Positions 1 to 64,000 are shown, counted from the stretch's first letter. The stretch is 64,000 bases of DNA from Nitrospirota bacterium (GCA_035623825.1 DASPSR010000020.1:64001-128000), one strand, 5' to 3'. The notes: a model not told the origin generated them from the letters alone. Translations and numbers: made by a program.

Positions 1-402
1 AACTGAATAGGTTGCCACCATATCGAACGAGCCATCGGGAATGCCCGAGAGATCATCACCGTTCAAGAGAATAGTCTCCAATCTCTCTGAATTGCCCAGC
101 TTGAGCCTGAGCCGCTCAAGATACTTTGAAGATATATCAGCTGCGACTGTTTTAACGCCGAGATCCAACAAGTGTTCCGTCAGATTGCCGGTGCCTGCTC
201 CAAAATCCAGAACTCGCGGCAAATCGGATTTCAATTTTACATATGAAAGCGCATCCTTGAGAACAAAACGTATTCTTTTTTGCTCGGTTGGATTATATAT
301 TTCAACGTGTTTTTCGTCATATTCTGCTGCGTCTCGGTCGTGGGTCTTCTTTTTCGGTATAATCGGTTCAATGACTTTATTAAAAAATGAAGGTTTATCC
401 AT
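1..402 (-). CDS. Class I SAM-dependent methyltransferase (partial, runs off the window start)
   Basis: Manual translation from ATG 402: MDKPSFFNK...RVLDFGAGTGNLTEHLL...VAADIS...DGSFDMV (SAM motif I). Not in the ORF track. Confidence 0.8.
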   Translation of the reverse strand, partial: MDKPSFFNKVIEPIIPKKKTHDRDAAEYDEKHVEIYNPTEQKRIRFVLKDALSYVKLKSDLPRVLDFGAGTGNLTEHLLDLGVKTVAADISSKYLERLRLKLGNSERLETILLNGDDLSGIPDGSFDMVATYSV

Positions 403-404
403 AT

Positions 405-1367
405 TTAGCGAACATTTTTCTTTTTTAAGGTGTTTTTCATTTTTTTGCTAACATTCTTAAAAAATATTTTCCAAGAATACATTTCATAATAACTTCTTAC
501 TAGAAAATATTTTATGTCGATATTCTTAGAATTCTCGCGCCTGCTTTTTTCAGAAAGTCTCAAGGCGTGTTCAGCAGCATTATCAAAATGCCTTTTTTTT
601 AAATTAATGGCTATTTTCATGTTGAACGAGGCTAAGGTTTCCCCGTTCGTTTTCATGTCCTCATAGAGCTCATTTAAGCACGCAGCAAAATAATTATTGC
701 ATTCTTTCACATGAATTGAGCCAAGCACCGCGGTCCCCTGTTCCGGATGCACTCGTGACTTTATCAATGATTGGGGGAGATGCATGAAATCATATTTTTT
801 TGCCATTCTGAACCACAGATCGTAATCTTGCACGGTCTTTAACCGATTATCGAATGTCCCGACGACTTCGAAGCACGACCGTGGAACTAGCGTGGTACAG
901 CCATGGATCGGGTTGCCAACAATCAATGCGTAACGAAAGTCTCGAGGGTCAATATCCTTTATTTTTTCCGAACGGATATATTGGGACTCGCGGTCAATCA
1001 GGTCATAATCACTGTAAAGTATTACGTCTTTATTTATTTTTTTTAAGTAATCTACCTGCGCTTCAACCTTCTGGGGATAATACACGTCATCATGGCTCAA
1101 CCACGAAAAATACTCTCCCCGCATTTCCCTGATGCCGAAATTCAATGCGGATGCTACGCCCCCGTTCTCCTTATAATAATACCGTATTCTTTCTCCATAG
1201 GACTTCGCAATGTTTTCGGTCTGTCCGCCGTCGGTGGAGCCATCATTGACGACGATTATCTCGATATTTTGATAGGTCTGCGCAAGTGCGCTGTCAATCG
1301 CTTCTCGAAGGAAATTAGCACCATTATAAACCGGTATGACGATTGATACCTTTGGGTTGAACTCCAT
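405..1367 (-). CDS. GT2 family glycosyltransferase
   Basis: VSIVIPVYN, VVNDGSTD, NGGVASALN and SHDD motifs. Confidence 0.92.
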   Translation of the reverse strand: MEFNPKVSIVIPVYNGANFLREAIDSALAQTYQNIEIIVVNDGSTDGGQTENIAKSYGERIRYYYKENGGVASALNFGIREMRGEYFSWLSHDDVYYPQKVEAQVDYLKKINKDVILYSDYDLIDRESQYIRSEKIKDIDPRDFRYALIVGNPIHGCTTLVPRSCFEVVGTFDNRLKTVQDYDLWFRMAKKYDFMHLPQSLIKSRVHPEQGTAVLGSIHVKECNNYFAACLNELYEDMKTNGETLASFNMKIAINLKKRHFDNAAEHALRLSEKSRRENSKNIDIKYFLVRSYYEMYSWKIFFKNVSKKMKNTLKKKNVR

Positions 1368-1368
1368 T

Positions 1369-2454
1369 TTATCTCCACTTATATCCGAGAACGATCTTGG
1401 CGACGATGCTGCTTACATCCCGAACCAGATATTCGGGCGGTGGAGACCAATTGCAGGGTCTGTCGAGCACCGTCCGAACGCAGGAGAGAATTGTTTCTGG
1501 TAGAGCGCCGCCCAACATGTTGCTGCCAACTTCCAATGTTTCCGGGCGTTCGGTGACATCGCGAAGTGTGACGGCGGGTACATTGAAGATACAGCATTCT
1601 TCCTGAACCGTTCCCGAATCAGTCAGTACGCAGAGAGCATGCTGTTCCAGATGCACAAAATCAAATAACCCCAGTGGGGCTGTCGCACGTACCCCGTCGC
1701 GGTTCATGAACAATCCTTGCATCTTGAGCTGAGAACGTGTCCGGGGGTGAAGGCTGCAAATTACCGGCAAGTTGTATTCCCGGTAAATCTGATGCAGGGC
1801 ATCGAGAAAAGATGCCAGTCGCTCCGGCACGTCAACATTTTCAGCACGATGCAGCGTTACAAGAAAATATTTACCTGCCTGCAGATTGAGATCTTCGAGT
1901 GCCGAGCTCGCCTTTATTTTTGGAGCGTAATAATCCAGAACCTCCTTTATCGGGTTGCCCGTCACATAAATTCGCTCTTCAGATATCCCCTCCCTCAAAA
2001 GATTGGCGCGGCTCCTCTCAGTATAGGGCATCAGAACATCGCTTGAATGGTCAATGATACGACGATTGACTTCCTCTGGAACACGGTCGTCGTAGCAGCG
2101 ATTTCCCGCTTCCATATGGAATACCGGGATCCCCATCCGTTTTCCAACGATCGCGGACAGCGCGCTGTTCGTATCACCGAGCAACAGCAGCCGATCTGGA
2201 TTCTCTTTTTTCAGAAAACGTTCGCATCCGATCAGAATTTCTCCTATCTGGCCCATTAAGGTTTCTGATCTGCTCTCAAGGACATGGTCCGGCGTCCGCA
2301 CGTCGAGCTGCTCAAAAAAGACATCGGAAAGGGTGGGGTCATAGTTCTGACCGGTATGGATCAGTACGTGATCGCAGAGTCTATCCAAGAGAGGGATGAC
2401 ACGGCTCAAGCGTATTATCTCCGGACGGGTCCCCAGTATGGTCATCACTTTCAT
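1369..2454 (-). CDS. UDP-N-acetylglucosamine 2-epimerase family (WbjD/FnlC-like)
   Basis: GTRPEIIR, HTGQNYD, HMEAGNR, TDSGTVQEE and TERPE motifs; next to FnlA-like gene. Confidence 0.88.
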   Translation of the reverse strand: MKVMTILGTRPEIIRLSRVIPLLDRLCDHVLIHTGQNYDPTLSDVFFEQLDVRTPDHVLESRSETLMGQIGEILIGCERFLKKENPDRLLLLGDTNSALSAIVGKRMGIPVFHMEAGNRCYDDRVPEEVNRRIIDHSSDVLMPYTERSRANLLREGISEERIYVTGNPIKEVLDYYAPKIKASSALEDLNLQAGKYFLVTLHRAENVDVPERLASFLDALHQIYREYNLPVICSLHPRTRSQLKMQGLFMNRDGVRATAPLGLFDFVHLEQHALCVLTDSGTVQEECCIFNVPAVTLRDVTERPETLEVGSNMLGGALPETILSCVRTVLDRPCNWSPPPEYLVRDVSSIVAKIVLGYKWR

Positions 2455-3515
2455 CGCAGAAACTCCCCTTCCTCTATGATTTCCTGTCCGATCATCAGAT
2501 TGTGCTTTTCCAGAAGCTTTCTCGTTTCATCCATCGTCATCAGTGAATCACCGGAACTGTATTCTTTCTGCAGCGGCTTATCGCCTGTTTGCTTTTTTAC
2601 CATCTCCGGCAGCATGGGTTTTATCGCGAAGTAATCGCCTCGCTCGAAGGTGCGCCAGGCCTCTTCATCGGATACCATGATTTCATGGACTTTTTCACCG
2701 GGGCGAATCCCGGTAACCACAACCTTGATATTTCGACCGTTAATCAGAGCGTTCGCGACGTCAACGATGCGAGCAGCCGGGACTTTCGGTACAAAAGTCT
2801 CGCCTGGTCTTGCCGTTTCAATTGCAGCGAAAACGGTATCAACAGCCCTCTCCAGCGGCAGCAGGAATCGCGTCATATCCATAGTCGTGATGGTCACCGG
2901 TCCGCCATTTTTTATTTGCTCGTGAAACAACGGAATCACCGATCCCCGGGAGGCCAGGACATTTCCGTACCGTACGCAGATGAATCGCGTCCAGGGCACT
3001 GTAATATTTGCTGCGATCAGGACCCGTTCCTGGATCGCCTTTGTCATGCCCATGACATTTACCGGTTTGCACGCTTTATCAGTTGAAACACCGATCACTG
3101 TTTCTATAGGCAGGTTATTTTCTCTAATGGCGCGAACGATATTTTCAACGCCATTGATGTTCGTCTGGACAGCCTCAAAAGGAAAGTATTCGCACGAAGG
3201 AACTTGCTTGAGCGCCGCTGCATTGATGACTATGTCCGCATTTTTCAGAACCGAACAGACCGAATGATAGTCTCGCACATCGCCGATCCTGAACTCGAGC
3301 AGTTGTTCAAAATTATGGTAAATGACCTCATCGGTGACTTTTTTCTTGTGCTGATACTCAATCCGCATAAAATGCTGTTTTGCCTCGTCGCGGGAAAATA
3401 TGATGATTTTCTTCGGCGTCCCCGCGCTACCACCTAACAGCCGGTGTGTCAGCACTTTGCCGAGGGATCCGGTACCTCCTGTGATAACAACTCTTTTGTT
3501 CTCGAATAAGGGCAT
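2451..3515 (-). CDS. UDP-GlcNAc 4,6-dehydratase/epimerase (FnlA/WbjB/CapE-like)
   Basis: TGGTGSLG, SRDEAKQ, AALKQVPSCE, STDKA, RYGNVLASRGSV and GIRPGEK motifs. Confidence 0.88.
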   Translation of the reverse strand: MPLFENKRVVITGGTGSLGKVLTHRLLGGSAGTPKKIIIFSRDEAKQHFMRIEYQHKKKVTDEVIYHNFEQLLEFRIGDVRDYHSVCSVLKNADIVINAAALKQVPSCEYFPFEAVQTNINGVENIVRAIRENNLPIETVIGVSTDKACKPVNVMGMTKAIQERVLIAANITVPWTRFICVRYGNVLASRGSVIPLFHEQIKNGGPVTITTMDMTRFLLPLERAVDTVFAAIETARPGETFVPKVPAARIVDVANALINGRNIKVVVTGIRPGEKVHEIMVSDEEAWRTFERGDYFAIKPMLPEMVKKQTGDKPLQKEYSSGDSLMTMDETRKLLEKHNLMIGQEIIEEGEFLR

Positions 3516-3536
3516 GAGGTCGTCTCCTTATGCAAT

Positions 3537-4433
3537 TCAAGATAACTGCCTGTGACGAACCTTGAAGTCACGATACATTGCATCAACCAGTTCTGGCCAT
3601 CGGGGGGGTCTGTAACCTGTCGCGGCTCGGAAGCGCTTTGAATCGAGCGAGCGATCGAGCACAAAGTCGTCAAAGGGCTCGATCTCGATCTTTTTCCCGT
3701 ATCTTTCAGCCACAAGCCTGAGCAGTTCGTATTTGGAGATAGGGTCCGATGAAACATGATAGAGGCCGTGCAATCCTTTGTTGGGGATTACCCAGTCAGA
3801 AATGATGTTCCCCATCTCTATAGTAGGGAACCCGGAGTAGATCGCCCTGGTGAAGCCTCTCACCTTCCCTTCCTGGGAAAGGAACCATTCAATGAGACCG
3901 TGCCTTCCTTTTAATTCATGTCCGATGATGGAAGTCCTCAGGGTCACACAGCGCGGATAGTCAACCTCTCCCAATAGTTTTGTGCGACCGTAGAGATCAT
4001 TTGCATCGGGAAAGTCTTCTTCCGTATATGCTCCTTTTTTACCGGAAAAGACACAATCGGTGCTAATATGGATCATCCGTGCGCCAACGGTCTCGCACGT
4101 CCGAGCAAGTTGGTGAGGGAAGAGGGAATTGATACTGATGGAGAGGAGCGAATTCTTTGCTTCAGGTAGCTGTTTAACAATGCCGATACAGTTAATCACC
4201 ACGTCGGGCCTTATTTCGTTAACAATACTATGGACCGAATCAAAATCGTTCACATCGATATTATTGCGAACTTTCTGCAACAGTTGAGGCGAGAGCCATC
4301 CCTCGAGTCCATCGTACCTGCGTGAAGTACCGAGGACGCTGAAATCCGTTCTCTCAGACAAACGAATGAATAGAGAATGTCCTAACATTCCCGTTATGCC
4401 TAGTATAAGTATTTTTGCGCTGCCTTGCATCAT
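3537..4433 (-). CDS. RmlD-family SDR sugar-nucleotide reductase
   Basis: GITGMLG, HISTDCVFSG and YGRTK (YxxxK). Confidence 0.85.
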   Translation of the reverse strand: MMQGSAKILILGITGMLGHSLFIRLSERTDFSVLGTSRRYDGLEGWLSPQLLQKVRNNIDVNDFDSVHSIVNEIRPDVVINCIGIVKQLPEAKNSLLSISINSLFPHQLARTCETVGARMIHISTDCVFSGKKGAYTEEDFPDANDLYGRTKLLGEVDYPRCVTLRTSIIGHELKGRHGLIEWFLSQEGKVRGFTRAIYSGFPTIEMGNIISDWVIPNKGLHGLYHVSSDPISKYELLRLVAERYGKKIEIEPFDDFVLDRSLDSKRFRAATGYRPPRWPELVDAMYRDFKVRHRQLS

Positions 4434-4562
4434 GCAAACCTCATTCCCTATCTAAAAAAGTCAGAGCCTGATTATAAAGGCCTTCGGGTCGGTCATCAAT
4501 TAATTGCATGATAAAAACATGCCTCCGTTAAGGGGCTGATTTCGTTTTTATCTTATAACGAT

Positions 4563-5255
4563 TCATTCTCTCCCAACAAATTTAAGAATAAATTTAAGGA
4601 CGATGTTTTCAAAACGTGACGAATTTTTCCAAAAGACTGCGTAGTCCTGACCAGGGCGTTCAAATATAAGGGACATCGTTGAGTGCAAGGCAGCATAAGC
4701 CGGTTTGACGGAATCCCATGATATGTCATCAATGATTACAAATCCATTATTGTTGAGGCGGGGCAGATACAATCTTACATCATCCATCACCCGCTGTGTA
4801 TCATGGTTTCCATCTATGTGAATAAGATCGAAATAAACATCATTTTCTAAAAAATAATTAATTGCATCTTGTGATGGCTCCCTTAATAATCTACAGTAAT
4901 GCTCAAAATGATATGTTCTTCTGAATGATTCAACCTCTTCATAAACTTTTTGAAAATCGGTCGTTGTAACGAAATTTTCTATTTCAGCCTTCAACTTCTT
5001 ATTGTCGTACTCCATGGCTTCACTCTTATCCCAAGGGTCAACTCCGTAAACAATCCCTCCGCTGAAGCGAGAATGTGCCAACGCCTGAGGGAAAAGCGAC
5101 CTGCCTCTATAAACACCTATATCGACTGTTATTTTCAATTTATACCGTTTTATCAAATAGGCCATTAAAGATGCCTTGCTGAGACCACACCCCCCTCCAA
5201 AATCTGCAGTAATTTTGCTTAAAATGTCTTTAACATCATTTCGCAAGCTGCCCAT
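4563..5255 (-). CDS. Class I SAM methyltransferase (Methyltransf_24-like)
   Basis: DIGVYRGRS, GVDPW, LIHIDGNH and IIDD motifs. Confidence 0.75.
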   Translation of the reverse strand: MGSLRNDVKDILSKITADFGGGCGLSKASLMAYLIKRYKLKITVDIGVYRGRSLFPQALAHSRFSGGIVYGVDPWDKSEAMEYDNKKLKAEIENFVTTTDFQKVYEEVESFRRTYHFEHYCRLLREPSQDAINYFLENDVYFDLIHIDGNHDTQRVMDDVRLYLPRLNNNGFVIIDDISWDSVKPAYAALHSTMSLIFERPGQDYAVFWKNSSRFENIVLKFILKFVGRE

Positions 5256-5278
5256 TTGCTAGCTCTCCTCCAATAATC

Positions 5279-6412
5279 TCATTTCATCTGTTTTAAAATG
5301 TCACAGATTTTTTCCACATCGCCTGTAGAAAGGCCTCCGTACAGAGGCAACGATAATACCTGCTGAACGACCTCGTGCGCGACTGGTAAGTTATTTGGCG
5401 TGGCAGATGGAATTTGCCGGTAACACAAGTAATTACTGCACAAGGGATAAAAATATTTCCTGGTATATACATTGAATTCTTTGAATTTATTATAAACGTA
5501 GTCTCTCGACTTCCCGAACTTCTCTTCATCAATGCGTATTACGAAATACTGATAGCTATTGGTAACACTTGCCATATCTTTACTGATTTTAATGCCATCA
5601 ATATTTTGTAGAGCACTTGTGTAAGCCTTAACCAGTTCTTTTCTTTTTCTCTTTTCCTCTCCTATATAATCCAAGAGCACTAGACCAAGCGCAGCCTGAA
5701 TTTCATTCATCTTGCCATTGATGCCTGGCATAACTACTTCTTCTTCATTCTTTATCCCGAAATTTTTCAACAAATCTATGCGCGGCTTCAGGTTTTTATC
5801 AGAGAAGGCGAGAGCGCCCCCTTCCGCCGTATGAAAGAGTTTCGTCGCATGGAAGCTGAACATTGTTATGTCGCCAAAATTGCCGACCCCAATGTCGTCA
5901 ATTTCAACGCCGAATGCATGCGCCGCATCGTAAATTACTCGTAACCCGTAGCGATCGGCCACTTTTTGTATTTTCTGGACGTCACACGGCGTGCCAAACA
6001 CGTGGACTGCAAGAATCCCTGTCGTCTGCGGCGTTATCATGTATTCGATTTTATCGGGATCGATATTCATTGTCTCGTTGTCAATGTCGCAAAAAATCGG
6101 CTTGATATTATTCCACGTCAGCACATGCGACGTGGCCGGGAAGGTAAATGGAGTTGTTATTACCTCACCGGTCAGGCGCAGGCTCTGACATGCCGTGATC
6201 AATGCTATTGTGCCATTATTAAATAGAGATAAATTTTGTACTTTGAGGACACTGGTAAGTTTTTCTTCAAGCGAGATATGTTGTGGTCCGTTATTCGTGA
6301 GCCATTGGCTCTCCCACACTTCTTCAAGCTTATGAGTGACCTCCTTTAGATTGGGAAGGAGCGGTCGCGTAACGTAAATAGGTTTGTCAAACGGTTTTAT
6401 TTTTGGAGACAT
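5279..6412 (-). CDS. DegT/DnrJ/EryC1/StrS aminotransferase (VioA-like)
   Basis: YDAAHAFG, SFHATK (PLP lysine) and GINGKMNE motifs. Confidence 0.9.
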   Translation of the reverse strand: MSPKIKPFDKPIYVTRPLLPNLKEVTHKLEEVWESQWLTNNGPQHISLEEKLTSVLKVQNLSLFNNGTIALITACQSLRLTGEVITTPFTFPATSHVLTWNNIKPIFCDIDNETMNIDPDKIEYMITPQTTGILAVHVFGTPCDVQKIQKVADRYGLRVIYDAAHAFGVEIDDIGVGNFGDITMFSFHATKLFHTAEGGALAFSDKNLKPRIDLLKNFGIKNEEEVVMPGINGKMNEIQAALGLVLLDYIGEEKRKRKELVKAYTSALQNIDGIKISKDMASVTNSYQYFVIRIDEEKFGKSRDYVYNKFKEFNVYTRKYFYPLCSNYLCYRQIPSATPNNLPVAHEVVQQVLSLPLYGGLSTGDVEKICDILKQMK

Positions 6413-6436
6413 CAGATCACCTCTAAAGCGAACATG

Positions 6437-6967
6437 CTATTTCATCCCAGTGTCAGAAAGGTATTTCTCATAGTTCCCAAGGACAGCGGATCGATTTCGA
6501 TCGCTTATTTTTTTATTTCCAATATAGACGCCCCAAGGCTCCAAATCTCTCGTCACAACAGAACATGCGCCTATAGTAGATCCTTCACCAAGAGTAACGC
6601 CTGGCAGGATGACACTATTCGCACCTACGATACAGAACTTTCCGATTTTAATGGGTGCCCTTTTAGTGTTGCGATATTGTTCAGGGATAGTAGAATTTCC
6701 AAAGCCCCAGTCCTTAAAATCATCTGTGCCTGTCAGGATTCGACAGCCCTGTGATAATGCAGCGAAATCACCGATACTGACGAACTCGCCGCCCGTTATC
6801 GAGGCAAAACAGGCGATATGGACATGATTCCCAATTTTAATTTTATTTTTTGCATGTATAAAAACGAAATCGTCTATTATTATATTTTCACCAAATTCAA
6901 TATTCTCAATGCCGACTATTTTCGTAAATTCGAATAATTTGATCCCGCGAATTTTGTAGTTATCCAT
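6437..6967 (-). CDS. Hexapeptide-repeat acyltransferase (VioB-like)
   Basis: Left-handed beta-helix repeats (IGNHVHI, IGKFCIVGANSVILPGVTLG). Confidence 0.82.
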   Translation of the reverse strand: MDNYKIRGIKLFEFTKIVGIENIEFGENIIIDDFVFIHAKNKIKIGNHVHIACFASITGGEFVSIGDFAALSQGCRILTGTDDFKDWGFGNSTIPEQYRNTKRAPIKIGKFCIVGANSVILPGVTLGEGSTIGACSVVTRDLEPWGVYIGNKKISDRNRSAVLGNYEKYLSDTGMK

Positions 6968-8165
6968 GTCCTACCCCGCCAGTCAATTTCATGTAACCGT
7001 TTATCACTTTTAACCGAGCGCCAATTTGTTTGTCTTCGTCAAACATCTCTTGAATGGCGATCGTCCCCTTTTTGGCCAATTCATATAACCTTTTTGGATT
7101 ATCATGATAATAAGTGATCTTATCCACAATTTCGTCAACGAGTGTATTGATGATAACGATATCTTCACCGTCCGCAAAAGAACAATTCAAATTAAGTATA
7201 TCCGTAGCAAATATTGCTACACCACATATCCCAGCCTCAATGCAGCAACCCGTGGGAAAACCATCAAAGGCGCCTTGTTCCAGGAGAAACGGTTTATTTG
7301 GCGACAAAATGATATCCATATGAGAATAAAAATCAGGGAAGAAGCGTGTGTGTCGGCTGCCGTAAAAATAGATATCTCTATCAATAGCCGTGACGTCCAT
7401 ATCAGTTCTGTCGAAATTGCCCACAACATGAAATTTTACGTCTTTATTTTTCTTTTTTAATATCTTTGCAGCTTCGATGAATACGTCATACCCCTTGTCC
7501 CTGCCTTCAGGCAGGTATTTATTTGCCACGAAACAGATATCAAATGATGCCTTGTCGTCTGGATAATATTTCTTCTGCTTCCTATTGCGCATATACCAAT
7601 GTATCGGGAGGACAACGCCGTAAACAAATTCAATCTGATCGGGCTTACAGAGCTTTTTCTGAATGAGATACTCATAAGATATTTTTTGCGTAACAATCAC
7701 TTTCCTGAAATAAGGTGAGCTTAGTATTCTTTTAAGCCTGCTATCAGAAACTTTATTATCCAGACGGAAAAATCCCCCTGGATAAAGTTCAAAGACAAAT
7801 GGTACCTTATACTTTTCAATGTACGGGAGGAACTCGTAAGTGTTATGAAGAAATACTATATATGCCAGCTTTCCCGAGAAATCTATGAATTTGTTAAATT
7901 TAAATATTCGGGACGCATATTGCGGATATAGTGTTCTATATTTCTTTTTTTCCTCACGGAACCTCCCAAATGAAGAGTACACTACTGAATTGTCAAAGTG
8001 GCCCAAATATGCATTGAATTCAGTTATTCTGAACGGGGAAAGAAGACAAGGAAATGTATCGTCATAAATAACCAATCTCTCTTTATCGGTCTTTGGATGC
8101 TCAGCCTTATAACATAAGAATCTTATCCAATCATTCGTTTTTTTTCGAATTGATTTCAAACTCAT
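6960..8165 (-). CDS. Glycosyltransferase (GT-B, GT4-like)
   Basis: ICFVANK...KGYDVF and GFPTGCCIEAG C-terminal signature. Confidence 0.75.
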   Translation of the reverse strand: MSLKSIRKKTNDWIRFLCYKAEHPKTDKERLVIYDDTFPCLLSPFRITEFNAYLGHFDNSVVYSSFGRFREEKKKYRTLYPQYASRIFKFNKFIDFSGKLAYIVFLHNTYEFLPYIEKYKVPFVFELYPGGFFRLDNKVSDSRLKRILSSPYFRKVIVTQKISYEYLIQKKLCKPDQIEFVYGVVLPIHWYMRNRKQKKYYPDDKASFDICFVANKYLPEGRDKGYDVFIEAAKILKKKNKDVKFHVVGNFDRTDMDVTAIDRDIYFYGSRHTRFFPDFYSHMDIILSPNKPFLLEQGAFDGFPTGCCIEAGICGVAIFATDILNLNCSFADGEDIVIINTLVDEIVDKITYYHDNPKRLYELAKKGTIAIQEMFDEDKQIGARLKVINGYMKLTGGVGHG

Positions 8166-8195
8166 TTTACAGATCCCTTAATACTATATCCCCGT

Positions 8196-9425
8196 CTATG
8201 AACGCATGCACTTCAACGCCAGCTCAAATTTTTTTACAAATTCTTCCCAAAGCATCTCTCTTAATGTCCTTGCATATGCGGCTTCGCCCATTTTTTTTGC
8301 TATTTCGGGATGCCCCGCCAATTCTGCTATCTTTTCGGCTATATCACTTGGATTCAATGCGTCTGCGTGCAGTCCCGTGACCCCATCGACCACAATCTCC
8401 GATGGACCGCCGTGGTTCGATACTATGCTTGGTTTCTTCAATAGCGCTGCTTCGACCGGGACAAGTCCGAAAGGCTCGTCGAGCGGAACGTGAATGAGAA
8501 TATCTGATTCCGCATATAATCTCCATACATCCTTGTGAGGAACTGCGCCAATAAACCGTACCGAGTCGCTCAACCCCATGCTGTGACATTTTCTTTTAAA
8601 ATAGGCAAGATGAGGTCCACCCCCTGCTATTTTATAATGAAACCCTTCGGGGAGGCTGTTCCTCTCTTTCAGTATTTTTACAGCTTTCAAAATGGTATCA
8701 ATATTTTTTTGGATTTCTACACGTGCAACAGTCACTAAGGAACTCCTTTGTTCATTAACGGCTGCAAAACGCGAAGCTTCCTCGATATAACTCTTGAATC
8801 GTTCAAGAGGAATCCCCAGAGGGCAGGACTGCACACCGATACCATAAATCTTTTTTGCCATGCAAGCAGTGTAGGTACTGTTCGCAAGTACGCTGTCGCA
8901 CGAGGCGATCGCCGCCTTGTCAAGGCGCCTGTAGCCGAAAAGAGATTGTCTGAGAGAGCGAAAAATCTTTTTAGGGCGGTACCTGTTCCACATGTTTCTG
9001 AGCCCTGAAAGCTGCCGATAGTGGACACTTAATATTTTTTCATAAAAGTTTGGTTGAAGATTATGCAGATACAAGAGAACCCTGGGAAATTCCTTCATTT
9101 GCTGTTTTGCGTAATACACCCACAGGCTCGCTGGATAATTGTGCGGATTTATCACATCGAACTCATACAAGGACAATTTCAGGGCTCTCTGGAGCGCCAT
9201 CCCTCCATCACGGTTTGTTCTCAGGGTCGACCGGTGTTTCTTGAAATCGAGCAGGCATACGTTGTACGGTCTCTCCCTCATATTGCCCCACACCTCCTCG
9301 GAAAACTCCCAGGTAAAGAGGGAAACATAGTGGCCGCGCTCGACCAGGCTTTCTGCAAGCCAGATAACGACATTTTCCGCACCGCCCACTGCGCGGAGCG
9401 AAGGATAAACGATTGCAATTCTCAT
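8196..9425 (-). CDS. GT4 family glycosyltransferase
   Basis: GGAENV and EPFGLVPVEA (EX7E). Confidence 0.9.
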   Translation of the reverse strand: MRIAIVYPSLRAVGGAENVVIWLAESLVERGHYVSLFTWEFSEEVWGNMRERPYNVCLLDFKKHRSTLRTNRDGGMALQRALKLSLYEFDVINPHNYPASLWVYYAKQQMKEFPRVLLYLHNLQPNFYEKILSVHYRQLSGLRNMWNRYRPKKIFRSLRQSLFGYRRLDKAAIASCDSVLANSTYTACMAKKIYGIGVQSCPLGIPLERFKSYIEEASRFAAVNEQRSSLVTVARVEIQKNIDTILKAVKILKERNSLPEGFHYKIAGGGPHLAYFKRKCHSMGLSDSVRFIGAVPHKDVWRLYAESDILIHVPLDEPFGLVPVEAALLKKPSIVSNHGGPSEIVVDGVTGLHADALNPSDIAEKIAELAGHPEIAKKMGEAAYARTLREMLWEEFVKKFELALKCMRS

Positions 9426-9434
9426 TTGATCTCT

Positions 9435-10511
9435 TTAATGAGTTCCCACGGCGCGGTAAACTTCCATGAGTTTTTCACCGAAACTGTCCATGGAAAAGAA
9501 ATCCCTTGCGTTTTTTCTGCAATCATCGGATAGAGCCTGATAGCGAGCCTTGTCTTGACGGAGGACTACGATTTTTTCCGCAAGGGTCTTGATGTCCTCC
9601 TGGTTGGAGTACAGCAAGCCGGAGCCGAAATCTTCAACCAGTTCTGCCCCTCCCTCTCCTTCACGCGCAACGATAGGAGTGCCTGCGGCCATACCCTCCA
9701 TCAATACGATTCCCAGCGCCTCGTTCTCCGAGGGAAGCAGCGTGATGTGACTGAGAGATAAGATCTCAGATGTATCCGCCGTCCAACCGGTAAACTGGAC
9801 GTTATCCTTCAGGTCAAGACTGGAGATGGCATCAACGAGCGACATATAGTAATCCCCTGACAGAGGATCTCCGATGACGAGAAGGAGCGGATTCTCCCCC
9901 AATTTTTTAAGGGCCGACATCAGTTCCAAGGAAATGAGGTGGCCTTTTCTCGGAATAATGCTGGCAACATGGCAGAAAACGGTGCTGTAACGGTCCGTAT
10001 TGAGTTTCGCTCTCCAGGCTTCCCGTTTTTCCTGATCGGGATGAAAAAACCGATCAACATCGATTCCCGGTCTGATTACGCTGACCTTTTCCTGTTTAAT
10101 TCCTTTTGACAGCACGACCTTTTTCAATTTATTGGATAGAACAACGACCTTGTCGGCGAACCTCAACCCAGGATGATATCGCGGAACCATCATTGTGGTC
10201 ACCACCGGCCTTTGCGTCAAAAAGGAAAGCAATACACCGAAATAGTCCGCCCTGTCCAGCGTTGTGTGGATGATGTCTATCGCATGGCTGCGCACGAGCT
10301 GTCTCAGGCGAAACAGATCCTTGATGCCGTCCAACGGGAGCCCGTGATACTCAACCCCCATGGCCCTTACTGCATCAGGCACGAAGCCAGTGGTGCCACG
10401 GCCCACAACGATGACGCGGTTGGCCATTTTATCCAAGATGTGGACCTGATCAAGGAAAATCCTTTGTGCACCATAACGGTCGTTTTTCGATATTATAAGA
10501 AGGATGTTCAC
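9435..10511 (-). CDS. GT4 family glycosyltransferase
   Basis: EALGIVLMEGMAAGTP motif. Confidence 0.88.
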   Translation of the reverse strand: MNILLIISKNDRYGAQRIFLDQVHILDKMANRVIVVGRGTTGFVPDAVRAMGVEYHGLPLDGIKDLFRLRQLVRSHAIDIIHTTLDRADYFGVLLSFLTQRPVVTTMMVPRYHPGLRFADKVVVLSNKLKKVVLSKGIKQEKVSVIRPGIDVDRFFHPDQEKREAWRAKLNTDRYSTVFCHVASIIPRKGHLISLELMSALKKLGENPLLLVIGDPLSGDYYMSLVDAISSLDLKDNVQFTGWTADTSEILSLSHITLLPSENEALGIVLMEGMAAGTPIVAREGEGGAELVEDFGSGLLYSNQEDIKTLAEKIVVLRQDKARYQALSDDCRKNARDFFSMDSFGEKLMEVYRAVGTH

Positions 10512-10668
10512 TATTTAACCACGGATCCGCGCTCGTTCAGATACGGTTGGATATTAACAACCTTGGGACCATCTGTCAATCAACAAGTACCAGAGTCCGC
10601 AATGATATTCTTCGTGTATTTCATCTTTTCATCCTCACAGGATAGCAGCCTCGCGGCTGCCCGCTCCT

Positions 10669-11763
10669 TTAGCGCGCTTTCTTCAGTGACTCAAAGAAAT
10701 CATAATAGTCATCCACCATCCGTTCGCGGCTGAATTTCGCGGCCACCCACTGCCGTCCCGCATCAGACATTGCTTGCCTCAGAGCTTTATCCGCCAATAC
10801 CCGTATGACCGCGGATGCCATCTCACGAGCTCCACCGTCAACCAGCATGCCCGTCCCGCAGCCCTCAAGGGCGTCCCTGATGCCACCATCGTTGACCGCG
10901 ATTACCGGCGCACCCATAGCGAGAGATTCAAGCACCCATATGCCGAACCCTTCGTTGCGGTGAGTGCTAACCGCAACATCGATATCTCCATAGAGCGAGA
11001 GCATTTCTTCTTTCGACAATCTCCCTGTCCAGATCACGGCATCGGTAAGACCGAGTCTGGAGGCCCGGTCCTTGAATTCTCCGATCTGGCCTATGCCGAT
11101 TGCAGAAGCGACCAGGACATATTTAACATCGGGAAACGTTTTCCGGATCTCCGCAAGCGCATCCAGGAACTCTATTTGGTTCTTCCAGAGGTCTCCCACC
11201 GTGGCAATAACTTTCGTGCCTGGGGAGAGGCCAAAACGGTTCCTGAACTGCCCCGATGGCGTTGTTCCCGGCTTGAATTTCCCGAGATCAATCCCGTAAT
11301 ACAGGATGCTCGTTCTTTTCGCTACGGAAGGAGCGAATTTCGCTATTTTCCCGGCGATGTATCGTGATATGGTGGTGATCCTGTCCATTCGGCTGAGAAG
11401 GAATCGGGATCTCAGAAATTCAGGGACCTGTACCGTGTAGGTGAGAATGGGTTTTCGAAGGGACAGCATCGAAGCCGTCCACGACTGGATGACATCATGG
11501 CCGCGTTGAATGCTTACGATCTCGTAACCGCCACGCTTTATGATCTTCGCGATCTTGAAGGCCGAAGTGAGGGCGCCGGCTCCTGAGCGGTTGATGGGAT
11601 AGACCTCGATGCCGGCCTCCACGAACATTTCAGCAAGAGGCGTCTTCGGCCGACACACGAGCCCGACCTTCACACCCTTGCCCGCGAGCCCCGGCAGAAG
11701 GTCGCGAAGGAATTCCTCCCCGCCTCCTCTTCCCCGAAAATTGTTGACAAACAGGATTTTCAT
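10669..11763 (-). CDS. GT4 family glycosyltransferase
   Basis: GGGEE and EGFGIWVLESLAMGAP; start trimmed to MKILFVNN. Confidence 0.88.
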   Translation of the reverse strand: MKILFVNNFRGRGGGEEFLRDLLPGLAGKGVKVGLVCRPKTPLAEMFVEAGIEVYPINRSGAGALTSAFKIAKIIKRGGYEIVSIQRGHDVIQSWTASMLSLRKPILTYTVQVPEFLRSRFLLSRMDRITTISRYIAGKIAKFAPSVAKRTSILYYGIDLGKFKPGTTPSGQFRNRFGLSPGTKVIATVGDLWKNQIEFLDALAEIRKTFPDVKYVLVASAIGIGQIGEFKDRASRLGLTDAVIWTGRLSKEEMLSLYGDIDVAVSTHRNEGFGIWVLESLAMGAPVIAVNDGGIRDALEGCGTGMLVDGGAREMASAVIRVLADKALRQAMSDAGRQWVAAKFSRERMVDDYYDFFESLKKAR

Positions 11764-11902
11764 CACTGCTCGGCGTCTTGATGTCTCATGCCTGCTGACC
11801 CTCATGGTCGTTTATTGGGGTTTCTCAAAACCATCATTGCAATGAGCTTTCTTGTCCTCGATCCTTCTTTATCCTGGTCATTGCAAGATTACTAACTTTC
11901 GT

Positions 11903-12673
11903 TCAGCCTTTTCCCATGCTTTTAGTGTACTCCCATGCCTTTGCGTACTTGGCGAAGACATAGTACGAATGGAACAGATTCAACACAAGCCCGTGTTTCC
12001 CATCAAGAAAGCCGAGGCGGAAGATGTATTTTAACAGGAACGTCAGCACGGGCCGCAGCATGATATTCACGGGGCCCGCTTTTATGCTGCCGATGCCCTT
12101 TTCAGCCATTACACTGACGGCGAGGGAAGAGTATTTATTGATGGAAGACATGTAGGATGAAAGATCGGGATACGCCATATGCTCGATGGCGAATCGCGTT
12201 CGGCCGACAGTCCCCTGTACTTTGATCGCTTCATGAACGGCCCGCTCCTGGAAGCGTCCCCTGTTCCTACGAAATAATCGAAGATTGTAATCCGGGTACC
12301 ATCCTCCGTGCCTGATCTGTTTTCCGAGGAAAAACGTCTTACGCGGGATCCTATACCCGGCATGGGACTCTTTGGACGATATGATGGTACGGATCTCATC
12401 AGCGAGCGGGGCTTCTATCGGCTCATCAGCATCAAGGCTCAATATCCAGTCGCCGCTGGTCTTGTCAATGGCAAGATTTTTCTGACTTGCGAAACCGAGC
12501 CAGTCCTGATGGAAGACCTTGTCCGTGTATTCGCGACAGATCTGGACGGTCTTGTCCGTGCTTCCCGAATCAACGATCACGATCTCATCGGCCCATTTGA
12601 CGCACTCGAGCGTCCGGCGGATGTTAGACTCTTCGTTATAGGTGATGATGGCGACTGACAGTTTAGGGGCCAT
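11903..12673 (-). CDS. GT2 glycosyltransferase, WaaE/KdtX-like (LPS core)
   Basis: LSVAIITYNEE, DSGSTD, LDADE, GWYPD and VHE motifs. Confidence 0.85.
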   Translation of the reverse strand: MAPKLSVAIITYNEESNIRRTLECVKWADEIVIVDSGSTDKTVQICREYTDKVFHQDWLGFASQKNLAIDKTSGDWILSLDADEPIEAPLADEIRTIISSKESHAGYRIPRKTFFLGKQIRHGGWYPDYNLRLFRRNRGRFQERAVHEAIKVQGTVGRTRFAIEHMAYPDLSSYMSSINKYSSLAVSVMAEKGIGSIKAGPVNIMLRPVLTFLLKYIFRLGFLDGKHGLVLNLFHSYYVFAKYAKAWEYTKSMGKG

Positions 12674-12715
12674 ATTAACCATGAAAGATCTCAAGCAGTG
12701 GAAGCGAGCTACTTA

Positions 12716-13789
12716 TCATCCTTCTGCCGACAACCCGGAAATCTTGATTCCTTCCCGAAGAACTTCCTCTACCGTAATTTGCTCCATGCATGCCGGTCTC
12801 AAGCGTGCCGAGGGCTCGCATTCAGAAAAAAACTTTTGCCTGCACGGGGAACACTTTAATCCTTTGTAAATGACCTTTGAGCGTTTGCTCCAGGGACCGA
12901 ATTTGACCGGTGACTGCGGCCCAAAGAGGGCTACAAGGGGAGTCTGCGCCGCTGCTGCAAGATGCATGATTCCGCTGTCGTTTCCCACAAAGAGGGCGCA
13001 CTTTTTCAATAAGGCGATCGTTTCGCGAAGCGTACACTTGCCGACAAGGTCTACGGTACCTTCCCCGAACTGATGCCTCACTTGATTGAATGTTCTGCTA
13101 TCGCCTGTGCTTCCCACAATGATCGAACGGCAACCGGTTTCACTGCTTAACCGCTGGGCAAGTGAGGCAAAGTTTTCCAAGGGCCAGCCGCGCTCCACGA
13201 CCGCAGAAAAGGGATGCAGTGCAACCAATTTTTCTCCTGGACCTATCCCCTCTTTCAGCAGCAGCTGCCGGACGGCCTCTTCTTCCTTCGGCTCGGCCCA
13301 TATCTCTAAATAATCATCAGCTACTGGTATCCCGTCGGCACGCAATACATCAAGAAAGTTCTGGACCTCATGCCGATCATGTCGATAAGGGACCCGCGTT
13401 GTAAGGAGAAAGCCCCTCCCTTCCGTGTCGAACCCTATGCGCTCTCGAGCCCCACTTAGATAGGCCATGACAGCGCTCGTGAGGGATCGCTTGAGCACGT
13501 AAACCTTCTGGAAACCCCTGGACCGCAGATCGCGGATAAAAGAAAGTTTGGCAGAAAACGTCCGGTGCGTTCCCCTGCTATCGGCATGTATGGTCACCGG
13601 GTCCCAGTAGATCATTTCGTCCACATAGGGTATTCCTTTGACAACGTCGGAAGAACCGGGCGCCACCATCCACGCGATGAAGGCCTGCGGCTCGGCTCGA
13701 CGCAGGTTCCGCAGGAACGGCACGGTCAGGACCGTATCACCGATGAACCGGTAGCGCATCACGAGTATTTTTTTCGCCTCGAGATTCAT
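12716..13789 (-). CDS. waaF: LPS heptosyltransferase II (GT9)
   Basis: IGDTVLT and GNDSGIMHLAAA...VALFGP motifs. Confidence 0.8.
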   Translation of the reverse strand: MNLEAKKILVMRYRFIGDTVLTVPFLRNLRRAEPQAFIAWMVAPGSSDVVKGIPYVDEMIYWDPVTIHADSRGTHRTFSAKLSFIRDLRSRGFQKVYVLKRSLTSAVMAYLSGARERIGFDTEGRGFLLTTRVPYRHDRHEVQNFLDVLRADGIPVADDYLEIWAEPKEEEAVRQLLLKEGIGPGEKLVALHPFSAVVERGWPLENFASLAQRLSSETGCRSIIVGSTGDSRTFNQVRHQFGEGTVDLVGKCTLRETIALLKKCALFVGNDSGIMHLAAAAQTPLVALFGPQSPVKFGPWSKRSKVIYKGLKCSPCRQKFFSECEPSARLRPACMEQITVEEVLREGIKISGLSAEG

Positions 13790-13968
13790 CCTGGATTGTG
13801 ATGCATCCGTGAGAAGTGTTCTTTGCCACAGAGGACTTACTTACAGCTCATTTTACAAACAAGCAACTCCGGATGCTCTCCGTGACAAATGTCCGATGCT
13901 CCAATGTGACAGTCATCGTTTGTTCTAATTTGACTATCATGGACCATAACAGAATTTTCAGACCGGGA

Positions 13969-14991
13969 TCATGTCTTTACCGCGATCTTACCGTGCTCTT
14001 CCACCTTGTTCGCAAGGAAGCTGACCAGCGTTTCCAGACCCTCGCCGGTCACCGCCGAAACAGGGAAGAACCGATACCCGGCCTCATGACAGTGCAGCTC
14101 CAGTGCCTCAAGCTTTTCATGGTCCGCAGCGTCTATCTTGGTTGCTGCCACGGCCATGTACTTCTTCATGAGATCCTTGCTGTAGAGTTCGAGCTCGGTA
14201 TTGATCTTTTTGAAATTCTCAACAGGGTCACCGGGCACCATGCCGGACACGTCCACCAGATGAAGGAGGATTGAGGTCCGCTCGACATGGCGCAGAAATT
14301 CGAACCCGAGGCCCGCACCCTTATGCGCATTCTCGATGAGACCCGGAATATCCGCAACGACGAAGCTCTTCCTGCCTTCCGGCTTCACCACACCGAGCAC
14401 CGGGGTGAGCGTGGTGAAGGGATAATCCGCGATTTTCGGCTTGGCGGCTGAAATGCGCGAGATGAGCGTTGATTTGCCCGCATTCGGGAATCCCACAAGC
14501 CCGACATTGGCAAGAAGCTTGAGCTCAAGAAAAAGTAACTGCTCTTCACCGGGTTCGCCAGGCTGGGCAAACCTCGGCGCCTGGTGAGTCGCCGTCTTGA
14601 AAAAGGCGTTCCCCTTTCCGCCTCTCCCTCCTTTCGCGGCAATGAACTCCAGTCCGTCGGCATCCAGATCAATGATCAGCCCGTGGGTCTCGGCGTCGCA
14701 GACGAGCGTGCCAACGGGCACCCGGATCACAATACCGTCGGCGTCAGCGCCGGACTGCTGCTTTCCGCGGCCCTGCTCACCGTTCTTGGCGAAATAATTC
14801 TGCTGGTACTTGAGATCGATAAGCGTACCGAGCTGGCTGTCTGCCCTGATGATGATGTCACCACCCTTGCCGCCATCGCCGCCATCCGGTCCCCCGCGCG
14901 GTACATAGGCCTCACGCCTGAAGCTGACACAACCGCGCCCGCCGTGGCCCGCCTTAACATCAATCTTGACTCTGTCAATAAAGTTGGACAT
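13969..14991 (-). CDS. obgE: GTPase ObgE/CgtA
   Basis: Gly-rich Obg domain, GFPNAGKS, YPFTTL and DIPG. Confidence 0.97.
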   Translation of the reverse strand: MSNFIDRVKIDVKAGHGGRGCVSFRREAYVPRGGPDGGDGGKGGDIIIRADSQLGTLIDLKYQQNYFAKNGEQGRGKQQSGADADGIVIRVPVGTLVCDAETHGLIIDLDADGLEFIAAKGGRGGKGNAFFKTATHQAPRFAQPGEPGEEQLLFLELKLLANVGLVGFPNAGKSTLISRISAAKPKIADYPFTTLTPVLGVVKPEGRKSFVVADIPGLIENAHKGAGLGFEFLRHVERTSILLHLVDVSGMVPGDPVENFKKINTELELYSKDLMKKYMAVAATKIDAADHEKLEALELHCHEAGYRFFPVSAVTGEGLETLVSFLANKVEEHGKIAVKT

Positions 14992-15231
14992 CTTTACCCT
15001 GTAAAACTAACGCAAACACATCAGAAGCTGCATCATCATTGCATCCTCCCAAAAGGAGCGCGGCAACCCTCGCGGTACATCCGTGATTACTTAGACCGCC
15101 GCACTGCACGCAATGACACAATATCAGATGCTTTCGTACTCAATGAAAATATAATGAAAATATACAGAGACCATTCTAAAAATGCAAGCCTTGAAAACAA
15201 AGGAGAAAAATGCCATCAAGGCTTGAAAAAG

Positions 15232-15264
15232 AAAAAGGCGGCATGATTGAAATGCCGCCTCTTT
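15232..15264 (-). terminator. Intrinsic terminator after rpmA
   Basis: AGGCGGCAT/ATGCCGCCT stem followed by a T-run on the minus strand. Confidence 0.75.
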
Positions 15265-15290
15265 AATACCCCCGGACAATGAAAGTCCTG

Positions 15291-15548
15291 TTACACCGCT
15301 TCGTAGACGCTCACCTGCTTGCGGGTCTTGTCAAAGCGCTCGAACTTCACAAAACCCCTGACCTTGGCAAAAAGCGTGTCATCACTGCCCTTACCCACGT
15401 TATTACCGGGATGGAACTTGGTCCCGCGCTGCCTTACGATGATCGTACCGGCGTTCACAAGCTGGCCGTCAAAACGCTTTACGCCGAGGTACTGTGGGTT
15501 GCTGTCCCTTCCATTTCTTGAACTGCCAACGCCTTTTTTATGAGCCAT
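15291..15548 (-). CDS. rpmA: 50S ribosomal protein L27
   Basis: [16 protein letters not shown]...IIVRQRGT; GGAGG RBS upstream. Confidence 0.97.
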
Positions 15549-15647
15549 GATCTGATCCTCCGAAAAAACAATATCCAAATTTCAAGCTCTGACATGCAGA
15601 AAACTTCATAAATTTCAACGACCGAGAGCAAATCCCGGGCGCTCGCC

Positions 15648-15959
15648 CTACGCTTTGATCTCTTTCACCTTGATCGCCGTGTAATTTTGGCGGTGACCAG
15701 TGGTCTTGCGAAATCCCTTGCGCCTCCGGTGCTTGAATATGAGGAGCTTCTCGCCCCTGCCCTCTTCCACCACTTCCGCCGTAACAGTCGCGGATTCAAG
15801 TGTGGGCTTGCCGACGGATATCTTGTCTCCGTCTGCGATCATATAAACATCTTTTATCTCAACGGTATCGCCCTTCTTGGCATCAAGGGTTTCCACCCTT
15901 ACCACCTCTCCGGGCGCTACCTTGTACTGTTTTCCCCCGGTCATAATGACTGCGTACAT
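15648..15959 (-). CDS. rplU: 50S ribosomal protein L21
   Basis: MYAVIMTGGKQYKV...GHRQNYT. Confidence 0.97.
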   Translation of the reverse strand: MYAVIMTGGKQYKVAPGEVVRVETLDAKKGDTVEIKDVYMIADGDKISVGKPTLESATVTAEVVEEGRGEKLLIFKHRRRKGFRKTTGHRQNYTAIKVKEIKA

Positions 15960-16123
15960 TCCGAAAACCTCCTTCGCGCGATTCAACTTCCAGTTGTGCT
16001 TGCGAATTTGTAAAATACCATGTAATTCATCGAATTGTCAAGGTAAAAAACAATTTGCCCTATAAATTCTGTCGATGTGGGTCCTCGACATGTTAAAATA
16101 CAGCGGACATAGGAGCCTCAGAG

Positions 16124-16966
16124 ATGGCATATCATGAGTTCACCATCCGGATACCAAACTTATTCAGAGACGCGCTTGTACAAATGCTTACATCAAAAAG
16201 CTGTCTCGGGGTTATCGAGCATGACAACGAGGTCATTGCCTATTTTCCGGAAACCATTGATAGCAATACCACATCAAGGGATCTCACCATTTTGAAGGAG
16301 CTTTTGAAAAAAACGCACCGAAATCTCGAACTGACCTTTGACCACAGCATCATCCCAGATCAGGACTGGAACGAATCCTGGAAAAAGGGCTTCACTTCTC
16401 TCGATGTCGGGAAACTGTTCACCATCCTCCCTCCCTGGGAGGGGGAAAAAAGCGGCCGCATAAATTTGATTATCGACCCCGGCATGGCTTTCGGCACCGG
16501 ACACCATGAGACCACGCGTTCGTGCCTTGTGCTCATGGGAAAATATGCGATAAAAAGCTCAAAAGACCGGTTTCTCGACCTGGGCACCGGCACGGGTCTC
16601 CTCGCTATCGCAGCCTCGAGGCTCGGCTACAGACAGGTAGTCGCACTCGACATCGATCCCCTTGCCGTGGAGGCGGCAGTTAAGAATGTCTCACTGAACC
16701 GCATCGAAAATGTGCTGATCAAGACAGGAAGCATAACAGATGTAGAAGGATCGTTCGACTGCATTGCTGCGAACATCATCTCCAGCGTGTTGACCTTTCT
16801 GGCTCCCGAAATCTCTTCCCGTTTGAACCCCTCCGGCGTAACCATTCTTTCCGGCATCCTTGCCGAACAGGCGGATGAAGTCGTCAAGGCATACGAGCTG
16901 ACAGGCCTGATGTTCATCGAGAATTTCCCTGATGACAAGTGGGTCTCTCTCGTATTCCGTAAATAG
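16124..16966 (+). CDS. prmA: Ribosomal protein L11 methyltransferase
   Basis: DWNESWK, IDPGMAFGTGHHETT, LDLGTGTG and ANI motifs. Confidence 0.93.
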   Translation: MAYHEFTIRIPNLFRDALVQMLTSKSCLGVIEHDNEVIAYFPETIDSNTTSRDLTILKELLKKTHRNLELTFDHSIIPDQDWNESWKKGFTSLDVGKLFTILPPWEGEKSGRINLIIDPGMAFGTGHHETTRSCLVLMGKYAIKSSKDRFLDLGTGTGLLAIAASRLGYRQVVALDIDPLAVEAAVKNVSLNRIENVLIKTGSITDVEGSFDCIAANIISSVLTFLAPEISSRLNPSGVTILSGILAEQADEVVKAYELTGLMFIENFPDDKWVSLVFRK

Positions 16967-17025
16967 GCAATTTCTCCTATATCGGTAATGCTGATTTCAT
17001 GTAGAAAGGAACGTGCGTCTGCGGG

Positions 17026-18609
17026 TCATTCAGTGATAGGGCTAAACCATGCCTTCGTCGGTCCCTGCACGTAATGACAGTTGAACGAACAATAGGTCGG
17101 ATAATCGTTCAGCACGGTGGTCGTATATGCAGTGATTACCATCTCTCCGATGAGATCATTACCGAGCGTCAGGGTGTTGCTGTAGGCAAGCTCATCATAG
17201 ACCGCGCCGTACGGAGTATTCGAACCGTGGACATCATGGCAGTTGACGCACGTGATCCCCGACCCCACAGCCGTCCCCCGGAACGAAGTAGGCGCGCCGA
17301 GATGGAACCAATGAAGATTGGAATCTTGCACCCATACACCATAATCGTTCAAAGGACTCCCGCTGTAAGGTAGGCCGGGATCCGGAACATTGTGGTCTGC
17401 AAAATGCGTGACCACCCCGGATGTATAATAAGGCGGGTTATATCCATTCGGCCCCCACAAGAAGCCGTAACCTGAATCCAGGATTCCTCCGAACTTGACG
17501 CCAAGGGTGTCTTCCTTCGTGAAGCCTGGATAGCCGGCATGGCAATTAAAGCAGAGCGTGAAGTCAGATTCATAGTACGTGGCCGTATTCTGGGAATAAA
17601 CGAAGTTCTGCGTGGCCAGTATTTGACTGGTCGAACCATGGGCGTTGATGGCTCCGCTGTTGCCATGACAACCGGTTCCGGCAGCACCAGTCCCGAGACA
17701 GGTCAGCTTCAATCCCGATACATGGTTGCCGTTTGGGCCATGGCCATGGGATTTTGCCCAGCTGCTCGCAATCCTGGTGGCATAGGAATACGGGGGTGTG
17801 CCCAGTGCCGACCCGTCATCGAACGGGCTTGTGGGTGTCCCTCCGGAAACGAACGTAGCTGTAGCCCCGTTCTCGTCATGGCAGCTGAGGCAGAAAGGCT
17901 CAAGTCCGGCGACATTGGAAGGATCATAGGCGATGCTCGTACCTGCATTGTCGGCATTCCGCAGCCACACGGTGCCCGCTGTATGGTGTGACTGATCGTG
18001 ACAGACCTCGCACTGCGTGCCGGCCGGATCGCCGCTGGTTGTGACATGATGGGACACGATCGAAGCATTGCTTCCAAAATCCCCCTCTGGACCTGTGATA
18101 ATGCGCCGCGGGCCCAGGACGTACGAGTGGCATCCGCTGCAAAACTGGAAATTCACAGTCTCGGTCCCGTACCAGTCGAGCGTGTCCGTTCCATGGCAGT
18201 TGAGGTCTGTGCACGACCCGGTGTGAGGCCCGGTTTCGTTTATCCATCTGCCGTTCGGGTTCGTCGAATCGAAATAAACAATTAGAACGGCGGGATTGCC
18301 TGTATCAAGAACCCCGTTCATGTGGGTTGGCTTAGTATAATATCCAAAGTGACATTTCTGGCAGGCAAGGCCTATAACTTGGACATGAGCGACATGCTTT
18401 CCAAATGTGCCTGTTCCATTCGTCACCAAAGGATCTGGTGATGCCGTGCTCGTCGAATTATGACAGACTGCGGTACAGTCTGTTATCGGAGGCCCTGGAG
18501 TCACCTGCTTTGTTGATATGGCATCAGGCCCCGGACTGTAACTGCATCCGTAAGCGAGGAGGGCTATCGAAATCAAACCGATTATATGCAAAAAAAACGT
18601 TTTCATCAA
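17026..18609 (-). CDS. Multiheme c-type cytochrome, probable lipoprotein
   Basis: Lipobox-like LLAYGC; 6 CxxCH plus CTAVCH, CTDLNCH, CSFNCH and CLGTGAAGTGCH. Confidence 0.85.
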   Translation of the reverse strand: MMKTFFLHIIGLISIALLAYGCSYSPGPDAISTKQVTPGPPITDCTAVCHNSTSTASPDPLVTNGTGTFGKHVAHVQVIGLACQKCHFGYYTKPTHMNGVLDTGNPAVLIVYFDSTNPNGRWINETGPHTGSCTDLNCHGTDTLDWYGTETVNFQFCSGCHSYVLGPRRIITGPEGDFGSNASIVSHHVTTSGDPAGTQCEVCHDQSHHTAGTVWLRNADNAGTSIAYDPSNVAGLEPFCLSCHDENGATATFVSGGTPTSPFDDGSALGTPPYSYATRIASSWAKSHGHGPNGNHVSGLKLTCLGTGAAGTGCHGNSGAINAHGSTSQILATQNFVYSQNTATYYESDFTLCFNCHAGYPGFTKEDTLGVKFGGILDSGYGFLWGPNGYNPPYYTSGVVTHFADHNVPDPGLPYSGSPLNDYGVWVQDSNLHWFHLGAPTSFRGTAVGSGITCVNCHDVHGSNTPYGAVYDELAYSNTLTLGNDLIGEMVITAYTTTVLNDYPTYCSFNCHYVQGPTKAWFSPITE

Positions 18610-18622
18610 AACCGCTGCCCCA

Positions 18623-19225
18623 TTATTGTTTATGGCACAACCCGCAGTTCAAGGCCGGACTTACCGGATGCGGTGCTGACGTATGCCGCGCGACTTTGTG
18701 GCATACGACGCAGTTGTCAGCCGGTGCGAAACTGCCGCTGTAATGACACCATGTGCAATGCCGTTTGAGCCAGTTCCCGACATGGGTCCGCGGCTTGGTC
18801 TCGTTGTGGCATCTAACGCAAAAGTCCTGCTTATGACATGTCATGCAGCGCTCGCGGTTGCCTTCCGCCATGAACCCGTGGCTCAACGTGCGCCAGGTGT
18901 TCGTATGGTCGCGAGGCTTCCTCGTGTTATGACAGGTAATGCAATCATTCCACTTGTGACAGGTGAGACAGGATTTCCCGCTCTGGCCCGCCTCATTGAA
19001 GTTCATATTGGCCGATGCGCCATGAAACTCGATCCAGTTCCCCTTGTGCGAATCCGGCCTGGGGAACGGAATTTTGCCCCCGCCAGTTCCCGACACGCCA
19101 GACTGCACCGCTGGTGCGTAGCCGCCGTCTTCCGCTTGCACGTTCGCGCTGCTGCCCATCAGGCACGCCGCGGTGAGCACAATGCAGATGACGAACATTG
19201 TCATGACACGGACATTAAAAATCAT
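18623..19225 (-). CDS. Periplasmic heptaheme c-type cytochrome
   Basis: Signal peptide and 7 CxxCH (CLTCH, CITCH, CMTCH, CVRCH, CTWCH, CVVCH, CGLCH); start overlaps the porin stop. Confidence 0.85.
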   Translation of the reverse strand: MIFNVRVMTMFVICIVLTAACLMGSSANVQAEDGGYAPAVQSGVSGTGGGKIPFPRPDSHKGNWIEFHGASANMNFNEAGQSGKSCLTCHKWNDCITCHNTRKPRDHTNTWRTLSHGFMAEGNRERCMTCHKQDFCVRCHNETKPRTHVGNWLKRHCTWCHYSGSFAPADNCVVCHKVARHTSAPHPVSPALNCGLCHKQ

Positions 19226-20630
19226 AGCGCATCCCCAGTTTAAGCGTCTGATAGTTCTCGATGCCGGACTCATACTCATAGCCGCCGTTTATCGAAATTC
19301 TCTTGCTGAGCGGATATCTTCCGTTTATATAATACGTACGCACGTTTTCTCTGAGTCCTTCTTCAACGTAATAATCGTACTTGTAGAGGCTGTAGTAGGT
19401 CCCGGCGTTTATACTGGCGCTCTTTTTGTTTTTGAAGGTATATCCGATATCAAGCCCCGCAGAGTAGTAGTGCGTTCCCGTGGTTTCCCACCGTTCGCCG
19501 GTAAGGGTGAACGCAAAGTCTTTCGGCAAATCGATGAGTTCGAACACCAGAAAGGCCCGGCTGTAATCCTTGTCGAACGCGCTCTCCTCGTTCTCTTCCA
19601 GAAGGCCCCGTTTGAAGTAGCCGACGTCCACCGCATAATGCAGACCGAAGAGCTTTCGGAGTTTCACATCAATGCTCTGGTAGGGAGCCGACTGTCCGAG
19701 GACCGCATAGTACAGTGAGAGCTCGTTCGAGAGTTCGTTCTGGGTGGAGAATTGACGGAAGTAGTTAACGTACATTTCGGTGTCCGCTTCGGGAAAGGAG
19801 CTTATGGCCTTCACACTCAGGTCCCGCGGATCGTCGTTGAGATAACGGTACTTGACTGAGGCCTTCAAGAACGTTCCGAAGCTCTGCCAGAGCTTGAGGG
19901 AGATCATCCGGTCGTGCAAATCGACCGGGGTAGACGATGTAGGGGGTGATTGTTCATCCTCGACGAACAGATAATCCAAGCTGAACCTGGTGCTCGTGCC
20001 GAGAGCATAATCGAGGCCGGCACCAGCCAAGGTGTCATCGCCCCAGTGATAGCCAATCTCATAGAGATGGACGGCGACACCGCCGTAAAGCGTCACATTG
20101 AGCGGGGAAGATGGCTTGATGTCGGCTGCGATACCGTCAAAAAAGACCTGCTCGTCCCTCGTACCCGTCTGCCTCCCCATCCGTATCTGCGTGAAATACG
20201 GAAAGGGATTATTGATATCGAGATGCGCCTCGTAAAGGTATGCGTGGTATGAAGCCTGGTAGGTATCACCGATGTCTTTCAGGGGATTAAAAAACGTCTG
20301 GTTATTGAGACCGCTAAAATCATTTCTCGCGGTCCCGAAGAAATGAAATTCGTAACGGTTCTCCTTCGGCATGGTGGCATCAAGCCGCAGTTCCCCGTAA
20401 GCGTCCTGATCCCTCCACGTCGTATCGGAATAAGCGGCCGTTCGGTACTCGTATCTGCCGGCAAGATACCCGCTAATATTGAAAAGATTATCCGATGATT
20501 GTTCAGATCCGGACACGTCTACGGACGTCGTATACGCAAACAGATGAAAGGGGGAAAGAACGAACAACGAAAAGAGAAGTAAGAGGACTGAGAGAAGTAT
20601 GCGGCGAAATAGTATATTTTTATTCTTCAA
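19215..20630 (-). CDS. Outer-membrane beta-barrel (porin of a putative porin-cytochrome conduit)
   Basis: Signal peptide, Tyr/Phe/Gly-rich amphipathic strands, C-terminal beta-signal LKLGMRYDF. Confidence 0.75.
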   Translation of the reverse strand: MKNKNILFRRILLSVLLLLFSLFVLSPFHLFAYTTSVDVSGSEQSSDNLFNISGYLAGRYEYRTAAYSDTTWRDQDAYGELRLDATMPKENRYEFHFFGTARNDFSGLNNQTFFNPLKDIGDTYQASYHAYLYEAHLDINNPFPYFTQIRMGRQTGTRDEQVFFDGIAADIKPSSPLNVTLYGGVAVHLYEIGYHWGDDTLAGAGLDYALGTSTRFSLDYLFVEDEQSPPTSSTPVDLHDRMISLKLWQSFGTFLKASVKYRYLNDDPRDLSVKAISSFPEADTEMYVNYFRQFSTQNELSNELSLYYAVLGQSAPYQSIDVKLRKLFGLHYAVDVGYFKRGLLEENEESAFDKDYSRAFLVFELIDLPKDFAFTLTGERWETTGTHYYSAGLDIGYTFKNKKSASINAGTYYSLYKYDYYVEEGLRENVRTYYINGRYPLSKRISINGGYEYESGIENYQTLKLGMRYDF

Positions 20631-20859
20631 ATATATATTCCCCCGTTGCTCCTGAACTACAATAGATAATAATCGATAAAATCATAATCTTGATCAGTGC
20701 TCCTGTCAAGTGAATTTTCCTGATGTTCCTGGTATGATCTCATGGTATTCCAAATGTTAAACAGTCTTGATTTTGCGTTCGAAGAATGCTATGGTATTTA
20801 TGCATGCTCAGAAACTTATTCCTATCTTCGTCCCCTGGCTAAAAGGAGAAAAAATCTCC

Positions 20860-21612
20860 GTGAGGATAAAACCAGTTTTATCGATTACGCTTCTTTCCCT
20901 GTTCTGCATGTACTCCCAGGCCTCATCGGCGGAGATCGACTGCCTCCAGTGCCACGAGGAGCTTACCAAAGGGAAAAGCGTTCACGCGGCCGTTTCCATG
21001 GGTTGCACCGCCTGCCACACCGCCGTAGATGCAACAGACATCCCGCATAAGATGACATCTAAGATCCCGAAAGGGCTTTCCGCCGAACAGCCCGACCTGT
21101 GCTACGGATGCCATGACAAATCTCTGTTTAACAAAAAATTCGTGCACCCCGCTATAGGCATGGGTTGCACCAGCTGCCACAACCCTCATGCAAGCAAATA
21201 CGCAAAGCTCCTGATCTCAGATCTCCCGGACCTGTGTTATGGCTGCCACGACAAGGGAATTTTCACGAAGAAGAACGTTCACCCTCCGGTTGCCGCAGGA
21301 CAATGCTTGTTCTGCCACGACCCCCACTCCTCGGACTTAGCTTTCCGGCTTGAAAAGCCTATTGACGTACTCTGCGAGACCTGCCATGCCGGCAAGTCTT
21401 CGGGAAAACACATCCTTGCAGGATACGGTCTCGGCGATCGTCACCCGACGAAAGGCGTACCCGACCCCTCGCATCCCGGAAAAGAGCTCTCCTGCACAAG
21501 TTGTCACAGCGTTATTCATTCCTCGAATGGGAAGTTCCTGTTCCCGGACGAAGCTGTTCGCTCCGGCAATATGTGCCTGCTGTGCCACATAAAGATCAGT
21601 GTCCGTCCATGA
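20860..21612 (+). CDS. Periplasmic nonaheme cytochrome c (paired-CxxCH, DmsE/MtrA-like)
   Basis: GTG start after AAGGAG; 9 CxxCH with repeated H-P-x-CxxCH-x-PH units. Confidence 0.85.
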   Translation: MRIKPVLSITLLSLFCMYSQASSAEIDCLQCHEELTKGKSVHAAVSMGCTACHTAVDATDIPHKMTSKIPKGLSAEQPDLCYGCHDKSLFNKKFVHPAIGMGCTSCHNPHASKYAKLLISDLPDLCYGCHDKGIFTKKNVHPPVAAGQCLFCHDPHSSDLAFRLEKPIDVLCETCHAGKSSGKHILAGYGLGDRHPTKGVPDPSHPGKELSCTSCHSVIHSSNGKFLFPDEAVRSGNMCLLCHIKISVRP

Positions 21613-21692
21613 AAGACGTTTCCGTTAGGAAGCGGTTTACAGCATTCTTGTGTCGAAATGTGCAGAATTCAACAATGATCGGACGGACGCTC

Positions 21693-22601
21693 ATGCGAAT
21701 CCATCCCGCTATCGTTTTGCTCCTCTCCGTTTTATCTTTTCCCTCGCTCTCGTTTGCTACGCCGGACTACGCCCGGCAGACGGGATTTGAGTGCAAGCAC
21801 TGCCATATAGACGCCATCGGTGGCGGTCCGCTCACCCAGGCCGGGAAAATGTTTCTTGATGATATGAAGGTCAAAGGACTCTATCGGCCCCTGACCCCTG
21901 CGCAGCGGTACGTGCGCCTGATAATCGGATACCTGCACCTCGTGACGGCGATCGTCTGGTTCGGAACGATCATGTATGTCCATGTCCTCCTGAAGCCCGC
22001 TTACGCTTCTAAAGGCCTTCCAAAGGGCGAACTCAGGCTCGGCTGGCTTTCCATGATCATGATCCTCATATCGGGCGCGCTGCTGACAGTATCCCGGATC
22101 CCCGCTTGGAACGTCTTCGTCACCACCCGCTTTGGCATCCTGTTGAGCATAAAAATATTTCTGTTCCTTATCATGCTCGCCAGCGCGTTAGTTGTGACCA
22201 TCTATATCGGCCCAAAATTAAAGAAACAGAAGGGCCTTGCCGCTTCTCTTGAGCCCGGCGACTGTACCCTTGACGGCCTTGCCCCGTTCGATGGTAAGGA
22301 CGGCAGGCCCTCATACATTGCCTATAAGGGTATCATCTACGATGTGACGAGAAGCAGGTTTTGGAAGAACGGATCGCACGTTATGAAGCATGCGGCGGGA
22401 AACGATCTGACTGATTTCCTCAAGAACGCGCCTCATGGTGAAGACAGGATCCTTACCATGCCGCAGGTGGGCAAGCTCCTGGCATCTGAGGCAAAACCAC
22501 GTCGACCATTCCATGAACGGCTCTTCTACTTCTTTGCATATATGAACCTCGTTCTCGTGTTCGTCATCACGTTCATCATCGCACTCTGGAGATGGTGGTA
22601 A
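21693..22601 (+). CDS. Monoheme c / CopD-like membrane / cytochrome b5-like fusion protein
   Basis: TPDYARQTGFECKHCH; TM helices with HLVTAIVWFG; b5-like DGKDGRPSYIAYKGIIYDVT...HAAGNDLT...APHG. Confidence 0.75.
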   Translation: MRIHPAIVLLLSVLSFPSLSFATPDYARQTGFECKHCHIDAIGGGPLTQAGKMFLDDMKVKGLYRPLTPAQRYVRLIIGYLHLVTAIVWFGTIMYVHVLLKPAYASKGLPKGELRLGWLSMIMILISGALLTVSRIPAWNVFVTTRFGILLSIKIFLFLIMLASALVVTIYIGPKLKKQKGLAASLEPGDCTLDGLAPFDGKDGRPSYIAYKGIIYDVTRSRFWKNGSHVMKHAAGNDLTDFLKNAPHGEDRILTMPQVGKLLASEAKPRRPFHERLFYFFAYMNLVLVFVITFIIALWRWW

Positions 22602-22623
22602 AGATCCCGCCGATCTCTCTCCC

Positions 22624-22666
22624 TATGATGTGCATCATAGGCTCTTCCCTACGTTAATGATACAGT
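22624..22666 (+). promoter_or_regulatory. Crp/Fnr-type box plus -10, upstream of cupin gene
   Basis: TATGATGTGCATCATA at 22624-22639; TACAGT at 22661. Confidence 0.7.
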
Positions 22667-22712
22667 GTGTCAAAGAAGATCCATAACAAGATGAACAAGG
22701 AGGGAAAATATC

Positions 22713-23027
22713 ATGGAGGTGCTCGATCTCAAGAAGTTGATGAAGTTCAACCCTGACAAGATATCACGAGAAATGCTGTCCGACAAGCCCGAGATGCGCG
22801 TCGCGCTCATGTGCTTGAGCCCTGGCCAGAAGCTTGAGCCCCACAAGGCGCCGTTGCGACTCATGATGTACTGCGTCGAAGGAACGGGGACTTTCACCGT
22901 TGGTGAAGAGAAAATCGAGGCGGACGAGAAAACCTGCATCCTGTGCGATCCGTCGGTGCCGCATGGTTTTGAGGCGAATAAGGGCCAGAAACTCGTCGTC
23001 ATGGCGGTTGTGACACCGGTGGATTGA
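22713..23027 (+). CDS. Cupin domain protein
   Basis: LSPGQKLEPH...VEGTG...VPHG motifs. Confidence 0.85.
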   Translation: MEVLDLKKLMKFNPDKISREMLSDKPEMRVALMCLSPGQKLEPHKAPLRLMMYCVEGTGTFTVGEEKIEADEKTCILCDPSVPHGFEANKGQKLVVMAVVTPVD

Positions 23028-23082
23028 AACAGAAGAATATATTATAAGCGGTCTGAATCAAGATACACATCAACGGAACAAT

Positions 23083-23112
23083 AAAAACGCCCTCACTTCC
23101 AAGTGAGGGCGT
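23083..23112 (-). terminator. Strong hairpin / intrinsic terminator (minus-strand polarity)
   Basis: Perfect inverted repeat ACGCCCTCACTT-CC-AAGTGAGGGCGT, with a T-run after it on the minus strand. Confidence 0.7.
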
Positions 23113-23318
23113 GCTCTCAAAGGGCAGCGCCGCTATGATCGACGCCCCTTTCATGTATTTTCTCCTCCCGCATTCCACGGATGCATGAAATGTCTCGTGA
23201 CAAACCAATAAAGTCAACCCTCGATGGTGGTGCATAATTATGCAACTGCATGCTACTTTCGCATTATTGAACTGTAAACCGGATTTCTTCACTTCGATAT
23301 AATTTCTTTTACAACTCG

Positions 23319-23361
23319 TATGACATGCATCATACCAGAAAATTGCGTTTTGGATTATGCT
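23319..23361 (+). promoter_or_regulatory. Crp/Fnr-type box plus -10, upstream of norC
   Basis: TATGACATGCATCATA at 23319-23334; TATGCT at 23356. Confidence 0.72.
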
Positions 23362-23401
23362 TTTCCCGTTACTGGCAAAAATCCAAACCAAGGAGGTGCG
23401 T

Positions 23402-24085
23402 ATGGGAAATAAAGCAGCGAGGAATCTCTTTATCATTGGCAGTCTCTTCTTCTTCGTGGTCTTCCTTGCCCTCACAGTCGACACACTGGGGAAACTCGAC
23501 AAACGGGCACCGGAAATCACGCAAGCAGTTGACGACGGCAAAATGGTATGGCACAAGTACGATTGCATCGGATGCCATACCATTCTCGGGAACGGGACCT
23601 ATTTCGCTCCCGACCTGACCAAGGTAGCTGCTCGTAAGCCGAAAAGCTACCTTAAGCAGTTCATCATGGACCCCAAAGGAGTAAAGGGAGACGCGGTGAT
23701 GCCCACTCTTGGGATCAGCTCCACCGAAGCTGACAACCTTCTGGCTTTTCTCGACTGGATGTCCAAGGTCGACACGAACGGTTGGCCTCCCAAACCGATA
23801 CTTGCAACGGCCGCTGGCGTCGGGGGAAAAGAGCTGACTGCCGGACAACTGGTGTACCAGGCGCAGGGCTGCTCCAACTGCCATTCCATCAGCGGCATCG
23901 GCGGGACCTCTGGACCGGACCTGACGAAGGTAGGGAGCAGGCGCGATCGTGACTGGTTAATCGGCCATTTCAAGGACCCGCAGAAATATGTGAAGAATTC
24001 CGCGATGCCGCCGGTCACTGCCTCTAATGAGGAGATCGACCAACTCACAGCATACATGCTTACACTCAAGGAGGCGACAAAATGA
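23402..24085 (+). CDS. norC: Nitric oxide reductase subunit C (diheme variant)
   Basis: N-terminal TM, GKMVW..YDCIGCHTILGNGTYFAPDL; second domain CSNCH...GPDLT...AMP. Confidence 0.88.
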   Translation: MGNKAARNLFIIGSLFFFVVFLALTVDTLGKLDKRAPEITQAVDDGKMVWHKYDCIGCHTILGNGTYFAPDLTKVAARKPKSYLKQFIMDPKGVKGDAVMPTLGISSTEADNLLAFLDWMSKVDTNGWPPKPILATAAGVGGKELTAGQLVYQAQGCSNCHSISGIGGTSGPDLTKVGSRRDRDWLIGHFKDPQKYVKNSAMPPVTASNEEIDQLTAYMLTLKEATK

Positions 24086-25473
24086 CAATGAAATATAAAA
24101 GTCAAAGGATCGCGCAGTACTTTTACACCTTCGCGATCCTGCTGTTCCTCGTGCAGGTGCTCGTCGGCCTTATCGGCGCCCTCGAGTTCATATGGCCGAA
24201 CTTCTTCTTCCTGAAGTTTCACATCATCAAGACGCTCCATGTGAATGCGCTCGTGATCTGGCTCCTCGCCGGTCTCATGGGGGCGACCTACTATGTGGTT
24301 CCCGAGGAATCGGAAACGGAACTCTGGAGCTATCCTCTTGCCTTGTTTCAGTTCTGGGCAACGGTCGTTACCGTGACCTTGGTGGTGATCGGCTATATAT
24401 GGATGGGTTTCGACCCCCAGGCGAATAAGACGGTGTTCGGCACTCTGATACTGAACGAAGGCCGCGAGTATATCGAGGCCCCGCGCTGGGCGGACATTCT
24501 CATCGTGGTCTCGGTGCTTCTGTTCCTGTTCAACAACTTCATGACCATGTTCAAAACCAAGAAATGGACCGGAATTCAGGGCACGCTCCTGGGCGGCCTC
24601 GTGTTTTTGGCACTCATGTATCTGCCGGGCATGGTCTATACCAAGAGCATGGTCAAGGACCAGTTCTGGTGGTGGTGGGTGGTCCATCTCTGGGTAGAGG
24701 GCGCATGGGAGGTCATCGCGGGCGCCTTGCTCGCATTCATGCTGATGAAGGTGATCGGCGCGAAGCGTGAAGTGCTTGAAAAATGGATGTACATTGAGGT
24801 GGGCCTCGTAATGTTCACGGGTCTTTTAGGCACCGGCCATCACTATTACTGGATCGGAACGCCGGGATACTGGCTCTGGGTCGGCGGAATCTTCAGTTCC
24901 CTGGAACCCCTTCCCTTGCTCCTAATGGTCTGGGATGCGTTCAGGACGACTAGGGAGGCGCGGCAGGTCACGAACCGTGCCGGACTGTACTATACCGTGG
25001 CGCACGCGATCTTCAATTTCGTGGGCGCGGGCCTCTGGGGTGTGATCCACACCCTCCCACAGGTGAATAAGTGGACGCACGGCACGCAGATCACCGCGGC
25101 ACACGGCCACCTCGCGTTCTACGGGGCCTATGTGCTTCTGGTGATGTCCATGATCTATGTGACCCTTCCGGCGATCCGGGGAGTGAAAGAGTACGATCCG
25201 GGAAGAGCCTTTGCGTCTTTCTGGTGGATGACGATCTCAATGATATTCATGGTGTTCGTGCTCACCGGGGCAGGAATGGTGCAGGTCTACATGGAGCGGC
25301 TCATGGGGCTCGACTATGAGGCCGTGAAGGCGAATTACAATCTCTGGTTCTGGGTCTTCCGTGCGGTCTTCGGCGCCGGGTTCCTTGTGGGCGTCGCCAT
25401 CTTCGTCGTCGACTACTTCAAGCTCGGCGGGGAAGCGGCCCCTGCGCTTCAGACGGCAACGGACCGCGGTTGA
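24082..25473 (+). CDS. norB: Nitric oxide reductase subunit B
   Basis: GREYIE, WWVVHLWVEGAWE, GTGHHYYWIG, SSLEP and HGHLAFYG. Confidence 0.93.
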   Translation: MTMKYKSQRIAQYFYTFAILLFLVQVLVGLIGALEFIWPNFFFLKFHIIKTLHVNALVIWLLAGLMGATYYVVPEESETELWSYPLALFQFWATVVTVTLVVIGYIWMGFDPQANKTVFGTLILNEGREYIEAPRWADILIVVSVLLFLFNNFMTMFKTKKWTGIQGTLLGGLVFLALMYLPGMVYTKSMVKDQFWWWWVVHLWVEGAWEVIAGALLAFMLMKVIGAKREVLEKWMYIEVGLVMFTGLLGTGHHYYWIGTPGYWLWVGGIFSSLEPLPLLLMVWDAFRTTREARQVTNRAGLYYTVAHAIFNFVGAGLWGVIHTLPQVNKWTHGTQITAAHGHLAFYGAYVLLVMSMIYVTLPAIRGVKEYDPGRAFASFWWMTISMIFMVFVLTGAGMVQVYMERLMGLDYEAVKANYNLWFWVFRAVFGAGFLVGVAIFVVDYFKLGGEAAPALQTATDRG

Positions 25474-25502
25474 TATCTGCCCGGTAATTGTGATAAAATT
25501 AA

Positions 25503-25531
25503 GAGGACGGCGATATGCCGTCCTTTTTTTT
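25503..25531 (+). terminator. Intrinsic terminator after norB
   Basis: AGGACGGC-GATAT-GCCGTCCT followed by a T-run. Confidence 0.85.
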
Positions 25532-25822
25532 GCGTGAAGCGTTGATGGCGGAGACGCTTTTGGACTAATGTCGCTCATCATGGTAACAATCCGCATTCCA
25601 GAAGGACAACATATCGCTTCAATCTTCAAAGGGGCATGATGGACACGGATGTTTGATGCGGCGGATATTCTTTATTGAAACTTTCTATGTTGACGGCGGG
25701 CCAGGATAACGATATCGGACAGATAACCTCATCTCATTTTGCAAGCGAGGCATCATTTTGCTATAATTCCCATATTGGCTTAATTACATAGTCATACCTG
25801 ATATTGCACTGTGCCAATCATT

Positions 25823-26614
25823 ATGAACAATTCCCTATACCTTTTTCTGCGAACTGCGCTATTCATATTGGCCTCCTGCCTGTTGATCATCGGATATGGA
25901 TTCTGGCAAAGGGCTGCTTGGGCCCTTGCACTCTGGCCGTGGCCGGATGGCCCCTTGAGTTATCTATTCATTTCATCCATGCTTCTCGCAGAAGGAGCCA
26001 CCATGACGTGGGTTTGCGTTACGATGGAACTCAACGCGGTCCGTGGTGGATCGCTCGGATTTGCTGCCATGAATGCCGGCATTTCTGTTTTTACCGGCTA
26101 CCTTTACGGTCAACGCCACCAATCGCTGCTGACGGCTTGGACAATCGTTTGTGGAGTCCTAGCCATCGGTGCGCTGGTCCTCTTCGTTATGGGCGCCAAA
26201 TATGAACGCCGCGATGTCCGCCCTTCGCCGCCTGTCGTGCGAACCTCCTTCTTAGTCTTTTCAGTCGCGCTTTTCACCGCGACAGCAATGCTGCTTGCGA
26301 GAAGGCCTATTGTTTTCCCTTGGCCGCTCAAACCCGACAGTTCGGTTATGTTTGGTTTCCTGTTTCTGGCCTCGGCTATTTACTTCTTTGACGGTTGGCT
26401 GCGGCCAAGCGCGGCCAACGCCTCTGGACAACTTCTGGGTTTCCTCGTTTACGATATTGTTCTTATCCCCCCCTATCTTCATCATTGGAGCAAGACACTA
26501 GGAGGATTTCGTGTCAGTTTGGTGATTTACCTCATCGTCCTTTTCTGGAGCGCAGCTCTTGCGCTCTGGTTTTGGTTTAAATACGGACTCGTCAAGCATA
26601 TAAAAAACCTGTGA
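25823..26614 (+). CDS. Hypothetical polytopic membrane protein
   Basis: About 8 hydrophobic segments; repeated [W/F]PWP motif in both halves. Confidence 0.65.
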   Translation: MNNSLYLFLRTALFILASCLLIIGYGFWQRAAWALALWPWPDGPLSYLFISSMLLAEGATMTWVCVTMELNAVRGGSLGFAAMNAGISVFTGYLYGQRHQSLLTAWTIVCGVLAIGALVLFVMGAKYERRDVRPSPPVVRTSFLVFSVALFTATAMLLARRPIVFPWPLKPDSSVMFGFLFLASAIYFFDGWLRPSAANASGQLLGFLVYDIVLIPPYLHHWSKTLGGFRVSLVIYLIVLFWSAALALWFWFKYGLVKHIKNL

Positions 26615-26828
26615 CCAATCACGAGGCCTCGCAATAATTGGCCGAATAAGGCATAGCTTGATCCGCTTCGGGGCGACACATCTGGAGAAAACATCTGAAA
26701 TTATGCTATTAACTTATCATGATCTTATGCTATCCCATTGTGTGGCCAGATTTCCATTAATTTTAACTAGAACCACTCAAGGTAACGGTGAATCCATCGG
26801 CATTTCCCATTCGTACGCATATAGAGCG

Positions 26829-26871
26829 TATGACCTGAATCATATTCATTTTTCTCTGCATGTACTATAAA
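26829..26871 (+). promoter_or_regulatory. Crp/Fnr-type box plus -10, upstream of 4Fe-4S membrane protein
   Basis: TATGACCTGAATCATA at 26829-26844; TATAAA at 26866. Confidence 0.68.
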
Positions 26872-26877
26872 TCCAGT

Positions 26878-27807
26878 ATGAAGACGGCCACCTTAACCAC
26901 ATATCGAAGGATCACCCAGGTGCTCTTTATCCTGTTTATCTTCCTCATGCCCGTATTGAACATATTCCGGTATGACACGACAACCCATGAGCTGATCCTA
27001 TTCGGAAACGTCTGGGGTCTCGGCCTTCGAGAGGGCTTCTCTTCCGACCATAGCATGGCCGGCTCGCTCCACATCCTGGTCCAATTTTTCTTAAAGGCGA
27101 TCCTTCCCTGGCTCTTCATCCTGGCGATCTTTCCCCTTCTCGGCTATTTCACGGGAAGGTTCTTCTGCGGTTGGCTCTGTCCTGAAGGTGCTCTGTTCGA
27201 ACTGTCCGATTTCCTGACCCTCAAGCTCCTCAACAGAAGAAGCCCGTACGGAAGGAGACCGAACGACCCGGAGGTGACTTGCACGAACAAGATAGGATAC
27301 GGGTTGATTGCGCTCGCATGCGCAACGGTCATCCCTGTCCTCGGAGGTGTGGCACTCACCGGTTATTTCGTTGCCTCGAAGACCATCTGGCACCAGATCT
27401 CGACCTGGAGCTTCACCTTCGGCGTCAAGGCAGGCATCATCGGCGTTTCTATCTACATGCTCATCACTTCGATATTCGTTCGACACGTCCTGTGCCGATT
27501 TGTCTGCGCCGCCGGACTTATGCAGATGCTGTTAGGCTGGATCAGCCCCGTCTCGCTCCGGCTCAGGATGGACGCGGCCCGGATATCAGCCTGCACTGAC
27601 TGCAAGGGCTGCGACAAGGCGTGCTTCATGAATGTTACCCCGAGAAAGAACAAGCGGGACATCTCGTGCGTGAACTGCGGGGCGTGCATCGAAGCGTGCA
27701 ACAGAGAACTCGGCGAAGGAAAAGGTCTGTTCCATTTTGAATTTGGCGACGGATATGCTTCACCTCACAAAAAAACCGCGGGGATATTTCAACCGAAGAA
27801 CACTTAA
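26878..27807 (+). CDS. Membrane 4Fe-4S protein (NapH/CcoG/NosR-like)
   Basis: GRFFCGWLCP, CRFVC, CTDCKGCDKAC and CVNCGACIEAC. Confidence 0.85.
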   Translation: MKTATLTTYRRITQVLFILFIFLMPVLNIFRYDTTTHELILFGNVWGLGLREGFSSDHSMAGSLHILVQFFLKAILPWLFILAIFPLLGYFTGRFFCGWLCPEGALFELSDFLTLKLLNRRSPYGRRPNDPEVTCTNKIGYGLIALACATVIPVLGGVALTGYFVASKTIWHQISTWSFTFGVKAGIIGVSIYMLITSIFVRHVLCRFVCAAGLMQMLLGWISPVSLRLRMDAARISACTDCKGCDKACFMNVTPRKNKRDISCVNCGACIEACNRELGEGKGLFHFEFGDGYASPHKKTAGIFQPKNT

Positions 27808-28086
27808 GACCGTGACAGAATTCTCGTCAAGTTCCAAAAACCATTTCCAATCAGACCCTATCGAACCTTTCTTGGACTCTGTGGGTAAAACGGTATCCCA
27901 CTCCATGGAAACCATTTACTGCCTTGTTATGTCAAAAAACTTCTAAATTCGTGCTACAATTACTCCATACGCATTTCTCTGATCGAAATTCTTCATCATA
28001 ATTCGCATGTTAGCTGCATGTTCGTGTCGACAAAATGCGTTTTTTTGCAACTCTCGTCATCCTGCATCAGGAGAAGGTAAAACCGC

Positions 28087-28114
28087 TTGACAATCACCTG
28101 ATATATGGTAAATT
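28087..28114 (+). promoter_or_regulatory. Sigma70-like promoter of the prxU-rrf2 unit
   Basis: TTGACA-16 nt-TAAATT with extended TG. Confidence 0.55.
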
Positions 28115-28157
28115 AAGGTCTTAAATATCCTATATAGTAACGAAGGAGGACAACATC

Positions 28158-28769
28158 ATGTCTAGTGAATGCTGTGGTATTCGGGTCGGCCAGACGGTGC
28201 CGGATTTCAAGCTTGAGACCTATGATCCCTCGAAGGGCGATTTCAGCGAGATCAGCCTCGCCGCGCAGAAAGCGGCAAAAAAATGGACGGTTCTTTTCTT
28301 CTACCCTGCCGATTTCACTTTTGTTTGAGCGACGGAATTTGCTGCTCTGGCGGAGCAGTATGAAGCATTCAAAAAAGCCGGTGCCGAGGTGATTACTGTA
28401 AGCACCGATACCAAATTCGTCCACCTCGCATGGCAACGTGACGAGAAAATGCTCGAAAAAGTCAAATATCCCATGGGCTCTGATACTACCGGCAAACTGT
28501 CGCGATCATTCGGCGTCTATGATGAGGAGACAGGTCTTGCGCTGAGAGGGACGTTCATCATAAACCCTGATGGTGTTCTGCGCAACTCAGAAGTTAATTA
28601 TTACAATCTCGGCAGGAACATCGAAGAAATGTTGCGGAAGGTCAACGCGAACATTCACCTCGCAGCAAACCCCGTTGAAGCTTGCCCAGCCCAGTGGAAG
28701 AAGGAAGGTGACAAGACACTGAAACCCTCCGCTAAAATGGTCGGCAAGGTGTATGAGGCGTTGAAGTAA
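28158..28769 (+). CDS. prxU: Selenocysteine-containing peroxiredoxin (AhpC/Prx1 type)
   Basis: AGGAGG RBS, ATG at 28158, FFYPADFTFV-[TGA 28326-28328]-ATEF in frame with the track ORF 28389-28769; resolving EACPAQW; SECIS-like hairpin downstream. Confidence 0.9.
28340..28360 (+). promoter_or_regulatory. Bacterial SECIS-like hairpin
   Basis: TGCTGCTCT-GGC-GGAGCAGTA stem-loop starting 11 nt after the TGA, with G in the loop. Confidence 0.7.
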
Positions 28770-28773
28770 AAGT

Positions 28774-29193
28774 ATGCTGGTGACCAGAGAAACGGATTAC
28801 GCAGTGCGCACGGTTCTTTACCTGGCGCGCGACGGCAGCCGCTTGGCCAGCGTTACAGAAATCGCTCATGCCATGCACATCCCCAAGAGCTTTCTCGCCA
28901 AACTGCTCCAACGGCTCGTACGAAGCCACATCCTGACGTCCATGCGCGGCGTTAACGGCGGCTTTCAACTGGCCCAAAAGCCGTCCGAAATCACACTCCT
29001 GTCCATCATGGAGGCCGTTCAGGGGCCCGCCGGGATCAATGTTTGTGCCATCGATAGCAAGCTGTGCAAACTAAGTTCGACCTGCTCTGTCCATCCTGTC
29101 TGGGTTGAAATCCGAAAGGAGGTGGAAAGACGCCTCAAGAGGGCAACGATTGCTAACCTATTGGCAGATAGAAATTATTTAAAGAAAAAATAG
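28774..29193 (+). CDS. Rrf2 family transcriptional regulator (three-Cys, Fe-S type)
   Basis: TDYAVR, RGVNGGFQL and C-x6-C-x5-C (CAIDSKLCKLSSTC). Confidence 0.9.
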   Translation: MLVTRETDYAVRTVLYLARDGSRLASVTEIAHAMHIPKSFLAKLLQRLVRSHILTSMRGVNGGFQLAQKPSEITLLSIMEAVQGPAGINVCAIDSKLCKLSSTCSVHPVWVEIRKEVERRLKRATIANLLADRNYLKKK

Positions 29194-29226
29194 GACTATG
29201 AATGTCATGAACAAGGAGGCAATAGT

Positions 29227-30627
29227 ATGAGCGATTATCAATACGATAATCAGACGGTAAAAGGTTTTATCGTCTCCTCGATCTTCTGGGGAGTTGTCGG
29301 GATCGTGATCGGGCTCTGGATCTCGGTACAGATGTGGATGCCGTCGCTGAACTTCCCGCCCTATTTTACCTTCGGACGGCTCAGAGTGGTGCATACGAAC
29401 GGGCTCGCCTTCGGGCTCGGGATCGGCGCGATATTCGGGATTTCCTACTATATCATAATGCGGCTCACGAAGCGACCTCTCCTCTTCCCGAAACTCGCAC
29501 GGTTCCACCTCTGGTTCTTCAACGTCGCCATCCTGCTCGCGGCGCTCAGCCTCCTTGCAGGCATGAACCAGTCGAATGAATACGCAGAGCTGGAATGGCC
29601 GCTTGACATCGCCGTCGTCATCCTCTGGGTCATCTTTGCCGTCAACGTCTTCGGCACGATCATCAAGCGAAAAGAAGAGCAAATGTACATTTCTCTGTGG
29701 TATATCCTCGCGACGACTGTCGCCGTCGCCGTTCTGTATATCGTGAACAATCTCTCGATCCCCGCGGGCTGGAATAAATCCTACCATCTCTTTGCGGGCG
29801 TCAACAGCGCCAATGTAGAGTGGTGGTACGGACACAATGCGGTAGGATTCATTTTTACGACGCCGATTCTCGCAATGTTCTATTATTTCCTGCCGAAGTC
29901 CACGGGCCTGCCGATTTACAGCCACCGCCTTTCCATCATAGCTTTCTGGTCGCTCGTGTTTGCCTATCTCTGGACAGGAGCGCACCACTTGGTCTATACG
30001 CCTCTGCCCGACTGGATCCAAACCCTCGGGATCGCCTTTACCATCTTCCTGATCGCTCCGTCCTGGGGCTCGGTAGTGAACGGTTACTATACGGTCGGTA
30101 ATGACTGGTCGAAGATGCAGACGAACTACCTTACCAAGTTCTTCATCCTCGGTATCACCTTCTATGGCCTGCAAACGGTCCAGGGTCCGACACAGGGACT
30201 GCGTGTCGTCAGCCAGTTGATCCACTTCACCGACTGGGTCCCCGGCCATGTGCACATGGGCACCATGGGATGGGTGACCATGACCGCTGCCGCATCGATG
30301 TACTACATCATCCCGAAGATCTACAACACGTCGATCTACAGCGAGAAGATCGCGAACATCCATTTCTGGCTCGTGCTGATCGGGCAGCTCATATTCTCGA
30401 TCACCATGTGGATCACGGGGATCATGCAGGGTGCCCTCTGGAAAGCGACGAACCCCGATGGAAGCCTTAAGTATACGTTCGTAGAGGTAGTAGCGAAGAA
30501 CTATCCATTCTGGAAAATGAGAACGCTCGGGGGCGTGATCTTCACGGTCGGCATGCTCTTTTTTATCTACAATATCTATATGACCATGCGCAAAGGCAAG
30601 CTTGAGCTTGCCGAAGCGAAGGCATAG
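29227..30627 (+). CDS. ccoN: cbb3-type cytochrome c oxidase subunit I
   Basis: GRLRVVHTN, EYAELEW, WWYGHNAVG, GAHH and GHVHMG. Confidence 0.95.
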   Translation: MSDYQYDNQTVKGFIVSSIFWGVVGIVIGLWISVQMWMPSLNFPPYFTFGRLRVVHTNGLAFGLGIGAIFGISYYIIMRLTKRPLLFPKLARFHLWFFNVAILLAALSLLAGMNQSNEYAELEWPLDIAVVILWVIFAVNVFGTIIKRKEEQMYISLWYILATTVAVAVLYIVNNLSIPAGWNKSYHLFAGVNSANVEWWYGHNAVGFIFTTPILAMFYYFLPKSTGLPIYSHRLSIIAFWSLVFAYLWTGAHHLVYTPLPDWIQTLGIAFTIFLIAPSWGSVVNGYYTVGNDWSKMQTNYLTKFFILGITFYGLQTVQGPTQGLRVVSQLIHFTDWVPGHVHMGTMGWVTMTAAASMYYIIPKIYNTSIYSEKIANIHFWLVLIGQLIFSITMWITGIMQGALWKATNPDGSLKYTFVEVVAKNYPFWKMRTLGGVIFTVGMLFFIYNIYMTMRKGKLELAEAKA

Positions 30628-30638
30628 GGGGTGATAAC

Positions 30639-31223
30639 ATGGCAGATGCTCTCTATAAGAAACCGATATTGTTCGCTATCGTCGCGGCAGTCGTCATCCT
30701 GATCGGGACCGCTGTGACCATGTTCATTCCGATGCTGACGCCGGAAATGCATCCGAAACTGGCGAACCTCAAGCCCTACACAGCGCTCCAGCTCGCCGGC
30801 AAGGACATCTACCAGCGGGAAGGCTGCAATAACTGCCACACCCAGACGGTGCGACCTCTGAAGACCGAGGTCATGCGGTATGGCGAATACTCGAAAGCGG
30901 GGGAATTCGCCTACGACCGGCCTTTCCTCTGGGGTTCAAAGCGCACCGGTCCCGACCTGGCACGCATCGGCGGGAAATATCCCGATCAGTGGCACGAGAT
31001 ACACTTCGATAATCCGCAGGCCATGTACGCGGAGTCCAACATGCCCGCCTACGGTTGGTTGAAGCAAAACAAGCTCGATCCATCGGACATCGAAGCCCAC
31101 ATGAAGGCAAATGATTTCCCGTACACGCGCGATGAACTCGCACAGCTCAAGGACAAGACTGAGCTTGATGCGCTGATCGCGTACCTCCAGGTAATCGGCA
31201 CGGCAGTCACCAAGGCGAAATGA
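30639..31223 (+). CDS. ccoO: cbb3-type cytochrome c oxidase subunit II
   Basis: REGCNNCHTQ, WGSKRTGPDL and SNMPAY. Confidence 0.95.
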   Translation: MADALYKKPILFAIVAAVVILIGTAVTMFIPMLTPEMHPKLANLKPYTALQLAGKDIYQREGCNNCHTQTVRPLKTEVMRYGEYSKAGEFAYDRPFLWGSKRTGPDLARIGGKYPDQWHEIHFDNPQAMYAESNMPAYGWLKQNKLDPSDIEAHMKANDFPYTRDELAQLKDKTELDALIAYLQVIGTAVTKAK

Positions 31224-31243
31224 CAGAGAGGAGGAATATTAAA

Positions 31244-31435
31244 ATGGCGGAACAATCGGACAACGATAATATCGAGGCATTCGAATCAAAAGAGACGGGA
31301 CGTCGCATTCCCCTCGGATGGCAGCTGTTGTTCTGGGGCCTGATCCTCTGGGGCATTTACTACGTCGCCGCGCATACGCCGGCCATTAGCGGATGGTCAC
31401 AGGAGCGCGCGTACACGGAATCATTGAAGCCGTAA
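31244..31435 (+). CDS. CcoP N-terminal-domain-only protein (no heme)
   Basis: GGAGG RBS; IPLGWQLLFWGLILWGIYY resembles the CcoP N-terminal TM; no CxxCH. Confidence 0.65.
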   Translation: MAEQSDNDNIEAFESKETGRRIPLGWQLLFWGLILWGIYYVAAHTPAISGWSQERAYTESLKP

Positions 31436-31524
31436 CCCCCCTGGAGCCGGAGGATTTCAGTCGCTATGGCGCGGCCCCGGCTCCGCTTTCACCCCTTGCA
31501 ACAAAAAAATCAGGGAGGTGTTTT

Positions 31525-31626
31525 ATGGATATATCTGTTGCTGCAACAATCGGTTTTACCACAACTGCGGTGATCGGCATCATTGTGCTCTACTTTTCCG
31601 TCAGAAAAAGAAAAAACAGCAGGTAG
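31525..31626 (+). CDS. 33-aa single-TM small protein
   Basis: GGAGG RBS; MDISVAATIGFTTTAVIGIIVLYFSVRKRKNSR. Confidence 0.55.
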   Translation: MDISVAATIGFTTTAVIGIIVLYFSVRKRKNSR

Positions 31627-31779
31627 TCAGTTCCGAGCGAATTGCAAAGATTGGAAGTAAGCATCGCTGAGGCCAAAAGGCATCAAGGATAGCCTTTCAA
31701 AACCCCTATGAGCCTTGCGAGAAAGCTTCCTGGTGCTGACGCTTGACCGGACCAATTTGGAGAAAGTTGAGGCAATCTC

Positions 31780-31923
31780 ATGGAAAAGCAAGCATGGGCA
31801 TATATCGTGTTCGGGCTCGTCCTGGTAGTGCTCTTCGTGATCATTATCGTGCATTATTATTCCAGGAAGCGGCACAAAAAGGTTGAAGAAATAAAGTATA
31901 AAATGCTGGATGACGATGAGTAA
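31780..31923 (+). CDS. ccoQ: cbb3-type oxidase small subunit (CcoQ/FixQ-like)
   Basis: Manual translation: MEKQAWAYIVFGLVLVVLFVIIIVHYYSRKRHKKVEEIKYKMLDDDE. Confidence 0.75.
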   Translation: MEKQAWAYIVFGLVLVVLFVIIIVHYYSRKRHKKVEEIKYKMLDDDE

Positions 31924-33130
31924 GAAGTTCCACAGACTCAGGCGATTTTCCGGAGCAGTTCTTCTCTTGTTTCTTATCGGTGTCCCCTTTCTGCGGATGC
32001 ACGGAGAGAGCGCCTTTCGGTTCGATATCCCGTCACTCCGGCTTTTATTCTTCGGAACCAATATATGGCTGGCCGACTTTTTCATCATCCTGGTCGCCGT
32101 CATCTTCCTGACCTTCCTGATCATTTTCACAACGACCGTCTTCGGGAGACTGTGGTGCGGCTGGCTGTGTCCGCAGACCGTTCTGGTCGATACTACAACT
32201 TTCGTGGCAGCGGCCTGGGAACGGGGGCATGCCGCCAGAGCCGTCGCCGCTTCTGCGGGTCTCACGGTGAGCGCGGTCATTGCCGCAAGCCTGATCGGAT
32301 ATTTTGTATCGCCCTATGATATTCCATCTCTGCTCCGGACCGGCGGCACACCCGCGAAGATAGTACTAGGCTCCTGGCTTGCGCTTTCAGTGATCATGTT
32401 TCTTGATCTGATCGCGCTACGGAGAGGTTTTTGCGCAACGGTCTGCCCCTATGCGAAACTTCAGAGCGTTCTGTTCGACGATAGGACGCTCGTAGTCGCA
32501 TTCGATTCCCGTCGAGCTGACGAGTGCATGCAGTGCAATGCCTGCGTGCAGGCCTGCCCCGTCGGAATCGACGTCAGGAGAGGCTCTCAAATGGCCTGTA
32601 TCCACTGTGCCGAGTGTGTGGACGCCTGCACGGAGCGGATGGCCCGGCGTGACCGGAAATCGCTTGTCCAGTACAGCTTCGGACTTCCTGGTCAACGGGG
32701 CGTCGGCGTACGCGTGAACCCTCTGATGACCGGCGTCATCACCGCGATTTCACTTGTGCTTCTTGTTTATCTTTCCTTGTCGCGAATGCCCTTCGATGTG
32801 AGCGTTCGTCTGAACTATGCCGATGCGCCAGGGATGCGGTCAAACGGAAGCGTCACAAATTCATACATCCTATCGCTCAGGAACATGGGGACGTCCGATC
32901 TTGAAATCGATGTGAGTGCAGCCGCTTCGGCAGGGTCGGTCCTGGTGTCCCCTGACGTCGTGTTGCTCAAAAGAGGTACGGACATCACGAGAGTGCCGGT
33001 CTCGGTGACCCTGAACGGCGCATCAGGCGAAGAAAAGCATCCCTTGATGATCACTCTGACCGTCGGATCGAAACAGGTCAATAAGAAAATCACGAAAATT
33101 GTGTACTTCATGATGCCGAACAAAAATTAA
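31916..33130 (+). CDS. ccoG: cbb3 oxidase accessory Fe-S protein CcoG/FixG
   Basis: GRLWCGWLCPQT, FCATVCPY, CMQCNACVQACPVGID and CIHCAECVDAC. Confidence 0.88.
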   Translation: MSKKFHRLRRFSGAVLLLFLIGVPFLRMHGESAFRFDIPSLRLLFFGTNIWLADFFIILVAVIFLTFLIIFTTTVFGRLWCGWLCPQTVLVDTTTFVAAAWERGHAARAVAASAGLTVSAVIAASLIGYFVSPYDIPSLLRTGGTPAKIVLGSWLALSVIMFLDLIALRRGFCATVCPYAKLQSVLFDDRTLVVAFDSRRADECMQCNACVQACPVGIDVRRGSQMACIHCAECVDACTERMARRDRKSLVQYSFGLPGQRGVGVRVNPLMTGVITAISLVLLVYLSLSRMPFDVSVRLNYADAPGMRSNGSVTNSYILSLRNMGTSDLEIDVSAAASAGSVLVSPDVVLLKRGTDITRVPVSVTLNGASGEEKHPLMITLTVGSKQVNKKITKIVYFMMPNKN

Positions 33131-33141
33131 AGGGCCAGAAC

Positions 33142-33597
33142 ATGCGCACCCTAATCATAGTGATCTGCGTCATAGCGCTTGCCGCGACAATCGCGGCGAT
33201 CGTCGTCGGAAGTCGGAGTTTCGAGGGCCTCGTGGTAGATAAACCCTACGAAACGGGAATGGCGTGGGATGAAATGCGGCAGAAACGGGCAAGCCTCGGA
33301 TGGACGGTTTCCGTGCAGGGAGCGCCTTTCAAAACCGGCAAAAATGAATTGATCGTAAAGATTCTCGATAAGAACGGTTCACTGCTTACGGATGCCACCG
33401 TCAGCGTAACGGTCAGCAGACCATCGACGCGCACATACGATAAAACCTATCAGGCCGTCCACGAGGCAGACGGCCGCTACCGTGCGTCCGTCGATCTTCT
33501 GCTCTACGGAAACTGGGACGTGACCATTGATGCCAGCCGCAATAATGACCGCTCCAGTTTTAAGGAAAAAATTTTTGCGGAACACGGCGGGAAATGA
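33142..33597 (+). CDS. FixH/CcoH family (YtkA-like Ig fold) protein
   Basis: N-terminal TM, GLVVDKPYETG and GNWDV; operon position. Confidence 0.7.
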   Translation: MRTLIIVICVIALAATIAAIVVGSRSFEGLVVDKPYETGMAWDEMRQKRASLGWTVSVQGAPFKTGKNELIVKILDKNGSLLTDATVSVTVSRPSTRTYDKTYQAVHEADGRYRASVDLLLYGNWDVTIDASRNNDRSSFKEKIFAEHGGK

Positions 33598-34061
33598 AGC
33601 GACCTCATGACCAGTTCGTCAATCTATTGATGTCCCTTGCCTGGGCTGTACTTCTGGCAGTGATTGGCGGGATTGGTGCGCCGCCCGATTCTGCCGCAGA
33701 GAACAGTACCACCTGCAATGTCCAAAACGGTTCCTGCCTCAAGGAAACAAGTGATGGAATGACGGTTGAATTTGATATTCAGCCCAAGCCCGTTTTGTCT
33801 CTGTCCGAACTCGCGTTCAGCGCCATCCTCGCTCGAAGCGGAGCTCCCGTAACGGACGCGTCTGTCGTACTCGATCTCTCCATGCCTGGCATGTATATGG
33901 GAAAGAACCAGCCGAGCCTGAAGTTCGCAAAGAACGGACGATATGAATGGAAAGGGATCATCGCGAGGTGTCCCAGTGGAAGTAGGATTTGGCAGGCTGA
34001 ACTGACGATAATACAGGGGGGTAAGACGACTAAGGTTGATTTTGTGTTCGAGGTAAAATGA
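33594..34061 (+). CDS. Exported YtkA/FixH-like protein, putative Cu chaperone
   Basis: Signal peptide, CNVQNGSC and DLSMPGMYMG. Confidence 0.55.
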   Translation: MKRPHDQFVNLLMSLAWAVLLAVIGGIGAPPDSAAENSTTCNVQNGSCLKETSDGMTVEFDIQPKPVLSLSELAFSAILARSGAPVTDASVVLDLSMPGMYMGKNQPSLKFAKNGRYEWKGIIARCPSGSRIWQAELTIIQGGKTTKVDFVFEVK

Positions 34062-34062
34062 C

Positions 34063-34740
34063 GTGGAGACGGGATTTCTACTAGCGCTCACGACCGGCGT
34101 TCTGGGAGGCTTTGGCCATTGTATCGGCATGTGCGGCCCCCTCGTGGCGTCATATGCACTTGCGCGGGATGCGGAGCCTCGGCCGATCTTCATCCGGCTT
34201 GCCCCGCACCTGCTCTATAATCTGGGCCGCATGACCACCTACGGACTCATCGGCGCTATCATGGGGCTTTCGGGATCATTCGTCAATGTCGCCGGCAGGC
34301 TTACCGGCGTCCAGAACGTCGTTGCCGTCGCTGCCGGCGTCATGATGGTCTTCATGGGACTGAGCATCGCCGGCGTAGGAGGCACGACGGCATGGATCGA
34401 GAAACATAATCTCCCTGTCCTCCGTGCGGCGCAGCAGGTCCTCGCCTCGTCTTCAATGCTTCGCTACTATCCGCTCGGTCTCCTCCTCGGGTTGCTCCCC
34501 TGCGGCCTGTCATACACAGTCTTCATTGCGTCCGCCGGGACCGGCGGCTTGGTTTCTGGAATGCTGACCGCCCTGCTGTTCGGACTCGGTACAGTGCCTG
34601 CACTCCTCGCCTTCGGGGCGGTCATGTCCTCTCTCCGGGCAGCCCTCCGTAACACGATCTACAGGACAAGCGGAGCGATCGTCATGATCATGGGGATCTA
34701 TTTTCTATTCAGAGGTCTAAAGCCCTATGCCAACCTGTGA
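34063..34740 (+). CDS. DsbD_2 / TauE-SafE-like cbb3 biogenesis membrane protein
   Basis: HCIGMCGP, YNLGR, LLPCGLSY and FGLGT. Confidence 0.85.
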   Translation: METGFLLALTTGVLGGFGHCIGMCGPLVASYALARDAEPRPIFIRLAPHLLYNLGRMTTYGLIGAIMGLSGSFVNVAGRLTGVQNVVAVAAGVMMVFMGLSIAGVGGTTAWIEKHNLPVLRAAQQVLASSSMLRYYPLGLLLGLLPCGLSYTVFIASAGTGGLVSGMLTALLFGLGTVPALLAFGAVMSSLRAALRNTIYRTSGAIVMIMGIYFLFRGLKPYANL

Positions 34741-37180
34741 TCACTGCATGCTCACGGTGTCCGAACGCAATGCCGTGTTCGATTACATAGACGGCAGGCG
34801 AAAGGTCTTCTGCTGCCACGGGTGCAGCGGGATCTACAGGATCATTCACAGCGAGGGGCTTGACGAGTTCTACGCAAAAAGACGGGAGTGGACCCCGGGA
34901 CCAGCGGAAGACAAGGCCGTGGACGTATCTGCCTTCTTGGACGGTCTGAGGCCCGTAGGCCGCGAGATCGAAACGGACGTCATCGTCGACGGCATCCGGT
35001 GCGCGTCCTGCGTCTGGCTGAATGAGAAGTTACTGCTCCGGACGGAGGGGGTCTCGTACGCCAATGTGAATTATGCCACGCATCGGGCGAAGATCCGCTG
35101 GAACCCGGAAGAGATAGACATCGGCTCCATTCTCGCGCGCATCAAGTCCATCGGCTATGTCCCTAAACCGTTCCTTCCCAATGCCTGGGAGGACGAGCAG
35201 AAAAAGCAGGCCCGTGACCTGCTCATCCGCTTCGGCACCGCATCCTTTTTCTCCATGCAGCTCATGCTGTTCTCCATCGCCCTGTATGCGGGGTATTTCC
35301 AGGGAATCGATGAGAGGATCAAACTTTTCTTCCATCTGATCTCTTGTGCGCTCACGACACCGGTTCTGTTCTATTCGGGCTGGCCGATCATCCGGGGATC
35401 CTTGCGGGGTTTGAAGAATCTCACGTTCAACATGGATGTCCTGATCGCGGCGGGTTCCGTTTCCGCGTACGCCTACAGCATCTACCAGATGGCGGCCGGC
35501 GGCGAGGTCTATTTCGATACCGCGGCCATGATCGTCACCCTCATTCTGCTCGGCAGATACATCGAAGTAGGCGCCAAGGGAAAAGCGTCCGAAACCATCG
35601 GCAGGCTTATGCAACTCAGCCCCAAGGAAGCCCGGAAGCTGGAGATATCTCCGGACCAGGTTCGATCAATTGACCGGCTCCACCGCGCAGCTCGTCTGAT
35701 GGTACCCGTATCGTCTCTGCGTCCGGGAGACATAATTGAAGTTGTTCCCGGAGAGAAGATTCCTGCGGACGGCGTCGTGGTTACAGGGTCGTCGGAAGCG
35801 GACGAATCCATGCTTACCGGGGAATCGAGGCCTTCGCCGAAGACCGATGGAGCGTTGATATTCGGCGGCACGCTCAACCTTTACGGAAGCTTTGTATTCC
35901 AGGTCACCAAGACAGGCAAGGACACGGTGCTTGCGCAGATCATCCAGGCCGTCGAGGACGCCCAGGCGCGCCGTGCCCCGATCCAGGCCGTCGCCGATCG
36001 CGTCGTCGGTTCCTTCGTGCCCGCGGTTCTGCTCATCGCCTTGCTGACTTTCCTCGGATGGCTCTATCATGGCACTGCGGCGTCGCGCGCGGTGATGAAT
36101 GCGGTCTCGGTCATGGTGATCGCCTGCCCCTGTGCACTCGGACTTGCCACGCCACTTGCTATCCTGATCGGCACGTCCTATGGAGCATCTAGGGGAATAC
36201 TCATAAAAGGCGGGGATGTGATCGAGAAGGCGGCATCCGTTGATTTTGCCGTGTTGGACAAAACGGGGACCATAACCGAGGGGAGGCCCGTGCTGAGCGA
36301 AACTTTTGGCGTAGGGATACCAGACAGCGAGGCACTCCGGCTTGCACTGTCCCTCGAACGACGTTCAGAGCATTCCCTGGGCAAGGCAATCGTCGAAGCG
36401 GCGGGGGGGCTTGACCCGTTCGAGGTTGCTGATTTTTCCGTAGTCCCCGGCAAAGGAATCCAGGGGATGATTCTCGGGAAACCGGCGCTCATCGGCAGCA
36501 GAGAGTTCATCGAATCCCATGGCATTTACGGCAACATTGACGCCGCCCTGGACAATGAGAAACGATCGGGTCTGGTCGAAGCGGAGAAGACAGGGGCCAC
36601 GATCATCTTTCTGTGCTATGATCTAAGGGTGCGAGGAGCCTTCGTGGTTTCCGACAAAGTCAGGGTTGAGGCGGCGGAGACCATAGCTATGCTCAAGAAT
36701 GCCAGGCTCGGCGTGGCCATGGTAACGGGCGACAACCTCAATACAGCTGTGGCCGTGGCAAAAAAAACCGTGATCGATTCCGTGAAAGCGCGGGTATCGC
36801 CAATGGAAAAGGCTGATGAAATTCGACGCATGAAGAATGAAGGAAAGCACGTTCTTATGGCGGGGGACGGTATCAACGACGCTCCAGCGCTCGTACAGGC
36901 CACGGTTGGCGTTGCCATGGGGCGTGCGACGGACATCGCTCTCGAGAGCGCGGACATCGTCATCATGCGCTCCGATCTCAGACTGGTCGCTGACGCCGTA
37001 GCGCTCTCCAAAAAGACCTTCAGGGTCATCCGCCAGAACATCTTCTGGGCATTCTTTTATAATATCGTTTTCATCCCCCTGGCCATACTCGGCATCCTTC
37101 ACCCGATCATGGCAGCCGGCTCCATGGCTTTCAGTTCGCTCTCGGTGGTCGGAAATTCCCTGCGTGCGAGGATACGCTGA
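34727..37180 (+). CDS. ccoI: Cu-translocating P1B ATPase CcoI/FixI
   Basis: CDHC..FCCHGC, CASC, TGES, CPC, DKTGT, SEH, GDGIND and YN motifs. Confidence 0.92.
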   Translation: MPTCDHCMLTVSERNAVFDYIDGRRKVFCCHGCSGIYRIIHSEGLDEFYAKRREWTPGPAEDKAVDVSAFLDGLRPVGREIETDVIVDGIRCASCVWLNEKLLLRTEGVSYANVNYATHRAKIRWNPEEIDIGSILARIKSIGYVPKPFLPNAWEDEQKKQARDLLIRFGTASFFSMQLMLFSIALYAGYFQGIDERIKLFFHLISCALTTPVLFYSGWPIIRGSLRGLKNLTFNMDVLIAAGSVSAYAYSIYQMAAGGEVYFDTAAMIVTLILLGRYIEVGAKGKASETIGRLMQLSPKEARKLEISPDQVRSIDRLHRAARLMVPVSSLRPGDIIEVVPGEKIPADGVVVTGSSEADESMLTGESRPSPKTDGALIFGGTLNLYGSFVFQVTKTGKDTVLAQIIQAVEDAQARRAPIQAVADRVVGSFVPAVLLIALLTFLGWLYHGTAASRAVMNAVSVMVIACPCALGLATPLAILIGTSYGASRGILIKGGDVIEKAASVDFAVLDKTGTITEGRPVLSETFGVGIPDSEALRLALSLERRSEHSLGKAIVEAAGGLDPFEVADFSVVPGKGIQGMILGKPALIGSREFIESHGIYGNIDAALDNEKRSGLVEAEKTGATIIFLCYDLRVRGAFVVSDKVRVEAAETIAMLKNARLGVAMVTGDNLNTAVAVAKKTVIDSVKARVSPMEKADEIRRMKNEGKHVLMAGDGINDAPALVQATVGVAMGRATDIALESADIVIMRSDLRLVADAVALSKKTFRVIRQNIFWAFFYNIVFIPLAILGILHPIMAAGSMAFSSLSVVGNSLRARIR

Positions 37181-37365
37181 TGTGGAGCGTGTTTCTTCTG
37201 ATATTCCTTACGCTCTGCGCCGGTTTCGCCGGGTGGATGTTCTTTCTCTGGGCGGTCAAGAGCGGGCAGTACGATGATATCGAAGGACCGAAGTATCGGA
37301 TGCTCGAGGATGAGGAAAAAGAAAAAAGAAAAGATGAAGGGAAAAAAGAAGGAAAAGAAGATTGA
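37180..37365 (+). CDS. ccoS: cbb3 oxidase maturation protein CcoS/FixS
   Basis: FLWAVKSGQYDDIEGP. Confidence 0.9.
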   Translation: MWSVFLLIFLTLCAGFAGWMFFLWAVKSGQYDDIEGPKYRMLEDEEKEKRKDEGKKEGKED

Positions 37366-37391
37366 TCTGCCGCAATTCGGAAGTGTCTCAA

Positions 37392-37937
37392 TTACACCCA
37401 GTACTCCGGATATTTTCTGCTCTTCGAAAGATTGTTCACGAGCAGGGCGATAACCAGCAGCACAGCGGCGCCCGTACCTGCGGGAATGAAAGCATAGAGG
37501 AAACCGAGGTTGTGAATTTTTGCTCCGCCGATGACAGCGATGAGCGCCGTCGCTCCTCCGGGCGGGTGGAGCGTTTTGGTGACTAGCATGACGACGATGG
37601 CCACGGAAACGGCCATCGCTGCTGCCACCCAGATGGTGTTGCCGAACAGCTGATAGCATGCAACGCCTGCAAGGCCTGAGAGCACGTGTCCTCCGATGAG
37701 GTTTCTCGGCTGGGCCAGCGGGCTTTTGATAGCACTGTACACAAGGACCGCCGAAGCGCCGAACGACCCGATGAGCATCGTCATGTCTCGTGGTTCGAAG
37801 TACCACGATGAGAGATAACCGCACACACCGATGCCGAGCGCCGATCCAAGCCATGACCAGACCATTTCGATGATGCCGACGCCGGGCGGGCTCTTTGCAC
37901 CGCCTTTCATCTTTGATAGATATTCAGCGATGGTCAT
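37392..37937 (-). CDS. HPP family membrane protein
   Basis: SFGASAVL, SPLAQPRN..GGH and LHPPGGATAL. Confidence 0.92.
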   Translation of the reverse strand: MTIAEYLSKMKGGAKSPPGVGIIEMVWSWLGSALGIGVCGYLSSWYFEPRDMTMLIGSFGASAVLVYSAIKSPLAQPRNLIGGHVLSGLAGVACYQLFGNTIWVAAAMAVSVAIVVMLVTKTLHPPGGATALIAVIGGAKIHNLGFLYAFIPAGTGAAVLLVIALLVNNLSKSRKYPEYWV

Positions 37938-37992
37938 GATATCCCATCCACAATAAGACGGTCTCCATGGCTTTCTTCTTCCGTCTTCCTCC

Positions 37993-38580
37993 TCACGGTT
38001 TCTTGCCTATCACCTTCAGGATATCAGCCCTCGAAATGATGCCGATGAGTTTGCCTTCGTCATCGACAACGGGAAGACGCTTTATTCTCCGATCATCGAG
38101 TATCTGCGCCACTTCGACTATATCGTCATCGGCTTTACTGGTAATAGGAGGAAAGCCCATGACATCCCCGACCTTGTTCCCGCCTTTTTTGGCGGTTACG
38201 GGCTCGCCGAGGATATTGCGTAAAATATCCTTAAAGGTATGCTCCTTCTTCATTCCCGCAAGGATAAGGATATCCGCCTCGCTGACGACGCCTATCACGC
38301 GGTTATTATCATCGACCACGGGCATGCCGCTTATCCTGTTCTCCGACAGGAGCCTCGCCGCTTCGTGGAGGTCGGCGTCCCTTTTAATGGTGACCACCGT
38401 CCTCGTCATCACATCCCGGACGGGAACACGCGTTGCCAGACGCTCCTGAGCATGACGGAGTGCGATCTCAAAGATCTTCTTCAGATCCTCCTCGGTCACG
38501 TCCATATAGGTTTTCATTTCCAGGAGTGCCGCTCTGAGATCCTCTTCCGACACCCTGCATTGTTCCGGCTGATTATCCAT
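37993..38580 (-). CDS. CBS-pair domain protein
   Basis: Two CBS domains (ISGMPVVD, IKRLPVVD...GIISRADI); GAGAGGA RBS. Confidence 0.88.
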   Translation of the reverse strand: MDNQPEQCRVSEEDLRAALLEMKTYMDVTEEDLKKIFEIALRHAQERLATRVPVRDVMTRTVVTIKRDADLHEAARLLSENRISGMPVVDDNNRVIGVVSEADILILAGMKKEHTFKDILRNILGEPVTAKKGGNKVGDVMGFPPITSKADDDIVEVAQILDDRRIKRLPVVDDEGKLIGIISRADILKVIGKKP

Positions 38581-38603
38581 TCGTCCTCTCATGATATTGT
38601 CCG

Positions 38604-38646
38604 ATGATAACAGAACCACCAAAGACCTGGTATGACGAAAATCATA
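38604..38646 (-). promoter_or_regulatory. Crp/Fnr-type box plus -10, upstream of CBS-HPP
   Basis: TATGACGAAAATCATA at 38631-38646; minus-strand TG-T-TATCAT at 38609-38604. Confidence 0.72.
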
Positions 38647-38664
38647 TGGGGATTGCGCTTCTTG

Positions 38665-39561
38665 TTACCTGTTCTTTTCCTCTGCCTTGGCAACGATCCA
38701 GTACACGAAGCCGATAACGAGGACGGCCGCGATGAGATAGTAGATGGCCTCCGGCTTTTCGTGTTTAAGGGTGGCGATCATAGTCTCCCGAATCAGAGTC
38801 ACGAGGGCCACACCCACGAACACGCTGGTATGGAACTTACCCCCCTTGAGGTGCGATATCTCGGTGTTCATGAGCTCGGTCATGAGCCAGAGCAGCAGCA
38901 TGGATCCCAGTGCCGAGATGATACCTGACTCCACATCGCCTGTGAGAAGGCGCATAACGTCATGAAGGAAGAGCCATACGACACCGAGTGTAAGGCCGAT
39001 CAGCGCGATCACGAGCATGAGGTTCGTGGTTTGGGAGAAACGCTCGGAAAAACTGATCAGAGCGCTTTTTACCTTGTATACAGGAGCGAATGTCCTGAGC
39101 TCTTCCTCGATATAAGAAGTGGTGATCACATCCAGGCTGATGTCAAGGATCTTGCCGACGGAAATTATCTTGTTGGTTGCCTCCACCTTATCCTCTTCAA
39201 TCTTTTGCAGGATGCCGATGCAGGCATTCTTTACGATGTTGACCGCCCTGTTCATGAAGTGAGGATCAACGTTCTGTTTGACATGGGTGGAGCCGATCCG
39301 AATGAGTTTTTCATAATATCGGTTGTCGTACTTGCCCGAAAAGAGTTCCAGAAACCATGTTCGTTGGGCGCCGAAGACATGCCTTTTCCGCGATTCTTCA
39401 GTAAAGAACTGTGCCGCGCCCTTGGTGCCCATGATCCAGAGACTGAGAGTGCTCATGACCTCGTCGACATGCTCTTCCATGAGCGGTCGCAGGCCAGCCA
39501 GGCGTTTTTCGTCATCTTCCGTGAACCGGTAGTCGTGTTTGATTTCCCTGAAAGATCGCAT
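38665..39561 (-). CDS. Sensor-globin/protoglobin domain fused to PsiE-like membrane domain
   Basis: LFSGKYD..YYEKLIRIGSTH (proximal His), KILDISLD; four C-terminal TM helices. Confidence 0.75.
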   Translation of the reverse strand: MRSFREIKHDYRFTEDDEKRLAGLRPLMEEHVDEVMSTLSLWIMGTKGAAQFFTEESRKRHVFGAQRTWFLELFSGKYDNRYYEKLIRIGSTHVKQNVDPHFMNRAVNIVKNACIGILQKIEEDKVEATNKIISVGKILDISLDVITTSYIEEELRTFAPVYKVKSALISFSERFSQTTNLMLVIALIGLTLGVVWLFLHDVMRLLTGDVESGIISALGSMLLLWLMTELMNTEISHLKGGKFHTSVFVGVALVTLIRETMIATLKHEKPEAIYYLIAAVLVIGFVYWIVAKAEEKNR

Positions 39562-39711
39562 AAAAGGCAATATCCTTACTCTTTAGTATAGCATACTCAC
39601 CGCTGCCGGAGTCGTATCCGCCTTCTCTCCTGCAAAAAAACAATATAAACGGGAGTAAACAGTGAACTATTCCTTAATTACGCCTGTTCTGTCATCCAAT
39701 CAAAAGATTTT

Positions 39712-39891
39712 TCATGCTTTGGTAGACACCAGTTTCCACACCAACTTGCCCGAAGCTACTCGGGTATCCAGCTTTTCCTCCTTCGTCCTCTGCGGCATTT
39801 TCACCAGCGAGTCATAGGTGAGGATGAGAAAAATCACGGCTGATATTGCCGTTCCCCAGATGAAAATTGCCTTGCTTTGAGACAGCGTCAT
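39712..39891 (-). pseudogene. Truncated norC-like remnant
   Basis: MTLSQSKAIFIWG..FLILTYDS..ASGKLVW aligns with the N-terminus of the intact NorC but stops before CxxCH. Confidence 0.7.
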
Positions 39892-39921
39892 GCCATCCTC
39901 CTTTCCCGTCACTGCAATTAT

Positions 39922-42330
39922 TTATTCCCATCCATCCTGTACGATCTTATGCGATTTCCTGTATGGATATTTTTCCACAAGTTTTTTTATCTGGAGCTTC
40001 TGGTCTCCATCGCGCATGGCATGAAGCAAGACGACGGATGCCCAATAGTCGCCGGCGTACTCGGAACCACGGAGCTGGTCAGGGACTCCTTTTTCATTCA
40101 CCCGGTGGCAGGCCGCGCAGGTCACGGGCCCTGCGTATTTCCCGTCGGGACTGAACTGGAGCGCCTGCTCATGGCTCGTGAGGTCGACGGTCCCCTCAGG
40201 TCCTTCATATCGCACCGGGTAAAGACCGTGGATGGACTCATGACAGGACTGGCAGGCAATGGTCCCGTGAGCCTTGGAATAGCGGTAAAGAGAATATTTG
40301 TTAGGCTGGTCAATTGGGAAATAGCCACCCCCTTCGCTCTCTACAAAGGGGGCCAGATGACAATCCGCGCAGTGCGGCTCCCCTGCCGCCAACCACCAGT
40401 CCTTTCCTCCCGAAGCACTGTCATACAACACAGGATCGCCTTCTTTTGAGTTCCAAGGGAGAAGTTTGAGCTTCCCTGAGCTGTCAAATGAAGAGCGCAC
40501 GAGTATTGCTCCGACATGTTCCTCGTAATACGAACGGAGCGGTTCTCCGTCGGCCCCTACGACCGGGTCGGCGAAAGTGCTTCTGAACTTCTTTGCGTTT
40601 CCCAGCGAGACCGTCGTTATGATATCGTTGACCGACTTGTTTCGAAGCGTTTTGCCTGTCTGAGAGGATGCATCTTTGAGATCGTCGTAGCGATACAGCT
40701 CTTGCGAAAGCAGGTTGTGACAGTTGGAGCAGTACAAACCCCTGGGCTTGGATAGGGTATTGCCGTCTTCGTCTTTCATGCTCACCCCCTTCAAATACCA
40801 CTTGCCCAGGGGATTCAGAAAGAAAGGCGGTTTCGCGTCAGGGTTGGTGTGAGCGTCCCTTCTGAGATAGCACCCTCCGCCGGCGGACCTTACATCCTGC
40901 CCTGAAAAGCGCGGGTTCCCCTCCTCATCCACAATCCGGTATGGATTGGCCGAGGGGTCATTCATTTTCTCCTCCTGCCAGTGCATGGGATGGCATGCCT
41001 GGCAGCTTTGCGTCCTTCCCGCCTTATCAGGCATGGGGATAAATGCCGCATGCGCAGCATGGATCGCTTCGCTAAGCGCCCTCGCCTTCACGGCTTTATA
41101 CCCCGTCGCGCCGAGCCTGGGTGTCTTGAGATTTCCCGAGACATTGTCACCGTGACAGTCCGCACAATAGACCGGACCGACGGAGCCAAGCCGGTTATAT
41201 GATACATCTGGGTTGTACTGTTTCAAAAAAGCCGTGCCGAAATATTTATCATGCAGTTCGAGCACATTGATCATCGCCTGTGACTGCCTTGCCACGAACT
41301 CGGTGATATCAGGATAGTTCTTTTTCCAGTAGGCATACTCCTTGTCGAAAAGGGACAAACCCGCCTCCCTCGCCAGTTTAGCTGCCTTGCCTTGGCCCGA
41401 GTGGCAAAGGTAGCAATTCGGCAGATCTACGGGATTTGTGCCGAAAAACTGAATCGGTTTCCCTTCCGCCGTTACGGGCTTGCCGTCTTTGTCATGCAGC
41501 TGGACTACGGAGACCTGGTAGGGTTGAAAGTCTCTTTCCGTGATAGTACGAATAGTGCCCTTCCGACTGCTGTCGTTGAATGCGGTCAGGGGCAGCCCGA
41601 GCGCGTCCCACAAGAACGATGCGGTGAGCGTCAAAGGCACGTTTTTGACTTCCGGCAGCAGAGAATCGGTAAAGACTTTGTTGCCGCCAGTGCTCCCCGC
41701 ATAGGAGAGGTAGCCGCCTGCAATGTTCTTCCCCGTGGGGCCGGAATCAACGGGAACTTGAATCTCCAGCCCCACACGCAACCTCTTCATTTTGTGCCTG
41801 TCCTGCGGGATGGTGCCTTCGAGATCCTGATAGATGAAAAGGTGCGTCCATACGTAATTCGCCATGTCATCTCCCGGTTCATCCATCCTGCCGCTGTTGA
41901 CTACATCCTTAGGCACTTGCCAGTATCGCATCTTGTTTCCCTCGCTGTAGCTGTTGTCTTTTATAAAGTATGCGAGCGATAACCCGTCGTCCGGCGATAG
42001 CAGATGAGGGAGCGCGCCGTCGGCACTGGTCCTGACGGCCTGGGCCTGAATGCTGTTGTATGGCGGGATGACGCAACAATAGGAGATGTCGAACCCCACA
42101 CAGTGCATTCCCAGCTCATAATTGATGAATATGGCGTAGGGATCCCTGGGGTCATAGAGGTTCACGGTCTTCCCCGATCTGTCCTTAACCGAGACTGGCT
42201 TCAGCAGATCTGTTTTGAAGGGCGGGGTGGGATCATAAGGTGGCTGGGGCGCTGCAATAAGAGTGAGCTGGGTAAAAGCAATGATCATCGCCAGGGATAG
42301 GCTGATCCCGATCAGCCGAAGGGCTTTCAT
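39922..42330 (-). CDS. Large exported multiheme cytochrome c (7 CxxCH)
   Basis: Signal peptide; CYLCH, CADCH, CQACH, CSNCH, CADCH, CQSCH, CAACH; N-terminal ELGMHC...CCVIPPYN. Confidence 0.85.
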   Translation of the reverse strand: MKALRLIGISLSLAMIIAFTQLTLIAAPQPPYDPTPPFKTDLLKPVSVKDRSGKTVNLYDPRDPYAIFINYELGMHCVGFDISYCCVIPPYNSIQAQAVRTSADGALPHLLSPDDGLSLAYFIKDNSYSEGNKMRYWQVPKDVVNSGRMDEPGDDMANYVWTHLFIYQDLEGTIPQDRHKMKRLRVGLEIQVPVDSGPTGKNIAGGYLSYAGSTGGNKVFTDSLLPEVKNVPLTLTASFLWDALGLPLTAFNDSSRKGTIRTITERDFQPYQVSVVQLHDKDGKPVTAEGKPIQFFGTNPVDLPNCYLCHSGQGKAAKLAREAGLSLFDKEYAYWKKNYPDITEFVARQSQAMINVLELHDKYFGTAFLKQYNPDVSYNRLGSVGPVYCADCHGDNVSGNLKTPRLGATGYKAVKARALSEAIHAAHAAFIPMPDKAGRTQSCQACHPMHWQEEKMNDPSANPYRIVDEEGNPRFSGQDVRSAGGGCYLRRDAHTNPDAKPPFFLNPLGKWYLKGVSMKDEDGNTLSKPRGLYCSNCHNLLSQELYRYDDLKDASSQTGKTLRNKSVNDIITTVSLGNAKKFRSTFADPVVGADGEPLRSYYEEHVGAILVRSSFDSSGKLKLLPWNSKEGDPVLYDSASGGKDWWLAAGEPHCADCHLAPFVESEGGGYFPIDQPNKYSLYRYSKAHGTIACQSCHESIHGLYPVRYEGPEGTVDLTSHEQALQFSPDGKYAGPVTCAACHRVNEKGVPDQLRGSEYAGDYWASVVLLHAMRDGDQKLQIKKLVEKYPYRKSHKIVQDGWE

Positions 42331-42342
42331 AACGCCACCTCC

Positions 42343-42690
42343 TTATTTGCGCCGTTCAATCATTTCCTTGAGCGCAACAGCGTTGTTGTGCTCCGTATCC
42401 TTCGCCGAGAAGAGGAGCGTCACTGTCCCGCTGCTCGCTTCCTTTCGGAGCCGTTCGAGGATGTCCTTCCTGTCCGCGAGCTCTTTTCTGAACTTTTCCC
42501 GGAACGCAGGCCATTTGGCCGGATCGTGGGCAAACCATTTCCGAAGCGCATCGCTCGGCGCGATGTCCTTGAGCCATTCGTCGATCCTGGCTTCGACCTT
42601 TTTGATCCCCCGTGGCCAGAGCCTGTCAACGAGAATCCGCTTGCCGTCGCTCCGTGACGGCGGATCGTATATCCGCTTGATCATTATCAT
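42343..42690 (-). CDS. DUF488 (YeaO-like) protein
   Basis: IKRIYD..DGKRILVDRLWPRG..APSDALRKWFAH..HNNA. Confidence 0.88.
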   Translation of the reverse strand: MIMIKRIYDPPSRSDGKRILVDRLWPRGIKKVEARIDEWLKDIAPSDALRKWFAHDPAKWPAFREKFRKELADRKDILERLRKEASSGTVTLLFSAKDTEHNNAVALKEMIERRK

Positions 42691-42699
42691 GCCCGAAGG

Positions 42700-42870
42700 T
42701 CATCTCGTCACTAAGATCTTCTCGAATTGATCTTTTGATGCCGCGCAGACAGGACAGGCCCAGGTATCGGGAATCTTCTCGAACGGCGTTCCCGGAGCAA
42801 TGCCTCCGTCCGGATCACCGATCGCGGGATCATAGACCCAGTCGCAGACCGTACATCTCCATTTGTCCAT
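42700..42870 (-). CDS. Rubredoxin
   Basis: CTVC..YDP..GDP..PGTPFE..WACPVC; GGAGG RBS. Confidence 0.95.
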
Positions 42871-43490
42871 CCAGCCACCTCCCGAAGGGAATTTTAGCGA
42901 CAATCATCAGAGTCAGGAAAAACGGCATGAGTAATCACGGAAAAGACAACCGGAAAACCAATAAGGACTTGAATTTTATGCTAAATGTGTATACGAAGTT
43001 TATTAGACCCTGTTTGCCATTCCGAGCCTTTACGAAAAAAATGCTGTCAAAGAATGACAAAAATATAGCACATTCTTAGGATGTGTGCTTCATAATCATG
43101 TAATACTTTTATTGGAGCCGCTTTGAGCCGGAGCAAGCAGATCGTGACCTCCATTGTCCCGATAAGACAGCCGAGGTTATTGGGAACAAGATATGTCAGT
43201 GCGGTACCCTGCGGGAAAACCTCAAAATGCTAGCAACGAATTGCAGGAAGGAATTAATAACAGGAACGTAATAAATTACCGTGCCCCAATCGCCGATGCT
43301 GCCGCGAAGACTGCACGGAGTAAAACCGCATGGCTTCATCATTCACTACAATCTTCTTGAAATGACGAATGAATCCTGTTAAAGTTGACTAAATAACCGA
43401 ACCATTTACCGCACTATGACATCCCGCTTATAATGTTCTCTTGGTTGTTTAATGACTTATGAGAAATGACAAATCAAGGAGAATCCCATC

Positions 43491-44420
43491 ATGCACAACA
43501 GAGAACAGATTCAGCAGAGGCTTGATGAACTTATACGAGAATACGGCAGCTGGGCCAATGACATCCCTCTCCTTTTTGACGTCTGGACCAGGGGAAATCT
43601 GCGAATACCGCATACAAGACTCAAGCGAATAGTCCAAGCTGTGAGCGATCTATCCAAGAAGCCGATTTCTGAATGCCGCATCCTCGATTTGGGATGTCTG
43701 GATGGGATGTTCTCCATTGAATTCGCATTACAGGGGGCTGACACGATTGGTGTGGAGATAAGAGAAGCTAACATTAAGAAAGCCCTGTTCTGCAAAGAAG
43801 TTCTGAATCTGCAAAATCTGGATTTTCGCCGGGACGATGTCAGAAACATATCCGTCGAGTCGTATGGTAGATTTGACGCCATTATATGCAGTGGCATCCT
43901 CTATCACTTACCTTCCGTTGACGCGATCAACCTTATCAGGACTATGCATGAGATGTCGCATAGACTCGTCGTGATCGACACTCATGTGGCTCTTGAGCCG
44001 ATAGGGAGAGTTCTTAACAACGGCGACGAATATTGGGGCGATATATACCGCGAGCACCCCGATGACTCAACTCCGGAGGAGAAAGCGAAGAGGCCGTGGG
44101 CCTCGGCAGATAATCCGCTTAGCTTCTGGTTCACCAGGCCTTCCTTGGTCAACATCCTCAGCAAAGCCGGGTTCTCCTCCGTATATGAGTGCTTTACCCC
44201 TGCACACTTGAATTATGGAAAACCCGGACTCGAACATCAGAATCGATGCACTTTCATTGCGCTCAAGGACGACATCAGTGAGCTCAAAACGTCGCCCGAG
44301 GCCAATGGTCTTCAGGAAAGATGGCCCGAAGGAAGCCTTAGTTACGCTCCTAAATCAAAAACCCGGATCAGGCGCTTGTACAAAAGAGTGTTACTGAAAC
44401 TCAAGGGAATGAGAGCCTGA
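43491..44420 (+). CDS. Class I SAM methyltransferase (CmoB/DUF1698-like)
   Basis: ILDLGCLDG, GVEIR and FDAIICSGILYHL. Confidence 0.8.
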   Translation: MHNREQIQQRLDELIREYGSWANDIPLLFDVWTRGNLRIPHTRLKRIVQAVSDLSKKPISECRILDLGCLDGMFSIEFALQGADTIGVEIREANIKKALFCKEVLNLQNLDFRRDDVRNISVESYGRFDAIICSGILYHLPSVDAINLIRTMHEMSHRLVVIDTHVALEPIGRVLNNGDEYWGDIYREHPDDSTPEEKAKRPWASADNPLSFWFTRPSLVNILSKAGFSSVYECFTPAHLNYGKPGLEHQNRCTFIALKDDISELKTSPEANGLQERWPEGSLSYAPKSKTRIRRLYKRVLLKLKGMRA

Positions 44421-44592
44421 CTATCGCGTGTTCACTCGATATAGGAAATAACCTCCCGCTCTCCTCGGCGGTCCATTTGGTAGGCTGAGCGAGACCCTAA
44501 GGGTCCGCGCAAAAACAGCGACGCACCTGAGAGGATCGAACGGCTATCAAGACGACGCATGCGCCCACCGACCCCACAGGGTGCTGCGTCCC

Positions 44593-46023
44593 CTAGCCCT
44601 TCACGCATGCGATCGGCCTGACCCGCGCCACTTTTCTCGCAAGGTTCGCAGAGTGCGCGGCGTCCACCACCTCGGTCACGTTCTTGTACGACTCCGGTGC
44701 TTCCTCGGCTATGCCGGAGTAGGAATGACCTCTCACCACGATCCCCTGTTCGGCGAGGGCCTTTATGACATCCCTGCCTTGCCAGCGCTTCTTGGCCTGA
44801 GTGCGCGACATGGCCCTGCCTGCTCCATGGCACGCAGACCCGAAGGCCTCCTTCATCCCTTCCTCGGTCCCGACGAGGATGTATGACGAGGTCCCCATAG
44901 TGCCGCCGATGAGCACAGGCTGCCCGACATGCCGGTATTCAACGGGAAGGTCAATCTGCCCGGGTCCGAATGCCCTTGTCGCGCCTTTGCGATGCACATA
45001 CAGTCTCTTCTTCTTGCCGTTCACGAAATGTGTCTCTACCTTGCAGGTATTATGGCTGATGTCGTAGAGCATCTTGACCCGCCCTTCGGGATAGACCTCA
45101 GTGAATATCTCTCGCACCAGATGCGTGATGATCTGCCTGTTGGCCAGGGCGCAGTTTATGCCCGCGGACATGGCGCCGAAATACTTCTTCCCTTCCGGCG
45201 AGTTGATCGGCGCGCATGCCAGCTCCCGGTCCTTGATGGTGATGTTGTATTTCTGGAGGGTAAAGGCGAGGCTCGTTAAATAATCGGTCCCGATCTGATG
45301 TCCAAGACCCCGTGAACCGCAATGCACGGAGATCACCACATCGTCTTTCTTGAGGCCCATTGCCTGTGCGGCCCTCTCATCGTATACATCGGCCACAACT
45401 TGCACCTCAAGGTAGTGGTTTCCAGAGCCGAGTGTCCCCATCTCTCGGTACTGGCGTTTTTTCGCCGTATCCGAAACATAGTCCGGCTCCGCACCGTCTA
45501 TCCTGCCGTGTTCCTCGATGTAGTCCAGGTCATCCTTGACGCCATAGCCCTTCCGAATGGCCCACTCTGCGCCACCAAGCAGCATCTCGTCGATCTGTCC
45601 GGGCGTGAGTTTGATCAGCCCCTCTGAGCCCAGACCGGCCGGCACGCGACGGAAGAGTTCGTCGACAAGCGTCTTGATCCGGGGGATAACCTCCTCCCGC
45701 GTCATCCCGGTCTTCATGGTCCTCACACCGCAGGAGATATCGAAGCCGACGCCGCCCATGGAGATGATGCCCCCCTCGTCCGGATCGAACGCCGCCACCC
45801 CTCCGATGGGGAAACCGTATCCCCAGTGGGCATCAGGCATGGCGATCGATGCGGCCTGGATACCCGGCAGCGCTGCGACGTTCGTGACCTGCTCACGCAC
45901 CTTCTCGTCCATCTCCTGGATCAGCTTTTCGCTCGCGAATATTCTGCCTGGAACGCGCATCTCGCCCTGCCTTGGAATCTCCCAGAGGTGGTCGCTGATC
46001 TTAGATAATGTTTTGAGGTCCAT
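44593..46023 (-). CDS. rtcB: RtcB RNA ligase
   Basis: MPDAHWGYGFPIG, GFDISCG, GSGNHYLE, HCGSRG, SHN, HRKGAT and HGAGR. Confidence 0.95.
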   Translation of the reverse strand: MDLKTLSKISDHLWEIPRQGEMRVPGRIFASEKLIQEMDEKVREQVTNVAALPGIQAASIAMPDAHWGYGFPIGGVAAFDPDEGGIISMGGVGFDISCGVRTMKTGMTREEVIPRIKTLVDELFRRVPAGLGSEGLIKLTPGQIDEMLLGGAEWAIRKGYGVKDDLDYIEEHGRIDGAEPDYVSDTAKKRQYREMGTLGSGNHYLEVQVVADVYDERAAQAMGLKKDDVVISVHCGSRGLGHQIGTDYLTSLAFTLQKYNITIKDRELACAPINSPEGKKYFGAMSAGINCALANRQIITHLVREIFTEVYPEGRVKMLYDISHNTCKVETHFVNGKKKRLYVHRKGATRAFGPGQIDLPVEYRHVGQPVLIGGTMGTSSYILVGTEEGMKEAFGSACHGAGRAMSRTQAKKRWQGRDVIKALAEQGIVVRGHSYSGIAEEAPESYKNVTEVVDAAHSANLARKVARVRPIACVKG

Positions 46024-46104
46024 GGTATTCCCTCTGCCGCTCACGGAAGCTTAAGACTGCGGCTGCTTCCTGATTGCCGGCCCCTACGCTCCAGTTCCTC
46101 TCTT

Positions 46105-46518
46105 TTAGACATCCACGACGCACTGCGCCGTGTATGCGCCGTTCTCCTCCTTGACGCTCAGCAAATAATACGTTGCGCCCTTAACTTCCACGCGGGGTTC
46201 GTGACGGTCCCGGTCCAGCGTCTCCCCCCATGCTGCTCCGGTAAGCATCGTGCCTTCTATATTCACGTCGAACTTTGAGAAAATCAGGCGTTCTATATCG
46301 GAGGTGGCAAGCAAGGCGTTCAACCATTCCACAAGCAGCAGCTCCCGGTCCGCGGCCGAGACCGAGAAGGTTCTCTTCTCCCGCGGATATACCGCGTCGA
46401 TATTCACCATCACGGAATACATCGCAACTGCCGCGTTCTCGAAGGCCTCCTCCATGCTGTTGCCGAACCCGCGTATGCCAATGTCCGCCTCGTGTTCAAA
46501 GGTCTCGAATTGAACCAT
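46105..46518 (-). CDS. Archease
   Basis: EHEADIG, LLVEWLN..L, EVKGATY and VDV C-terminus. Confidence 0.93.
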   Translation of the reverse strand: MVQFETFEHEADIGIRGFGNSMEEAFENAAVAMYSVMVNIDAVYPREKRTFSVSAADRELLLVEWLNALLATSDIERLIFSKFDVNIEGTMLTGAAWGETLDRDRHEPRVEVKGATYYLLSVKEENGAYTAQCVVDV

Positions 46519-46530
46519 CAAAAGGCCTTT

Positions 46531-46571
46531 TCATGCATATTCATGCATATTATTGCATATTTTATGCACAT
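46531..46571. repeat. Four imperfect ~10-bp tandem repeats
   Basis: TCATGCATAT TCATGCATAT TATTGCATAT TTTATGCACAT. Confidence 0.7.
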
Positions 46572-46613
46572 TCTGAAGTCTCAATCTTCTCATGCCCGTC
46601 TGGCCTCCGTACC

Positions 46614-47624
46614 CTATCCCCACGACCCATCAACGGCCATTCCGCAGTAAGGACATTTGCCGTCTTTTATGTTGTTCTCATCAACGGAGAATCCGACCCG
46701 CTTGACCAGACTCTTTTTGCAATTCCAGCAGAACGTTTCCTCGCCCTCACCAGGGATATTCCCCTCATACACATAGCGGAGCCCGGCTTCGAGACCGATC
46801 TGCCTTGCCCGTTTCAGAGTTTCAAGCGGCGTCCGGGGCCGGTCTGTCAGGTTGTAGGTAGGATGGAACCTGGTCACATGCCAGGGGATGTCCTCACCCA
46901 CAGATCTCACGAACTGTGCAATGCCTTTGAGCTCACCTTCGGAATCGTTGTGTCCCGGGATCACAAGCGTAGTGATCTCGATCCAGATGCCGAATTCCTT
47001 ATAGAGCCTGATTGCGTCCAGGACCGGCTGGAGCCGGGCACCGCAAATCTTCTTGTAAAATTCGTCCGTAAATCCCTTGAGGTCGATATTTGCCGCATGG
47101 AGATAGGGGCGAATCACCTTGAGCGCCTCGGGCGTTATGTACCCGTTCGTGACAAACACGTTCTTAAGCCCCGCCTCGGCTGCCAGGCGCGCCGCATCGT
47201 AAGCAAGCTCGAAATAGATCGTGGGTTCGGTATAAGTGTATGAAATGCTCGCACAACGGTACTTGAGAGCTGCGGCAACAATGGCGGACGGCGGTACTTC
47301 CTCGCCGAGGACGGCACCGCCATGGTCCCGGGGGAGCTGTGAGATATCCGCATTCTGGCAATGTCTGCATCGGAAGTTGCAGCCTGGCGTTGCAACGGAA
47401 TAGGACAGGCTGCCGGGATGGAAGTGAAAGAGCGGCTTCTTCTCGATAGGGTCTATGTTGCGGGCGATCACCTTGTCGTACACGAGGCTGTAGAGGACGC
47501 CGTCGCGGTTTTCCCGCACGGCGCAGATGCCACGCTTCCCCGGAGAGATGAGGCAGCGGTGGCTGCAGAGGCTGCACTGCACCTTTTTCTCTTCTCGCAC
47601 CTCCTGGAACATTGCTTGCTTCAT
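46614..47624 (-). CDS. AmmeMemoRadiSam system radical SAM enzyme
   Basis: CSLCSHRC..GICAVR, DPIEKKPLFHF, GCNFRCRHCQN and YTYTEP. Confidence 0.92.
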   Translation of the reverse strand: MKQAMFQEVREEKKVQCSLCSHRCLISPGKRGICAVRENRDGVLYSLVYDKVIARNIDPIEKKPLFHFHPGSLSYSVATPGCNFRCRHCQNADISQLPRDHGGAVLGEEVPPSAIVAAALKYRCASISYTYTEPTIYFELAYDAARLAAEAGLKNVFVTNGYITPEALKVIRPYLHAANIDLKGFTDEFYKKICGARLQPVLDAIRLYKEFGIWIEITTLVIPGHNDSEGELKGIAQFVRSVGEDIPWHVTRFHPTYNLTDRPRTPLETLKRARQIGLEAGLRYVYEGNIPGEGEETFCWNCKKSLVKRVGFSVDENNIKDGKCPYCGMAVDGSWG

Positions 47625-47721
47625 CGATTCGATTCCTTGCATGAGAAAAGACGAGCAGGGGTCAAGGTCCCTTCAATCGATCTCGATATCCCTTAAGGAA
47701 TATGCTTGAGCAGATACGGCT

Positions 47722-48489
47722 TTATTTCATTGTCTTCTCTGTTTTGCGTTTATGCTCGACTGCCTCAGCCTGAATTCTCGTCTTGCATTCCGTGCAGATG
47801 AGATCCGGCGACGGTTTGCCGCAGGTAAGACACCGCCTGCCCTTGGAGGGCTGCAATCCCTCTGCCTTGAAGATCATCTCGAGGAATTCACTCTCCGTCA
47901 CATGGCCGTCCATGTGGAGGTTCTCCCCGAAGATCGTCTTGGGCAGAGTCTTAATATCATATTTTCTAATGAGCTCCGGGAAGTCGCTCGCAATGACAAT
48001 ATCGGTATAGATAATTTTGTTTTCGAGCGCCAGCCCTATGGCTGTTTCCGCCACCGGCCGGCATTGAGGGCAGTCACTTTCCACGTATACCTGTATCTTG
48101 ACGTCGCGTGAAAGATACTTCAATGTGCTCCTTATTTTCTCCGGGAACCATACTTTTTTCTCTGAAACAGCCAAGATCGTGTCGAAAAGCACTTCAAGGA
48201 ACACATCTTCGAGCAGTCCGGAAAAAGTGACCGCGTGACCCTCTCCTCCCTGAACGACGATGGCCGGCACCATCTTGATGTCGTACTGGCTGGTTTTATC
48301 CCGATCCATCACCATGTCGTACTCTTCAAGGGCGATTTTCGGTGAATGGGTCCTTATCGCGCGGACGAGTTTGCGGGCTTCAGGACAGGTTTCACACCCG
48401 ACATCGCGGGTGAAAAGGACCAGTCTGACAGGATTTTTCATATGAGCAAGCGCGGTATGTCTTTCGTTCGCCAGGCCCTCTTTTGTCAT
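47722..48489 (-). CDS. Two-domain thioredoxin-fold protein disulfide oxidoreductase with C-terminal Cys4 tail
   Basis: CETC and CPQC sites with cis-Pro loops (MVP, TLP); tail CLTC-x8-CTEC. Confidence 0.78.
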   Translation of the reverse strand: MTKEGLANERHTALAHMKNPVRLVLFTRDVGCETCPEARKLVRAIRTHSPKIALEEYDMVMDRDKTSQYDIKMVPAIVVQGGEGHAVTFSGLLEDVFLEVLFDTILAVSEKKVWFPEKIRSTLKYLSRDVKIQVYVESDCPQCRPVAETAIGLALENKIIYTDIVIASDFPELIRKYDIKTLPKTIFGENLHMDGHVTESEFLEMIFKAEGLQPSKGRRCLTCGKPSPDLICTECKTRIQAEAVEHKRKTEKTMK

Positions 48490-48654
48490 GGTCGCTCCAT
48501 ACGGTTCTCTTGTTTTATTTCCTATATTATATCAAATTTTCATAGACTGCTCAGGCACTAGAGCAAACTCATGAGAAAACATCTTGAATGGGTGAACTTG
48601 AATTGCTATAATGCCTCGGATTATCAGCAGACGGTCTTTGTGGAGGGTAAACGA

Positions 48655-48975
48655 ATGAAAAGCGTGATGGCAATCTCCATTCTCGCGGCCTGCCTGGTCA
48701 TTCCGCTCATCGCGCTTACGGACAAAGTTGGCGGCGGTGACCTGGCCTTCACGCCGAAGAACGCGGCGCCCGTCGTCTTCAGCCATGAAGTGCACGTGAT
48801 AGGAAAAGGCCTCAAATGCACGGGATGTCACTATCAGGTATTCCAGATGGCCCAAGGGTCTTACAAAATGGACATGAGCAGGATCAACAAGGGAGGCTTC
48901 TGCGGCAAGTGCCATAACGGGCGGAAGGCGTTCGATACGAAGGACGAGAAAAACTGCGGAAAATGCCACAAATAG
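48655..48975 (+). CDS. c7-type triheme cytochrome
   Basis: Signal peptide; VFSHEVH, CTGCH, CGKCHNG and CGKCH. Confidence 0.88.
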   Translation: MKSVMAISILAACLVIPLIALTDKVGGGDLAFTPKNAAPVVFSHEVHVIGKGLKCTGCHYQVFQMAQGSYKMDMSRINKGGFCGKCHNGRKAFDTKDEKNCGKCHK

Positions 48976-49096
48976 AGAATCAAGATTTCTTTAGACCGCG
49001 AGTTTGCTCCTAACAACCAGGGGCCTATTCGTGATATCCTTTCAATTGGAAACCCGTCTGTGAAACCACGCATGCTTCCCAGCGTCGGGGAGCGCT

Positions 49097-49816
49097 TCAA
49101 GGTATGTTGAGCAGTACTTCAGCAATCTCCTCGGGTCGCGAGACCATCATATCGTGACCCGCGTCGATCAAAACAGGTTTCACGCCGAGCCGGTCGGCGA
49201 ATACCCTCGTAAGCTCAGGCGGCAGGCTCTTGTCCCTCAGACCCAATATGTAGGTCTTCGGTATTTTCAGGCTGTAAAAGCGCTTGAGGGGGATCTTTTC
49301 AAAAAAAACCGCCAGCGGTTGAGGCGTCAGCTGTTTCAGGAAAGAATCTTTTTCTTTGCCGTCGGGCAGATCGGTGAAATAGAGTGGCCTGAGAGCATCG
49401 ATCGGTCCGTATATCTCTTTGGCCTGCCCCTCCATTTTGCGTAGCGTCTCCTGCCGCTCCTTTGTGAGCAGATCGATGAGCGCGTCGCCGTCGCGCGGCA
49501 CGACCGCCGCAAGGTAAACAAGATGGCGGATACGCTCCGGCACCTCTTCGACAACCCTGCTGATAATGATCCCCGACATACTGTGCCCTACGAGGACAAT
49601 ATCGGATATGTTCTTTTGTTTGATATAAGTAATAACGTCATCGATGTAGGCGCTCATGTCCACGCCCGACCGCTCGGCCGATCTTTTGCCATGGCCCGGA
49701 AGATCGATGGCGATCACCTTAGCGTCGTCGCCCCTCTTCTGGATGAGAGGGATAATGCGCTCCCACAGCCATGCCCCTCGCAAAGCCCCATGGATCAAAA
49801 GGTAGGTCTTCATCAA
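49097..49816 (-). CDS. Alpha/beta hydrolase (esterase)
   Basis: LIHGA, DLPGHG, GHSMSG and AGHDMM. Confidence 0.9.
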   Translation of the reverse strand: MMKTYLLIHGALRGAWLWERIIPLIQKRGDDAKVIAIDLPGHGKRSAERSGVDMSAYIDDVITYIKQKNISDIVLVGHSMSGIIISRVVEEVPERIRHLVYLAAVVPRDGDALIDLLTKERQETLRKMEGQAKEIYGPIDALRPLYFTDLPDGKEKDSFLKQLTPQPLAVFFEKIPLKRFYSLKIPKTYILGLRDKSLPPELTRVFADRLGVKPVLIDAGHDMMVSRPEEIAEVLLNIP

Positions 49817-50017
49817 ATTTCTCCGAGGAAACTTCGGCCTTCAGCCGGATAGGAATCGGATGCCTCAGTTTCCAGTCATTGCGCGCAAATTTTCGGAACG
49901 CTGAAATATTTACCGGAAGGCGCTCCCGCTTCGTGCGGTCTCACTACAGACGCTTGACATGAAGGCTCCGGTCATCCAATTTCGAGATCAATGAATATCC
50001 CGGGATGAAAGAGCTCG

Positions 50018-51175
50018 CTATTTTCTGCGTTCCTTCCGGTATCTTCTGTCTTTTCCACTTCGCCGTTCAGCGCCCTTATAGGCGGTATCTTTTGGTCTTC
50101 TGCGGTCCTCAGCCGTTCTCCGATTCCTGCGAGACCTCCGTTCTTTTTGCACCAGTTCGAGGAGATGGTCAAGCATCTCCTTTCTTTTTTCCGTAAGGAT
50201 ATTTTTATGCGTCGTATCGCTGCGAGTCTCCGTCGTTTTCAACTGGAATTCATAGTCTGAGATAAGCGAGACAAGAACCTGTTCGAGCTGCGTGAAGAGT
50301 TCCCTGCCATCCTCATAACTGCTGTTCTTTCTGCCCTTGATCTTCTTCGTCAGGGTGGTTATCTCGTGGGCCATCTTCATTGCATGGTCGTGGATGGCCT
50401 CGTACAGCCTCGTCAAGGCGTACACGTCTTCCCTGAGGAGAGCCGATATCTCCTTCGAAAGCACAGCAACGTCTTTTTTGACGGTTTCGAGGTACTGCTT
50501 GGTAATCGGACCGCGGCGCAAGGAGTCCTTGAGATGATCCTTGAAGTGTGTCTTGATGTCCTCGACCAGCTGGTTCTCTTCCTTCCGTCCGATCTGGAAG
50601 CCTACAAGGACCACGATTGAAGCTTCGCAGAGCTTTTCAATCTTGACCAGATTGTCGCTGACATACAGCGCTATGCTGTTCAGCTCATCGGACAATACCG
50701 CCCAGCGCTTCTTGAGCGCTGCGAGCGTTTCTTTCCGCTCGGCGGCCATCTCCCGCAGCCTGGCAAGCCTGACCGCGTGATCTTCGTTATTCTGGTTGAG
50801 CCTGCTCATGTCTTCTTCGGCTGACCTGATAAACGCTGCCGGCTTCTTGAAATCGAGCGTTATGAGCGCGTGCAAGAGATACTTATACTGCTCCACCGCC
50901 GACTTGAGGGCGGGATTGATGAATCGGGAATGGCTGAGCACCGTGTAGAACATTTTCCCCGGGAGATCATGTCTCGATGTCCCTTGCCGCTTATGAAGCT
51001 CGAACACCTGAACGTCTTTGAGCAGTTCACGATACGCTGTCAGATCATCGCCATGCAACTCCGGCCCACCGTTCTTTTTCGGGCTTTCGAGGAAATCACT
51101 GAGTTCTTCCTGCGATGGATAGAGGTCCGCGTTCGATTGAAAGCGAAGGCCGAATATGGTGGTTTCTGTCGTCAT
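50018..51175 (-). CDS. Hypothetical helical protein with Arg-rich [DE]RR-repeat tail
   Basis: 385-aa ORF, coiled-coil-like; tail ERRSRRNRRTAEDRR..ERRSGKDRR..ERRK. Confidence 0.65.
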   Translation of the reverse strand: MTTETTIFGLRFQSNADLYPSQEELSDFLESPKKNGGPELHGDDLTAYRELLKDVQVFELHKRQGTSRHDLPGKMFYTVLSHSRFINPALKSAVEQYKYLLHALITLDFKKPAAFIRSAEEDMSRLNQNNEDHAVRLARLREMAAERKETLAALKKRWAVLSDELNSIALYVSDNLVKIEKLCEASIVVLVGFQIGRKEENQLVEDIKTHFKDHLKDSLRRGPITKQYLETVKKDVAVLSKEISALLREDVYALTRLYEAIHDHAMKMAHEITTLTKKIKGRKNSSYEDGRELFTQLEQVLVSLISDYEFQLKTTETRSDTTHKNILTEKRKEMLDHLLELVQKERRSRRNRRTAEDRRRPKDTAYKGAERRSGKDRRYRKERRK

Positions 51176-51200
51176 GGGAATACCCGTCGTAAATGCGGCG

Positions 51201-51362
51201 TTAATGAATCATACAGAAATGAAGGTCCTCGGTCAAGAGGAGCGTTGCGATCGCGGAATTTTGGATGCGAACTCGTGCGGATCCCCTCTGGAGCAGAAAA
51301 TCTCCGATCCTCCGCTGTTCCTGGGCTTCATCGTCCATGATCAGTACACGTGCTTCGTTCAT
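51201..51362 (-). pseudogene. Receiver-domain N-terminal fragment
   Basis: MNEARVLIMDDEAQEQRRIGDFLLQRG, then divergence and a stop at 53 aa. Confidence 0.45.
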
Positions 51363-51473
51363 CTGATACCCGATGCCTTCCGTTTCAATGATATATCGTG
51401 CACTCTTCGTCCTGCGGGGTCATGTTCAGGACAACGTACGGGTAAGTGCCGCGGAATCCTTCCCGTTCCATGT

Positions 51474-52430
51474 TTACTGCCCCTTGCTCACTCTCCCATG
51501 CAGGTCCATGATGATCCCTTCTCTTAAGCCCCAATCGCTTACGATCATCTTGGTATACCCATATCGCTCCATGATTTCCTTTGCGACCACCGCTCCTGCC
51601 AGAATGATATCTTCGCGGCCGGACTCGATCCCGGGAAGACGTTTACGCTCCTCGAGCGTGCTCGTGCTGAGGATGTCGATTATTCCATCTATTGCGTCAC
51701 GGGTCAGGATGAAACGGTTGATCTTCTCAGGATCATATTCCGTCAGTCCCTGCTCCATAGCGGCAAGCGTGGTCACTGTACCAGCGGTGCCGGCGAAAAC
51801 GCCTGCGGGCTCCGTACCTATTATGCTGTCATGAGCGCTTAGTTCATCATTGACTGAACGCCTGAGCATAGCGAGTTCTTCTTGAGTCGGAGGATCGTGT
51901 TTGATGTACCGTTCCGTCAGGTACACCGCACCAAGCGGCATGCTTACCATCACCGCTTCCATTCCCGGGCGGGTCATGATGATCTCGGTGCTGCCGCCCC
52001 CAATGTCGATAACGAGGGAGGACATCAGGGGATCGTCCCCGCCTTTGGCGCCGGCGCCTCTTAGTACGGCCGAGACACCGAGGAGCGTGAGCCTTGCCTC
52101 CTCCTCGCCCGTGATCACGCTGATCTCGAGACCGACCCTCTTCCTTACATCATGTATGAACTCTGGGGTATTTGATGCCTTTCTGAGAGCGCTCGTGCCT
52201 ATCGTCTCAGTATGAAGCGCATGGTGTTTACGTATGCTGTCTTGAAAATCAAGGAGTGCGCTCATGGACCGTTCCCACGCGTCACGGGAGAGCATGCCCG
52301 TACGATCAAGGTCTTGTCCTAGACGTGTGATTCTTCTTTCGGAGCAGATTTCATGGAACGAATCAGGCCCGGTCTCGGCCACGAGCAGACGGAGTGTATT
52401 CGTGCCTATATCGATCCCCGCAAGGATCAT
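51474..52430 (-). CDS. ppx: Ppx/GppA family phosphatase
   Basis: IDIGTNT, TSALR, EEEA, DIGGGSTE and GLREG. Confidence 0.9.
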   Translation of the reverse strand: MILAGIDIGTNTLRLLVAETGPDSFHEICSERRITRLGQDLDRTGMLSRDAWERSMSALLDFQDSIRKHHALHTETIGTSALRKASNTPEFIHDVRKRVGLEISVITGEEEARLTLLGVSAVLRGAGAKGGDDPLMSSLVIDIGGGSTEIIMTRPGMEAVMVSMPLGAVYLTERYIKHDPPTQEELAMLRRSVNDELSAHDSIIGTEPAGVFAGTAGTVTTLAAMEQGLTEYDPEKINRFILTRDAIDGIIDILSTSTLEERKRLPGIESGREDIILAGAVVAKEIMERYGYTKMIVSDWGLREGIIMDLHGRVSKGQ

Positions 52431-52879
52431 TCGATCAGCATGTCCTTAAGCTTGGTGCTATAGGCCTTCACGCGCATGGCAAGCAGTTTCGCGATCGTCA
52501 TTGCAACGCGTGCACCGGTCCTCGGGTCAAGTTCGACCAGTGCCTGGAAATCCTTTCTCGTGAGCAGGAGGAGTTCTACCGGCGTCTCGGCCCGTGCCGT
52601 CACCAGCCTGCTCTCTTCCTGCAGCAGAGCGAGTTCTCCGAAAAACTCTCCCGGCCCGAGCATGAGAAGGGGCTTTTCCTCACCCTCCCCTGCCATGATG
52701 CTGATCCTGACAATCCCGCTTTTTATGATATAGAGGGCCTCGGCAGGCATCTTTTCGGTAAAGATATTCGTATTCTGCTTTATCTGGCGCTCCTGGAACA
52801 ATCCGGAAGCAAGCTCGATCTCTTCATTGCTGCTGCCCTTGAAGAGCACGGTTTTCTTTATAAGTTCCAGGTTATCCAT
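52427..52879 (-). CDS. Stand-alone cyclic-nucleotide-binding domain protein
   Basis: LYIIKSG and GEFFGELALL..R; no HTH. Confidence 0.85.
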   Translation of the reverse strand: MDNLELIKKTVLFKGSSNEEIELASGLFQERQIKQNTNIFTEKMPAEALYIIKSGIVRISIMAGEGEEKPLLMLGPGEFFGELALLQEESRLVTARAETPVELLLLTRKDFQALVELDPRTGARVAMTIAKLLAMRVKAYSTKLKDMLIE

Positions 52880-52961
52880 TGTGGCCCCTGCAGTGACTTT
52901 AGGTTAAATAAAACACATGGTTGCATTATAAGTACGCACCTATAATTTGTCAAGGAATAGC

Positions 52962-54407
52962 TCATATCTCCTCCGGCGCGGCCATGATCACTTTCCGCTC
53001 CAAGAGGACCACCAGGCCCGGTTTCGCCCCCCGGGGTTTCTTTACGAACCGTGCGTGTGCATAGGTGATTGGGACTTTTGCCGCTTTCCTGCCCTTGCTG
53101 TAAAACGCAGCAAGCGACGCTGCTTTCATGAAAACATCCTCCGGAATATCGGTGCGGCCCGGGTTCCGGATCAGCACGTGAGAACCGGGCATTCCCTCGG
53201 CATGCAGCCAAAGGTCGTCGGGACGGGCAAGTTTCGTCGTGATGTAATCATTGCCCAAAGCACTTTTACCCACGAGCACTTCCCATCCCAGGCACAGGAT
53301 CTTTCTGATCGGCACTCCCTTTGGCTCGGACCTGGCCGCATTCGCTCCATTCCCGCGCTGCATGATATAGCGCCTTACTACAAGTTCTGAATGGATCCGG
53401 ACAAGACCTTCACGGTCAGGGGCGTGATCGATGTCGATCGACACGGATTTCAGATAAGATGCCTCTTCTTGCGAATGTTGCAGTCGCGTCGATATGATCT
53501 CGCGGCCCGCCTTCGCTTTCTTATATTTCTTGAAATATCTCTCGGCATTCTGAGCGGGAGAACGTTGCGGTTCGAGTCGCACCGCGACCATACGGCCATC
53601 GTAACCGGCAAGTTCCGCGTGCTTCATGCCCGTTGCCAGCTGCCCGATATGTGACAGGATCAGTTCTCCTGCCTGCCTGTACTCATCGGCACGGTCTGCA
53701 GAACGAAGGTCCTCGGAAAGAGCGGTTATCCTTCGTTCCACCTTTGACCGTGCCTGCCGGACGACCGTGGAGAGACGGGTACGGAGCGATGCAACATCCC
53801 GCTGCTCGATGAGACGCTCATAGAACGCTTCTGCGGCCCTGTTGAATGCCCGATCAGCGTCGTCCACGGGGGCAGACGTCCCTTCGGTCGCATCGGGCGC
53901 CCTTTTTCCTGAAACTGCGCCATGAGGTCGTTTTGCAGGTACGACATACTGGAGCCCCTGCAAGAGCGGGCGGCTGACGTTCTCTGCGAATGCAACCGCA
54001 TGACGGACGGCGAGGATGGAATATGATGCATCGGTCAGAATGAGATTGGCCGAGGACCCCGTCAGTTCAATGACAAGCCTATATTCTGCGCCTGCTTTTG
54101 AGAAGCGTATTTCCGCTATCCTGTCTTGATTCAGCAGTACGATGGCCGAAATTACCGCTCCCGTCACTCTGCTTTTGAGATATTGGGCGAACCCGGTCAG
54201 AGCATGAACCGCGGGTGGTTTCGCGCTGACGAGATGGAGCCTCGGCATTGACCGGTCCGGGGAAATGAGCAGGACCGCGTTGTTTCTCCGGCGATGAAGA
54301 ACAAGATAGAGTTCTCCGCCAAACCCCTGGTATAACCGGTCCACCCTCGCCCCAGTGATGAGAGTAGAAAGTTCATCTACGACCTTCTGAAGAATCTGAA
54401 AATCCAT
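52962..54407 (-). CDS. rqcH: RqcH/NFACT (FbpA-like) ribosome quality-control protein
   Basis: DRI..IELTG..NLIL, QNAERYFKKYKK and GKS..ND..DLWLHA..GSHV. Confidence 0.85.
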   Translation of the reverse strand: MDFQILQKVVDELSTLITGARVDRLYQGFGGELYLVLHRRRNNAVLLISPDRSMPRLHLVSAKPPAVHALTGFAQYLKSRVTGAVISAIVLLNQDRIAEIRFSKAGAEYRLVIELTGSSANLILTDASYSILAVRHAVAFAENVSRPLLQGLQYVVPAKRPHGAVSGKRAPDATEGTSAPVDDADRAFNRAAEAFYERLIEQRDVASLRTRLSTVVRQARSKVERRITALSEDLRSADRADEYRQAGELILSHIGQLATGMKHAELAGYDGRMVAVRLEPQRSPAQNAERYFKKYKKAKAGREIISTRLQHSQEEASYLKSVSIDIDHAPDREGLVRIHSELVVRRYIMQRGNGANAARSEPKGVPIRKILCLGWEVLVGKSALGNDYITTKLARPDDLWLHAEGMPGSHVLIRNPGRTDIPEDVFMKAASLAAFYSKGRKAAKVPITYAHARFVKKPRGAKPGLVVLLERKVIMAAPEEI

Positions 54408-54476
54408 ACACGTCGACAATCAGGCACTGTTTTCAAATTTTGAATCAAAATTTTATGATCGACACGATGTGCGACC

Positions 54477-55232
54477 TCATTGCACATGAAGAACTTTATG
54501 CACCTGGGGAATGACGCGCACATCTTGCAGTATCCGGAGGGCGGCATTCTGCAATTCAACCAGCGTAGCCGGCTCGGGAGCAAACCGGCCGCTCGCCGGC
54601 TGGATAATGAGAGGAATGGCGCCGTCAATACCCGCGATGATGTTCACTGATGTCATAATATCTTCGTACAACGTTTCCCGCGTCACTGCCAACTTTACAA
54701 AGACAGCTTTTCCGCGGACAAGGGAGAGAAACTTGCTGTGCTCATCCCAGAACGGCCCTAGGCCCGTTGCGGATGGAAGCTTGAAATCCATGCTTACTAC
54801 GTCGACCAGGTCCCGGAGATCATCCATTTCCCGGTAATGGATGCCACTGGTTTCGAGATATATTCTGAAATCCTGCCTGATGTTCGGCAGCCATTCTGCC
54901 AGGAAATGATGTTGCAGCAATGGCTCGCCGCCTGTCAGACTGAGCGTGGAATTGGAGGGTCCCCGTACGATCAGCCGCTTACAGAACTCCGTCATTTGCT
55001 GAGCGTTTAGGGGATTGGGAACGCGCTCGTACTCGGCGGAATCTGTTGATCGTTGAGCGCGACAGAACCCGGGCTGCCCTTGACCATCTTCTCGCTCGAC
55101 TGCATCTGGTGTATCGCAGTAGCGGCACCGGATATCGCATCCCATGAACCGTACGAAAATATGACGCTGTCCGACCCATAGGCCTTCACCCTGCACAGAA
55201 GAAAAAATTTCATTGACGTGTGCTTCCCTCAT
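54477..55232 (-). CDS. queE: 7-carboxy-7-deazaguanine synthase
   Basis: EIFSSVQGEG, GCDIRCRYCDT, TGGEP and IPQVHK. Confidence 0.9.
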   Translation of the reverse strand: MREAHVNEIFSSVQGEGLWVGQRHIFVRFMGCDIRCRYCDTPDAVEREDGQGQPGFCRAQRSTDSAEYERVPNPLNAQQMTEFCKRLIVRGPSNSTLSLTGGEPLLQHHFLAEWLPNIRQDFRIYLETSGIHYREMDDLRDLVDVVSMDFKLPSATGLGPFWDEHSKFLSLVRGKAVFVKLAVTRETLYEDIMTSVNIIAGIDGAIPLIIQPASGRFAPEPATLVELQNAALRILQDVRVIPQVHKVLHVQ

Positions 55233-55376
55233 ATTCGCAATAATACAGGACAAAAAACCGAAATACAAGGGCAGGCCAGAAAAACACTCATCCGGCTCTT
55301 CTCCGGTGCTAAAGATTTTTAAAAAAAATCCGAAAATAGTATTATGAAAGTATTCTTACACTTGTCTTTTTCCTGC

Positions 55377-55405
55377 TTGACAAACAAAAGCAAATCATGT
55401 AACTT
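55377..55405 (+). promoter_or_regulatory. Sigma70-like promoter of mltD
   Basis: TTGACA-17 nt-TAACTT. Confidence 0.55.
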
Positions 55406-55426
55406 AATAACTAAGTAGGAGGAAAA

Positions 55427-56764
55427 ATGTCACGCAGAATTGTCCTTATTTTTCTTGCACTTATCTTCGTTATGCTGCCTTTTTCACGACTTTATGCACA
55501 GGCTGCGATATCTCCATCCGAGGTCTTGACCGAGGTTCCCCCTCAATTAAAACCGCCCTCCGAGGATGTAGCCCAATTGGATGAAGTCATGGATGATTGG
55601 GCGGATGATAAAATCTACAATATCCCCGTGATCCTGAACGACAGCGTGGAAAGCCAGATGGAATACTTCAAGTCACGAGGTAGAGACATTTTCCAGCTCT
55701 GGCTCGACCGCTCTGCCAGATATATTCCTGTCATGAAGGATATCTTCCGTGAGAAGAACCTGCCGGAGGATCTCGTCTATGTTGCCATGATCGAGAGCGG
55801 GTTTAATCCTTACGCTGTATCATGGGCGCGGGCGGTGGGACCGTGGCAGTTCATGCCTTCCACTGGCAAGCTGTACGGCCTCAAGATCGACTGGTGGATA
55901 GATGAACGCAAAGACCCCATTAAGTCGACGCAAGCTGCGGCAGAGCACCTGAAAGACCTTCATGATCTCTTCGGTTCTTGGCCACTTGCCCTGGCCTCTT
56001 ACAATGCGGGCGCCGGCAAGGTGCAGCGCGCCGTGATCAGAACTCGCTCCGATGACTTCTGGGACCTCAAAGCATCCCGGTTTATCAGGAGCGAGACCAA
56101 GAATTACGTGCCCAAATACATGGCCGCTATGATCATCGCCAAGAACCCCGAGGCATACGGTTTCAGCCTGATGAATGTCGCGCCGTTCAAATACGACGAA
56201 GTGGTCATCAATGAGAGCACGGACCTCCGTCTCATCGCACGCTGCGCCGGCTGCACTTACGAAGAGATCAAGGAACTAAACCCGGAGATTAAACGGTGGG
56301 TGACGCCGCCGCAGTACAAAGACTATGTGCTGAGGATCCCGCCCGGAAGCAAAGAAGCCTTCCTGGCGAACTTTGCCGCGATCCCTCCTGAGCAGAAAAT
56401 AACATGGGAACGTCATGAAGTGACCCGGGGCGAGACTCTTGCGGGACTCGCAAGGCAGTACAATACGACCCCCGAGGCCATCCGCGACATCAACGGCCTC
56501 ACGAAGAACCGTATCACGCCCGGCAAACACCTGCTCATTCCCGTTGACATCAACAGCAAGGCGCAGGACGTGAGTTTACTCCCACCCGGACAGGGCGCCA
56601 AACAGCAGATCGTCTACCGGGTCAGACGAGGTGAAACGCTTACGAAGATCGCGATCAAGCACAATGTAAGCGTCGCAGACATCAGGGAGTGGAACAAAGG
56701 TATCGGCAAATCCGTGCGTGCGGGGCAGAAGATAAAGCTCGTCGTAGACGTTGATCAGATATAA
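55427..56764 (+). CDS. mltD: Lytic transglycosylase with LysM domains (MltD-like)
   Basis: IESG, GPWQFM, ASYNAG, ETKNYVPK and two LysM repeats. Confidence 0.88.
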   Translation: MSRRIVLIFLALIFVMLPFSRLYAQAAISPSEVLTEVPPQLKPPSEDVAQLDEVMDDWADDKIYNIPVILNDSVESQMEYFKSRGRDIFQLWLDRSARYIPVMKDIFREKNLPEDLVYVAMIESGFNPYAVSWARAVGPWQFMPSTGKLYGLKIDWWIDERKDPIKSTQAAAEHLKDLHDLFGSWPLALASYNAGAGKVQRAVIRTRSDDFWDLKASRFIRSETKNYVPKYMAAMIIAKNPEAYGFSLMNVAPFKYDEVVINESTDLRLIARCAGCTYEEIKELNPEIKRWVTPPQYKDYVLRIPPGSKEAFLANFAAIPPEQKITWERHEVTRGETLAGLARQYNTTPEAIRDINGLTKNRITPGKHLLIPVDINSKAQDVSLLPPGQGAKQQIVYRVRRGETLTKIAIKHNVSVADIREWNKGIGKSVRAGQKIKLVVDVDQI

Positions 56765-56798
56765 CCAAAAGACTGCTTAAAGAGCAATGTTACGAACA

Positions 56799-56829
56799 AA
56801 AAGGCCGGATGCACATGCATTCGGCTTTT
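56799..56829. terminator. Probable bidirectional terminator
   Basis: AAAAGGCCGGATGCA-CA-TGCATTCGGCTTTT between convergent genes. Confidence 0.7.
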
Positions 56830-56916
56830 GTTATTGATCCAGGACGATTCCGTTCGGCATCCTGCGATACCGCTTCTCCCCGGCAGAAACGGTCGTAAAC
56901 GTCCCCGTCGGAAAAT

Positions 56917-57630
56917 TTATTTATCTGATTTTCCCGGGAACGGCTGTGGAACAGATTCGATTTTCTGGACTTTTCCTGTCGCCTCTATACCCCAGGACGT
57001 TCCGGCAAGCTTTTCAGAAACAATCTTGTATTTTCTTTGTGCCTCCACTACGTTCCCGGACGTCTCATAGAGCCTGGCAAGTTCCATTGTAGCGGGCCCG
57101 GGGCCCATGAGCGACTCGGACTGCTCGAACGATTTCATGGCGTCAGCCTGTTTACCGAGGGCATTGTACACATAGCCCATGCGCTGGTATACAAGACCGA
57201 GCAGCAATTTGTCGGCGGCATATTTTGTGACGAAAGTTTGATATTCCTTGATCGCCTCCTCGGGCCGGTTCAGGTTGACGAGGCAATTGCCGATATAGTA
57301 TTGGGCAACGGCACCGCTCATGGTGCCGGGATATTTTTTTTGGGCATCTCCGAAGAGCGCCAACGCTTTCCCGTAATCCGCACTTGCGCCCGCGGCAGAG
57401 CTGTAATATTCATACGCCGCAGCCAGAAGCGGGGCTGCCTTCTGTTCTTCCAGATTCTTCATGAGCCAGTATCCGGCAGCGATTACCAGAAGCACAGCAA
57501 GGGACGATAGCGTGATCGCCACTTGCTTCTTATAGGAGGACGCAAAGGATGATATCCTGTGCGCAATGCTCAAAATTTCCTGTTCCGGCTGCTTTTTTGT
57601 TGCGTATCCTTTTTTCTTGATTACGTGCAT
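56917..57630 (-). CDS. Membrane-anchored TPR protein (YfgM-like)
   Basis: One TM followed by TPR-like repeats (AQYYIGNCL..EAIKEYQ). Confidence 0.75.
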   Translation of the reverse strand: MHVIKKKGYATKKQPEQEILSIAHRISSFASSYKKQVAITLSSLAVLLVIAAGYWLMKNLEEQKAAPLLAAAYEYYSSAAGASADYGKALALFGDAQKKYPGTMSGAVAQYYIGNCLVNLNRPEEAIKEYQTFVTKYAADKLLLGLVYQRMGYVYNALGKQADAMKSFEQSESLMGPGPATMELARLYETSGNVVEAQRKYKIVSEKLAGTSWGIEATGKVQKIESVPQPFPGKSDK

Positions 57631-57691
57631 CTGCAAACCTCCGCATAGAATAAGATGCGATGGGGAAGGCCGACCCGCATTCCATCACGGT

Positions 57692-58357
57692 TCATTGCTT
57701 TTTCCAGGCGTTTATTGCTCTGGAGACCAGTTCTTTGGAGTTTCCGAAGATCTCTCCGATCCTTTCTTCGCTCAAACCTGCACCAAGCAGGATGTTGTGA
57801 GCTTGTTCATCGGTGATCAGGTCGCCGGGCTCGTGCGTGTCGGTGTCGATCACCAGTTTCGCCCCCGCTACGGCGGCTATTTTCGCAACGTGGCCGTTCG
57901 AGAGGCTGTGTCCTTTACGCGAGGTTATTTCCAGACAAACGTTGTTCTTCGCCGCCAGTTCAGCTTCGGCTTTTGATATCAGGCCGGGATGAGCGAGGAT
58001 GTCCACGCGCGCTTCGATCGCAGCCCGGTTCGTCCCGGGATGAACGGGCTCCACAAGCGTCTCCCCGTGCGCAACGACAATGGCCGCCCCAAGGGAGCGC
58101 GCTCGCTCCGTGAGATCGGCAAATGTTTCAGGGGGGATGTGCGTGAGCTCGATTCCGGGCAGCGCTGTGATCTTCCACCGGCGGTTGAGCTCCTTGCACG
58201 TGGCGCGCACCCGGGGGATGGTAAAATCCAGATTCGAGGCATCGGCGTGGTCCGTGATGGCGATCGCCTCGTAACCTTTCATTATCGCTCGTCGCACGAG
58301 CTCCGACGGAACAAGCACGCCGTCGCTGAAAAGAGAATGGGTATGAAGATCGATCAT
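57692..58357 (-). CDS. PHP-domain phosphoesterase (histidinol-phosphatase-like)
   Basis: DLHTHS..SDG, ITDH, AHP and DTDTH. Confidence 0.88.
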   Translation of the reverse strand: MIDLHTHSLFSDGVLVPSELVRRAIMKGYEAIAITDHADASNLDFTIPRVRATCKELNRRWKITALPGIELTHIPPETFADLTERARSLGAAIVVAHGETLVEPVHPGTNRAAIEARVDILAHPGLISKAEAELAAKNNVCLEITSRKGHSLSNGHVAKIAAVAGAKLVIDTDTHEPGDLITDEQAHNILLGAGLSEERIGEIFGNSKELVSRAINAWKKQ

Positions 58358-58428
58358 GATATCACCTTCGGTTTAATGGAAATTGAAATGCGGCACATCA
58401 GTGTTCAAATTGATTCTTCCATTCGAGC

Positions 58429-59391
58429 TCATTTTCCCAAATCGCGCAGTGCTCGCAGCTTCTGTCCCTGAAAACTTCCTCTCTCCTCCATGAATGCGTC
58501 GAGATCATTCAGGAATTCGCTGCGGGTTTTGTTCCACACCGGCGCGATGAGGATATCCTCCGGGGCGGCGGCGAACAGCCGCTGGATCACGATGCGAGAC
58601 GAGAGCCGCTCCAAAAAATCAGCGAGCATCTCGATGTATTCGTAATATCCGAAGGTGCGGAACGGCAGAGACGCATAGAGGTCGGCCAACGCCGTGTTCT
58701 TAACGACTTGGAGTTGGTGGATCTTGAGGAATTCTATGGGCAAGGTCGAGATCTCGTCGGCCATGGCGAGCATATCGTCCCTGGTCTCGGTCGGAAATCC
58801 GAGGATGATGTGCGCACCGATCTTGATGCCCCTGCCGATCGTAAGGGCCACAGCGTCCTTGAAGCACGCATAGTCATGCCCCCTGTTAATGAACGCAAGA
58901 GTTCGGTCGTGAATTGACTGGAGACCGTATTCCACGAGAATGAAGTAATCCCGCGCCAGAGACCCAAGGAGCTCGAGCTTTCCCTCGTCCACACAATCCG
59001 GCCTCGTTCCGATGGCGAGCCCGATCACACCGGGGTTATCGAGCGCCTCGCGGTAGAGCCGTTCGAGTGTTTCGACCGGCGCATAGGTATTCGTGTAAGG
59101 CTGGAAATAGACGAGGAACTTTTCCGCGCCGTAGCGGGAACGAAGGTAGGGAATGCCCTTCTCGATCTGCTCGCGCAGCGACGTCGCGCTTGTGCACGCC
59201 GTCGGCCTGAAGCTTTCGTTATTGCAGTAAATACAGCCGCCGGCCGCCACCGTGCCGTCACGATTGGGGCAGGTAAACCCCGCGTCGACGTTCACCTTGT
59301 AGACCGGCGCGTGGTACCGATCCTTCATGTACTGCCCGAAGGCATAATAGCGCCTCGCCGCCTGTCTTATCGGTATTTCCGAAGTTTTCAT
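58429..59391 (-). CDS. TIGR01212/YhcC family radical SAM protein
   Basis: GFTCPNRDGT..GGCIYC, YFQ.YTNTY, IGTRPDC and EYGLQS. Confidence 0.9.
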   Translation of the reverse strand: MKTSEIPIRQAARRYYAFGQYMKDRYHAPVYKVNVDAGFTCPNRDGTVAAGGCIYCNNESFRPTACTSATSLREQIEKGIPYLRSRYGAEKFLVYFQPYTNTYAPVETLERLYREALDNPGVIGLAIGTRPDCVDEGKLELLGSLARDYFILVEYGLQSIHDRTLAFINRGHDYACFKDAVALTIGRGIKIGAHIILGFPTETRDDMLAMADEISTLPIEFLKIHQLQVVKNTALADLYASLPFRTFGYYEYIEMLADFLERLSSRIVIQRLFAAAPEDILIAPVWNKTRSEFLNDLDAFMEERGSFQGQKLRALRDLGK

Positions 59392-59594
59392 GATTGTGTG
59401 TTTCCTGTTCAATCCAAATTATCGGAACTGTTGCTGTAATATACCAGAGGAAAGAGAAAAAATCCAGAAGTGAATTTATAAGGTGACTGCCGGGGGCCAT
59501 GTCAGATGGACCCGGCCGTACTGAAATTTCTCACGTATCCGCGCATTTTTCTCCTGCTTCGATGGCGATCGATGATCCTCCCATCAAGCGGATG

Positions 59595-59996
59595 TCATGC
59601 GATGCCCAATGGCGTCACCGCAGCATCGATGAAATCCTCCGCCTCGGCCATGAGCGCTTCTACCTCCGCTCTCACAATCATCCTCTGTCCACCCGGTGAA
59701 CATTTCGGCTTCAGGTCAAATGCCCTGCGCAGGGCGTCCAGGAAACGTCTCTCGAAAAGGCCTTTCTCTACGAATTCCTTTTCGAAGAGCGAAATTGATA
59801 CATTCTGCATCGAAGCCGAAATGCCCCTGGCGCGCAGCAGAGCGAGCACCGGATAGTAGTAGGCATAGTACAAAGTGTTTATCACATAGTGAAGGTCAGC
59901 ACCGGCAGCGAGAAGGCTCTTAGCCTCTTCATATGCATCTCTCGCCTGCGCCAGCTTGAAACGCATGTATTCTTTGTCCGCATCTTTTATTTCCAT
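59595..59996 (-). CDS. HEPN domain protein (degenerate)
   Basis: A..AYEEA..L, INTLYYAYYY..LALL and ISLFEKEFV..G. Confidence 0.7.
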   Translation of the reverse strand: MEIKDADKEYMRFKLAQARDAYEEAKSLLAAGADLHYVINTLYYAYYYPVLALLRARGISASMQNVSISLFEKEFVEKGLFERRFLDALRRAFDLKPKCSPGGQRMIVRAEVEALMAEAEDFIDAAVTPLGIA

Positions 59997-60051
59997 AAAG
60001 GCCCGGTCTCATACCTCATATGTTTCGGTCCTGTGTCCGATGCTCAATCCC

Positions 60052-60510
60052 CTACCTTGTCCAGACCGCCGTCCTGCCGATAATCGATATGCCGATGAAG
60101 CCCCTGAGGTTCAACTGGCCAGGAGACACAAGCGTCATCTTTCCGCTGTACGTTTTCCCGTTTTTCGGATCATACACTTTGCCGCCTTTCCACAATCTGT
60201 CTCCCGTGTAAGCGAAATCATGCATGATCCGGAGTCCCATGACCGGCCTGGCTCTCTGCGTCGGATCCGGGTTGTTGCGGTCGAGCCTCGGCGCGCCAGG
60301 CGGCCCTTCGTTTGAACCCTCGAGGTAGTTCGGCTCCTTGAGCCAGACGATTTTGCCGCAGTACTTTTCTCCGCACTTGAAAATCTCTATTTTGGCGTCT
60401 TTCTCCTCATTGTTCCACACGCCCAGGATGTCGTCCGCCCCCGCGGCGTAAACGAATGTGGCGACCAATGGGAGCGCACCGCCAGTTAGCATGGCCATGA
60501 CGGTTCTCAT
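60052..60510 (-). CDS. DUF2147 exported protein
   Basis: GVW, CGKIVW, D..NPD, GKVYDP..GKTY and LRGFIG..GRT..W. Confidence 0.88.
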   Translation of the reverse strand: MRTVMAMLTGGALPLVATFVYAAGADDILGVWNNEEKDAKIEIFKCGEKYCGKIVWLKEPNYLEGSNEGPPGAPRLDRNNPDPTQRARPVMGLRIMHDFAYTGDRLWKGGKVYDPKNGKTYSGKMTLVSPGQLNLRGFIGISIIGRTAVWTR

Positions 60511-60808
60511 GGCCCCCCTACCGATCATTATTGCGATTGCCTTGTAAAAAGACATGTCCCCTTCTCAAACCCATTCTTTATGTGGAAACGGGAATCCTCT
60601 TCGCTGTGCGACGCCGATTTCGGCTCAATCCTATTACAGCCGGTTTGTTGTCAGCATCAACCACAGCACGTAACAAAACCGTGTTGTCGCCTTGACCTCA
60701 ATACGATTCTTCCACGACCATTTCTTCTGGCAGCAATCGCTAAAAATTATCAAGACCGCGTCAATATCCGCTTCCGTGATTCCCCATGACCGTGCTCATA
60801 GTCAACCG

Positions 60809-61651
60809 CTATCTCCCCGTTAATGACCTCACAACCTTCATATTCCTCGGGTCGTCCTCCTCCGTCTCCTTCGGTGTTTCCATGATCTTGGGAATGTCTT
60901 TGAATATCGGGTGATTGAGCAGTATTTTGAAGCCGTCAAGACCGATTTTGCCTTCGCCGATATGCCAATGGCGGTCGACATGGGAATTGAAATCTTTCAA
61001 GCAATCGTTCAAATGCATGCCCTTAAGCCGCTTGAGGCCCACGGTAGACGCTATCTTCTCGGCAAGTGCATCTATCCCTTTTTGAGAACGGATATCGTAG
61101 CCGGCGGCAAAACCGTGGCATGTATCATAGCAAATGCCGAACCGTGAGGAGTCAGTGAGACGGGAAATGACCTCCTGTACCTGTTCAAGAGTGTACCCGA
61201 CGTCTCCTGACTCGCCCGCGGTGTTCTCGAGCAGCGTCGTTGCCCTGGGAGGATGAAGCCTCATTGCCATGTTCAAGGCGCTCGATACGCGTTCGATCAT
61301 CCAGTCCTCGCTGCGGCTGCTCGCGGAGCCAAGATGGGTGACGAGATATTCCGCGCCGAGCGCTTCTGTGCGTTCGAGATCAATCACAAACTGTTCTACG
61401 GACTTTTCGTACAGGTCGGGACGAGGCGACGCAAGATTGATAAGATAGTTTGTATGCACGAAGACAGGGCCGATGTCCCATTGCTCGCGAAGTCTTCTGA
61501 ACTCGGCAATATCGCTTTTATCAAGCGGTTTCACCGTCCACCCGCGGGGGTTCCTGCTGAAGATCTGCATGCAGGTGCAGCCGAGTTCGAAGGCACGCCG
61601 GACCGCGAGGGAAAAGCCGCCGGAAATGGAGACGTGAAAGCCGATTCGCAT
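60809..61651 (-). CDS. nfo: Endonuclease IV
   Basis: GFHVS, H..YLINLAS, LENTAG, DTCH, HLND, DRH and ETP. Confidence 0.93.
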   Translation of the reverse strand: MRIGFHVSISGGFSLAVRRAFELGCTCMQIFSRNPRGWTVKPLDKSDIAEFRRLREQWDIGPVFVHTNYLINLASPRPDLYEKSVEQFVIDLERTEALGAEYLVTHLGSASSRSEDWMIERVSSALNMAMRLHPPRATTLLENTAGESGDVGYTLEQVQEVISRLTDSSRFGICYDTCHGFAAGYDIRSQKGIDALAEKIASTVGLKRLKGMHLNDCLKDFNSHVDRHWHIGEGKIGLDGFKILLNHPIFKDIPKIMETPKETEEDDPRNMKVVRSLTGR

Positions 61652-61744
61652 AGAGCCCTTGTTACGGTAAAAGTCGCAGACGGCCCGGAGGGCAGCCTTT
61701 TTTACCGCGAATGAATGCGGGCTGTGAACTAGAAAGGCGGCCGA

Positions 61745-63808
<2,064 letters not shown>

Positions 63809-63844
63809 CTATATAAACCTCTCGTGCACCGCTCACCGCAAACC

Positions 63845-64000
63845 CTACTCCCCGCTCTTCTCCTCCAGCTGATAATCCTTTATTTTCGTCAGGAGCGTCT
63901 TGTAGCTTACCTGGAGTATTTCGGCGGCCCGCGTCTTGTTTCCGCCGGTTTGTTTGAGGACCTGCCGTATCCTGCGAGACTCCGCAATACGCGTCGCCGC
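63845..64000 (-). CDS. C-terminus of a sigma54-dependent (Fis-HTH) regulator (partial)
   Basis: AESRRIRQVLKQTGGNKTRAAEILQVSYKTLLTKIKDY; stop TAG at 63845. Confidence 0.85.
   Translation of the reverse strand, partial: AATRIAESRRIRQVLKQTGGNKTRAAEILQVSYKTLLTKIKDYQLEEKSGE

Follow-up and report, generated by a model that had tools for sequence, protein, structure and literature searches.

Organization of the locus

The window analysed here, a 64,000-nucleotide stretch of DNA from a Nitrospirota bacterium (GCA_035623825.1, DASPSR010000020.1:64001-128000), carries on its minus strand a compact run of four genes, which the first-pass annotation had read as rubredoxin, DUF488 protein, large cytochrome and norC-like stub; each was recovered at its assigned position. 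The run begins with the rubredoxin gene (42700..42870; PF00301, E 1.4e-23, and NF045768) and continues with the gene for the DUF488 protein (42343..42690; PF22752 and PF04343, E 2.2e-33), which a gap of 12 nt separates from the cytochrome gene. The latter (39922..42330) is an intact open reading frame encoding a heptaheme c-type cytochrome of 802 residues with seven CxxCH motifs, and the ribosome-binding site AAGGAGG is found 7 nt ahead of its ATG. The run ends in a 66-residue open reading frame (39712..39912), identified by homology to intact NorC as a norC remnant of the diheme cNOR type. It is followed by a deletion junction (39596..39735), delimited by blastn against the related locus L001, and, again on the minus strand, by genes for a protoglobin-PsiE fusion protein (38665..39570; PF11563 and PF06146), a CBS-pair protein (37993..38622; PF00571) and an HPP family membrane protein (37392..37937; PF04982, E 3.3e-59), all three being members of the resident nor cluster. 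A second norC-norB pair, assigned by Pfam and intact (a diheme NorC of 242 residues and a NorB of 463 residues), lies 14 kb away on the plus strand (23357..25473); its NorB matches 3o0r_B with an E-value of 1.4e-114.

About 190 nt before the rubredoxin gene lies a conserved, extended -10-like motif, AATGTGCTATATTTTT (43059..43074, minus strand), which may function as a promoter element. It aligns in all five loci sharing the window's gene order, and the exact pattern occurs only in L001, L011, L013, L016 and the window. A palindrome after this motif, TGTCA-N5-TGACA, was dropped as a candidate element, being kept in neither L013 nor L011. Promoter and terminator scans gave nothing telling, and an Rfam scan of positions 37000-44000 returned a single sub-threshold miRNA match, which we took as chance. 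The cytochrome gene is preceded by a cbb3 oxidase assembly cluster (ccoNO, ccoG, fixH, ccoI, ccoS) on the opposite strand, an adjacency that is not conserved in other loci.

Architecture of the cytochrome

The cytochrome starts with a Sec-type signal peptide (residues 1-27; 42250..42330), recognized from its sequence, which has neither a lipobox nor a twin arginine and is the least conserved stretch of the protein. Among its homologs the N-terminus is hydrophobic and terminates in A-x-A, and 5 of 120 show a lipobox-like motif. The protein is predicted to be Sec-exported, soluble and periplasmic. Beyond the signal peptide we distinguish three parts, all encoded on the minus strand: a heme-free N-terminal domain (residues 28-300; 41431..42249), which the AF2 model renders mostly as strands forming a beta-sandwich; a helical region carrying hemes 1-4 (residues 301-640; 40411..41430; CxxCH at residues 306, 389, 443 and 534); and a C-terminal three-heme module (residues 641-760; 40051..40410; CxxCH at residues 654, 693 and 738) resembling cytochrome c7 and domains II-IV of MtrC. 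Residues 652-745 of this module score 34.3 bits against PF22113 (cut-off 30), the single stretch of the protein to match that profile, and 32.6 bits against PF14522 (cut-off 24.8). Heme density over the whole protein is one per ~115 residues.

Four further cysteines lie in two motifs. The first, ELGMHC(77)-x6-YC(85)C(86)-x2-PPYN, provides the loop M75-H76-C77...C85-C86 (42073..42108, minus strand), which is located in the beta-sandwich and is among the most conserved stretches of the protein. The second, GGC(487)YLRRDAH(494), corresponds to the loop G485-G486-C487-Y-L-R-R491-D492-A-H494 (40849..40878, minus strand); its pattern in the family is GGC(Y/F)xxRDxH, and R491, D492 and H494 are invariant even when distant relatives are included. 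A regular-expression scan of the whole protein found no CxxCK, CX3-4CH or CX11-17CH motif. The initial description of the cytochrome, with a heme-free N-terminus, both cysteine motifs, seven CxxCH and no CxxCK, is thus borne out in every particular.

The AF2 model has a pLDDT of 75.9 and a pTM of 0.80, falling below pLDDT 50 in residues 74-90 and in the 485-494 loop; low-confidence loops in an otherwise fair model are expected where loops are shaped by a cofactor. Foldseek searches of the PDB with the whole model returned nothing at E-values up to 0.001, and a wide VIA-align search found generic Ig-like sandwiches alone, covering residues 64-305 at Z ~5 and superposing on the N-terminal domain with an rmsd of 2.9-4.0 over 83-103 residues. 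The heme domain searched by itself gave no fold match (best Z 4.1; the apo model is weak, with pLDDT 67.8). Missing matches to models of this kind do not show a new fold.

Conservation and distribution of the family

The cytochrome belongs to a large, slowly evolving family without a name, comprising at least 1129 proteins from at least 799 species genomes. The best 120 homologs are 65-81% identical to the window cytochrome, and all 120 contain exactly seven CxxCH motifs and none a CxxCK. This constancy, together with a dN/dS of 0.09-0.12 against four relatives, indicates that the gene is not a chance open reading frame. Homologs from Campylobacterota and Aquificota retain 60-68% identity over ~800 residues, and the family tree resolves separate Nitrospirota, Campylobacterota and Aquificota clades, the latter two each with a support of 100. 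Overall, the family's level of conservation is comparable to that of core enzymes.

Within the main family, invariant columns make up 47% of the C-terminal three-heme module, more than of any other part, and the heme-free domain (35%) exceeds the heme 1-4 region (27%). Both cysteine loops rank among the top conserved stretches. All four extra cysteines (C77, C85, C86 and C487) occur together in 242 of the 244 sequences covering both motifs; the remaining two lack all four, yet retain GMH and seven hemes.

No full-length curated family model describes the cytochrome, and NCBIfam has no family for it. Sequence and profile searches of the PDB revealed no relevant solved relative, the ESM Atlas yielded only unnamed clusters of the same family, and a search of the N-terminal domain against named ESM Atlas clusters gave no usable match. 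A literature search, whose coverage lay outside subscription journals, found no paper on the family.

Enzyme or electron carrier

The first-pass annotation had proposed an enzyme rather than a wire, and the cytochrome does look more like the former, given its low heme density, a heme-free domain as well conserved as the heme-bearing part and a non-heme Cys/His/Arg site. The interpretation that we favour, at slightly less than even confidence, is that of an enzyme, soluble and periplasmic, which performs a multi-electron reaction at a catalytic heme covered by a thiol-rich site.

It is possible, though we think it doubtful, that the protein is instead a non-catalytic periplasmic carrier or store of electrons linking membrane complexes to periplasmic or outer partners, with the N-terminal domain as a docking module. 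The four extra cysteines could then be two structural disulfides. The sole profile matches, to c7 and to MtrC/MtrF domain II/IV, are to electron-transfer cytochromes, and the heme domain contains eight invariant and one nearly invariant non-motif histidines, enough for all seven hemes to be bis-His ligated. Among wider relatives are larger lipoproteins that bind 8-16 hemes and, on a weak structural likeness (TM 0.47), T9SS cargo, which points to surface electron transfer. Against this stands the 60-68% identity kept across phyla over the whole length, heme-free domain included. Electron-conduit cytochromes diverge fast, and conservation of this strength is unusual for them. A low heme density, and cysteines that are kept or lost together beside an invariant R-D-x-H loop, likewise speak against a mere carrier.

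The genomic surroundings bear on the same question. The gene is mostly stand-alone: no porin or outer-membrane partner was found in the 80 related loci or in 62 loci of distant relatives, nor an MtrA-type neighbour in the 80, which is a further point against a carrier. A periplasmic MORN_2-repeat protein is a steady neighbour, present in 29 of the 80 loci, all from Campylobacterota, and could be the docking partner of a carrier. The operons of distant relatives encode a TlpA/ResA-like thioredoxin in 27 of 62 loci, with CxxC in all 27, and a SurA-like PPIase in 32 of 62; these relatives also occur in tandem with a bigger paralog. Such a combination of tandem paralog and PPIase recalls the Uet electron conduit, whose cluster, in the accessible portion of its description, includes a PPIase (PMC10734462), and we therefore rejected the PPIase as a mark of an enzyme. 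A possible parallel to a PPIase in the Wolinella mcc cluster was also dropped, since PMC8076601 lists MccB differently.

Comparison with the conduit cytochromes MtrC, OmcA and MtrF gives a mixed picture. The C-terminal three-heme module scores above the PF22113 cut-off, as it does above that of PF14522 for cytochrome c7, and heme domains are combined with a heme-free beta-rich domain in both. However, MtrC, OmcA and MtrF have ten hemes in two pentaheme domains, compared with seven here; our protein appears soluble, with a Sec signal devoid of a lipobox, and has no porin-cytochrome partners. It does not match OmcA (4lmh) structurally (Foldseek probability 0.05-0.06), is far more conserved, and possesses the extra Cys/Arg site.

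The adjacent nor genes

The norC-like stub proved to be a genuine remnant of a diheme cNOR NorC, as the first reading had it. Residues 8-59 are 83-87% identical to the N-termini of relatives' intact 223-residue diheme NorC. The real start is the ATG at 39891, homology stops at 39736, and the frame ends 12 residues beyond the last homologous residue. The membrane anchor is present and homologous, and the stub stops immediately ahead of where the first heme motif (CNDCH in relatives) would lie. It thus differs from NorC of cNOR in being truncated ahead of the first CxxCH, with norB absent at that place, and by these features we class it as a NorC remnant, not a member of the NorC family. In relatives the full-length NorC is followed by a NorB matching Pseudomonas aeruginosa cNOR (3o0r_B, E 4e-124). 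At the deletion junction 140 bases replace ~2170 bases of L001, that is, the rest of norC and all of norB, and contigs of four other metagenome runs (X2-X5) bridge the junction with 0 differences.

Four non-carrier genomes of the same taxonomic family were examined, and all have the cluster rubredoxin-norC-norB-protoglobin/PsiE-CBS-HPP, with rubredoxin directly before norC; in L020 and L022, DUF488 directly precedes norC. Of 54 genomes from this taxonomic family, 51 have the protoglobin-PsiE gene, which adjoins norB in non-carriers too. Because the same cluster exists without the cytochrome, the cytochrome gene lies, in one Nitrospirota lineage, inside a resident nor operon. In the window, a deletion of ~2.2 kb then eliminated norB entirely, and norC for the most part, from this NO-reductase operon. 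Neighbouring norCB have decayed three times (in the window, L013 and L022), with the cytochrome intact each time. Nor genes lie near the cytochrome in 6 of the 80 related loci. These six belong to one Nitrospirota clade, whereas the 46 Campylobacterota and three Aquificota loci have no nor genes nearby, so the nor context, as judged from gene order, is local to a single lineage. Since the nor genes belong to an older operon they are no guide to what the cytochrome does, and the window corrects a tempting inference from neighbours to function.

That inference had been drawn at the outset: from its adjacency to norC, the cytochrome was suggested to be an undescribed nitrogen-oxide enzyme (an NO-forming nitrite reductase or a hydroxylamine oxidoreductase). 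We now regard such an enzyme, or an NO-handling one, working with cNOR as unlikely, although part of the evidence is in its favour. In the window's clade the cytochrome gene points the same way as rubredoxin-DUF488 on one side and norC-norB on the other, with gaps of 9-170 nt, and it lies behind the conserved promoter-like motif, which favours a nitrogen-oxide role in that lineage. The same operon encodes the protoglobin-PsiE and HPP proteins; the HPP family includes nitrite transporters. The window's genome lacks nirS (best match 27.6 bits) and nirK, yet has cNOR and a true NrfA elsewhere (518 bits). However, the expected linkage of homologs to nor genes is confined to those six loci, all four non-carrier genomes examined possess the nor cluster, and NorB is equally common in carriers (14 of 20) and non-carriers (24 of 34). 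Retention of an intact cytochrome after each loss of norCB further weakens the case.

Nor does the proposed anticorrelation with nirS hold. In our gene-content sampling (201, 201 and 54 genomes, where related genomes are not independent samples), a cd1-type gene is present in 13 of 17 Campylobacterales carriers and 67 of 184 non-carriers, and a Persephonella carrier has a 426-bit NirS match. Thirteen of 17 also makes these carriers mostly denitrifiers, which is compatible with a nitrogen-oxide role, but cd1 NirS co-occurs with the cytochrome and is not replaced by it, which argues against a substitute nitrite reductase. NrfA, HAO/HDH and the octaheme nitrite reductases are likewise periplasmic multiheme proteins, performing multi-electron nitrogen chemistry. 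The early observation that no HAO or NrfA pattern is evident stands: no profile of either matched at E-values up to 0.1, including PF02335 for NrfA, whose CxxCK is missing. HAO has eight hemes compared with seven, and neither sequence nor fold searches (the latter with weak apo models) connected the cytochrome to any of these enzymes.

Another small-molecule role, as a peroxidase or oxidative-stress enzyme or as an oxidoreductase of metals or metalloids (Fe, Mn, As, Se), is improbable: carriers are microaerophilic or live at redox interfaces and the window gene comes after the cbb3 cluster, but that cluster is encoded on the opposite strand and is no conserved neighbour of the gene in other loci, no di-heme peroxidase profile matched, and no specific signal was seen.

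Proposed catalytic site and substrate

In the multi-electron enzyme that we favour, the c7-like module would be the point of entry or exit for electrons, with the heme chain connecting it to a catalytic heme. The two conserved loops could cap this heme and create a thiol- and arginine-rich site, whether as a Cys-ligated heme, for which C77 and C487 are the candidate ligands, as an MccA-like heme-copper site, or as redox-active cysteine pairs. A cysteine serves as axial ligand to a c-type heme in the sulfur enzymes TsdA, SoxA, DsrJ and MccSep. With seven hemes, the protein would be well equipped to transfer several electrons to or from a small inorganic anion.

MccA/SirA has extra cysteines at its active site, where a heme-copper site is held by two cysteines. 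Our cytochrome is similarly a periplasmic multiheme protein with extra cysteines, four of them conserved. Sequence and profile searches found no match between the two, however; MccA/SirA has eight hemes, its heme-8 CX12-15CH motif is missing from the cytochrome, and no MccC/D-type partners are encoded nearby. The sir cluster encodes SirH, a TlpA/DsbE/ResA-like thioredoxin that, according to the available text of PMC6976685, helps the octaheme sulfite reductase SirA to mature, and a similar protein occurs in the operons of the family's distant relatives.

A second precedent is MccSep of Geobacter sulfurreducens, described in the accessible part of PMC13510729 as a soluble periplasmic multiheme polysulfide reductase with a Cys-ligated catalytic heme and an essential second chalcogen residue, and reported there mainly from Desulfobacterota and Thermodesulfovibrionia (Nitrospirota). 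MccSep differs in having five hemes, a mass of ~49 kDa and selenocysteine (PMC13510729, same text). The analogy is functional only, as our searches of solved structures, among which MccSep may not be included, detected no sequence likeness.

Gene content leans the same way. The named carriers are sulfur oxidisers (Sulfurimonas, Sulfurovum, Sulfuricurvum and Persephonella) and dsr-bearing Nitrospirota such as Ca. Sulfobium, and the window's genome has a 570-bit DsrA match. Among Campylobacterales, SoxB is encoded by 11 of 17 carriers and 55 of 184 non-carriers, although its co-occurrence, like that of cd1 NirS, may only mirror a free-living chemolithotrophic lifestyle. A survey of sulfur disproportionation (PMC12998232) mentions neither heme nor cytochrome c. 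We consider inorganic sulfur somewhat likelier as substrate than nitrogen oxides. Polysulfide, thiosulfate or sulfite is a tentative assignment, and the absence of any catalysis is to be taken just as seriously; nitrogen oxides or hydroxylamine seem unlikely, as does any other substrate.

More speculatively, the family may represent multiheme enzymes of a new class, soluble and periplasmic, with a catalytic heme, Cys-ligated or part of a heme-copper site, capped by four cysteines to which a new beta-sandwich domain contributes in part. They would carry out, in chemolithotrophs, a multi-electron step of inorganic sulfur or nitrogen metabolism to which no enzyme is assigned. Such a step might be, for example, periplasmic activation of polysulfide or elemental sulfur in Sulfurimonas, Sulfurovum, Persephonella and dsr-bearing Nitrospirota. 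Carriers include dominant sulfur oxidisers of vents and sediments as well as Nitrospirota of peat and aquifers, so that, should the cytochrome prove to be an enzyme, metabolic models built from genomes currently leave a common step in sulfur or nitrogen cycling without an assignment.

Conservation and architecture of the heptaheme cytochrome family

The 802-codon cytochrome ORF (39922-42330, - strand) lies in a compact minus-strand run, behind genes for a rubredoxin (42700-42870; PF00301, E 1.4e-23) and a DUF488 protein (42343-42690) and ahead of a 66-codon norC stub (39712-39912), a protoglobin-PsiE fusion (38665-39570), a CBS-pair protein (37993-38622) and an HPP membrane protein (37392-37937). 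The CxxCH motifs stand at residues 306, 389, 443, 534, 654, 693 and 738, and a motif scan of the 802 residues found no CxxCK, CX3-4CH or CX11-17CH. Four non-heme cysteines are present, C77, C85 and C86 in ELGMHC-x6-YCC-x2-PPYN and C487 in GGCYLRRDAH. Every sequence feature named in the first-pass annotation, from the gene run and the seven CxxCH to the Cys motifs and the lack of CxxCK, was found. The N-termini of the main family (close, ~800-aa seven-heme homologs in Nitrospirota, Campylobacterota and Aquificota) are ordinary Sec signal peptides, with the mature chain beginning near a conserved YD-x-NPPF. Given these N-termini and the rarity of a lipobox-like motif (5 of the 120 best homologs), the cytochrome is most likely a soluble periplasmic protein.

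A homology search across 5.8 billion clustered proteins, with 7999 candidates examined, yielded at least 1129 relatives at E <=0.001. The best 120 of these range from 786 to 875 residues in length and from 65 to 81% in identity; all have exactly seven CxxCH, none has CxxCK, and 107 have exactly 18 Cys beyond residue 40, corresponding to 14 heme Cys plus four. With a dN/dS of 0.09-0.12 against four relatives, the gene is real and under constraint. A library of 1.84 billion 50%-identity representatives gave 463 matches at E <=0.001, with the whole main family under one representative; the remaining full-length relatives are 34-56% identical, several of them being larger proteins that carry 8-16 hemes. 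A literature search of titles and abstract openings found no paper on the family.

With species represented by one genome each, a scan identified at least 799 stretches that encode a relative. Judged by record titles, the best 80 comprise 26 loci from Nitrospirota, 46 from Campylobacterota (Sulfurovum, Sulfurimonas, Sulfuricurvum and Sulfurospirillum), three from Aquificota (Persephonella), two from one Betaproteobacteria bin, and one each from Desulfobacteraceae, Acidobacteriota and a 'delta proteobacterium'. A FastTree tree of 66 main-family rows (limited to ORFs with 760-860 residues) and six outgroup rows resolved Campylobacterota and Aquificota as one clade each (support 100), and a Nitrospirota clade (support 89) into which the Desulfobacteraceae row and the loci of the betaproteobacterial bin also fall; the branches between phyla are short. 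Occurrence is patchy within groups. Of 201 Nitrospirota genomes sampled, 21 carry the gene, and 19 of these carriers are among the 53 genomes from the window's own taxonomic family; in Campylobacterales, 17 carriers turned up among 201 genomes sampled. One Sulfurovum locus (L045) carries two tandem copies of 785 aa each, which are sister rows in the tree.

Pfam matches were confined to the last three hemes (PF22113, MtrC/MtrF domain II/IV, 34.3 bits at a cut-off of 30; PF14522, cytochrome c7, 32.6 bits). NCBIfam gave no match, and neither the whole protein nor a 42-sequence heme-domain profile found a sequence relative in the PDB. An AlphaFold2 model from 31 sequences (pLDDT 75.9, pTM 0.80) has a beta-rich domain ending near residue 300 and, beyond it, a heme region that is mainly helical. 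Foldseek with this model returned no match at E <=0.001; VIA-align returned only generic Ig-like sandwiches for residues 64-305 (Z about 5) and, with a separate heme-domain model (pLDDT 67.8), nothing above Z 4.1. Because heme-less models of heme proteins are poor queries, these empty searches do not prove a new fold.

The norCB genes beside the cytochrome gene decay repeatedly

Residues 8-59 of the stub are 83-87% identical to the N-terminus of a 223-aa diheme NorC encoded directly after the cytochrome gene in three related loci, L001, L013 and L016. In L001 and L016 the NorB gene comes next (L001 NorB against 3o0r_B, the P. aeruginosa cNOR NorB, E 4e-124). By blastn, L001 positions 12730-14899 (about 2.2 kb) are missing from the window and replaced by 140 unalignable bases (39596-39735). 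Contigs of four other peat metagenome runs, which may share one campaign, span the junction with 0 differences, so the deletion is not an artefact of a single assembly. In L013, norB is down to two fragments (L013:13158-13454), and in a further related locus, L022, norC is down to 50 residues (L022:4209-4358). Thus, norCB beside the cytochrome has decayed at least three times, with the cytochrome gene intact throughout. The decaying norCB is a second pair (type B, about 50% identical) in the window's Nitrospirota group; the window's other pair, at 23357-25473 (+), is intact (NorB against 3o0r_B, E 1.4e-114). The 242-aa NorC of this intact cNOR has two cytochrome c domains, compared with the usual one.

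We compared the norB regions of four genomes from the window's taxonomic family that lack the cytochrome gene. All four have norC-norB with protoglobin-PsiE, CBS and HPP, three have rubredoxin directly before norC, and none has the cytochrome gene in the nor cluster. In L020 and L022, norC is directly preceded by DUF488, and the cytochrome gene is on the opposite strand at a distance of about 5-6 kb. Of 20 carriers, eight have the gene within 3 kb of either norB or protoglobin-PsiE; in two near-complete assemblies it stands 81 kb and 288 kb from protoglobin-PsiE. The resident unit is therefore the nor operon, within which the window's clade carries the cytochrome gene. As for NorB itself (E <=1e-60), 14 of the 20 carriers have it, as do 24 of the 34 non-carriers; a distant match, at 38%, is all that one carrier (G067) shows. 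A promoter-like motif, AATGTGCTATATTTTT, lies about 190 nt before rubredoxin in five loci of the window's clade. Protoglobin-PsiE, a protoglobin domain joined to a PsiE-type membrane domain and usually beside norCB, CBS and HPP, occurs in 51 of the 54 genomes from the window's family; it may act as a heme sensor in the membrane or serve the NO reductase as an accessory.

A conserved site with four extra cysteines

Among 25 main-family sequences, invariant columns make up 35% of the heme-free domain compared with 27% of the heme region, and YCCVIPPYNSIQAQA, IFINYELGMHCVGFD and AGGGCYLRRDAHTNP rank among the best-conserved stretches of 15 residues. All four extra cysteines are present in 242 of 244 sequences covering both motifs; the two exceptions (P0126 and P0144) lack all four and keep G-M-H, R-D-x-H and the seven CxxCH. 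In the model, pLDDT falls below 50 in few segments, and loops 74-90 and 485-493 are two of them. Such conservation, joint retention or loss of the cysteines and low loop pLDDT suggest that the two loops would meet in the folded protein, that M75 or H76 probably contacts a heme, and that the four thiols, R491 and D492 may form one functional unit, which could be a Cys-ligated heme, a heme-copper site or redox-active cysteine pairs. The sober alternative is that the four cysteines form two structural disulfides. For its seven hemes, the heme domain offers eight non-motif His that are invariant and one that is nearly so, and His counting therefore settles neither reading.

Candidate functions and genomic associations

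Very slow evolution over the full length, low heme density and the conserved thiol- and arginine-rich site, in a soluble protein with a mostly stand-alone gene, favour an enzyme that acts on a defined small substrate over a wire. An extra Cys at the catalytic heme is typical of sulfur enzymes such as TsdA, SoxA, DsrJ and MccA. MccSep is described as another (PMC13510729). Among the best 80 of at least 799 loci, carriers named by record title are sulfur oxidisers or dsr-bearing Nitrospirota. On these two grounds we tentatively rank inorganic sulfur chemistry first. The window's own genome (89.65% complete) encodes DsrA (570 bits); SoxB was not found in it.

A non-catalytic carrier, against which the slow evolution and low heme density argue, is about as likely as sulfur chemistry. 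No neighbour gene is common to different phyla among the 80 related loci. Scanning metagenome contigs with a 48%-identical relative gave 62 loci of distant relatives (L089-L150), in which the usual order is a larger paralog, a SurA-like PPIase (32 of 62), an about 775-residue cytochrome and a TlpA/ResA-like thioredoxin (27 of 62; CxxC in all of these, CPPC in most); nine loci have a sigma-54 activator and five a diheme cytochrome c. The TlpA/DsbE/ResA-like thioredoxin SirH is described as aiding maturation of the octaheme sulfite reductase SirA (PMC6976685), and the Uet electron conduit as also including a PPIase (PMC10734462). Such neighbours therefore indicate special maturation needs and not catalysis. 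Relatives in these operons (L113, L120, L121, L123, L124 and others) are 42-47% identical, and a small unknown protein is also encoded between the heptaheme cytochrome and the thioredoxin.

N-oxide chemistry, which the first-pass annotation had proposed from the adjacency to norC, ranks second and appears unlikely; operon position is its main support. That linkage is real in the window's clade and local to it, since nor sequences are present in the retrieved flanks of 6 of the 80 related loci (L001, L011, L013, L016, L020 and L022), all within one Nitrospirota clade. The expected anticorrelation with nirS was absent. The window's own genome has no real nirS (best 27.6 bits) and no nirK, and encodes NrfA (518 bits). 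In the Campylobacterales sample a cd1-type match (E <=1e-40) occurs in 13 of 17 carriers versus 67 of 184 non-carriers. Of the 13, two belong to a stronger, about 400-bit class and 11 to a weaker one of about 190-215 bits. NirS was also detected in Persephonella (426 bits) and Sulfurimonas indica (214 bits), and was absent in three other carriers. SoxB is similarly skewed (11 of 17 carriers versus 55 of 184 non-carriers); both skews may merely mark free-living chemolithotrophs, related genomes being non-independent samples. Functions other than these are about as unlikely as N-oxide chemistry.

Several minor observations were made. The NirS-sized cd1 matches in the sampled Campylobacterales genomes (G201-G405) fall into a class of about 390-410 bits with a second match beside it and one of about 160-215 bits. 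Of the 80 loci, 29, all from Campylobacterota (within L034-L078), encode a periplasmic protein with MORN_2 repeats, about 225 residues long (e.g. L065:5280-5957) and occasionally in two copies, 18-290 nt from the cytochrome gene on the same strand. In six Sulfurovum loci (L042:17527-18861 and five others), the heptaheme gene is followed, about 5 kb downstream, by the gene for a 444-aa multiheme cytochrome related to Thermincola OcwA (6i5b, E 5.5e-21). In the window, a 126-aa ORF (28389-28769, +) just before an Rrf2 regulator and ccoNO matches the AhpC/TSA profile only in the profile's second half (positions 63-123 of 124), and is either a truncated peroxiredoxin or an ORF with a mis-set start.
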